A stretch of DNA of 64,000 nucleotides from Rotaria socialis (taxonomy: Eukaryota), in assembly GCA_905331295.1 (NCBI GenBank), contig CAJNYD010000077.1, forward strand, positions 1 to 64,000, in the 5' to 3' direction. The position numbers and the translations under genes were made by a program. Shown here piece after piece: positions 1 to 64,000 of this stretch (within the stretch, counting starts at the first letter, position 1; every line of letters begins with the position of its first letter). The notes below the pieces were generated by a model. It saw only the letters and a program-made list of their open reading frames with translations. It had not been told where the DNA came from and made no database searches.

Positions 1-588
1 GACGATGATGATAATAACGATGCATATTCACCAAAAAGAAAAAAGAAAAGATCCGAACAGTACCAATCGTCAAAATCAAAACAAATAAAATTAATGAACG
101 AAGCGATAGGTTACGGTCAAAATGGTTGCGTCTATAAATGTTTATACAATAATACAGAATATGCCACAAAAATATGCGACACAACTAAAAATACAAATAT
201 GATGATGCAACTAAACAATGAAAAGGAATTGTATAATCACTTGAAAATATTGCAAGGTACTTACGTGCCAAATAGAATAGTATCCGGATTTTAAAAAAAA
301 TTAAATTGGTTTTATATTGTATGTTATGAAATTAGTGGAGTAAGCAAAAGTTTCGAGCAATATTCCAACGACGAGAAAGCGATGGCTTTAAAAACATTAG
401 ATCAATTACACAAGCAAAATGTGTTACATAATGATATACGGCCTGAAAATTTTCTGATTAATTACGACAATCATCAACATAAACGAATCATGCTGTGCGA
501 TTTTGGTAATTCAATGATTCTTAATGAGAGTGATAACGGACATAAAAAATTGTTGAAAAAAGGAAAAAGGGAATTGAAGAAAATATAA
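1..588 (+). pseudogene. Intronless minimal protein kinase, 5'-truncated by the window, with one in-frame TAA at 292-294
   Basis: ORFs 94-294 and 382-588 share frame 1, which is otherwise open from base 1. Motifs: IGYGQNGCVY (G-loop), YATK, HNDIRPENFLI (catalytic loop), DFG. No splice is needed across the stop. Confidence 0.75.
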
Positions 589-2254
589 AATTATACAAAA
601 TGAATATATTTTGGACTAGAACTTTATTTTGATGTAAATATTGTATTTATTAAACATTAGAAAAAATAAATAAAATGTATCGAATTAATTTTTTAGTTCA
701 ATTAATTAGAAATGAAACTATCTAGATCTTGAATAAAATTTTATCATTTCATCACCTTTTCCACATTCAGTTTTTCATTTTCATTTTTCGATCATTATTT
801 TTGAATTTTTCATCATGCTATCTTAAACAATGTCGAATGAGTTTTGTTTTTAACAAGTTCATTCAGAAGTAAGGTCGTAATCTAACTGAAAATGTCTCTT
901 GACGTGAATGCCAAGAGGCTAGGGAGATCCTGATACCAATTTTAGTAGAAAATATTTGAAAGAAAATTATAATGTAATTCATTTGCGTGATGAACTCATC
1001 TCGAACAATCTCTGTTATAATATTCTTGTAGATCAGACGAAATATTATGACAATTATACTAAAACTCTTTGAGACTAAAGCCTTCGAGTAAACTTTACTA
1101 TATATTATTCTTCCAAGAGTTTATTGGTGCATCAAACTCCCTACAGAGTTGCAGTCATATATTATGAAACAACAAAGTATTGCAAGAATCTAATAATTAG
1201 ACTTCATGTAATAGACTTCATAGAGATGAAAGTTTTACATACAGTTAACATCTCATCTTAGAACGTCGTAGAAAATCACAGATACAGACTTGTATGATCT
1301 CATATTCTAATTGTTTAACTTGGGTACATTTGCATAGGATTGAAAGTGGGTGTCTTGAAAAAATATGAAGTCTAAAATATAGAATAGATATGATTATCAT
1401 AGTATTTTATACGAAACTTAGTCAGTTACTTTTTTCATCAGTAGATTGTTTTTTGGGCTTCTTATACTCAATCAAAATTTCTCTAAAATTCTATTCTAAC
1501 TTAATCGTATATTATTAATTTAACTCCTAGGTGTGTTTCGTTAATGATTCATCTAGAACGATGAAAGTTGTGTTGATAACATCTATTTGCCAGGCAAACA
1601 CTATTCTGCTCTTTGATTGATAGTAACCAATCAAAAAATATAAATTATGATGCTGCCGTACAATGACGTGATTAACAATGAATGATAGTCACATTTATAC
1701 CTTCTAATACCTATCTCGCATCAATAAACAGAGCAGATTGTCTGCACATTTCAAAATAGAAAGGGCCCATTTATATCTACCATTGTTAAAAATGTAATTG
1801 ATTTTTCGTTTACCTAGAGTTGAACCATATGAAAATGCCGGCTATTACAGAATTTTTACTAACAGACTTGATGATTTCGCATTTTACTAAGAAAATGTGC
1901 GACACAAAAGTACTATTTAAATGTGATAATTGTTTATTTTTAAACACATTTGAGAATACTAGTTCGTTGCTATGTGTTTATATGTCGCATAAATCTGAAA
2001 GTCGTTAAGAGTATATTAACTATTGTAAAACAAATATATATAAATTCATTAAGAAATCGTTCAATTATATATCAATTACAATTATAAATATCATTTAGGC
2101 ATCGAAACATAAAATATTTGAATATCACTTATAATAATAAAAGCATGAGTTTGACCGAAATCATACTTACGAGGTAAGTTCCCTGAGTGTGTCTCTTGGA
2201 TTTTAACCAAAAGTAAATGGATGTGTGTCAGGTCAAATATTGGTATCTCAAATA

Positions 2255-2437
2255 TAAACAAATTAGTGGCTGAGAGCAAACAAATAAAAAAATTTCAGTG
2301 AACAAATTTTCTAATACTCGAAAAGGAACTACCAGTACTTTGCCATCAAAAAACTTCGTCCGTGGTACTCGTCAGGGTATTACGAAATCTGTTCACTGAA
2401 TTTTTTATTCGTTTCCTCTCAGCCGCTAATTTGTTTA
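2255..2437. mobile_element. Palindromic MITE-like inverted repeat
   Basis: taaacaaattagtggctgagagcaaacaaataaaaaaatttcagtgaaca is imperfectly reverse-complementary to tgttcactgaattttttattcgtttcctctcagccgctaatttgttta. It ends just before the N at 2449. Confidence 0.65.
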
Positions 2438-2449
2438 CAACCGCGCCCN

Positions 2450-3149
2450 CATTTTGTCATACATATATTCAATTCAATCATAATAAAACAATGCTTACTC
2501 AAAGTGAACCTTCTCGATTTATATTTACACTAACTGTTGCACGCTTTTTTCGAAACTGTATTTTTGTTGCTTTTTGCCACACTTTATCAGTTGCGGTTGT
2601 GTTTGAGCAAAAGAAAAAAATCTTCATATGTCATAGTACTATTAAATCTGATTTTTAATTCAGCAGCTATCGTTTCATTCACCGTCAAATTGCGACTGCC
2701 TGTCCATGCGCTTTTTCTTTGACTAAGAACGCCTTCCACAAATGCATTCGAGCAAGGAATTGAGTATAGATAAGAAGTAATTTTGTACATTTCAATACAC
2801 ATTGGTTTCGACTTTACAAGAAGAAAAGCCCAAAATTGATTATACCGAAATTCCACGTCTCTTTCATGGTTTTCGGTCGTCGGTTTGTGAATGAGATTAT
2901 CTTCATCATGGGACTCGTTGCATATGTCATTGTTGAATTCTTCATAAACATGACCATTAGCAGCCAACCAATATAATTGACGCTTCACATCTTTATCAAT
3001 AGTAAATGTCGAATAAAGAGACAGAAATTTTCTTAGTTTCAACCAAAATATGGATGATAGCAGTCGTAACATTGAAAAATGCAGATGGGGTACAAAATGC
3101 GTACCTCAGAGGTACAAAAGGCTCAAATGGGGTACGGCTGGCAACCCTG
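2450..3149 (-). mobile_element. Internally deleted hAT transposon with transposase C-terminal dimerisation-domain fragment (2587-3072)
   Basis: YLYSIPCSNAFVEGVLSQRKSAWTGSRNLT resembles the hAT C-terminal motif (SIPxSxAxxERxFS...RN.L). A hAT-type terminus CAGGGTTGCCA lies on the minus strand at 3149-3139 with short GGTAC subterminal repeats. The other end is not visible before the N at 2449. Confidence 0.8.
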
Positions 3150-3479
3150 GAATAGACTAAAACTAAAGTTGTATCTTTTTCCTGTTAAATTTGAAGAGAA
3201 ATGAACGTTTAAAATGAAAATTTAGATGTTTTGATGATAATATGTTGTTCAACTCCAGTTGTATTCTCACTACACTAACTACCAGAAAAGATAGTTTAAT
3301 CGCATAAAAGTATAGATAGATCAGTACGAACATAGCTCGAAGCAGCGATAAGTAAAATCAGCTTTCAAAATATAAAACTATATAATTAAGTTAAAAAGAA
3401 TTAAAAGGTGTATACTAAATTCGAAACAGAAAAAGAAGAAGAATTCCAGAGAGCTGGAAAATTCTATGGAAAATACTTT

Positions 3480-3720
3480 TTACGAATTGTCCGAGAAAAT
3501 GATTCCGTTAGATGTTGGAATTCGGCATCCAACATTTCCAAATGAGAACGGCAAAGAACGAATTCCGAAAAGATGAAAAATTGTTTTTGAGAAAAAGACA
3601 ATTTTCTCGAACAGTTGAACGCGTTCTCTACCATTCCTTTTTGAAACGGTTTCCACTTTTTAAAAAAATGTCTTTTTCTAAAAAAACGTTTTCTCTGAAA
3701 TTGGAACGCGTTCTACACTG
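3480..3720. mobile_element. DNA transposon end remnant
   Basis: Repeated gaacgcgttct motifs ending in ...ttctacactg (CAGTG terminus on minus strand). No matching left TIR or TSD found. Confidence 0.35.
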
Positions 3721-5003
3721 TTTTTTTTTCTATGATTATTTTTCACTGATATGCTATTCAATTCTATCTATTAATCAATAAATACTTTATTCATAGTAAA
3801 ATAGCATATGTTGAACCGTTTTACGATGTCAGTTAACCTATCATTTTCTTTGAAAAATTCCGTTCATTTTTTTTCTGTCTCTTGAGAGATGATAGAAATA
3901 AAATATGTCGACTACATAATGAAGACATATCTTATGATACTGTCTTTACTCAGGAAGTCATTTCAGACAAGTATGTCAAGTTTGTGGAAACTATGACAAG
4001 AAGAATCTACTCATGTTTTGTTACGTTCGTTTTTTTTTTTCATTAACTGTTATGAAGCTTCTCATTTTCTTTCTGAATTTATGATGATTGCATCAAAAAT
4101 AAAAAATTCAGTATTACAGTCAATATAAACGTTACTCTGAGAGTATAGAGCAATCTCTCAGTTTCAACTGATACTTTTTTTTCAATTAAATTTCAAACTT
4201 TCGATCTAAATAAATTAATAATAACGTGAATAAAATATTCTTTATTTTTAATCTAAAACTGAATATCTAATTCGTATTTTTCATGTATTCTTTGCGGTAA
4301 ATCTTTATTACTATGTCAAGAGAAGTATATTAAAAGAGCTAAGATATTTATTTTCATAGATAGCATGTTTTTATATTATTCGTGTTTGATAGCTAATGTT
4401 CAAAACAAATTTACAATCTTATACGATTAGTTGACTTTCTTAGTGTCTGCTATTTCTTCTTTATTGCGGAGAAAATGTAGTATGTGAGTGAGAAACAGCA
4501 AGTAAATCTATTAATATTATATTCCATCAAGACACCATGTTTTTACTGTGTCGATGAAACATAGTTCATACAGAAAATTTATTTTAGACTATAGACAACT
4601 TGAATGAAGATCAAATTTTATAACATGATTTTCTAACAAAGAGAAAAGAAGTAGTAACGCCTAGTTCATACTCTATTTCGATAGAAATAAATCACAAATA
4701 CTGTTTGATAAGTTCCATCATAGTTCAATTAGTTCTATTCCAATGTATTGCTTACATGTTTCAAGATTAATTTGTTTAAAAAAATCGATAGTTCAAGTAA
4801 AACTTTTTTCCACTGATTCATAAATATCCGCAATCATTTTTTTGTAGCTTTTATTTATAATTAATTACTGTTTCTTTTTTTTTTATATATGCAGCAATAT
4901 AAAACTGATAAAATTTACTAATATCGAATTAATTTTTAGAAAAATCCAAACAAATATCACCGTTTTTCTTCTATAATAACAGATCAAATCTAATCCATAT
5001 AAT

Positions 5004-5540
5004 ATGAAAAACTTTCTGTTGACATTTATTCTATTATCAGCGATAATTTCAATTCATGGAACATTATTCGATTCCTTTCATTGTAAAGCAGCCACTTGCC
5101 ATGAATTTTATTATGTAAGTTACTGTTTTGTTTTAGTTCGAAAGTAAAAAAAATACGTAGTTTTACATAATTCTAGGGCTTAAAGAATTTCCCCAATCAA
5201 AAACACTATGTTAATGTATGTTATAATACTGTACGGTCTATTGAAAATATATCAAAGAGGTATGACAAATGTTTTGATGAAAGAACAGCAAAATTTAATC
5301 CACCATGTATTTGTAAGTGAAAATTGGAATAAGAACAGATCAGAAAGAAGATATTTATTTTTTCCATCGATAGATGCATTAGCAACAACGATGAAAAGGT
5401 GTATAATTGGATTGAGCGGTGTACCAGAATATTATGCACGATACCATTGTGGTTATAGGCTTATGCAAAATTGTGCTAAAAATATTGGTCTTGAACGATT
5501 TCCATATAACATCGAATATCAACGACTTGATGATGCTTAA
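5004..5540 (+). CDS. Small secreted cysteine-rich protein, 137 aa; exons 5004-5114, 5177-5312, 5374-5540
   Basis: Signal-peptide-like MKNFLLTFILLSAIISIHG. Two GTAAGT...AG introns (62 and 61 nt) splice in frame to 414 nt. 8 Cys. Confidence 0.8.
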
Positions 5541-6764
5541 ATCTAAAGAAAATCAACAAGAACACTTCGTTTGTTCTTTGTCATAGTTTTGTTTCTTTTC
5601 CACATCCTAGTACCGTAGAACAGATCTACATTTGAAAAACAAAGAAGAAAAACAATAATTGAGTTTATTTTCCAAACATTACTACAGCTGAACCATATAG
5701 ACACACATGTTTTCTATACAAATTAATAGAAAAAGGTTATGTATCGATAAAAGTTAACAAGTAGCCTTTTCTTCAATGTTTGCAAGTTAATATCACGTTG
5801 ATGATATTCTATGAACGTTTTAAATTAATTATTGAATTTTCTTTCCATGATAAAAAGAAAAATCACGAATAATTTTAGTAAGAAATAAACTAAATAAAAG
5901 TTAGAAATCTATTAGTTTTGTTATCATTCATCATATCATATCCTCTCATGTACTTTTATCTTCTGTAATGAATTATTCATATTTTACAAATGAAACATAC
6001 TGAAAAACAAAACGAGAACAGTGTGACAATGTCTTTAGATATGGATCATATTTGAAATAAAATGTTCAATACATTCCTTCTGGAAAACTGAAAACCTTAG
6101 CTGTACAAGAAAACATTCAGCACTTGACTAGCTCTGTTTAATTCCTTATCTGACACATGCGTAGGTGATTACTAGGATAGTTTTAACTTCTAGTTGATGT
6201 TTGGTCATTTTCAGATTTACGGAAAAAATGCATTTAGCAAACTTCTCCGGTAGTGTATCATTATTCGAAAATAAATCGATAATTGAAAGTTTCAACTTGA
6301 AATTTTACACATGTATATTCTTTCATTCGTTTTGAATATTCGATTGTTCATATGTTAATTTCTCAAATTACAGTTTAGCATACAATTATACTGACTCATC
6401 TATATTTCAGTAACTAGAAAAGTAAATCTAATAAAATTCTCTTCATAAAAGTGTCTAATAGAGAAGTTGATGTGAACGATACTTTGATTGAAATCTGCAT
6501 AATATTATTTATTTTTAGAAATTGAAATATTGCTGAATGAATCCACAAAAAATTCATAATATCAGGAAAAACTAAAAATGAGTTAGAATCCTATGGAAAT
6601 TGCACTACTTAGATGATATCAGAAGTATAGGAAAAACATACGAACAAGTGAAGTGTGTCACCTGAGAGCTCTCTCCTTGTTAAGACATCCAATCGATTAT
6701 AAATACATAGTTATCTATCGATTGCAGAACATAAGGAAACTTCAAGTTCGAAATGAATAGTTAA

Positions 6765-8001
6765 GAGAGGGTCCGTGGAACCCACTTAGCAACTTTACTA
6801 GGAGTCGGCCGCCGGTAAAATTTTGACTTTCGGTTTAACTATCTAAAATCGACGGTCTAGTAAAACCATAAGTGAATCCAAAATATTAGATCTTTCTGAT
6901 GTGCCAGAGAAAAATGCCAGCGTTTGCAAGTTATACGCCATTTACATTTGGTAGCAAAATGAAGTTTTTAGGGTGTCCTTAGTATTTTATATTTTTCTCA
7001 GCTTCTACTCATTTGTTTGACTTCTGGAACATCTCAAAAGGTAGAGAAATCTTTTTTCTAAAAAATGTAGTGATTGGTTTATTTATCCAGCGCCATATAT
7101 CAATAGATAATTCTAATATACAGACAAAATTACGTTTGGTTAAAATGTGGACTTTTCAGTATTTCGACTATAGCCACGTCGAATCATGCCATCCCAAAAT
7201 AGTTCATATATTTTCTGAAAGCCCTTGGAATTCTGCATCTTCTATGGTATTGCTTATTTAGATAAGAGTTGGGCGAAAATAGCTACTCGATACCACAAAT
7301 ATTGACATTGGATAGTTTTCTGTGTTCAATCAGATTCAAGATCAGTTGAGTATATTCTGTATGATTGTTTAAATCGAAAATATGATTTCCGATTCTTGAT
7401 CAGCACGAAAAGTTGATCACAAAAATATCATTTATTTGATTACGAAGTTATTTCAGGTAAAAACCACCTACAGCGTAGCAACAATTTGAAGAGTTTTTTG
7501 GAAGAATTTCTGGTATGTCTATCTAATCGATAAGTCCGAAATCTAAAAAGAAGAATTTTGTTTTGTTTAGAATCTCTGAACACTTAGCTTGAAAATTTGC
7601 TATTTACTTTTCTCGGATTGTATTTTATTGTTGAGCTAATTATACTTATCTCGGTGTTGTCGAAAATTCATATAAATCCGTTAAAATTGCTATTATTTAT
7701 GGGTGCTTCTATCGTCAACGGTTATCCTGATAACAAAATGATTTACATATTTAGAATCAGCGTATGAAACTACGTATAATCGAGTAGTTTTTTAGAAAAA
7801 AACTAATTTCTTCAAAAAACTACCCTGGGGAGGGTTACAGGCGAAATTTTCGGAAAAAAGCCTTGAGGGGGGACCTCAGGGTCGTTTTTTGAAGAAATTA
7901 GTTTTTCTCTAAAAACTACTCGATTATACGTAGTTTCATACGCTGATTCTAAANCGGCCGACTCCTAGTAAAGTTGCTAAGTGGGTTCCACGGACCCTCT
8001 C
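6765..8001. mobile_element. Non-autonomous Kolobok-like DNA transposon
   Basis: Perfect 47-bp TIRs (6765-6811, 7955-8001, starting gagagggtccgtggaacccacttagc). TTAA on both flanks and GA...TC (RR...YY) termini. No transposase ORF. N at 7954. Confidence 0.8.
7750..7953. repeat. Long internal palindrome (~75-bp arms)
   Basis: tttagaatcagcgtatgaaactacgtataatcgagtagtttt... is mirrored by ...aaaactactcgattatacgtagtttcatacgctgattctaaa. Confidence 0.85.
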
Positions 8002-9367
8002 TTAAATACTACAGAATCATTTTAATCTTTTTAATAATCTCACATCGAACAGATTCATTTATCTTGGTGTGCTACTAGATTTAAATGTTAGTTATGGACA
8101 CTTACTTTTGAGGCAATGCGTTCTAATTTAACTCTCAGAAATCATTGCACACGCTCAAATTATCCACGGTCTATTATATACAATGATGGAGTGATCCTCG
8201 AGTCCTTGTTTAGATAATCCTTCAATGAAATACGAATTATATGATCGGTTTTTCTCGATGAGAAATCGAGAAATCAAATAGTAGGCATGTAGTTTCATAA
8301 AATTATGCTTCTTGAACATATTTTTCAAGACAATAAAGCTTAAATGTAAAAAGTCCATATGCTTGACTGCATTCTTTCTGAAACCAAACCGTCTGTTTCT
8401 TCGTATTACCTGTACTGATAGAGTTTCATTATACTGGAAATATTCTTCTGTAAATAATCAATAACGCCATGTGCTCAACCGTATTGGTGTGCATCATATG
8501 ACATGATCTACAAACCGTGTCAAACACATAGACCTTTTTTTTGAAGCATCTGATAAATTTTCTTATATATTTAATATAAAACTCTTATCCACTATAGCAG
8601 AAGTTGTCAATCAGATAAAATCTAGGTAAACATAATCATTGTTAGTGAAATGCGAAAACCCGTGCACTAGAGAGAATTTTATAACTGTCCAGGTTCTGGA
8701 GGTACGCTAAATCTAATGCCTGGATTTGACTGCCATTGACTGCAGTTGTGTTTGGATTTTATAAAAATCTGGATTTATACCCTCATTATTCACCAAATCG
8801 TGTCAAATCCATACCAGTGGCTGAAGTTATATTCGGTGCATCCATTCCAGGTTCGAGAAATTAGCGACATAATTGATCTGAATTGGCTGGCATCGATGCT
8901 ATTATTTTGTCATACTTCACAAGTGTTTTAAATGATGAAAACAATAGGAAAAACAATGCTTATTCGATAGACAATAAAGATAATTAGAGAAGCGGACTGA
9001 TAGTGAACCATAAAAATATACATATTTGATAAATCAAGAGAAAACGATGAATTTTGCAAAAGAACACTCACGAGTCAGTATTCAACGATCATACTTTCAT
9101 AATTAACGCTTCATTTCTTTTCGATTAATATTTAATCTCATCATCAATCTGTAGTTCAATCCATTGTTAGTAACATATTTCGATTGTTCTGAAAATATCT
9201 TCTGAATATATTTCCCGTTTTTATTTTTTTTTTATAAAACTCATTTTGACTTCTTTATATTTATTCCTAATACATAATAACGTGTACTTAATCTAACTTT
9301 TTTGAAGTTGATAAAAAAAAACCAACATGCTAACGAAAGTAATACAAAAGTGAAAACGAGACAAAAA

Positions 9368-10174
9368 TCATTGTTGTTTCTTGGTATTCGTTTTTATTTT
9401 ATTCGCTTCTTTTGTGTAAAGTTCGGCAAGACCAAACTCATCAATTAAGTAATCAGCTGTTAATAAACGTTGTGAATCTAAGACTCGTCCTTTAATATCA
9501 ATTTGTGGTCGTCGTTTCACTTCTTTTCCATCTTGAAATAAAACAACAGATGGTAATTGCTTGGAAAATGTTGATGTATCTATTTTAAATTTCGTTGCTT
9601 CAGTTGGATATCGATTAACATCAAATTTAACAAATTTAAATGTTTTTAAATCGCCAAAACGTGTTGATAAATCAACAAAAACGCTTGAAAAATTTTGACA
9701 TGGAGGAGACCATGGAGCATAAAAACAAACAAGCCACATTAAGCGAGGATCAGCACGAATTTCATTATCTAAATTATTTGCACGATAATGAAATATATTT
9801 GTTTTTCCCGATGGTTCAGGTGGAGGGAAAAAAAGAAAATGAAGTAGGCATACAATGATATAGAATATCAATAAAACATAGGAATCTTCACGATAGAATA
9901 AAAGGCAATTAGCCATTTTTGAGTATTTACAAACATTATCAATGTAATGTAACCATGTTAATGCTTTTCGTCCACGGATTGTTATTATTGTTGCTAAAAG
10001 TAATAGAACTTGAGTATCTTGTGTTGTTATTGCATCGTTCAAGAAAATATATGCACTTAAAGATCCAGGAAGCAATTGTTTCAGTAGAAGATAACTAACA
10101 GATAAGATTATATTGATTGAATAATGAGGATGAATAAGAATACGAAGATTAGATAATGATATTGGTGCAGGCAT
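9368..10174 (-). CDS. TMX2: Thioredoxin-related transmembrane protein 2, single coding exon
   Basis: 268-aa ORF with hydrophobic N-terminal segments, WLVCFYAPWSPPC (SxxC), KFVKFDVNRYP, SKQLPSVVLFQDGKEVKRRP and a C-terminal KKxx ER-retrieval motif (KKQQ). Confidence 0.92.
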   Translation of the reverse strand: MPAPISLSNLRILIHPHYSINIILSVSYLLLKQLLPGSLSAYIFLNDAITTQDTQVLLLLATIITIRGRKALTWLHYIDNVCKYSKMANCLLFYREDSYVLLIFYIIVCLLHFLFFPPPEPSGKTNIFHYRANNLDNEIRADPRLMWLVCFYAPWSPPCQNFSSVFVDLSTRFGDLKTFKFVKFDVNRYPTEATKFKIDTSTFSKQLPSVVLFQDGKEVKRRPQIDIKGRVLDSQRLLTADYLIDEFGLAELYTKEANKIKTNTKKQQ

Positions 10175-12650
10175 CTGAAATGGTTCAAATATTTTTTATG
10201 CGAATATACAATTTGAATGAATAAATGTTTTGTTTAGTAATTTATTAGAATTTTAGCAATTCAGTAAAAAATAATTAAGATTTTTACTATTTCTCAGAAA
10301 ATTTCTTTGTGTTTTACATGAATCCAAACAATTGATCTAAACAAAAAGATAATTATATGCGATACTTTTGCAAAGCAAAAAAACAGAGAAGAATTCAAAC
10401 AAGATAAGTTTAACAATTATTTTCATTATTATAGTTGTATTTCTTCATAAAAGTCAGAAGATATCAATTTTGTTTGAAAACTAAATTGTACTTATCAAAG
10501 ATTTTATCTTCGAACTTAAAATTAGATTAGGTCTCTACTATTCATTTATGGTCTGGAACGACATAAAGCGTTTAGATTAGTTAAGATAAAATGTCACAAT
10601 TTTGCACGAATAGTTTCCATTCACAAAACTATTCTGTTCTATTGATTGAAAAAAATTTCGTCTGCTTTATGATTGTATTCATTCGTAAGTAAAACCTGTT
10701 TGCCATGTTGAATGCCTAGATTTTAAAAAGCGACTTATTTTTCTCGAATATCAATACATTATTGCATTACAATTGTATTTTAATTTAATCGTTTCATTTC
10801 GGAAAGCAATACGATACAGTTAACATGATGAATAAACTCATTTCTGTTACACCATTTTGTTTTGTTCACGACGAGCTATAATATTTATATGTTTAAATAG
10901 CCAATTAAGTATTTATTTACCTTGGCATTCATCAGACGCAATATTTGAATACTATTTTCTTCGAAATTCTAGTCTAAGGTGAATACCATTTGTCTCCAAC
11001 AATAATGGAAGCCAAATATCAGCACGGTACATCAATATTGTGAAAATTTTCCATTAAAATTCAACTATGAGATTCATTAACAATGTTCCATTGATTTAAA
11101 TCATCTTTTAATTAGTGGAACTTCTTATTTTATCACTTATTCTATAAAATTTTGCACTTAATTGACGTTCAAGTATATTTCTATACTGTCTGTCTTCGAC
11201 AATCATAATCAAACCTAGAAATTCTAGAGAGAAAAAAACAAATGATGCGCAATATCAATATAAATATTGGCATAGAACATCAAGCAATCATTTACGTAAA
11301 TGAAACAAGTAAAAAAAAATTGCCATTATTGTATGACCATTTTAACCAATCATCTTACAGAATAGTACAAGCAAGAGAGGGCTTTTATACTGTAATAAAA
11401 CATGTTGTATGATAGATGAGTTTTTTTCAAGGTTAAATAAAAACAAAATTCAGTTCGGATACACATAGTAGAATTGGTGATAAAACAAAAAGTTTAGACT
11501 GATTAAAATATCCTAAATAACTGTATTGTACGGTATTAACATTTGAATAATAGATTCCATATAAATAAAAAGTGATAGTACTAATTAATTGAATTCTTGG
11601 TTTTATTCTGTTATTTTTTACTTGGATATCAGTGTATTTTATGTTTGTTTCCGTTTCAATTCATTCTCATATACATATGTTAAATTGATTTTAAAGCGAG
11701 AATCATTGAAAATCATAATTCACAACAAGCAAATACAAAACAAGATAAATCATGTGGATATGAGATTGAAAACAACTGGTCTCTATTTTGTCTATTCAAA
11801 AACTTGAGTTGAATTTCATTATTGCGTAAACAGCTATCTACCATTTTCGAATAAATATGGAATAGATAATTAGTAAAAGCTTGAAACACTACCACAAGAA
11901 ATTCACCGTCAAAAATGTTTGTTCATTTTTTTCCCGATGGAACCATAATACAATCGAATTAAACAACAAAAAGTAATTATACTTTAAATATTATCTCTAA
12001 ACTAGTAAGAATTTACAGATCAACATAAATTAGTTCAATGCTCTTTTCTTTTTTTTCTACAAGAAACGTATTCAGATAAGCTAAATTTCAATTGAAACTA
12101 CATGCGAACACTTTTATTTGTTGTAATCAACTGAACTTCAATTAAAGTGAAGCATAACATAATATAAGTTTAATTATCTAACATCAATTGGTCTGTTAAT
12201 CTCATATCGGCAAAAGTTGTAAGAATTTGTTTTATTGCAACATGGATATCTATAGCAAACGCTGTCAAAGTCTATTCATTTCGAATTCTTCCTCTGCTAT
12301 GGATTAAAGATTCAAGTCATCGTTTTTCATTTAATATCATTTTTTTTTCTATAACATAAATTCTATTTGTCGAAACTATTCAGATGAAGTACAAAGTTCA
12401 TGATTCGATAGAAGTCATCATATTAATATAATATAAATCATAAAACGATGCCCAAGTATTATTACAGCGATGATTTAATAGAAAGAAAATATGAATAATA
12501 AATGCCTTCTCTTTCTTCTTGATTAAGATCGTGCTTTTTTTTTTCTTTTACAAGATATTACTCCATCACTTCTACAATCACACACTCAGATCAAGAAAAA
12601 ATAATCCAATAATGTTTAATTGAAGAAAAAGATATTGAAAAATCAGTTAA

Positions 12651-14099
12651 TTAATGTGTTGCACAATTGACCTGTGTTGGTCCACCCTGATGACCTGACT
12701 CATCGTCGTACATTTCATGTCTATGTGCACGTTGCGATTGACGTGGATCATATTCAACTAAAACACATTCTTCAGCATTCATTGGCAAATGAACTTTTGT
12801 ACGTTCTGGTAAAACGGCTTCTAATTTTGCCAGGTTTTCTTGTTTTAATTCATTTTTATCTGGAAATTTGACATCAAAATGTAAAACAAGACGACCTTTT
12901 TCTAATGGATTTCGATAAACAGGCATTCCTTCATTTAAAATACATTTTATATCTCCTGGTTTTATAATTTCACCTGAAATAGATAAATAAAAATAATTAT
13001 TTTCATTTCAAATTGTTTTCTTTTCTAGCTAACCTGGTAGTGTAGTAACAACTAATTGTCGATTATCAAGTGTTTTAATAACTTTATGAAAACCACATAA
13101 TGCTTCAGTTAACGTTATTTGCATTTTTATATGTAAATCAGTTTTATCTCGTTTGAATGTCGCATTTTCTTTTTCATCCAAAACAACAATAATATCACCT
13201 GGTTGAAGACCTGGCTCTTGATCACCTTCACCGCTAAACGTAATTTTCTTGCCATCTTCCATACCTTTTTTCGGGGAAAAAAAGAAAAACATTTTTCTAA
13301 AAAAAACTGAATAATTCATGTAATTTTTTATTACCTTTATCAATATGAACTTCGATAATTTTTCTTTCTCGAACAATTTTTTTGCCATCACACGATTTAC
13401 ATTTATCTTTCGCATTTATTTTTTCACCTTGACCATCACAATCTGAACAATGTGATCGAATTTGTTGAATCATGCCCGGTGCTATTTGATTAATACGAAC
13501 AACAAAGCCAGAACCATTACATGTTGTACATTTCGATACGGCACCTTTTTTTCCACCACGACCTAAACAAAAGAAAACATTTCAACAAACGAATGGTCTT
13601 CATTTCTTTTCATACCTTCACATTTGTCACAAACAACATTCTTTTGTAATGCTAATTTTCTTACAGCTCCATTATAAAGTTCTTCTAATGAAACCGCTAA
13701 TTGATGAACGAGATTTTTTCCACGATGTTCTTGTCGAGTTCCAAATGGACTTCCGCCGCCACCAAAAAACATATTGAAAATATCGAATGGATCTGAACCA
13801 TGAAATCCACCAGAACCAGCTCCTTCTTTCATACCTTGCTCACCAACTTGATCATATAATGAACGTTTCTTTTCATCAGATAAAACTTCATCTAAACAAA
13901 AATTCTTCATATATTTCTTTTTCTTCGTAGCTAAAAACTTACAAGCTTGTGATAACTGTTTGAATTGTTCTGGATCATTATCTGGATTTTTATCTGGATG
14001 TAATTTCAAGGCTAGTTTACGATAGGCTTTTTTGATTTCATCAACTGTTGCAGTTGGTGGTACACCGAGAATATCATAATATTTCGTATCTTTAACCAT
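12651..14099 (-). CDS. DNAJA1: Type I Hsp40 / DnaJ subfamily A; exons 14099-13943, 13891-13616, 13562-13335, 13264-13034, 12973-12651
   Basis: J-domain with HPD, G/F region, four CxxCxG repeats, C-terminal CaaX (CATH). All introns GT-AG. The exact paralogue (A1/A2/A4) is not resolved. Confidence 0.93.
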
Positions 14100-14439
14100 G
14101 TTGATTAAAACTGAATGAACAAGACAGACGAATTAGTGAAAAAACAACGATCAAATGATCTAAAAAGAAAACAGCAAATAATATTGTATTGACGATGAAG
14201 AAGAAAGAATGAAAGGAAGAAAGGAAAAATCCAAAGATGTAATAATGACTCAGACCAATAGTTTTGCAAGATTTTAGAGAACAATAAGAGAACGAAATGG
14301 CTACACGAAATAAAATTTGTGTTTCTTGAGAGAAACAAATGAAGTAAACATCTGATAACACACAAATTGCAAAATAAAAGAGAAAAGAGAAAAAATACTG
14401 TTTTCATGAGCCTTCATAGATGAAAAACAATAATTATTT

Positions 14440-17400
14440 TTAAAAATTCGATAAAAGACCATCGAATCCATTTAATGTTCGTGTAATTAACCGGAAATGT
14501 TGTTTTAATCTTGACCAATATAATTGTGATGCATCACATAATTGCGTTTGTGGATCAGTAGGTATGCCGAATAGAAGATTTGATAATAATGGAAATGGTA
14601 CAGCGGTATTTGTTAGACCAAAAGCTGGTCCAATCAGAACATGTCTATACATAAAATAGTTCATTTCTCCTGTTGTACATAATAAAGTAAAAATAGTTCT
14701 TACTTATATGTATTATCTGCTGTATTTGTTCGACGTAATTGGTCATCATTAATAAATAAACGTTCAAATTCAATAAGTTTTTCATTGAATATTTGAAAAC
14801 TGAAATAACTTTAAGATTAGAAAAAGATGACATTTTTTTTCTTCTGCATCTATCTCAAATATCTTAGTTTTCATACTTATTCTTAGGTATTTGATCAATA
14901 TTCGATTGAATTTGTCGCATCACTTTTGTTAATTGACTTATTATTTTCGTCATTTCATCTAAAATTGTTTTTATTAATACTAAAATCTACATATAACAAC
15001 TGTCTTACTAGAATCACCGAGATGTGAGCCTAACGCTTGGTATGCTCTATCATAGTGAGCAAGATAATCAATTGTTTGCATATCAATTGAGTCAGCATAA
15101 TTGGTTAAATCAAATGGTATTAATGGTTCATCAACAAGTTGACGAATTATTTCAGATACGAATTGTGCATAAGCAACAATAACCTTTTTGTAAAATAAAA
15201 AAAAAGTAAATTCAATTTGCAAAAATAAAGAAGAAAAACATACGTCTGGTTCGATTTCATGACTAAAAACAGGTGGAGAGTTTTGCAAATAGAATGTATC
15301 CTTGGTCAATGCCTAGAAAAACACAATTCAAAATAGTTTTCGTTTCGATCATTATGAAAACATCTATCATCGAGTAGCAAAACACAAAGAAATTCACTAT
15401 TATAAATAGTCGAAATACTTTAAATTCTATGCAGTACTAATCAAAATAAATGCATATATAAAATGAAGGGAAAAAGACTGCTATTTAAAAGAAAACATTG
15501 TGTGTGCAATCATGCAAAGAAAAATTTTACTGGAAACTTCTAAATATGCAAAGTATATTAGTGAATAAGAAAGAACAAAAAGAAAAAAGAAGGAGAAGAA
15601 TGAGAGGTAAATCCTGTTTCATTGAAGCATATCGACAAAGAAAAGATATATGTCGTTACATTAGCATGCTGCATGAGCATACTATTATATATTTGGAATG
15701 AGAAAACAAGGACGTTATTATTATTTTACCTAAATAATAAATTATAACTTTCATGCATGAATCATCTTATGAATTCTTAAAGAAAAATCGAAGGTTATAT
15801 TCTTATTTTCAATAACTCTATTGAAACTAACTTTTTCTTTGCAAGAGATAAATGTATGATACCTGTTCATCAGTCATTTCAATAAGTAATGATGGAATTC
15901 CGTGTTCCAACAGAAATAATGCTGCTGCTGAATCGATATCAATCATTTGAATGATACTGGAGGTTTTATTTGATCCAATTCTATTGTTACTAGCTCTCAT
16001 CCATTCATCAAATAATTTATGTGGTTCGCATTCCGTTTGTTCTTTATGTTCATTCGTTTCCACGTGATTTTCATGTTCTTCATGACGTCTTCTTCTATGA
16101 ACATGAGAATGAGATTCAATTGTTGGCTTTCGACGATGATGACATGTATGATTATGAATAAGTGGACTAACAACAACATCGGCAGCACGTTGAGCAATTC
16201 GTTGTAGTAATGGTGAACCATGTAAATTGAGTGTTGAATTTCCAATAATACCATTTCCAAGATCAATATATGCAATTAAATTTCTATCAATCAGACGATA
16301 GTTATCTGAAATCCAACGACGAACTAAATATTAAAACGAAATTTATTTCAATTGAAATATTGATTTTCTTTTCTCACTTGTATAACGATCATATGATAAA
16401 CCTGACCAAGCACAAAATAAGATTGATCGTCTAAAATAGATAGAATTTAGATATACAACCTATCGTTTTCATTAGATAATAAGTATTTTTGTATTCGTCA
16501 TTTGTTTTCACAAATATTTTTCATATTATAAATAAAATTTCGTATTGAAGATCGAATAGATATATTCTGAATAATTCTTATACTATTCTTTCATTTCAAA
16601 AGGTCTATAATCTTGACAACATAATTCTGAATAATTTTTTCAAAGCAAATATCTAGATGATGTTGAATTACTTTAAATGTAGTATAATATTATCTATAGT
16701 ACATAACTTGCTAGCCTAATGTTATAGACAAGCTTATTAATAAACGATTATTGTACTCGTGAAAGTCTATTCTCTAATAAATAATTGTCTTCATGCTATT
16801 ACAGTAGTTTTGAATGTATCGTGTTCTTTTAATGCTCATGTTGATTGTTTTCTAATCTTTGCATTTTCGAACCATAGATAATTTGTAATCAATACAATAC
16901 TTAACTATTTAGGATGTCCTTATAAATGAATTGCAGCAAGATTAAATCCGTGATATAGACATATATTTTTAGTGATATTAGTCTGAGCTGGACTGTATCA
17001 CTAAAATTTGTATTTCATTCTGTATGAACTTAAAGAAGAGAAATTATTCTCGACTTATGAAGATTTTCAGGCTAGTATGATTTTTGATTATAACGTAGTA
17101 GCATAGTTTTGCTTATTCTCAGAATTGTGAAATCCTACGTGCGTCATAAAATATTAACATTGCTGTTTATGAAACATTATCAGACGAACTCAAAAGCAAC
17201 TATTTTAAGAAGAAATCCAAGCTCAAAAAGATTCTTTCTTTGTAATCATAAAAACATGATTAATATAGAAATGATTTGGCCTAATTCGATTCTCATAAAA
17301 ATTCTGGCCTCCGATTGCACTTCTTTAAAAATATAGGAATCCTTAGAGGATCAAGGTTGTCAAAAAAAAAGGATTTTCGATAAAAAATGGCAAAAATATA

Positions 17401-19538
17401 GGATGTTTTATACATAGTTTCTGCTGAATTGTTTTGCTGTTTTTTAACTGCTCTGCTCGAGAATCGTTTTAATGAAGTTGTTATCAACAGTTCAACCGTA
17501 GCCAAGATCCTTATGTAATTTTTTCTACTGAAATAAGTCGCTAATGCAAGGATCATGATAAAAGTTTTTCACAAATCGATAAATAACAATAAAGTAGATC
17601 ATAAGCTTTAAAAAAACAAATGCTATTTCTCATAATAAAAAGAGACATTTCAGATTACGGACATGAGTTCCCAAAAAAATCTCAACCTAATTTTATTGTT
17701 CTGATAATCAGCATTCATCGCTTATTATTTGCCACAAGTTTATTTTGTATTTTATCATAACTCAATTTTTTCTGGTAATAAATAAGTGTCAATACATATA
17801 TACAGGATGGCGTAAAATTTCACGGGCTATCAGAATATGTCGTTACTTTTTAAAAAATATGTTCTTTTGGTAACAATATCCTCAAAATACAGACTGAAAC
17901 TTATGTTTCCCAGAGGTATATATATAAATATATACAGCTTTTATACCTAACTAAAACTTTATTAAAACTCTGAAACTAGTACACGACCGATAAAATATAG
18001 GGAAAATAAGAATTTTTAGGAAAATATAGCACAAAAATAAGACGTTTTTGAAAATATAGGAATTATAGGAAATATAGGTCGAATCGCAACCCAGATAATG
18101 ATACAAACATATAATAAAAACAAACCTTGGACGCCATCCATTTTTTATTTCACTGCCGTAAGCATGAATAATTTCATCAATAACTTTTTCTTGTTGCTTT
18201 CTACCAAGTTGATATCCAATCATAATAAAATGATCAACATCAATAATACCACGAATATAACCAAGAACCAATGGCAAATGCACGGGTACTTCTTCCATAA
18301 ATGTTGTTAAATGAAGTTTTGTTTTCCGAAGTTCTCCACCTAATTTGAGTGAACTTGGTTTATTATGCCATTGAGATGGACATGGTAACCATGGATTTGA
18401 ATCAAATGAAAATATTTTGTCGACATCTGAATATGAAAGAATCAAAACAGATATTTGTTGATCGTCATCATTGGAAATACCATCGAGAAAATTTTCTCGT
18501 TCTATAAAAAAAAAACGATATTTTTGCGAGATCTAATTTAATTTAATTTAATTTACGTTTCTCTGTTGATAATCTTCCCCATTCTTCGGAAAATGAGTGT
18601 CGGTCATTGGTTATTGTCATATTTTGGTTTGTTTGATCATCATTACTACTATCATCGTCATCAAATAAAACAAGTCCAGCAAATCCATAATGTATTGCTT
18701 GATGAATTTGTTTTGTTTGCGAAATAATTGTCAACTTTCTACGCATAAAAACAATGGCATGATTATTATTTTCAAAATTGATTTGATTCTTATTAATTAA
18801 ATAAGCGAAATCTTCTTGGCGACCATAATTAGCATAATAAATATAACTTGCCATTACTTTTCCTGATTTAATTAATGATGAAAATGATAAATAATCGTTG
18901 GTGGTTAAAACATTAAATTTTTCAATTTCTTGATCATTTTTTCGATCAAGCAATTGGATACCACTCCATTGTACGGATGGAGCATATTTTGAAAGAGTTA
19001 AGTCATATGAAAGTTTATTTACACGATTAAATATACTTGATAGAGATTTCCAATTTAATTCTAATTTATTTGCAGCATCACTTTCAGATTCAATGGAGCT
19101 AAAAATAAGAAATAAAATTGAAACAACATGAATTTTTCGTTTTACTAAATTTTACCGATTGAGATTGAGAAAATTTGTCTTTTTTAGTGATTGAAAAACT
19201 TTTGTTTGGATTGTTAGATCAATTTCTGTTAAACTAGGTGAATTATAGAGTGTTGCTGAGGATGATTCAGCATCTTGAGACATCCGGTAAAGTAAAATTG
19301 CTACGCCAGTGAGACATCCGAGTATGAACGCGCATAATATAAGAATAAAAAATAAAATAGGATGAGTACTACTATTAGTACTAGTACGACCACGTTGATA
19401 AGTTTTTGGACGTTTGGAAACAATGGGATTATTGATTTGATTAGATGTTGTTGTTGAAGATTGACTTAATTCATTAGCATCATCATCAGGCGATGCTAAA
19501 AGAAGAGCAGCTTTTTCTTCATTACCTAACTGACGCAT
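14440..19538 (-). CDS. M28B family type II membrane protein (GCPII/NAALADase/transferrin-receptor-like), predicted inactive; multi-exon
   Basis: N-terminal TM (ILFFILILCAFILGCLTGVAILL), PA-domain YANYGRQEDF, GWRPR|RSILFCAWSG, IAYID, PLIPFDL..YA, and TfR-dimer-like NEKLIEFERLF and YKHVLIGP. ~1.7-kb intron at about 16434-18124. Confidence 0.85.
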
Positions 19539-20091
19539 GATTCTCCTTGCATCAATATGATGACGCAGCAAAAGGTAAGGTAATGAAAGAAAACAATATT
19601 ATTATTTATAGGATGTTGCTGAGACACATGTATGACGTATCTATACTTAAAACTGAATCCAATATATAATCTTTTTCTTTTGACTCTTTTCATGGAAAAA
19701 TTAATTCATGACAGTTTTATTGAAAATATAGTAATAATTTACTTTTATGATTTTAAAATTTATCTTAGATGTCACTATCAATCAATCAACCTTTTCTTTT
19801 ATCAGGTGCGACACTTGAAGCTATTTAGAACAAGATCTGTCACAATTTTCTCTAGAATACCATCAGTTAATTACTAATCAATTGTTACTTGAAATACAGC
19901 TATAATTGTATTGCATTAAAGTGACTTTCGTCAAAGCTTTATGTCTTCTATTAACCAATAAAAGGGATATAGTTTACATGTGATACTGGACAGCTTTCGA
20001 CAACTTTTGGTTAATTATTTTTTTCTGGCACGGATCGCGTGCAGATGTCAAATATGTATACCAATGGCATATATGAAAATCACATTTTAAC

Positions 20092-20451
20092 TAGAGGTGT
20101 CCGCCGTACGGCTGAGCCACCGCTGTGAAAAAATAAGTTTAGCCGTTGCGCCGCTGCAAGAGATAAAAAATTTTGATAGCGTCATCCGCCGCTGCTGACA
20201 TCAATACATATGCGATCGAATCGAACATTTTTCTTTTAATTTTCATCAGTAAATTTTTAACTTAGCCGCCGCCGTCGTCATATCAGGACTTGTAAATATC
20301 AACCGGCGCCGGTGCTGTGGAAAAAATTTTAAGAACTTGTTTCAGCCGCCGCTGAAGACATTACTCAGTCAAATAACGAGCCGCTGGAAATCTTCAAAGC
20401 TTGAAAATTGTTGCCCACCGTCGCCGTTCAACCCTTCGGCTGACACCTCTA
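20092..20451. mobile_element. hAT-like MITE, GC-rich
   Basis: TIR tagaggtgtc(c/a)gccg with many internal gccgc(c/t)g motifs. The TSD is degenerate (attttaac / catataac). Confidence 0.7.
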
Positions 20452-21197
20452 CATATAACATTAACTCATGTCGCTTTAGCTGTTTTCGAGAAAAAAGAAT
20501 CTTTTATTTCGCACATTTGAAAATTTTTTTTTCTAGAATCTTTTTGTTATATTGCGCCATGTAAAACAAGATAGTTATGGTATCGTATTAAACGTTTTAT
20601 ACGAGAAAATTTCATATGCAATCGATTTATTTATTTAGGTGACATGAATGATTTTCAAAAAGATTTTGTCAATGTATAGTCATATCCTGTTTGATAGAAT
20701 ACGATAAAGATTTAACTGTCAAGCTTTGTTTTAGGGTTCAGATTATTAGATAAAAAGTATTGAACGTACGTTTTACAGATAAATTATAATATCGTTTTAA
20801 TAATGAAGATTCGACTGATAATTGTAGAGATTCATGTGATTAGTATTAGTCTCTGAATTGAAACATCTATTTTATCATTGCATACAACCCAACTCATTAT
20901 TATGTGACACAATCAAAGAATTTCAAGAATATAATCAATCGTTCTTGAATTTTACTTTGACTATTGAATAAAAACGCTTGAATATCGGCGAAAGATCTAA
21001 AGTTCAACGATCATCACTTTAGAATTGCATGATTGACATGAGAAAAATGGACCGAATATAGACAGCAAAAGCATGGAGTAGCAAGCAAAAAGATTGTTTG
21101 TGGAATATGATTTAATTAATTTCTATCATATCTCTACTTTATCATAATTTATTATTATTTGACTGATTATATATATATATATATATTTAAATAATAT

Positions 21198-24100
21198 TTA
21201 TATTTGTATGAGTTGTTCCGCATCAGAGGGAGTAGTTGACAAAGAAGAAGCTGAAGTTTCACTTATGCCAAGTCCAGCATCTTCATCATCATGATCTTCT
21301 TCGTCTTCGTCTTCTGAACTAAACATTTTCGATGTTAAATCTGATATTTGATCTAGTTCAGGGCCACTTTCATTGTTATTAAGATTATTATCATCAAAAC
21401 ATTGCTGATTACGTGCTGCTGCTGCTACTACTGTTGCTTTAGTAGTTGTGGCCACATCGATTGTTTGAGGAACATTTAATGATGGCAAACTATTATATAA
21501 AGTTAATTGTTTTCGTTGTTGATAAATGAGTGATGTCGATGGCGAAGATGACGTTAATATTGACTCGGCATCACAAATAGTTGATGATGAACAAGGGGTA
21601 TGATTTGTCAGGTCAAATGTTGGACTTTGATTTTGCCGTAGTTTTGAAAGAGCTGTTGCATCGTTGAGAACAGTTGGAGTGACGAAAAGTGATTTTGGTC
21701 GCAATTTATCTGTTACAGTAATGAGTGTTGCATGTGCTCTAGTTGTGCCTGGTGAAGGTGGTGGAGGTACTGGTGCTTTGTGAGGTGTTTCCAAGAAGCA
21801 AACAGATGAGTTGACAATTGATGGGACAGCTTTTCTTGGAGTTATATGTGTTTGATTATATGTACTATGAGTAGAAAAACAAATATACTTTTTACAATTA
21901 GACTTGAAAGAAAAACATTTTCTTAAACATCTATTTCAATTTAAGGAAAATTATTTTATAAGATTAGTTTTGTTTTAATTAACTCATTTTAAGTATAATC
22001 TTTTTTAAAATGTGCGAAGTTTTCCATGTGCGTAAATCAAATTTTTGCATCGGTTTCAGAATCAAATGATTCTATGTAAGTGTAATATAGCAACTAGAAA
22101 CTGATGCGAAATCAAACAATTCACGTCAGAACAAATAATAATTTATTAGATTTGCTTTTGCAAATATGCTAATGAATTATAATTTTAGTGAATAAATATT
22201 TGATCGCACTTTAGCATTATTTTCGTAAACATAAGACAAAAAAGTTTTCTTCTTACCTTGACGGTAGTCCAGAATGCTGTTGGTCAAGAATAATATGATT
22301 TAAAAATCGTTTAACTTTATCTTCTACTATGGATTTTTTATCTAGATCATGTAAAAGGTGTTGAGCTGATTGCTTTAAATCACTAAAAAGAAAAAGTAAA
22401 GAAAACCGATGTTTTTCTTTTTATTTATGAACAAATTCTTTATGTCTTCCATACTTGAATTGTTGTTTATATAGTATAATTTGTTGTTTTTGTTCACCAT
22501 AAGATAACTCAAGTGTATGATTTCGATTAAACAATGTAGCAAGATCATCATAGACATGATATAACTTTTGTTTTAATAATAAAATTTCTTCGCGAAGAAG
22601 AAAACGATTATCAGTTGAAACCCATCCTGTATGTTCAGCAAGGGAACGAAGATTCTATTGTCATAGAAATATTATTTTTTCTTTAAAAATAAAATTTATT
22701 AATTGAAATCTTTACTTGTTGAGCCGATCGTTGTATTAGACGAGCATTGTTACGCTCTAAACTCTCTATTTTTTCTTGTAATAAATCACATTGCATTTTT
22801 AATTCTTGGTTTTTTACTAATAATTGAGAACACTGATATTGATTTGTATCATGGTTTTTCCGTACATGAATATCTATAATAAAAAAAAGAACAGATTAAT
22901 ATTAAAGGAAAGAAAAAATGAGTAGAAATCAACGGACATGTTTCATCATTGTGACGAGTATCGAATTCACGCAAATGAACATTAGTGGTTTTTAATTGTC
23001 TAAAAAAACAGTACAATTATTGAAAAGGATTTATCACTTATAAAATTACTTTCGTAGTTCGAAGATTTCGTTTCTCAACGGTTCTAATGACAATTGAAAT
23101 TGGATATCATCTTTAGCATAGGAAAGTGCGGATGAAAGTGAACTTTCAAGCTCATTCCATAAACGATAACACTCTGGATCTAAATAGAAAAATTAATTAA
23201 GAAGAAATTTTGTTTTTATGACAGAATTTTTACCATTGACTGTATTAGTATTTCTTGCTCGAATTAGTTTGGAAATAGTTCGAATACGTATTAGATGGAT
23301 AACGAATTGCTCAATAATAAAATGTGTCTGTTGCTTATGCATAAAATTAGATAAGGGTAAATCTCCACACGATGAACTTCGTATAAGTTCTTGTTGGTTT
23401 TTTGTAAGACGACGGCGACGTCGATTTGGTGATAAAGGAGATTTTTGTCGAAATTTATTATTTATTGATGGAGAATTTTTTATTGGTGTTGTAGTACGAT
23501 GATGAATATTTTGAGTTGTAGATGAAGATGGAGAACGCGTTTGATGTTTACGAGATTTAGTTGAACTTACACGACTTTTTAATAATGACTGGTCCTAAAC
23601 ACAGAGTAAGATTCTGTAAAGCTTTTCATCGCAACAGAACAAAGTAAATGTGAGGTATTATTAATATAGAAAAGCTAACTTCTGTCAGATGCATTATCTG
23701 ATTCAAGAAAGAATGAGTCTTTTTCTTCTATTGAAATTTATGATCCTCATAAATCTTCTATAAGACATTCTCAACGAAATATTTATTCGTAAGAAACAAA
23801 CCTCAGTAGTTGTTGTTGTTCCTGTTGATGATAATAAAGATTTAGTCGGTGAGTATGAAGATCGACGTTCTTCAAGTTCAGTGCTACTACTAATATCTGA
23901 AAATAGAATTTAATAGTCATTGTGCATTTCTATTGTGTCACAACTAAATAAGTATACTTGTTTTAATGAAAGACGTCTTTGAAACAATTGGTTTAGCATT
24001 TTGTTTTTTTATGCGCGTGTGTATTTGAGGTTGTTGTTGATTTTTTCGATATGTTTCACCAATAATGGATGATTTCGAATTTCGACGTGATTCTTTATTT

Positions 24101-24379
24101 TATATGAATATTTTTCTTATGAGCTGAAATAAAACGAGTCGTGTCTCTTACCTTGAGCACTAAGTATATTACGTAAGAGTTCGGCACATTTATCAAATTC
24201 TTTATTAGTTCGATAAACAAGTGTTCTTGACATAGGTGGTTTGACTAGAGAATCAGGTGGTACTACTAGTTGGTGTTGTTGTATTAACACGGTGTCGTTC
24301 TGTGAGGAAATGAGTAGAAAAGAAAAAAATGTAGAGAAAATAATCTCTATTTCTCTTTTAAGCTCACGGAAGCCATCAT
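21198..24379 (-). CDS. Uncharacterised multi-exon coiled-coil protein with Ser/Thr-rich and acidic C-terminus
   Basis: Chain of GT-AG-bounded open exons: MMAS|NDTVLIQQHQ...CAELLRNILSAQ|...|...LLVKNQELKMQCDLLQEKIESLERNNARLIQ...|...ETPHKAPVPPPP...EQLIQI*. No family recognised, and the start codon is tentative. Confidence 0.7.
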
Positions 24380-27300
24380 TTCTATTTCCTGAATTTAGAA
24401 TATAAATGGCGGTTTTAGTAAGTTAAAATCTACACTTTAAATTGATAAATAACGGATGAAAGAATAATATTCACGTTGAGTTTTTTTTATATTATTGTGA
24501 CATTGATCAAGTAACATGATTCACTATTAGACCGCCTATGTGTATGTTTGCTCCTCTCGGGTTTATATAGACAGAAAAAGCAATCCTTCAAAATGCATTT
24601 TTTAACGGAAAAAAAATAGGCGAGTATGAATGAGAAGAAGTCGGAGAAGAATTTGAATGTTGCCTTGGAAGACGTATCGAGAATTGAGAAAACCATTACT
24701 AATTAGGTATCAAACGTTCTTATATTGTTCGACAAAGAAAAAAAAAAGAAGAAGACGCTTACTTTCATCTTACGATAAACGACGGAGACAACAGCTGTTC
24801 TTTCTTTTTAGAATGACTGTACTGTTGTTGATTCAACGGGTAAATGAACTGCCATCAGCAACTTGAATTTGTTATTCTTGCAATGATGATGATTTAAGAT
24901 ATGTATGTGAGTATAGATGTAAACGTGAATGTATATATGTGTCTATAAGAAAGTGAAAGAAATTCTAGTCAAAATGAAAAAACACCCCATTTTTTTCTCG
25001 TCAGTCGATGTGGATGTCGATGTCGTCAAACATCTGAAAGAAAGAATTGGTAGGAAGAAGTAGAAAAAAACCGAAAGGTGAGATGTATGCTAAGAGCAAC
25101 ATATGGGTGAACAAACGGCTGTTGTTTATCATCTTTTTTTTTCTTTCTCTGTCATTTATGTCTAAACATTAAAGATAAAAATCTTCTAGCTCCGAAGAAC
25201 ATGCTTAAAAAATTATCAAAGAACTTGAATTTTTGAATTTTTTTCATTAAAACAAAAAATATGTATGAATAGCAAATTATAATGGATGGTACTTGACGTT
25301 AATACAAATTCAAATCCAAAATATGAAAAGAAAGAAAAAGAGAAAGTCATCATGTTATTGGTACAATGTACTGTCAGCTAAGTAAAGAGAATTCTTTTTT
25401 AATGCTTTTAATTTAATAAATATCTCCAGGTAAGAAAGAAAAGTTTTCTACTTATCTCTAACAAATACTCAAGTTAAAAAACAGCAGCAAAAGAAAAAGA
25501 AAAAGAGAAAAAGTTAATTGCACATAAAGAAATCAATTCAATCGCTGCAAGAAAAGTAATGCTGTTAACATCTATATTTTTTTCTCTTGTCGATTTTAAT
25601 TTCAAGTTAAAATCATGAAACAACGTTTTAAGAAAACATATCTAATCGTTCCGTGTATTCTTAAATGTTGTTATAGTAACGCTAATAAAAAAGAACGATT
25701 TCAAACGGTGCTTCTAATTTACATATTCAATTTATTTTTTGTTAAACGTACCAAACATTTTAAAAATCAGACGTCTACGTTTGAAGATTGTTTGAAAAAG
25801 AATATTTTATTTCGATTCCGATTACATCAATGCATGAAATATTTATTCTTCAGATTAAAGTTGTTGGCCTAGTTTCTATTTGTTTTTGTTACTTGTTACT
25901 CGTTAGAACTCTGATTGACATGAGAAAGATAAGAAGAAAATCGAACTAATTAATAAATGAATCTTTTGAGTGTAAAATAAACTTAAAACTAACAATATGA
26001 TCAAATAGAAGAAGAATTTGTCGATGACTACTTTTTTGCTTATGATCATAAAGAATATTTGAATAAGACAAAAAGAAATCGTATACTATGCGTAATAGTA
26101 TTTAACTCCAATGATTTTATTACAAGTGTTTGGACGACAAAAAAAAGAGTTTGCAAACGGAGTAGGAATTCATTATTTTTTTTTCCACAATATTTTATCA
26201 CATATTTATACAGCGTAGGAAGTTTTATAGAGACTTTGAGAGTATACGATTTATTATGAATTATTCTATTTGAACAGCTTTAATCAATATTTAATGGTTA
26301 CCATGTATTTAATGACGAACATTTTTATTGAAACTCGTTTTTCTTCTTAAATAATTGTGTTTTACTTTCATTTTGTGAAAGAACAGTATGATCAATAGAA
26401 ATTTCAACAGAGTTTTCTATGATTGTAAAACTCATTGCCACTAAACAACAATAGCTAAAATCAATAAATGGTCCTTCTTAATTGCTTTATAGTTTTATGC
26501 ACGTCCAAAAACGATGTTATGTAGAAATCAGTTGATTTACAGTTTAAACTTTTTTCTATAGAAATGATGATTTTGATAGATTTATTTTTATTTCATTTTT
26601 ATTTAAAATACAATGGGGATGAATTCTTAAAGTTTTATTCACACGAGATTTATTTTTTGTTGTTGTACTCTTCATCTTTATTTTAGTTTCTAGGTAACAA
26701 TTGAAATACTTTTAACATTTAATTAGAGAATAAACTAGTGGCATAAAAAAGAAAAAGACAAAAATGCAAAAAAAGAAGAGAACAATATGACCTTCTTCCT
26801 TCATCTCATATAGCTTAGTATCAAACAGCGCAGACAAAGAAAAAAGGAATATATATATTTTTTTCAAACTCAATCTACTTGGTTAATAAAGTTTCTCTCA
26901 GTGTAGTTATGTTGAAAAGAACAATCAATTGCAACAATTGAATGTTTTTTGTGAATTTCATTTAGTTTACTTTTTTTCTTAGTCCAAGTAATACAATAAC
27001 AGCAGTAATATTGATAGTACATATATCTTGCTTGGAAAATTCTATTTCAGCAATCAAATTAATTTTGAAAATAATATTTCGACGTTAATGAAATCGGTTA
27101 TTTGAAAAATTTCTCGGATATTTTAGTCAATAAATTGTAAGGTATTTCAAAAGTGCATATTAATGTTTTCTTTCATTGGTAGAAATAACTCTTCAAAATG
27201 ATGACCTTCAGTTCAAATACTTTAATGTATTATTTCAAAATATTCAAAGCGAAACAGTAAAAATTTCTAGATTTTCATGAACATTGCAACTCAATCTTTA

Positions 27301-39011: not shown

Positions 39012-42000
39012 CTACGAATGTGGACGGAAAAACACTCGTTTCACACGATTAGCTAATGATGATTTTATTTTTGTTGATTTCTAAATATTAAAAACTGAAT
39101 TTTATTATAGCAATTCTAAAATGAAAATAATACCTTATCAATGTTTGTTGGTTGTTCAGTACAATTATTTTTAGTAATCGTAGTAGTAATAGTAGTATTT
39201 GTATTGTTTGGAATATTTTTCAGTTCATTTGCTAATCCAGTTGTACTATATGATTTACGTCGACGTGATGAACTCATTGTAGTTTCATTTTCATGATTTA
39301 TTATCGAAGCTGAAAGCGTTCGAAATAAACGAGATTGTCTTTTTGAATCTGTTTCTATTTCTTCTTCTTCGTCTTCTTCAGATGAATTATGATTATTTGA
39401 AAATGAAAAACGAAAACGAGACCGACGACGTGTAGAAGATTTTTGTTTATTATTATTATTATTCTGATTATTTGGTTGATTTGATTCATCAGTTTCCATC
39501 ATGTCAACAACAGATTGTTGTTCTTTAGTATTATTACGAAAACATTGTTCAACTTTTCGAGCTAAATCATCATCAAATGTTGATATTTTATTTGTTTGCT
39601 GAGTTAAAGACGAAAATTCTTGATCATCATCTTCACTATTTGTAGAAGGAACTGGAAGAATTTCAAGTTGACTTTTTAAACAAGGTGCTGTATTATTTTC
39701 TTTTTGTTGATTGATTTTTATTATTTTACGACGCGGTGTATCATCGAGCATTTCAGTTATATCATCTGATGCAGGCCTTTTGGGAGTCTAAATCAATATC
39801 ATTGAATTAATTTCAAAATATGTCAATATATAAAGAAGAAGAAAATGAATAGCTAGATTTAAATGTTGAATATATTCTTTCTAGAACTATTTTCTATGAA
39901 TGAAAAAAAATGATCTATTTTTTATTCGTAGACATCGAAAGTATGAAATTTATATTTAAATTTTGTGCTCAAGACTACATTACAAATCTGCAAAGAAAGA
40001 ATCAATACTCATACAAAACCCTTTTCGTATCCTTTTTTAGTCTTGGTTCATTGATATAAGGACTTTCATTCGGTTTTTTGCTTTATGAGCATATAATTCT
40101 AGATACCTTGAATGATAGAATAATCAGCTAGAATTTTGTCTATAGACGAGTTTCATAGTCATTAGTAACATGCTAGAATTGTAATCAGAACAACTACATC
40201 GTTATTAAGATCTACAAATTAGAATTTAAAATATGTATTTTTCAAAACAACGATATTTTAATGATAAGTTAATACCTCAATGGGTATTCATTTGTCTAAA
40301 CTCAAACTATAAGATAATTTTTCGTCATTATCAAGTCGATCTTTTAGTTGAAAGTTTAATCATTCGAGTAGCATCGTATTGCCAATTTATGATCAATGAA
40401 CACATATTTTGCTTTAGAATTCGATAGAATATTATCTTCATGATTAAAAATAAAAAATTAATTTATGCCCATTAACATAAAAAAGAATTAACATGGAAAT
40501 GAAAAAAAATAGTATTCAAAATTCTTCTAGCTGTTCAATTCTCATCATTGAGAAATATTCTCGGTAGACAAAAAAAACGACACTTACTCGTACAGGTGTC
40601 GATCCATTAGATATTGGTGCAAGAATATGTTCTTTGCGTTGTCCAACACGTTTAGGTCTTTGCGGCGTTTCACCTGTAATCATAGGTGATGCTTGATCTA
40701 CTTCGATTGTACCATCCGTACATAGTGAATCTAGACGAAAGCGAAAGAAAATGAATTCCTGAAATAACTCAGTAATAAACAACAAAACTCACATGTTGAC
40801 GAAGACATTTGTTTTTTCTTATTCAAAATACATTCACTAAATGGTGGTCCCGGTGGATCGAGCATAACTGTAATACAAGTTATATTATCAGCACGTAACA
40901 TTCTTTCTTTCCATGAAACTAATGCTTTTTGTACAAGTTCATGTGATGGATTACGAAATGGACGATCATCATCATCCTATTTAAATAGTCGTTTGATCGA
41001 AAGAAAAAATTTTGATCTACAAACCTCAGAATTCAAAATCATTTGTTCGGTTTTAACATCACAATTTCTGACAATTTCCACTGCTACTTCTGGTGTTATC
41101 ATATTCCAAAGTCCATCACTAGCTAATATTAAACATCGATGTTTATTTGGGTCAATTTCAATAACTGTTAATTCAGGTTCCGGTGACACAGAATAAAGAT
41201 TTGTATGTTTATTTAAACTCCATAAATCTCCTAATGCGCGTGATATAGCTAAAAATGGTATTTGTTCATATTCATATGCTGTTTTAACATGTTCGTTGCG
41301 ATAATAATTTGATGATGTAACTGACTTTTGTCTATTCCAAACAACTCGATGAACACCAGCTTTACAAAGAACGTTTCCACCACTTTCACGTATACGCTTT
41401 AATTCAAGTGGATCCTCTGGTTTATGATCACGTGTTATACGATTTGCTTTCCAACATTTATATAGTGCTGCACCTTCACCTATAACAATCGATGAATCTC
41501 CAACGTGTCCAATATATAATTTATTTCCACGTACAAATACAACACTTGCTGTGCAACCTATATTAAACAAATAGATATAGATATTGTTTGTTTTCTTTTT
41601 TTTCATTTCAATAAAATATTCCTGGTCTAACCTGAAGTGCTTGTTAAACCAGATGATGTTTTTGTCCATTTTTCAACATGATTCCACATATCATTGTGAC
41701 ATGAAAGAAAACCTTTTCGAATAGCTGATAGTATTTGTTTATCATTGGAATTTTCTGACCAAAAATCATCTTGTTCAAGAATATGTTGACATAAGTTTTG
41801 ACGAGCAAATTCAGCAGCTTCTTTTCCACCGTGACCATCAAATATGCCGAAATAAGCTAATGATATTGGACTTTCTTTATCTAATGGATTTAAACGTTGA
41901 AGAGCAATAGCATATGTGTCCTCTAAAAAACAAAATTTTCATGCCGTTTAGATATAAAAGTTTTTGATTTACCCATATATTTTCGGCCACCTATTAAAAC

Positions 42001-42100
42001 CAGAAAAAAATCAATATTACAACAGAAATATTATTGTATGATATTTACCTTGATTACTATTTGTAGTAATCCGCAAATTCACTTGAACGCAATCACTCAT
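39012..42100 (-). CDS. PPM1D: PP2C phosphatase Wip1, multi-exon
   Basis: NQ|GGRKYM|ED, GIFDGHGG, GCTAS, HVGDS, DHKP, RVVWNR, IPFLAISRALGDLWS, ILASDGLWN, RMLRADN, then a long low-complexity C-terminal tail. Confidence 0.92.
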
Positions 42101-43412
42101 CTTGGTCGTTGTGTTGTATTTTGAGTGAATGAATGATCAATTTCACACAAATATCGTAGAACAGTCAATAACCAATCCGAACAAAGCAAGTTTTCCTTCA
42201 CTATTTCGATTCTATATTTTCATTGGATAATTAAGTGACTAATACAATTACTTCTCATTCTTATAGAAATACCAACGCGAAATCAACCTACTAAAATTAA
42301 AATCTACCTTGTATAAAATTGATAATCGAAAGAAACACTAGCACGTGAAAAATCAAGAGTAGTCATTTTTATAATATTTTTATAGCAGTAAACTTTAAAT
42401 TATTTTTACTTGATTCAGCTTGTTGCATAGAGATTAAGATCATACAAAATTTCGTTATTTAAAGTAATATAGTTCTTGTTCGGCATCTATATTTGAACGA
42501 ATTCTTTGTTATCTAATAATTCATTGATATATAATAGAGACTGACACAATATTTATAGCAATACTATATTGATTGCCACTCAGAAAAGAGACTTGACATG
42601 AATAGCTTGAATTCAATTTAACTAATTACTATTTTATCTGCTTGATGGATTTTTGTTTTATTGATTATGAAGCAAGGAGAATAATGTTCATCAATTTAAA
42701 AGAGCTCGTCAAAAATCATTAGTTCAAATAATAGACAACATAAACGACTTATTTGCTATTGTTTTGTGAATGAAAATATCGGTTAGAAGCACAAAACAAC
42801 TTGTAGTTTGCATCATTCGAAATTCATAAAGTTGCTTCATGTATGTATACGTGAAATTGTTCTTAATATTCTATTCATTTTTCTCATCACTTTATTTATA
42901 ATAAAAACAAGAAAATAACAAAAAAAAATGAATGTATTTCTATTGCAAGTTTTTTTAATTTTGATCTATACGAACTCTAAATACATTATCAGTTTATCCT
43001 TTGATAATAATTCTATATAGTTTTGAATATAGTTCGATGTTTTACTTTTGTGAAGATTATTTTCTTGATTTAGATTTCTTATTGAACAACAGTTATCTAT
43101 CAATACATATTGAACTAATCTCAAATTAATTATTCAATTAACTTTGAAGGAAATCAATTGATTTCTATATGAATAAATCTTGTTTTTCTTTCATTTAAAT
43201 TCATAGATAAGATTCGTTCATGAATATACGTATAACAATGATTATAGATGTTATCTAATAATCTATTGAATGTTGCTAATGTAGCACCTGATTTTTTGAA
43301 AAATTGCCTTTTCTCAGAATAATTCAGATTTAAAATTTAAAATGAAAGATGTAAAGCATAGCTACAGTTTAACTCCCTACATCAGATTCTCTTGATTTTC
43401 CAGTCATGTATA

Positions 43413-44293
43413 TGTTGTAGGCAAAATTGGAATTCAAGCAAATTCGGAATTTGCCTAGTCAAAATTAGAATTCTGATTCTGCCTAGGCAAAATCAAGATT
43501 CTAATTTTGACCGGATTTTTTTTCAGGCAGAATTGGAATTCTAATTCTGCCCGGGCAAAATTAGAATCGGGCTAGAGATAAATTCTTAATAAGAAAATAA
43601 TCAAAATTTAAGTGTTATAACTATATTTTATTCAACAAAATCTTTTTTTCTGAACATTTTACAATTAGAAGCCTAAACGCTTTACTCTATTCATCCATAT
43701 TTTTACAACAACCTCGTTTTGAATGACATTTTGTCAAACAAAAAACTCCATTTTTTTTACATGGACATTGTTTTGAAACGCATTTGCCTTTATAATCGCA
43801 AGTGCGACCACTTGTTGATGCACGATTTTCCCTTAGCTAATAATAAACATTTAACAATATCATCATAAACACATTGTTTTATAACACTTTTCGCTCGAAA
43901 TCTTTCACTCAAAGAATTATTATGTTTTTCTAATTCTTTATAATAAAGTGATTCCGCACTTTTCACTTCGACAGTTGTTGAATCCGATTGAGACATTTTC
44001 TATAAGATTGTGTGAAGCACGTATCTCTATATTTATACTGTTTATCGATACGTCAGGCTTTTATCACGATTTTCTCTTTTTTTCTCATCTACTGTACGTT
44101 TACTAAAACATGTGACTATATGAATTTATCTCTAGCTCGATTCTAATTTTGCCTAGGCAGAATTGGAATTCTGATTTTGCCCAAGAAAATGTTAGTCAGT
44201 ATTAGAATTCTAATTTTGTCTAGTCAAAATTAGAATTCCAATTTTGCCCGGGCAAATTCGGAATTTGCCTAGATTCCAATTTTGCCTACAACA
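43413..44293 (-). mobile_element. Internally deleted Ginger-like (integrase-type) DNA transposon, 881 bp
   Basis: TGT...ACA termini, TATA 4-bp TSD, ~170-bp imperfect TIRs made of ggcaaaatt(a/g)gaatt units. The interior has an ORF start (MSQSDS...) joined out of frame to a Cys-rich tail (CDYKGKCVSKQCPCKK..GVFCLTKCHSKRGCCKN). Confidence 0.75.
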
Positions 44294-45854
44294 TATATCT
44301 ATCTTACGTGTAATAAAATACCAATGAAAGACAAACAAAACAAAAACAACTGAAAGAAATATCAAAACTTTAATGGATAGCGCCATCGTTCTTCAGATTG
44401 TTCTATGTTGACATTGTGAAATAGCAAAAAACCAGTATATATTCTTGTTATTTTCATTTAAAATTTGTTCGGTCGGTAAATCAATTGTAATTATGCGATT
44501 GACAGAGGATATATCAATAGAGATGTTTGATGATTTTTGTACGTCTCATGGCCACATGTATTTCTGTGTACACACATTCGCGACAAAAAAGACGTGATGT
44601 ATAATCATATATATATAAATGAGAATATTATATAAAGATAGAGCAATAGCGTCTGATGAAAAGGGCCTGGCTTTTCAATGAAAAAAATATTCTCTATTCG
44701 ATCTATATTTTTGATGGAAAGAAAAACAGTTGAAACGTAAGCAAAAAAGTCGCACGGATGCAAGAAAATCATAAAATTAATGGTTATCATAGGTTGTCTA
44801 AGCTTCTCTGCTAAATATAGCTGACCGAAAAACTGAAAATGACGCCGATTCAATCTATTTATTAGGTCAAGCTTGTAACTTTCTTATACTGATCTTTGGT
44901 TCGAAAATAGTCAAAAAATCGCTTGCCTAGAGATCTCTAGTCAGGCACTACTACAATTCCAAGAAAGTATTCACAAACGCCAAAGAGATCCATTGTATGT
45001 TGAGAACACCTCGAGCTTTTCGAATGAACGATTAATGCAAAGACACAGAACAAGATGAAATAAAGATGTCAACAGCATGTACTCGTAACCAGATGAAGAG
45101 TTGAGCAGCTACAACTGCAAAACACATTCCCATCCGTTCTTCAAAAATCAATTTCAAAAATATCTCATGCAATAATAGTAGACTCAAAAACAAAAGTTGA
45201 GATGTTTCAAATTCGATATCATGGAAGAATAACAAAACTAAAACTTTCATATTACACGTAAATCAATGCTTAAGATCATCACTATTACTATAATACGACA
45301 GTAAAATAGCAGAAAAACAATTAGCCCATTGACTAATAAGTTACTGTAATCTGATAGGTTAGATTAATATTTTCTAGATTGATGAATCGAGTAAGATAAA
45401 TATTTTAGTAATAAAATTTATCATTTAGTCATTTAAATATCCAGACACAGCAGTTACAACAAGAAATGTGCATCTTTGTTAGGATACAAAATATTGTGTG
45501 TGCGTGACTTTGGTCTCTATTTATATTTCCGTCTATTGTCGATCGTTTCAAGTTCTTGGGAGATTATGTAAAAATGAGATATGTTTTTCAATCTGTAAGT
45601 TTGTTGAGATGAAACACTGGACAAGGCTTATATGTCATTTTCGCCGTGAATATAAATGAACAGAAAACGCAAATCCTTCTACTCATACCGTATGATCATA
45701 CTCCGAAAGTGTCGCTTAAAAGAGAAAATTCACTATATGGTTTTCTACTGATCAATATGGAATGAAAGTTTTTGTAATATAAATGTAGAAGGTTGTTATC
45801 GAAAAGTTCAGAGTCATACGTCGCTACTGCTTTCGCTTAGGGACGACGACAGCA

Positions 45855-45958
45855 TAAGGGTGACACCTTAACTTTATTTTAAAAGTTAAAGTTAACGTAA
45901 AACACTTTAAACTTTAATACTTTTTTTAGAGTGCTTTAAAGTTAAAGTGCCACCCCTA
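45855..45958. mobile_element. hAT MITE, 104 bp
   Basis: Perfect 8-bp TSD cgacagca (45847-45854, 45959-45966). 22-bp TIR with 3 mismatches. Confidence 0.88.
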
Positions 45959-46902
45959 CGACAGCATCGTTTAAAATGAAACTTTATTGATTTTGATAAT
46001 TAAAAAAAAATAAGATTTAATTCTTTTAAATCAAGACTAGATCGTTCAAAATTCAAAATTCAAAATCACTTAATCTCGAGTGAAAAAACTGATCATGTTT
46101 TGACAAAACCATCTGAGAATTGTGTTGCTTTTATTTTTATTTTCATTTTCAGTCAACTTGAAACATGAGGATCGATTTAGTTAAAAATTTTATACAAACA
46201 AAAGCTCTAGAAAAATCCAAATATCGATATTTTGTAATGAAAAAATTTATTTTGTAAAATTGCATATGGCTTCGTATCCCCAATTAAGTTCTATTAACAA
46301 TATTTAAATGCATAAAAAAATTTCAAAATCTGGCTTCTTGAAATAAATTATTTATTTTTAATTACAATAACCGGCATAAAAATACGTAATGTAGATATTG
46401 TTGTTTGTTGTATCGTGTATTGATTTAAAAAAATGATGTAAATTGTTTAGTTTCTATCATTTTCACATCGAAATTCTTCTGTTTAAGTTAACACATTGAT
46501 TGAAACTAACTAATCGTGGTGGTTAACGCCCCCTATAATAATTTTTATATGATGTCTAGTAAACACATAAACTAATAGCAAGGATATCTCGTGTGGTCTT
46601 TACGTATAAATACATGAAAACATATCATTCGATTTGTGGACCTTCAAAAACAATGAAAATGTTTTTTTCATTCATGACTCATCTATATCGAATAGAAAAT
46701 AAATCTAATCATGTGGATCAGTCGTTTAGTTTATTCTTTATACTTAGTTAGACTCTTCTAGCGTTCATATGCATAAAATTTATCTTCTATTTTGTTTTTT
46801 TTCCAAAACGTGTTGATTTGTGAATGAACAAACGATTTTATCTATGAAAATGAATTATATGTATTAAATTTTAGACACAAGTACAATATAAAACAAGTCA
46901 AA

Positions 46903-49900
46903 ATGGAGATCAATGATCAGAACCTTGAAGCACTTGCAAATTATTTACGCAAAACCTTATCTCCGAATGGTGACGAAAGAGCAGAAGGTAAAGTTTCATA
47001 TATAGTTGTTTATTTTTCTTTTCTGAACAATTTAATTTTGATTGATAGCTGAAAAAACTTTAAAACAAATTGAACGAAATGAAAACTATTCATCTTTACT
47101 ATTAACATTGTGTGAACGGTCAACAATTCCTGATGAAATTCGGCGTGCATCTGTAATAACATTTAAAAATTTTGTTAAACGTAATTGGCCATCACTTGAT
47201 GCATCATCATCAACAACAAATTCAATATCGATTCGTGATCGAAATCATATTAAAGAACATATTATTGATTTGATGACACGATCACCTGAACATATTCAAC
47301 AACAATTATCTGATGCCATTACCGTGATTGGTAAATGTGACTTTCCTGATCAATGGCCAACATTACTTGATACAATGGTTCGACAATTTCAACAGCCATC
47401 AACAGGAAATTCTTTTCAATCAATAAATGGAGTTTTAAAAACAGCACATTCACTTTTCGAACGATATAGATATGAGCAAAAATCAGATGAATTATGGTTA
47501 GAAATTAAATTAGTGCTCGAAAAATTTGCACCGGCTTTCACAGAATTATTTAAAGTAGAATTTGAACAAAATTATTTTCCTCAACTGATTTGATTTTTCT
47601 TCGAATATTTTAGTCCTTAGTGGCTTATTATCCACAAAAAATAGCCGATATAGTAGAAATGAAAAATATTTTTGATTCACTATATGTTTGTATCAAGATC
47701 TTTTATGATCTCAATGCTCAAGTAAAATTAATTTTTTTATTTTATGCTATTAAATAAAATTTACTTTCGATAGGAATTACCAGAGCATTTTGAAGATAAT
47801 TTAACACTTTACATGACACACTTCATGGCGTTACTTTCATTTGACCATCCAAATCTTCATTCTGATGTAGGAGTTGATTTTGTTTTTAATTGAATGCATA
47901 ACTTTATTTTGAAAACTATTTTAGAAACATGATCCTGGTATATTAGATAGAGTTAAGACAGAAATTTGTCGTGCTGTTGCTCTTTATGCTGATAATTATA
48001 GTGATGAATTTAAACCATTTGCACCGCAATTTGCTTTAGCAATTTGGTCTTTATTAACACGATTAAATCTTTCACCCAGTTTTGATGATGTAAAGTTTTA
48101 TTTAATTTTTCTTTGTACTCTAAAAAGTTTAGTGACAAGGATATTTGAATTCGTCATAAAAGACTTGAATGAAATTTATTTCTCTACTATTTTATCATTG
48201 TTAGACGTATGTTTATTTTCGATAAAAAAAAGTTGAATAATTTTCCGAATTAGAAAAACATGTGACTTTTCAATCTAGAAGACAAATTTGATGATCCGGG
48301 ATCGCTAAAAGTTTGGCTGGACTAGTTGAAACAATATGAGGACTTCTTTTCCAGTTTCAGATACAACGGTTTACTGAATTCTTGTTATCTAACTTCTAAA
48401 ATTTTACAATAAAAAATTAGCCGTATTTCTTCATTAAGTAGCATCTAAATGGCCCATTACATATTATAGTAAATAGTTCGTAAAGAAATCTTTTTCTAAA
48501 TGCAACAACTATTGAACAATTGCAAGAAGAAAGAATTATCATCACTACTTTTTTGATATTTCTAAAATATTGTAAAATGGTGATTATACTTTTGTCTTTT
48601 AGCTTGTGGGTACAGCCATGCAATTTTTATCAACATTAGCTGCTCGAAGTCATCATTGTAGTATGTTTGAAGGTGGTGACATATTGAAAATTGTGTGTGA
48701 ACAAGTTATTCTACCGAATTTATTTCTTCGAGGTTTTAATTTAGTTTAGTCTTTTTTGTCTTTTATTTCAAATGAATTTTCATTTAGAATCCGATATTGA
48801 AGAATTTGAAGATAATCCAGAAGAATATATTCGAAAAGATATTGAAAAATCTGGTAAGTATTGAATTAGTCATCGATGCTTAACAAATATGACGATAGAT
48901 CATGCATTTAGAAAAATCTTCTCGAGTTAATTCACGTAGAAATATAATTTTCATGACTCCTAATAATAATTTAAGTTATTTATTCGAACAATTCACGATA
49001 AGATCCCCTGTGTATTTCTTTCATCGCTAATTTGTTTTTATTGAAGACCTTGTAATCGAAAAATATTAATTTCACGTTTATATTTCTTAAAAAATTTCTA
49101 TAAGCATAAATAAATGATTTTTGTTTCTTGCTCTTTAGATTCGGCAACACGTCGTCGCGCTGCTTGCGATTTTCTTCAAGCACTTTGTATCTTTTTTGAA
49201 TCACAAGTTATTGCTCTTTACAGTCAATACATTGAAACTATGCAAAAAGTAAATTGTCGATGTTGTTTATTTTATTTATTGATAAATAATTTCTTTTAGG
49301 AATATTTACAAAATCCAACACTAAATTGGTCAAAAAAAGATACATGTATTTTTCTAGTCTTATCACTCGCTTCGAAAGGCGAAACACAAAAAGTTTGTTC
49401 GATCTTTTTTTATTTCATTCACGTTTTATTTTTTGGTTTTCAGTTGGGCATAACAAAAACAAGTTCATTTATTAGTATTCCAGTCTATTATTCTAATAGT
49501 GTATTACCAGAACTTCAAAGTCCAGACGGTAAAATTTCTTCAATTGTAGTAAAATTCTTATTTCATGTTTCATTTTTTAAAATCTTTTCTAGTGAATAGT
49601 CTTCCTTTAATAAAAGCTGATTGTTTAAAATTTTTAATTTATGTTCGAAATCAACTTGATCGTGATTCTTTAGTTAAATCCTTACCTGAATGTACTCGAT
49701 ATCTATCATCACAAAATGTTGTTGTACAAACTTACGCAGCACATGCTTTGGAACGTTTGCTACTTGTTCGGCATCCTGCTGATCAAAAACATACAGCGTA
49801 TAGATCATTATTTCTTTCATGCGTAATATTTTATTATTTTATTTTATCATTTAAGAATAACAAAGAATGATTTAATTCCATATGCACAGTCCATGTATGA

Positions 49901-52382
49901 TAAGTTATTTCAAATATTGACATCAGATAAATCATATGAAAATGAATATGTTATGCGGGCTGTTATGAGATTATCTTCATCACTTCATGAAGGAGTTTTA
50001 CCTTATTTAAGTCAATTAATGGATAAATTGGTTCTGATTTTACGACGATCAAGTCGAGTAAGTAAAAACTCTTTGAAACTTTTCAAGAAATTTCTAACGA
50101 TTTTTTTATTAATAAAAAATCTGAACAGATTAGTTTTTCTCGAGAGATGTGCAAAGAAGAAAAATTCTTTGTTCGTACAATAACAATCATCGATGAAGTT
50201 CGATTTGAAATGCCTTTTCGCATAGATTTTCCTAGTATTCTTACTTTTGTTGTTTATAAATTAAACGCTGAAATAAAAAGCAAGTTTTTGATCATTTTTC
50301 TCTGCCTGTACAATATTGATGATATATCGTGTCATGGTCAATGTTTTCAATAATATGGGAAACATCAATATTGAGCTTTATATCATCATCATTATAGAAG
50401 ATTGCAGAAACATTTCAAGAGTATTGGTGTATCGATAATGATTGATTTTGATTCTAAAAATCTCGATATATTAAATTGATATAATATGACATAAATTTCA
50501 TAACTAAATAGCCTGCTTCCGTTCGATTCACATATGATGCCGAAGAATACAATGATTTAGATTTTTTGAGACTATTCTCATTCTCTCTTATGGTACAAGC
50601 CATCAAGCTGATTTATAGGTTATTGGGTATGTTTTCATAAGAGAATATATAATAAATTCTTTTCTATACATACTATAACAGAAAATTATTTTATTATGTA
50701 TTATATTTGGACATCAATAAAGTGAAGATTCTGTACAAGAAGTTCTTTGTGTTTATCAACTCTTTAGTCTAAAGTTTATTTTTCTTTACTTACTTAAGTA
50801 AAGAAATCTGAACATAATTTTAAAATTTGATTAATACTGAAGATCTTTTTCCAAAGATATTATTTTTAATAAAAAAAGAACTCTGGAAAATTTCTCATTT
50901 AGAATCCTAGTAAGCCAAACTTTAATCATTATTTATTTGAAACAATAACTGTATTGATCCGTACAAGTGTCACACAAAACGTTGGTGTACTCAATCAATT
51001 TGAACAAATTCTTTTTCCAATATTTACGCCAATATTTACAGAAGATATTGCTGGTATAAATCAATTTTTCATTTCATTTTATTTTCTTTAAGAAATTTTA
51101 CTATTTAGAATTTGTTCCATATGTACTACAGATTCTTGGGTTTCTAATAGAATCTCATCCAACGGGATCAACATCGTTGCCTGAAGCGTATCGAATATTA
51201 TTTCAATTGATTCTTACACCTGCATTTTGGGATCGTAGTGGAAATATTCCAGCGTTATCAAGACTTTTACAAGCTTATATTGAGAAAGGTGGCGAAAATA
51301 TTGTATTGGAAAAATTAGTAAGAAAGATTTTATAAATTTTTTTCTTTATCGTGTAATGAAATTTTTAATAGACCGTAGTTCTTGGTATATTCCAACGTCT
51401 TGTTTCTCAATCAAAAGTTCATGATCACGAAGGATTTGCTATATTAAATTCGTTAGTTGTTCATTTACCACGGATACATTTAGAAAATTACTTAAAAGAT
51501 ATATTCGTCGTTATATTTACTCGTTTAACAAAAGCTAAAACACAAAAATTAATTAAATGCATTATTATTTTCTTTTGTTATTTTGTTGTTAAATACGGTG
51601 CACAAGAACTTATTACACAAGTTGATAATATTCAAGCGAAGTAAATTTTTTTTATTTAGATTATTTTTATTTTTACTTTAAATAAAACTCGCATTGTTTC
51701 TTCTTTTATTTTAGTATGTTCCAAATGGTAATTGACCGATTATTTTTACCTGAATTATCAAAAATCGATGAAAATGATAAAAAATTATGTGCAATCGGTG
51801 TAACACATTTATTATGTGATCCAATACCAATGATAAGTGGAGTCTATTTTGTACAGTTATGGTTACCATTATTACAATCATTACTTCAATTATTTGAATC
51901 TAGTAATGAATTACAAACAATGTCATATGCAGAGAAAAAGAAACAAGCACAAGAAGAAGCTGAAGAAGAGTTACTTGTTGGATTAGATGATACGCCAGGT
52001 AAGAAGAATGTAGTCTTCTATGCATAGAAAGGAAGAAAAAAACAACGTCATTCAATTGTGTCATATTTATCCCATATATATATTTTTATTTGTATTATTT
52101 AAGATTATACTCCAGCTTTTTCCTGTTTGGCTTTTGCTAAAAAGCCTCATATAGATATATTTAGTACAAGTATACCGGATGCTCGATGCCATCTAGCAAA
52201 ATGTTTACAAACATTAACTGCTTCTCATCCGAATCAAGTTTGTTTACTGGTTTTGTTATTGCTGAAAAACATTTTGTTCTTTTGTTTTTTAGTTTCTTAA
52301 CCTGATGAAAACTGGTTTATCAACGGAACATCTATCGCATATACAAAAATATTGTTCTTTGGCTAATGTTACACTTATATGA
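46903..52382 (+). CDS. CSE1L: Exportin-2 (CAS/Cse1), multi-exon
   Basis: MEINDQNLEALANYLRKTLSP, FKNFVKRNW, IQQQLSDAI..IG..DFP..WP, FEDNPEEYIRKDIE, TRRRAACDFL, ENEYVMRAVMR, NPSKPNFNHYLFE, GNIPAL. GT-AG introns. Confidence 0.95.
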
Positions 52383-52530
52383 TAATGATCAGATACTTTT
52401 CTTTATTTTTTTTTGCAAAATCTATTTTCTTTAGTGAGAAAAAACTGTACGAGAGAAAAAAAACGAATAAAAATTCATTGACGATGATTACATAAGAATA
52501 ACACTACAACTTTCTTTTCAAGATGAAATA

Positions 52531-53379
52531 ATGGCTGAGCGATCATCACCACAGTCCAGCACTGAGTCATTGAATAGCTCTCCGTTACCTAAATCACGTC
52601 AATCAAACTCAACGATTGACTCTCGTCGTTCATCGAGTAGTACACTATCTAGTATATCAAGTGACCGAAAACATAGTGGACTTTTTGATAAAATTGAAAC
52701 AAATTTTCAAAAAGTAAAACGACGATTTTCACATGCACCAAAACAATTATCTGAAAAAGAAATAGAAATATTATTGAAAACAACAAATTTCAGCAGTGAA
52801 GACATTGTAACATGGTAAACAAATAAGAATAAAAATAAAATTTTGGCATAATATAAATTTCGTCTTATTTTTTTAAGGCATGGAAAGTTTCTAAACGACT
52901 GTCCACATGGTTATATGACTCGAAAAGAATTTCTGAAAATCTATAAATCATTATGTCCAACAGGCAATGCTGACACTTTTGCTGGTCACATATTTCGTGC
53001 ATTTGATCTTGATAGATCAAATACAATTGAGTTCCGTGAATTTCTTATCGGTTTATCAATGACGTCATCAGCAAGTTCACCAACAACTAAGCTTGAGTGG
53101 ATATTTCACGTATTTGATATTGATGGAAATGGTTTATTAACACGAGATGAATGTTTAGAAGTTATCAATATTATTGTACGTTTTAATCAAAATCAATCAT
53201 CCGATCTGGAAAGTTCAGATCCAGAACAGCTAGTTGCTTCAGCTAAACATAGTATGATGCGAATGTTTGATAATATATCTAGTGACCGATGCAATACATT
53301 ATCAATGGCACAGTTTATAGAGGGATGCCAAAAGGATGAATTTATCTCACAATTATTAGCACCCAGCTCAGGGAATTGA
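52531..53379 (+). CDS. Neuronal calcium sensor family EF-hand protein; exons 52531-52814, 52878-53379
   Basis: TNFSSEDIVTW|HGKFLNDCPHG, FAGHIFRAFDLDRSNTIEFREF, KLEWIFHVFDIDGNGLLTRDE. It has a Ser-rich N-terminal extension. Confidence 0.9.
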
Positions 53380-56300
53380 AATGGATCGACAAATATTAAA
53401 AAATAAATAGACCATTCCGAAATTTAACAAATAATAAGTATAAATAAAATTCATTCGATCGTCGTGCTTTCATTTTTAATTATATGTGCAATTCAGATTG
53501 TTTTATCTCAATATTTTTGCATTTTTATTGTTTTGCTCTATTTATTTCATATTAAACAACTTTTCGTTTAAAATCACAACAAATTTATCTCGTTAGCAAT
53601 AAAAAAAACAACTATCTCTAGTTCTTTATTTATTGCAAAGCTCATTCCGATTGATTTCGATTAATGATGATGAAAAAACATATATTCAATGTTTTCATAC
53701 TAATTAGTGCGATTAAGTATATTTCAGCTTTTGATAGAAAACAACGTGTTCAATATCGACCACAAACCATTTTTTGCTTCCTGAAATACTATAAATAAAA
53801 CATTTCCTTCGTCTATAAATGTTATCAAATCTATGAGTAAAGATTTTTTTCTACCTCTTCAAAATCCTCAATGAAAATCGATTAAAGGAAATTCTTGTGA
53901 TTCTCATTTGACACATTTTCTAGAATTTTTCAATAAAAAACAAATATTGAAATCAATCATTAAGCATTATCATCTAACATGAGCGCATACCCCTCACTTG
54001 TTTTAGGCACAAAATTACATGACATCATTTAAGCATATCTATTAGAATTAGCCCATGCTCAACAAATTACTAATCATCAAATTAATTATGATAAGCAAAA
54101 ATATTCCAAATCAACCAATTAGTATCATACTATAATGAAACTAATGCTTTTGTAAACATAAAATAACTCTTGAGTATCGAATAATATATTTGTCAATTTT
54201 AATTTAATGAAAAACACATTCTGTCAATGATGACTCTATCACTGCATCGTCCGATATATTTTCTATGATTTAATGGAACTCACAGAAAGTATATCATAAT
54301 TATTGAAGGTGATAATGAACTCCTTGTCAATCGTTTATGAATAAACGATATAATCAGTTCAGTTGAATTTCTTATCAAAGTACAATAGTCTCTGTTAGTT
54401 AACTATAGGAACCGTTTTTACGGTTATGGAAAATATTTAATGAAAAGTAACTGTCGGTAATAACGCGCGTTATTGAATCGAATCTGATAATACAGCGCAT
54501 GTTGCCAGAAGATATGATGTTTAACATGTATTTTCTGATATTATTAGTGAGTGCAATTCATTTAATTAGTTCGTAACAAGAATCTCTTGTCAAGTCACAA
54601 TTAAATTATGATTAAATGCAGAACAAGGAAATATAGCTATTATCGATCAAGTGAATAATGCACCTTCCAATTTAGAATGTATGATTTCACGGACGCATCT
54701 TTCGAATATTTACGAATCATTCTATTATGATGTTTTTAATCTTGGAATCATAAGTAATTCTGCCAATTGCTGCTAATGAAACCAACGTTTATATCGAAGA
54801 TCAAAATTGAAATGGTAGTTTATGATCAACTAATTCTACAACTATCAGATACAAATGAAGATAAAACTAATAACGAGCTATTCGGATGAAGCATTTGCAG
54901 AAGATATTACATCAATCGTTTATTCAAATCAATAATTTTGGTTTATTCCCAAAAATAAATCATATTCAATATGCTATCTATTATAACAGTAAAAATCAAG
55001 TGCACTCGATACATCATAGAAATGCGTCTCAATCACGGTTCAATTTAGCAGGATAGTAGGTTAATATGATTTTAAAAATTTAATCTTGAGCATTGAAAAC
55101 AGATTTTTATTTCTGCTAATAGATTCTAGTATCAAAATCGTATATCAATGAATCAGTAATAGTTAGAAATGTTCCGATATCTAACAATTCTATCGTTCTA
55201 TACGCATAACATAGTAGTAACGTTTTCTGTGCTTCTTTTTCATGCCGAATACCTATAGTTTTTTAGTAGGAAAGAGCAAAATTGAATCCATTAGCAAAGA
55301 AGTATTAGTATTTCTAGAAATAAAGTAAAGGAAGGTGCATTAACTGATACAGACAAAGGTTTAGGCGCGCCAAGATAGTCAAATGAAATATTCTCGATGG
55401 AAAATTTTTACTTCAATTAAGGACGCATATTTTCCTTGCCTCACTCATAAAACTTTCCTTTTGAGTTAGCACTAGATGTCTAAATAAATTCAACGAAGCA
55501 CTTTAAATATTTTGAAACTTCTTTTTATTGGTTATGAACTCTATTAATAATGGTTCCACGACGAATATGAAAGAATCCCTATCATTTGTAAGCAACCGAA
55601 TATTATTCAGCGAAATTATTGTTCAAGTCAGAGATGAGAAAGAAACTTTAAAAAAATCTCAATCAGAACTAATTAGATTGGCGTTTCTTTTATTGACTAG
55701 GCCACAGCCTTAAAATATTGCTTCATATCACTCTTCTACTTTAATTTCCGACTAACAGGTATATGTTAGATTAATTATTACAATAGATTAAATGTATTCT
55801 TTGCAATAAGATCAAGGGAAATGTTCTCCAAAAAAAAAGAGACCAGTCCGAAAACATTCATCATTTCGAAACAAAAACAAAAAAGACAACGTTAATTTGC
55901 CGATTGATTCAATTTAAAATTCATCTCTCAATATCTGTGCGTTTCTTTATCCGTTCTTCTGGTCACCAGTAGTAGAGTTTAATGCTTGTTTCCAACCATG
56001 TTCATGTATTAAAAATTTGAACTTTCCTTTTAACTCTTGAACAGTCTGATATAAGAAACTAACAACTATTTTAGCTGAATTATTTTTGTGTAGTTCCATC
56101 ATTTACATTTACATTTTTAGTCAACAGTTTACAAAATACATTTCGTTCCATTTCATTTAAATTCCAAACGCAAAAGTGTTGACGCTATTAATATAGTTTA
56201 GCTTCAAAGTTCTGTCATGCATACGTACGAATTTTTCATATCTTAAATGTCAAAGTAACCTTCAGTTACTAATGATAATTCCAAATTGCAATCATTAACC

Positions 56301-57175
56301 TTTTCTTTGAACTAATCTTTGGGAATAGAACCCGATAGAAAAGATACTAAAACTACTGATTTAGTTTAACACATTGATTAATGATCTCCTTCATTTTTTC
56401 TTATAATTAATATAACTAACTATTTGAATTATCTAGTACCAGATAACTTCGCAATTTAAAATAATTAGAAAATTGATCATGAACAAGCATTAAATGATTA
56501 AAATAAATTATTGATTTGTTAACTTCATCTATCAAACTTTCATTTTGAATCAATGTCAAATAAAAATATTCTTGTCATAAAAAGAAAACAAGGTAAATTC
56601 TCATTGATTATGTCACGCAACGCAAAATATTTTCTCAATGATTGAAAAAAGTAAACTAGCAAGATTTTTCATTGTTTTAAATATCCAAGTTTTTTCTAAT
56701 CACCAAAACTATCTCGTTTCTCTATTTATCCAATCATCTGCTAAGCACATGTAATAATCTTGATATCCAAAAAATATCTTATAGACTGATGGCATAGAGA
56801 ATTAAGATCAAAAGATAAAGTGTTGTATCAACAAATAAACTCGAATACATATACAGACTTCTAAGATCAACAAAAAAAGAAAAAAGAAAAAGAAAAGAAA
56901 AGAATGAATGAATGGCTTGGTTTTCTGATCATAAATATGATGACAGACATACTATCAACGCTAGTTGTGTCAATCATTGTTGTATGTCTATACAAATGTC
57001 AAAGTGTGTGAATGACTGCACAATAAGACACGCGTTAATTTCTGTAATTAGTGATGAAATACACAGACATCAGGCGAAAGGTATCATTCCATCTGTTATT
57101 TAATCTACATAGTAAAAATCACATGATGGATATGACCTTGCTTCAAGATAAAGAGAGAGAAAAGCGAGATGAAGA

Positions 57176-57530
57176 TTAATTATTGTTGTTTGTATTATTG
57201 TTTGTACGTCGTGTTGTTCCTGTCATCGGTGACAAAGACAAGTGAGGATAAAAGAATGGTAACTGATCATTGTTGTTTAGCATCAATGGAGGCTTTAAAT
57301 AAGGATGAAAACGATGATGATTATGATGTTGATACATTGAAGTTGCTTTTCCTGTTGATGTATGACTATGTCGTAAATGTTCAATGAGTTCATCAGCTGA
57401 TGAAAATCTAGCATTACATGAAAACCAATGGCACAAATATGGTTGAGTATGAACTGAAGCAGCAAGAATATGTCGAACTGTTTCACATTGTAAACAACCA
57501 GGAAGTGTGCATGGTGTTGAAAATGAATGA

Positions 57531-57582
<52 letters not shown>

Positions 57583-58197
57583 CTTGCTGCTGTTGCTGCT
57601 GTTGTTGCTGAGCAGCTAGATAAGCTAGAGACGAACGAAGTAGAAGTGCAGCAGTAGTTGTTGTTGGATCAAATAGTGGTGGTAAATGAGCTGATAATGG
57701 ATTTGATTCGACGAAAGACGATGATGGTACAATGGTACTGGGTTTCACTGGAGGAGTTGACTTTTTATTAGCAAGTGTACTATTTGGCTGTGATGGTGAT
57801 GAGCGTTTAGATGATAACAACAATTTATCAGTATTAACTGCTGATGAAAGAGTGGATGAAGATTTATTTACGAGAGATGTGATAATAGGCGGAGCTGTAT
57901 TAGGTAGCAATGATGTATTCAAAGACAAATATGAAGATGATGATGATGACGACGGTGGTGATGGAGAATCTTTACCAATGCTTGAACATGTTTGAGCAAG
58001 TAGAGCCAATGGGCTTTGACTTGAATCATACTATAATTTGAAATTAAAGATAATCATTTTTTTAATTTATTCATTTCAATGTTAAAAACTATTAAGTTAA
58101 CACATACGGAAGTGGATGAAGAAGAAAAAGATGTGCTATTAAGTGGTTGTAAATAGTCCGGTTTTATATAAGCATTAGTAGCTGTTGTGGAAGACAT
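57176..58197 (-). CDS. NET family zinc finger (Elbow/Noc, ZNF503/ZNF703-like); exons 58197-58108, 58030-57176
   Basis: PDYLQPL, Sp motif SPLALLAQTCSSIG, CTLPGCLQC, single C2H2 finger CHWFSCNARFSSADELIEHLRHSH, RFHPY. Confidence 0.9.
57532..57609 (-). repeat. (CAA/CAG)n polyglutamine tract in the NET gene
   Basis: Long (tgt/tgc)n run on the plus strand. Confidence 0.95.
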
Positions 58198-58216
58198 ATT
58201 CGTTTTTATTGTTAAT

Positions 58217-58218
<2 letters not shown>

Positions 58219-58260
<42 letters not shown>
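58219..58260. repeat. (TAA)n microsatellite just 5' of the NET gene start codon
   Basis: Uninterrupted taataataa run. Confidence 0.95.
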
Positions 58261-58263
<3 letters not shown>

Positions 58264-60809
58264 TGATGATCGCTTGTTGTTATTATTTGTAATCTTTATC
58301 TAAAAAGTCAATGAATAAATGGATGAAAGCTTTTCCTAACTTCTTCTCATATCATTCTCTCTTTCTTTTTCTCTGTTTTTTTTCTCTTTCTTATGCTCTC
58401 ATTTTTCTCTATCCAACTGTCAAGCGTACGAATAAGAGAAGAGATTTATGTGTGTGATAAATGATGATCATGCTCGAGACCTCCAAGCGAGTATGCATAC
58501 ACCGCTGCTTGACACATGCCAATTATAGAGCAAGTAAGAAGAGAAAAGAAAAAGATGAGTGATGACAAGAACGAAGAGAGATTCCATCTATTCTCTCTCT
58601 GTCTCTCTTCTCTGATGATAATGCAGTTTGCCGCATTCTCTCTACATACAATTTTTTATGTTTCCTTCACACAATCATAGAACTATGAGCATCGATCAAC
58701 TGTCAATCGGTTCAAATAGATAAATGTACATAAACGAAGAATGATAAACGAAGGCGCTCTCACATATCTACACGCGATTGATGTCAATGTTTTCTTCTTT
58801 TTTTTTACAAATAAAGTTCATTAAATGTCAAACATAAATGAATTGAAAGAGATATGCAATTTGATTAATAGATCATTTTTTAAAATAAACATTAATCATT
58901 GATCACATATGTTTTTTGTATTGAAAAGTGACAGGAGGTGGTCATGAAACGAGATAAAATGCTTTAGAAAATTATCTTTTCAATCGATCTCATGATTAAA
59001 TATATTAAATAAAAAGAAAAATAGTATTTATGATAAATATTTTCGAGAAAAAAATTTAAGTAATTTCAATAACATAAATCATCAAAAATGAATGTTATCT
59101 TTTGATAATGAAATAAAAGTTAGATTCTGATATTTTTCAATGAATATTTATAATAATAATCATTTTAATATTACCTACCATATTTTTTTTCGTATATAAA
59201 TCTTTTGATAAAACGTATATTTTCATTTCATAAAAAAAAACGGTTATTTTTAGTTTTTTATCTAATAGTAATGATATTGTCCATATTATTGGAACAAACC
59301 TTTCGAAGTAATTTGGCCCATTTTAATGATGAATGTCGACAATTGTGACAGAAAAAACGAACTTTCCTGTCGATTTGTCATCACAACTGGCTGACCGACT
59401 GATAATGATGATCAGTCGACTAGCTGATGACATAAAACATGCACATAAAGATACATTTATGTCTGTATATCGATCGTCTCGACATGCGCATGATCATCAT
59501 CATCATCATCGGTCGCTCATTTGTCACTCACCCACACGAATAATGATCTTGATCGATCGCATAGCATAGGAGACTCCACATCATGCTAGTACAAACGAGC
59601 CGAGCTCTCATCATTTATCATCAATCGTTCTGTGTATGTCGTAATAACAATATTCTGACAAGCAGAAAGCAGTCAGGCAGCATGAGAATGATTTATCGAC
59701 GAACGATGGCGATGATGATGATGCGAAACATGACCTATCTCGACAAGCGCGAGAAGACAAGCAAACGAAAAGAACAAAAGAGATGTAAATGAGATAATGA
59801 TAAATGAAGGAATCGAATGTGTATGTGCTGATACATATTATATCTATCTTCAAATGTAGAAAACAACAAACGATCCAATAAAAACAAAACAAAACGTATC
59901 ACAAGAAACATGATCGAAAGAAAAAAATAAAGTATGATAGCAACAAAAATAGTATTTGATTTTTCTGAACTTATTATCAAATACTAATCATAACTGTCAA
60001 TATTATCGTGATTTTATGTGTATAGAAATAAAGTTTCTTTCGAATTAAACAGATGACTAAGATTTAATTCACATAGTCGATATCTGACGAAAGTCATTTT
60101 GATAGATATCTTTTTTTTCTTTTTTTCTTCTTTTTGTGTAGTCATTTGACACTTCATTTCACTCATATTTCTTTTCCGCTATATTTTATGACAAGCAAGT
60201 ATATACATTGACGTTGACGACAATGTTCGATATCTATCTTGCTAAATGATTGTTGTCACTCCATCTGTGTATTTGTTCTTTCTGATGACATCGACATGCT
60301 CTCGTTCTAATTGATGCTGACAAATACATTAGGATACAGGCCAGCAACCTCAATTAGAATGTAGGCTCGTATGCATGCATACATTGCTGTCCAAACCGAT
60401 TACACGCATGTAAGATACGATGTGATTCAATTCGCACAAGTCATCTCATCAATGCGATCTAAATATGAAGTGACTTTTTGTCCTTGTCTGTTTTGTATAT
60501 GATGATGATTACATTCGACACTTATGTATATATAGTGAACATATTTTATGGCTGATTCCTTCTGCTCTCTTGTCAGCTTTGCTCATTCTAAACATCATAT
60601 CAACACGACAAGCTTCATCTCATTTGTCGTGCTATACACACCCACACATCAATTAGTATAGATATATGTATACGTCGACAACAATTCAAAGAACAAACGC
60701 TTAACCGCCTCTGCTTTTTCTTTTTCATGTGTCGTTTTAAATGATGAGAGGAGATACACTTATATTCACTTCAATTAAAACAAAATAAAACAAATTTTCC
60801 AGGAAGAAA

Positions 60810-61518
60810 TGTGTTTTGAGCACCGAAAAAAAAGTGAAATGAGCACCAAATTGATTATATGTGTTTTGAGCACCAAAAAAGAGTGAAATGAGCACCAACT
60901 GAACTGAGCAGTACAAAATATATCAATTAAGCTTTAAACGAATTAAAATTGTAGTTAATAGGTATTTTTCTATTAAATTATGATTAGCTCTACTTATATT
61001 GATTAATCCAATGACATTCATAAATAATCTAATTAATTGTAATAATGATTTGTATATACAAGAAGTGTAAAAGAAATAAAAGTTATCTATAGAAAAAAAT
61101 ATTTCAAGTAAAGAATATCAAATTTTTTAAATCGTCAAAACACTAGACGACGCTTATATTGGGGCGTGGGTGTGAGGGTGTGGGTCTGGGTGTTCTGCTT
61201 GAACTTCAGTTCCACGCAGACTCACACTCACACCCTCAATTGAATTAACTATGCTGCTCAATAAATACGAAGTTAACGGTAAAACTCACTTGCAATTGTT
61301 GGGTAAACGATGTGGCAACGGTAGATCGAAAAGAGTTCGAACTAATTTGTTATCATAAACTTTTTTTTTGTAATAATCATCTTTCCATAATATTTATTTA
61401 TTTATTACTATTTTGGTGTTGTTCATATTGTTTTGTCAGATGACATTATTTATTTTCTTATTCCACATAGATAAATTTGGTGCTCATTTCACCTTTCCTT
61501 CGGTGCTCAAAACGCTCC
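60810..61518. mobile_element. Non-autonomous TIR element with duplicated left end
   Basis: gttttgagcacc...gtgaaatgagcacca occurs twice in tandem (~60810, ~60860) and once inverted (61474-61512). No TSD identified. Confidence 0.65.
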
Positions 61519-61589
61519 CCACCCGTTTTTTCAAGTATTTAGAGCATTATATTTTTGCCACTGAAAGTGCTCTATGAAATTCTACTACA

Positions 61590-61875
61590 CCCAGGACGAG
61601 CTTTACGACGTCCGTATACGGTGAAATACGGGCCCTATACGGCCATTTTCTGCCGTATACGACGGTAAATCGCCGTATTTGGCCGTATTACATGGCTCCG
61701 TATTACGATCGTAAATCTCCGTGTCGTAATACGGTGAAATACGATCAAAAACGACCGTAAAGCGCCGTATTTCGCCGTATCCGGCACGGAGATTTACGAT
61801 CGTAATACGGAGCCATGTAATACGGCCAAATACGGCGATTTACCGTCGTATACGACCGTGTATGTTCGACCTGGG
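61590..61875. mobile_element. CpG-rich fold-back MITE with CCCAG termini
   Basis: cccagg...cctggg ends, tacg/cgta subrepeats, and a perfect 70-bp inverted repeat (61654-61723 / 61785-61854). Confidence 0.85.
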
Positions 61876-62605
61876 TATGCAGTCAAAATATCAGCTTTCT
61901 AGCACGATTTCTTCATGGAATATCTATATTCATATAGTATTTGCAAAAATGATCATTTTGCTGTGCATCTCTTCGTATTGAGGAAGTTATATTTTTCGAC
62001 TATTATATGAAGTTAAGGCATGTAAACACTGAGCGGCTCAAGGAAAACCGATCTGTTTTCGCTGGAATATGTCTATAATAAAAGACTAAATAAATGTACT
62101 CTCTCGTGGGTAGCGTTCTCAGCAATATTTACGTACTTTGGGAACTGAGCAGTATGTTTGTCAACAATTTACGTCAAAAGTCTTAAAACTTTTATTTCCA
62201 CTACATATTTCAACATCAGAAAACTGTAACAACTTTGATTGAAGACAAGTCCAGTGATGTTGCATGAATATTGACTTATACAACGTTATAAATGAACTTC
62301 TAACTGTGATACTCAGTAGTTTTGACATCGCCGTTTTTTATCCAAGAAAGCAAAATCGGATTCATGAATACGCCATTTCACTTTCTGATCCTGTCGACTT
62401 TCATGATATTCTCGTATCCGGGATACGGTGGTAATCCATACGATCCCAAAATCCGCGATCCGGCTTTTCCCCCTTGATATAACCTGACTTTTGTCCCAAA
62501 CAACTGTATATTTGAAATCAGCGCAAAAGACTGGGTCGATCCATATACTTTGCAAAGTCTCCTGATAACTTTTATTTTTGTCAAAAAATTCGACTGGGGT
62601 CCACC

Positions 62606-62696
62606 CAAGGGGGAAACAGCTGATTTTTTTGATTAAAATCAAAGATGAAAATCAGAAAAATCAAAAAAAAATCTGATTTTAGCTGTTTCACCCTTG
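62606..62696. mobile_element. Small MITE-like inverted repeat
   Basis: caagggggaaacagct versus agctgtttcacccttg (15/16), with internal tgatttt/aaaatca repeats. Confidence 0.55.
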
Positions 62697-63063
62697 CATA
62701 AAACCATAAGTCAAAAACAAAACAAAGAAAAGAAATCATCTAATAGTTAATCCAACAAGATGAGGGTCTGAATGTAGCGTGAACCTAAGTGAATGGCTTT
62801 TGGTTCTAACTGCTTAACATCCGCAACTACACTAGATGATCATTCTGCTATGATTTAGTATCAGGTGATATTTTGTTTATTTATTTTTCACTTATGGTTT
62901 TATATGTAATTGTAACATTTTTTTTACATTGGTCAACATCGCTATTAGGCTTGTCCATTCAAGTACTGAATGTTTTTGATAAAGATCTCCAAAGATTATT
63001 TGAACAGTAATACTTTTCAATCATTACTCTCTTCCAACCAAACACTTTAATTATTGTTGTAAA

Positions 63064-64000
63064 CAGTGTTTCTAACAGCGGGTGTCCGCCTTTGTGACAA
63101 AGTGTCCAAGACCCTTGCGATTTTCGATTGACACTATTTTACACTTTGCTCATCAAGACAAAGTGTCAATTTGACACTTATTGAAAATTGTTTACACTTT
63201 TCTTTTCATTGTATGTAAACTTCGAACTGTTTCAGTTTTTTGTTTAGTTCAGATATACTTCATCCTGACATCTTCAAACTAAATGTATAATTCGTTAACG
63301 CATATCTGAATTTATCATTGATAAATTATCAATTGTTGTTATTGTTCTTGTCGTATTATCTTTGCTATGGTTTTTCGACAATGTATGCGCATTACCTTCT
63401 CGTAATCATTGATTTTAAAAAATAGAATTCACAAGTAAAATATTATGTTTTTTATCTGTCGTAAAACTTGTTATCACTCTTTTTTTTTGATAAGATGAAC
63501 AAAAAACAAAACGAATAGAATTAATTCAGTTTTGGAATAAAAGTCGAAAATCATAAACGAACGTTTTATTATCACATGAGAATCAACAACAAATTTATTC
63601 TGTATCATCGTGTACATCGGAACCTATCCCATCATGTATACTTGATGAACCAGAGAATGATATTGTAATTATTTCAAGCGAATCTTCATTTTTACCATCA
63701 AATATTCCTGATAATCAACACGTGTCTTCTTCGATTGAACATGAAAATTCTAATAAATCACAGTTAAACAAAAAATGAAGTCCTATAATTCGTCGTAATT
63801 ATCTTCCTGCTTGGGAAAACAACCCGATACTATGTAGCTATAGAACTTATGTATTCGACCAATTGGGCGAACAACGTGAAAAACTTTCATCGGGGCTGTA
63901 TTTCAAGGACAATGGAATGCGGTGTCTTCTATCTGAAAAACACGGTAAGAGAAGAAATACAAACGGTAGGTTAAATATTTCATAGCAGTTTTTGGTTTGT
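63064..64000 (+). mobile_element. 5' part of a decayed hAT-like transposon, running off the window
   Basis: CAGTGTTTCT terminus and gacac/gtgtc subterminal repeats. A broken ORF from 63495 contains RRNYLPAWE...LYFKDNGMRCLLSEKHG, resembling the TTF-type zinc finger of hAT transposases, with a frameshift and stops. Confidence 0.6.

Follow-up and report, generated by a model that had tools for sequence, protein, structure and literature searches.

A gene on the minus strand of a Rotaria socialis contig encodes a type II membrane protein with the fold of glutamate carboxypeptidase II (GCPII) and the transferrin receptor (TfR) that has lost its catalytic site and gained a long His-rich surface loop. 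As judged from the aligned homologues, one unit of this loop is kept in every sequence: a Cys, a flexible spacer, a His cluster, a basic run, a further spacer and a second Cys. The explanation that we prefer, although tentatively and with somewhat less than an even chance of being right, is that the loop of this dead protein is closed by a disulfide and cut by a furin-type convertase, with the His residues making either the cut or ligand binding sensitive to pH or to Zn/Cu. The gene lies in the window analysed here, that is, the whole stretch of 64,000 nucleotides at positions 1 to 64,000 of contig CAJNYD010000077.1 (assembly GCA_905331295.1), and its features are collected in Table 1.

Table 1. 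Features of the pseudo-peptidase gene and of its product, in positions of the window.
Feature	Position	Strand	Remark
816-aa type II membrane M28B pseudo-peptidase gene	14440..19538	minus	ten exons, GT-AG model
Exons 1-5	19538-19156, 19098-18557, 18501-18126, 16430-16378, 16323-15863	minus	
Exons 6-10	15312-15244, 15183-15009, 14958-14877, 14808-14704, 14644-14440	minus	
Cytoplasmic ExxxLL acidic-dileucine motif, residues 8-13	19500..19517	minus	conserved in homologues
Single transmembrane segment, about residues 61-84	19287..19358	minus	hydrophobic stretch; model helix 59-91
Exon 4, degenerate active-site segment	16378..16430	minus	GCPII Glu424/Glu425 replaced by Leu445/Ser446 (alignment, HMM)
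His-rich inserted loop, residues 508-553	16019..16156	minus	in exon 5; takes the place of the GCPII 484-497 surface loop
Cys512, first of the two Cys whose disulfide likely closes the loop	16142..16144	minus	kept in 27/27
His cluster H523-x-H525-x-H527, adjoining the basic run on its N-terminal side	16097..16111	minus	conserved 30/30
RRRR (528-531), likely proprotein-convertase site	16085..16096	minus	dibasic 30/30
Cys550, second Cys	16028..16030	minus	spacing to the LxD(E/Q)W helix constant in 30/30

Eight of the nine introns are seen as joints in transcript contigs, intron 2 is bridged by contigs, and a single 2791-nt contig spans the gene from its first exon to its tenth. A transcript splice joint puts the beginning of exon 9 at 14808, which yields the 816-aa product, and the model corrected in this way is identical to P0180 of Rotaria socialis. 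These contigs are taken as transcripts because they carry the splice joints of the gene, the RNA nature of the runs themselves being a guess. The stretch coding for the His loop is covered by spliced contigs from 4/4 runs; the loop is thus expressed in spliced form, and the concern of the first-pass annotation that it might be spliced out does not apply. Since it lies within exon 5, it does not arise from intron read-through, and its presence in spliced contigs likewise rules out an artefact. Repeat expansion was also considered as the origin of the loop and rejected, as no repeat family accounts for it.

The product has the single-pass topology of a type II protein, in which a polar tail is followed by one hydrophobic helix, and its ectodomain comprises the three expected domains (protease-like, apical/PA and helical dimerisation), modelled by AF2 at a mean pLDDT of 84.9. 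The ExxxLL motif of the tail is present in 15/19 long homologues; three of the other four miss that N-terminal part, and one has a shifted variant. Motifs of the ExxxLL type are adaptor-binding signals recognised by AP complexes, and this one is likely to act as an endocytic or endolysosomal sorting signal. A second element of the tail, KRP(K/R)TY (residues 43-48, region 19389-19412), is nearly invariant in the family and is possibly a phosphorylation or docking site.

Structure matches by Foldseek and VIA cover residues 108-812 and rank GCPII above TfR1, with E-values of 2.6e-40 and 8.7e-35 in Foldseek and Z-scores of 35.1 (rmsd 3.5, 595 aligned) and 32.9 in VIA. The HMM search gave the same order, with GCPIII at 4.6e-34, GCPII at 1e-27 and TfR at 3e-16. 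In the domain search, PF04253 scored above its cut-off (29.6 bits) and the PA domain below it; UniRef names these proteins by the dimerisation domain only. The ectodomain therefore has the GCPII/TfR fold and is closer to GCPII in both sequence and structure. The description of the host as "transferrin-receptor-like" in the first-pass annotation is right about the fold but not about the nearest relative: because GCPII and GCPIII outrank TfR1, the term can stand for fold and lost catalysis, not for TfR kinship, and no transferrin binding is implied by it. Neither the transferrin domain PF00405 nor PF04253 itself occurs in the available part of one A. vaga table.

Catalytic positions were mapped by way of a 750-aa row in which H377, D387, E424, E425, D453 and H553 stand at their GCPII numbers, the catalytic and zinc-binding residue set being that given in the available text of PMC10794815. 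In 17/17 family rows, His377, Asp387, Glu424, Asp453 and His553 have each given way to another residue or to a deletion. The zinc-ligand positions have become Gln or Glu (His377), Gly, Asn or Ser (Asp387), Gly (Asp453) and a gap (His553), and the proton shuttle Glu424 is replaced by Leu in 15 rows, Phe in one and Ala in one, while the regions matching GCPII 378-386 and 553 are deleted. The position of the fifth zinc ligand, Glu425, is mostly Ser or Asp (Asp in 6/17 rows, with Glu kept in 1/17), and a Glu or Asp there alone could not restore the two-metal site. Positions T269, Y272, E433 and E436, which we take to be the Ca-site residues of GCPII, are likewise replaced or absent in family rows, and the domain search found no match to the PF04389 peptidase domain in the protein. 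Because these catalytic and metal residues are lost across the 17 rows, the family cannot be a two-zinc peptidase, in agreement with the earlier view of the host as non-catalytic. The dead state is not rare, as 15/65 other M28B rows retain three or fewer of the six catalytic residues.

Translation of the minus strand bears out the first-pass description of the loop as 46 residues with 12 His, two Cys and RRRR; it further contains 9 Glu and 6 Arg in all, and is flanked by SPLI and KLFDEW. His makes up 12/46 of the loop and about 2% of the remaining protein (binomial p 2.6e-10). The enrichment holds when 18 homologues are pooled (207/954 in the loop, 293/13328 elsewhere), whereas other variable stretches of these proteins are rich in Ser, Thr, Asn and Asp and contain 0-3% His. 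That GCPII has only a short loop at this place was also correctly noted, the distance from the anchor Pro to the anchor Trp being 53 residues here and 12 in the GCPII-numbered row. In the 65 full-length M28B rows outside the family, the same segment has a median of 12 and a maximum of 29 residues, and it never contains two Cys and has at most two His.

In the AlphaFold model of this protein, pLDDT is 80 for residues 511-520, falls to 55-57 for 521-540 and returns to 71-94 for 541-560, so that the central part of the loop is probably disordered and exposed, as the model depicts it. A DSSP bridge joins positions 513 and 551, beside both Cys, in this model, but the model of P0202, a His-poor relative, does not reproduce such a bridge (loop pLDDT 51-58). 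A Cys512-Cys550 disulfide is nevertheless likely to close the base of the loop, given the conservation of both residues and their lumenal location. A search of the ESM Atlas with residues 495-570 returned one match at 0.78, under the lead threshold.

Conservation within the loop was assessed in 31 loop-bearing sequences, comprising 19 long homologues and 12 fragments, or in 30 once a fragment that starts past the basic run had been dropped; these sequences are related by descent, and the counts given below are accordingly not independent events. Cys1 is kept in all 27 sequences that reach it and Cys2 in all 30, and these two are the only Cys common to 17/17 rows. A dibasic site ending in Arg occurs in 30/30, as picked by a pattern that demands an upstream His and a final Arg, and the canonical furin motif R-x-K/R-R in 24/30 (23/29 plus P0202). 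The site, which falls in the low-pLDDT part of the loop, thus has the sequence characteristics of a convertase substrate. The P4 Arg is missing in 6/30, five of which have His at P4 instead, a weak hint at most, His being dense in this region and the sequences being related. Every one of the 30 sequences has two to six His among the eight residues preceding the basic run, and no other His group is retained by all homologues; His residues around Cys1 are found in 23/27 (one of the four exceptions is a fragment starting at the Cys), commonly as HxHxCHH, which most homologues retain, and His after the basic site in 27/30. Alignment with M28B and rotifer relatives, as the first-pass annotation had proposed, thus finds the His, the Cys and the basic site conserved in orthologues and paralogues.

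The full load of 12 His does not fare as well as a conserved unit. Total loop His ranges from 9 to 16 in 18 long homologues but is only 3-4 in P0202, P0054 and P0068, giving an overall range of 3-16. These three form a branch in which the loop is trimmed to Cys...HxHxHG, a basic run, four residues and Cys, both outer His arms being lost; the reduction is probably derived, because P0202 groups in the tree with the His-rich P0019. The Cys-to-Cys length varies between 33 and 50 and the basic run between 2 and 6 residues, and the core of His and basic residues persists down to about 44% identity. Two further signals, amidation by way of a Gly that precedes the basic run and an ATCUN motif on the N-terminus that a cut would create, were considered and discarded as not conserved.

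Comparison with a close relative (contigs X5/X6), for which 18 of 19 exon-5 differences are listed, gave seven non-synonymous and two synonymous codon changes in the loop and one and seven, respectively, in the flanks. The seven changes, all of them present in R. magnacalcarata proteins, spare His, Cys and RRRR (0/18 versus 7/28 codons; Fisher p 0.022, post hoc). On these alignments, the spacers appear to drift fast while the core of His, Cys and Arg is held. The motif alone is no proof of cleavage, since RPRR also occurs at 432-435 in 4/19 rows, in a segment common with GCPII where no cut is expected. When each loop is shuffled, a canonical furin motif arises in only 0.6-23% of cases, a low rate that speaks for the site, although the upper end of the range weighs against it. 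Convertases classically prefer a small or acidic residue at P1', and P1' is often His here.

Named loop carriers belong to Rotaria (five species labels) and Adineta (three), the others being grouped with them by similarity or in the tree. The family forms one clade on a long branch (2.08, FastTree), to which the tree assigns no sister group. Most named species have two copies, and R. socialis and R. magnacalcarata are each found in both clusters; the A. vaga pair sits on records of 18.1 and 15.2 Mb, which are presumably chromosomes 1 and 4. The two copies per species probably reflect bdelloid palaeotetraploidy, a background treated in the available part of PMC8494291. The profile search found 756 proteins, of which the best 150 were listed, and 65 full-length non-family matches were aligned. 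No loop carrier outside the bdelloids was found among the named word-index matches or the best 150 of 756 profile matches, and neither Brachionus nor Didymodactylos was named among the matches listed, the word index being one that misses distant relatives. The loop is apparently restricted to bdelloids, for which such searches give weak support. Other M28B proteins show changes in the same region. A separate group (P0071, which is a hemichordate protein, P0092, P0123, P0127, P0128, P0160 and P0170) has a single Cys and one or two His at the loop start, probably independently of the rotifer insertion; in the clade of P0061 (a mite protein), P0070, P0094, P0099 and P0103, long acidic insertions lie just past the conserved Trp, adjoining the site of the rotifer His loop.

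The conserved anatomy of Cys, His and basic residues is that expected of a disulfide-closed processing loop, and a nicked two-chain receptor or sensor is therefore favoured; the dileucine-type tail motif fits trafficking through endosomes. The Cys pair would staple the loop base in the oxidising lumen, and a convertase would nick the loop at His-x-His-x-His-RRRR in the late secretory or endosomal route. The nicked product would consist of two chains held by the disulfide and the fold, with nothing shed, and the nick would free two flexible His/Glu-rich arms, the charge of which would shift upon acidification or metal binding. With its ExxxLL tail, the protein would cycle via endosomes and act on some ligand as receptor, sensor or scaffold. 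By its residues, RRRR is a likely furin-type cleavage site and the His cluster a likely pH- or metal-sensitive element. According to the available text of PMC12405487, convertases cut after (R/K)XnR, furin prefers R-X-K/R-R, and His beside the cleavage loop acts as a pH sensor in convertase prodomains; in those of furin and PC1/3, the His adjoins the basic site at which a loop is cut, and acidification promotes the cut. The likeness is one of mechanism only, as the folds are unrelated and the rotifer loop is bracketed by Cys and belongs to the ectodomain of a putative substrate. The accessible part of PMC3034195 offers no support for a precedent of His at P6. Convertase genes are expressed in A. 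vaga, at least three PF01483 rows being present in the part of the PMC12220480 supplement that was available.

The His arms might instead capture Zn, Cu, Ni or haem directly, making the protein an endocytic receptor for metal uptake, loaded at neutral pH and unloaded in acidic endosomes. We regard this as possible but doubtful. Long homologues combine their 9-16 His with many Glu and Asp in 18/18 cases, the HxHxCHH around Cys1 is widespread, the tail carries ExxxLL, the ancestral metal sites are gone, and TfR is a precedent for this fold turning into an uptake receptor. However, the His residues differ in number and spacing between homologues, and a nested branch is down to three or four of them, which argues against a fixed metal site as the essential function; the spacers evolve fast, dead M28B proteins are common, and no partner, operon-like neighbour or metal-responsive expression points to uptake. 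As for haem, to which the first-pass annotation had extended its proposal, nothing in the loop or its homologues is specific to it. A bolder version joins uptake to processing, such that bdelloids would independently have made a metal receptor that needs no transferrin out of a GCPII-type peptidase stripped of every internal metal site, with a convertase-activated external His clamp for Zn/Cu or haem at the cell surface and release in acidic endosomes; this we consider unlikely. A trafficking role modelled on yeast Tre1/Tre2, in which the loop would sense lumenal metal and send a metal transporter to degradation, is the least probable of all the readings. Tre1/2 control Smf1 sorting (PMC2810449, available text), the fold class is the same and the rotifer tail has a sorting motif, but Rsp5 adaptors work by PPxY/LPxY (same source), which is found in 0/18 sequences of the family, and the tree shows no link to fungal rows.

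Two further readings dispense with metal. The loop might never be cut, its basic run and protonatable His serving as a cationic patch that binds a protein partner or polyanions such as glycosaminoglycans, gut glycocalyx, polyphosphate or nucleic acid. Basic runs as short as two residues, the 6/30 sites that are non-canonical for furin, and the modelled exposure and flexibility of the loop would all suit such a patch; yet the run ends in Arg (as the search pattern required) and acidic residues mostly come after it, as in processing sites, and the acidic C-terminal arm offsets the net charge, which leaves this reading rather improbable. Less probable still is that a low-complexity insertion has been tolerated at a surface position prone to indels, with only the Cys pair under selection and the His and Arg inherited without function. 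The position does vary in length across M28B, the spacing between the Cys is loose, and non-synonymous changes outnumber synonymous ones in the loop but not in the flanks; a neutral insertion would not, however, explain why other variable loops are so poor in His, why His, Cys and RRRR escape substitution, or why the His-basic core survives to such low identity.

Among known systems, GCPII/PSMA and GCPIII (MEROPS M28B) share the type II topology and the protease, apical and helical domains and are the best matches in sequence and structure. GCPII has the zinc ligands and the proton shuttle that the rotifer family lost, and only a short segment in place of the Cys/His/Arg loop. The PSMA tail carries MWNLL, which drives clathrin uptake (PMC12963954, available text), and the rotifer tail ExxxLL, both being N-terminal leucine-based motifs. 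TfR1 and TfR2 use the same fold non-enzymatically (PMC10794815, in part), and the rotifer protein is likely endocytosed as well; the rotifer proteins, however, score lower to TfR than to GCPII and form a long separate branch, and the TfR-type YxxPhi tail motif is missing in 16/18 rotifer rows, with none in a tail-like position. We know of no TfR with such a His loop. Yeast Tre1/Tre2 are TfR-like and tied to metal-transporter control (PMC2810449, in part), unlike the rotifer proteins in having PY motifs. NAALADL2 and other dead invertebrate M28B proteins have likewise lost catalytic residues, with a two-Cys or His-rich loop in 0/65, and the long branch of the rotifer family allows no orthology with them to be assigned. 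To our knowledge, Tre1/Tre2 share no such loop either.

Dead M28B proteins recur in metal handling, as TfR in vertebrates and Tre1/2 in yeast. A His loop of this fold that is processed by proteolysis was found neither in the homologues examined nor in the literature searched, and literature searches, which did not reach subscription literature, returned no description of a bdelloid or rotifer M28B His loop; what we describe is apparently an undescribed loop on the known theme of dead M28B proteins, a real, conserved and lineage-restricted variant. If the loop is both cut and metal-binding, the protein would be a candidate metal sensor or uptake protein in animals resistant to desiccation and radiation, and if it is a metal receptor, the step from peptidase to metal uptake would have been taken a second time, in parallel with vertebrate TfR. 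If the loop is only processed, it would be a modest lineage-specific regulatory feature.

Several minor observations concern the locus itself. Intron 4 is left unspliced in run X1 alone, and an X1 contig on the plus strand (16403-16571) terminates at 16571 in a loose end of 18 A, 35 bases past an AATAAA at 16531, possibly reflecting antisense polyadenylated RNA across exons 4-5, as seen in the contigs of this one run. Within intron 3, parts of 17303-17917 are matched by divergent contigs of each of the four runs, which differ at numerous positions and have loose ends; this suggests a dispersed repeat or transposon remnant. Directly downstream, on the minus strand, lies a DnaJ gene (Hsp40, DNAJA-like; 12651-14104; PF00226, E 2.5e-22). 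In P0007 of Adineta ricciae (1473 aa), a homologue of the upstream neighbour gene (21198-21935) is fused to the pseudo-peptidase gene; the fusion is likely an annotation artefact, but it still shows a gene order common to Rotaria and Adineta.
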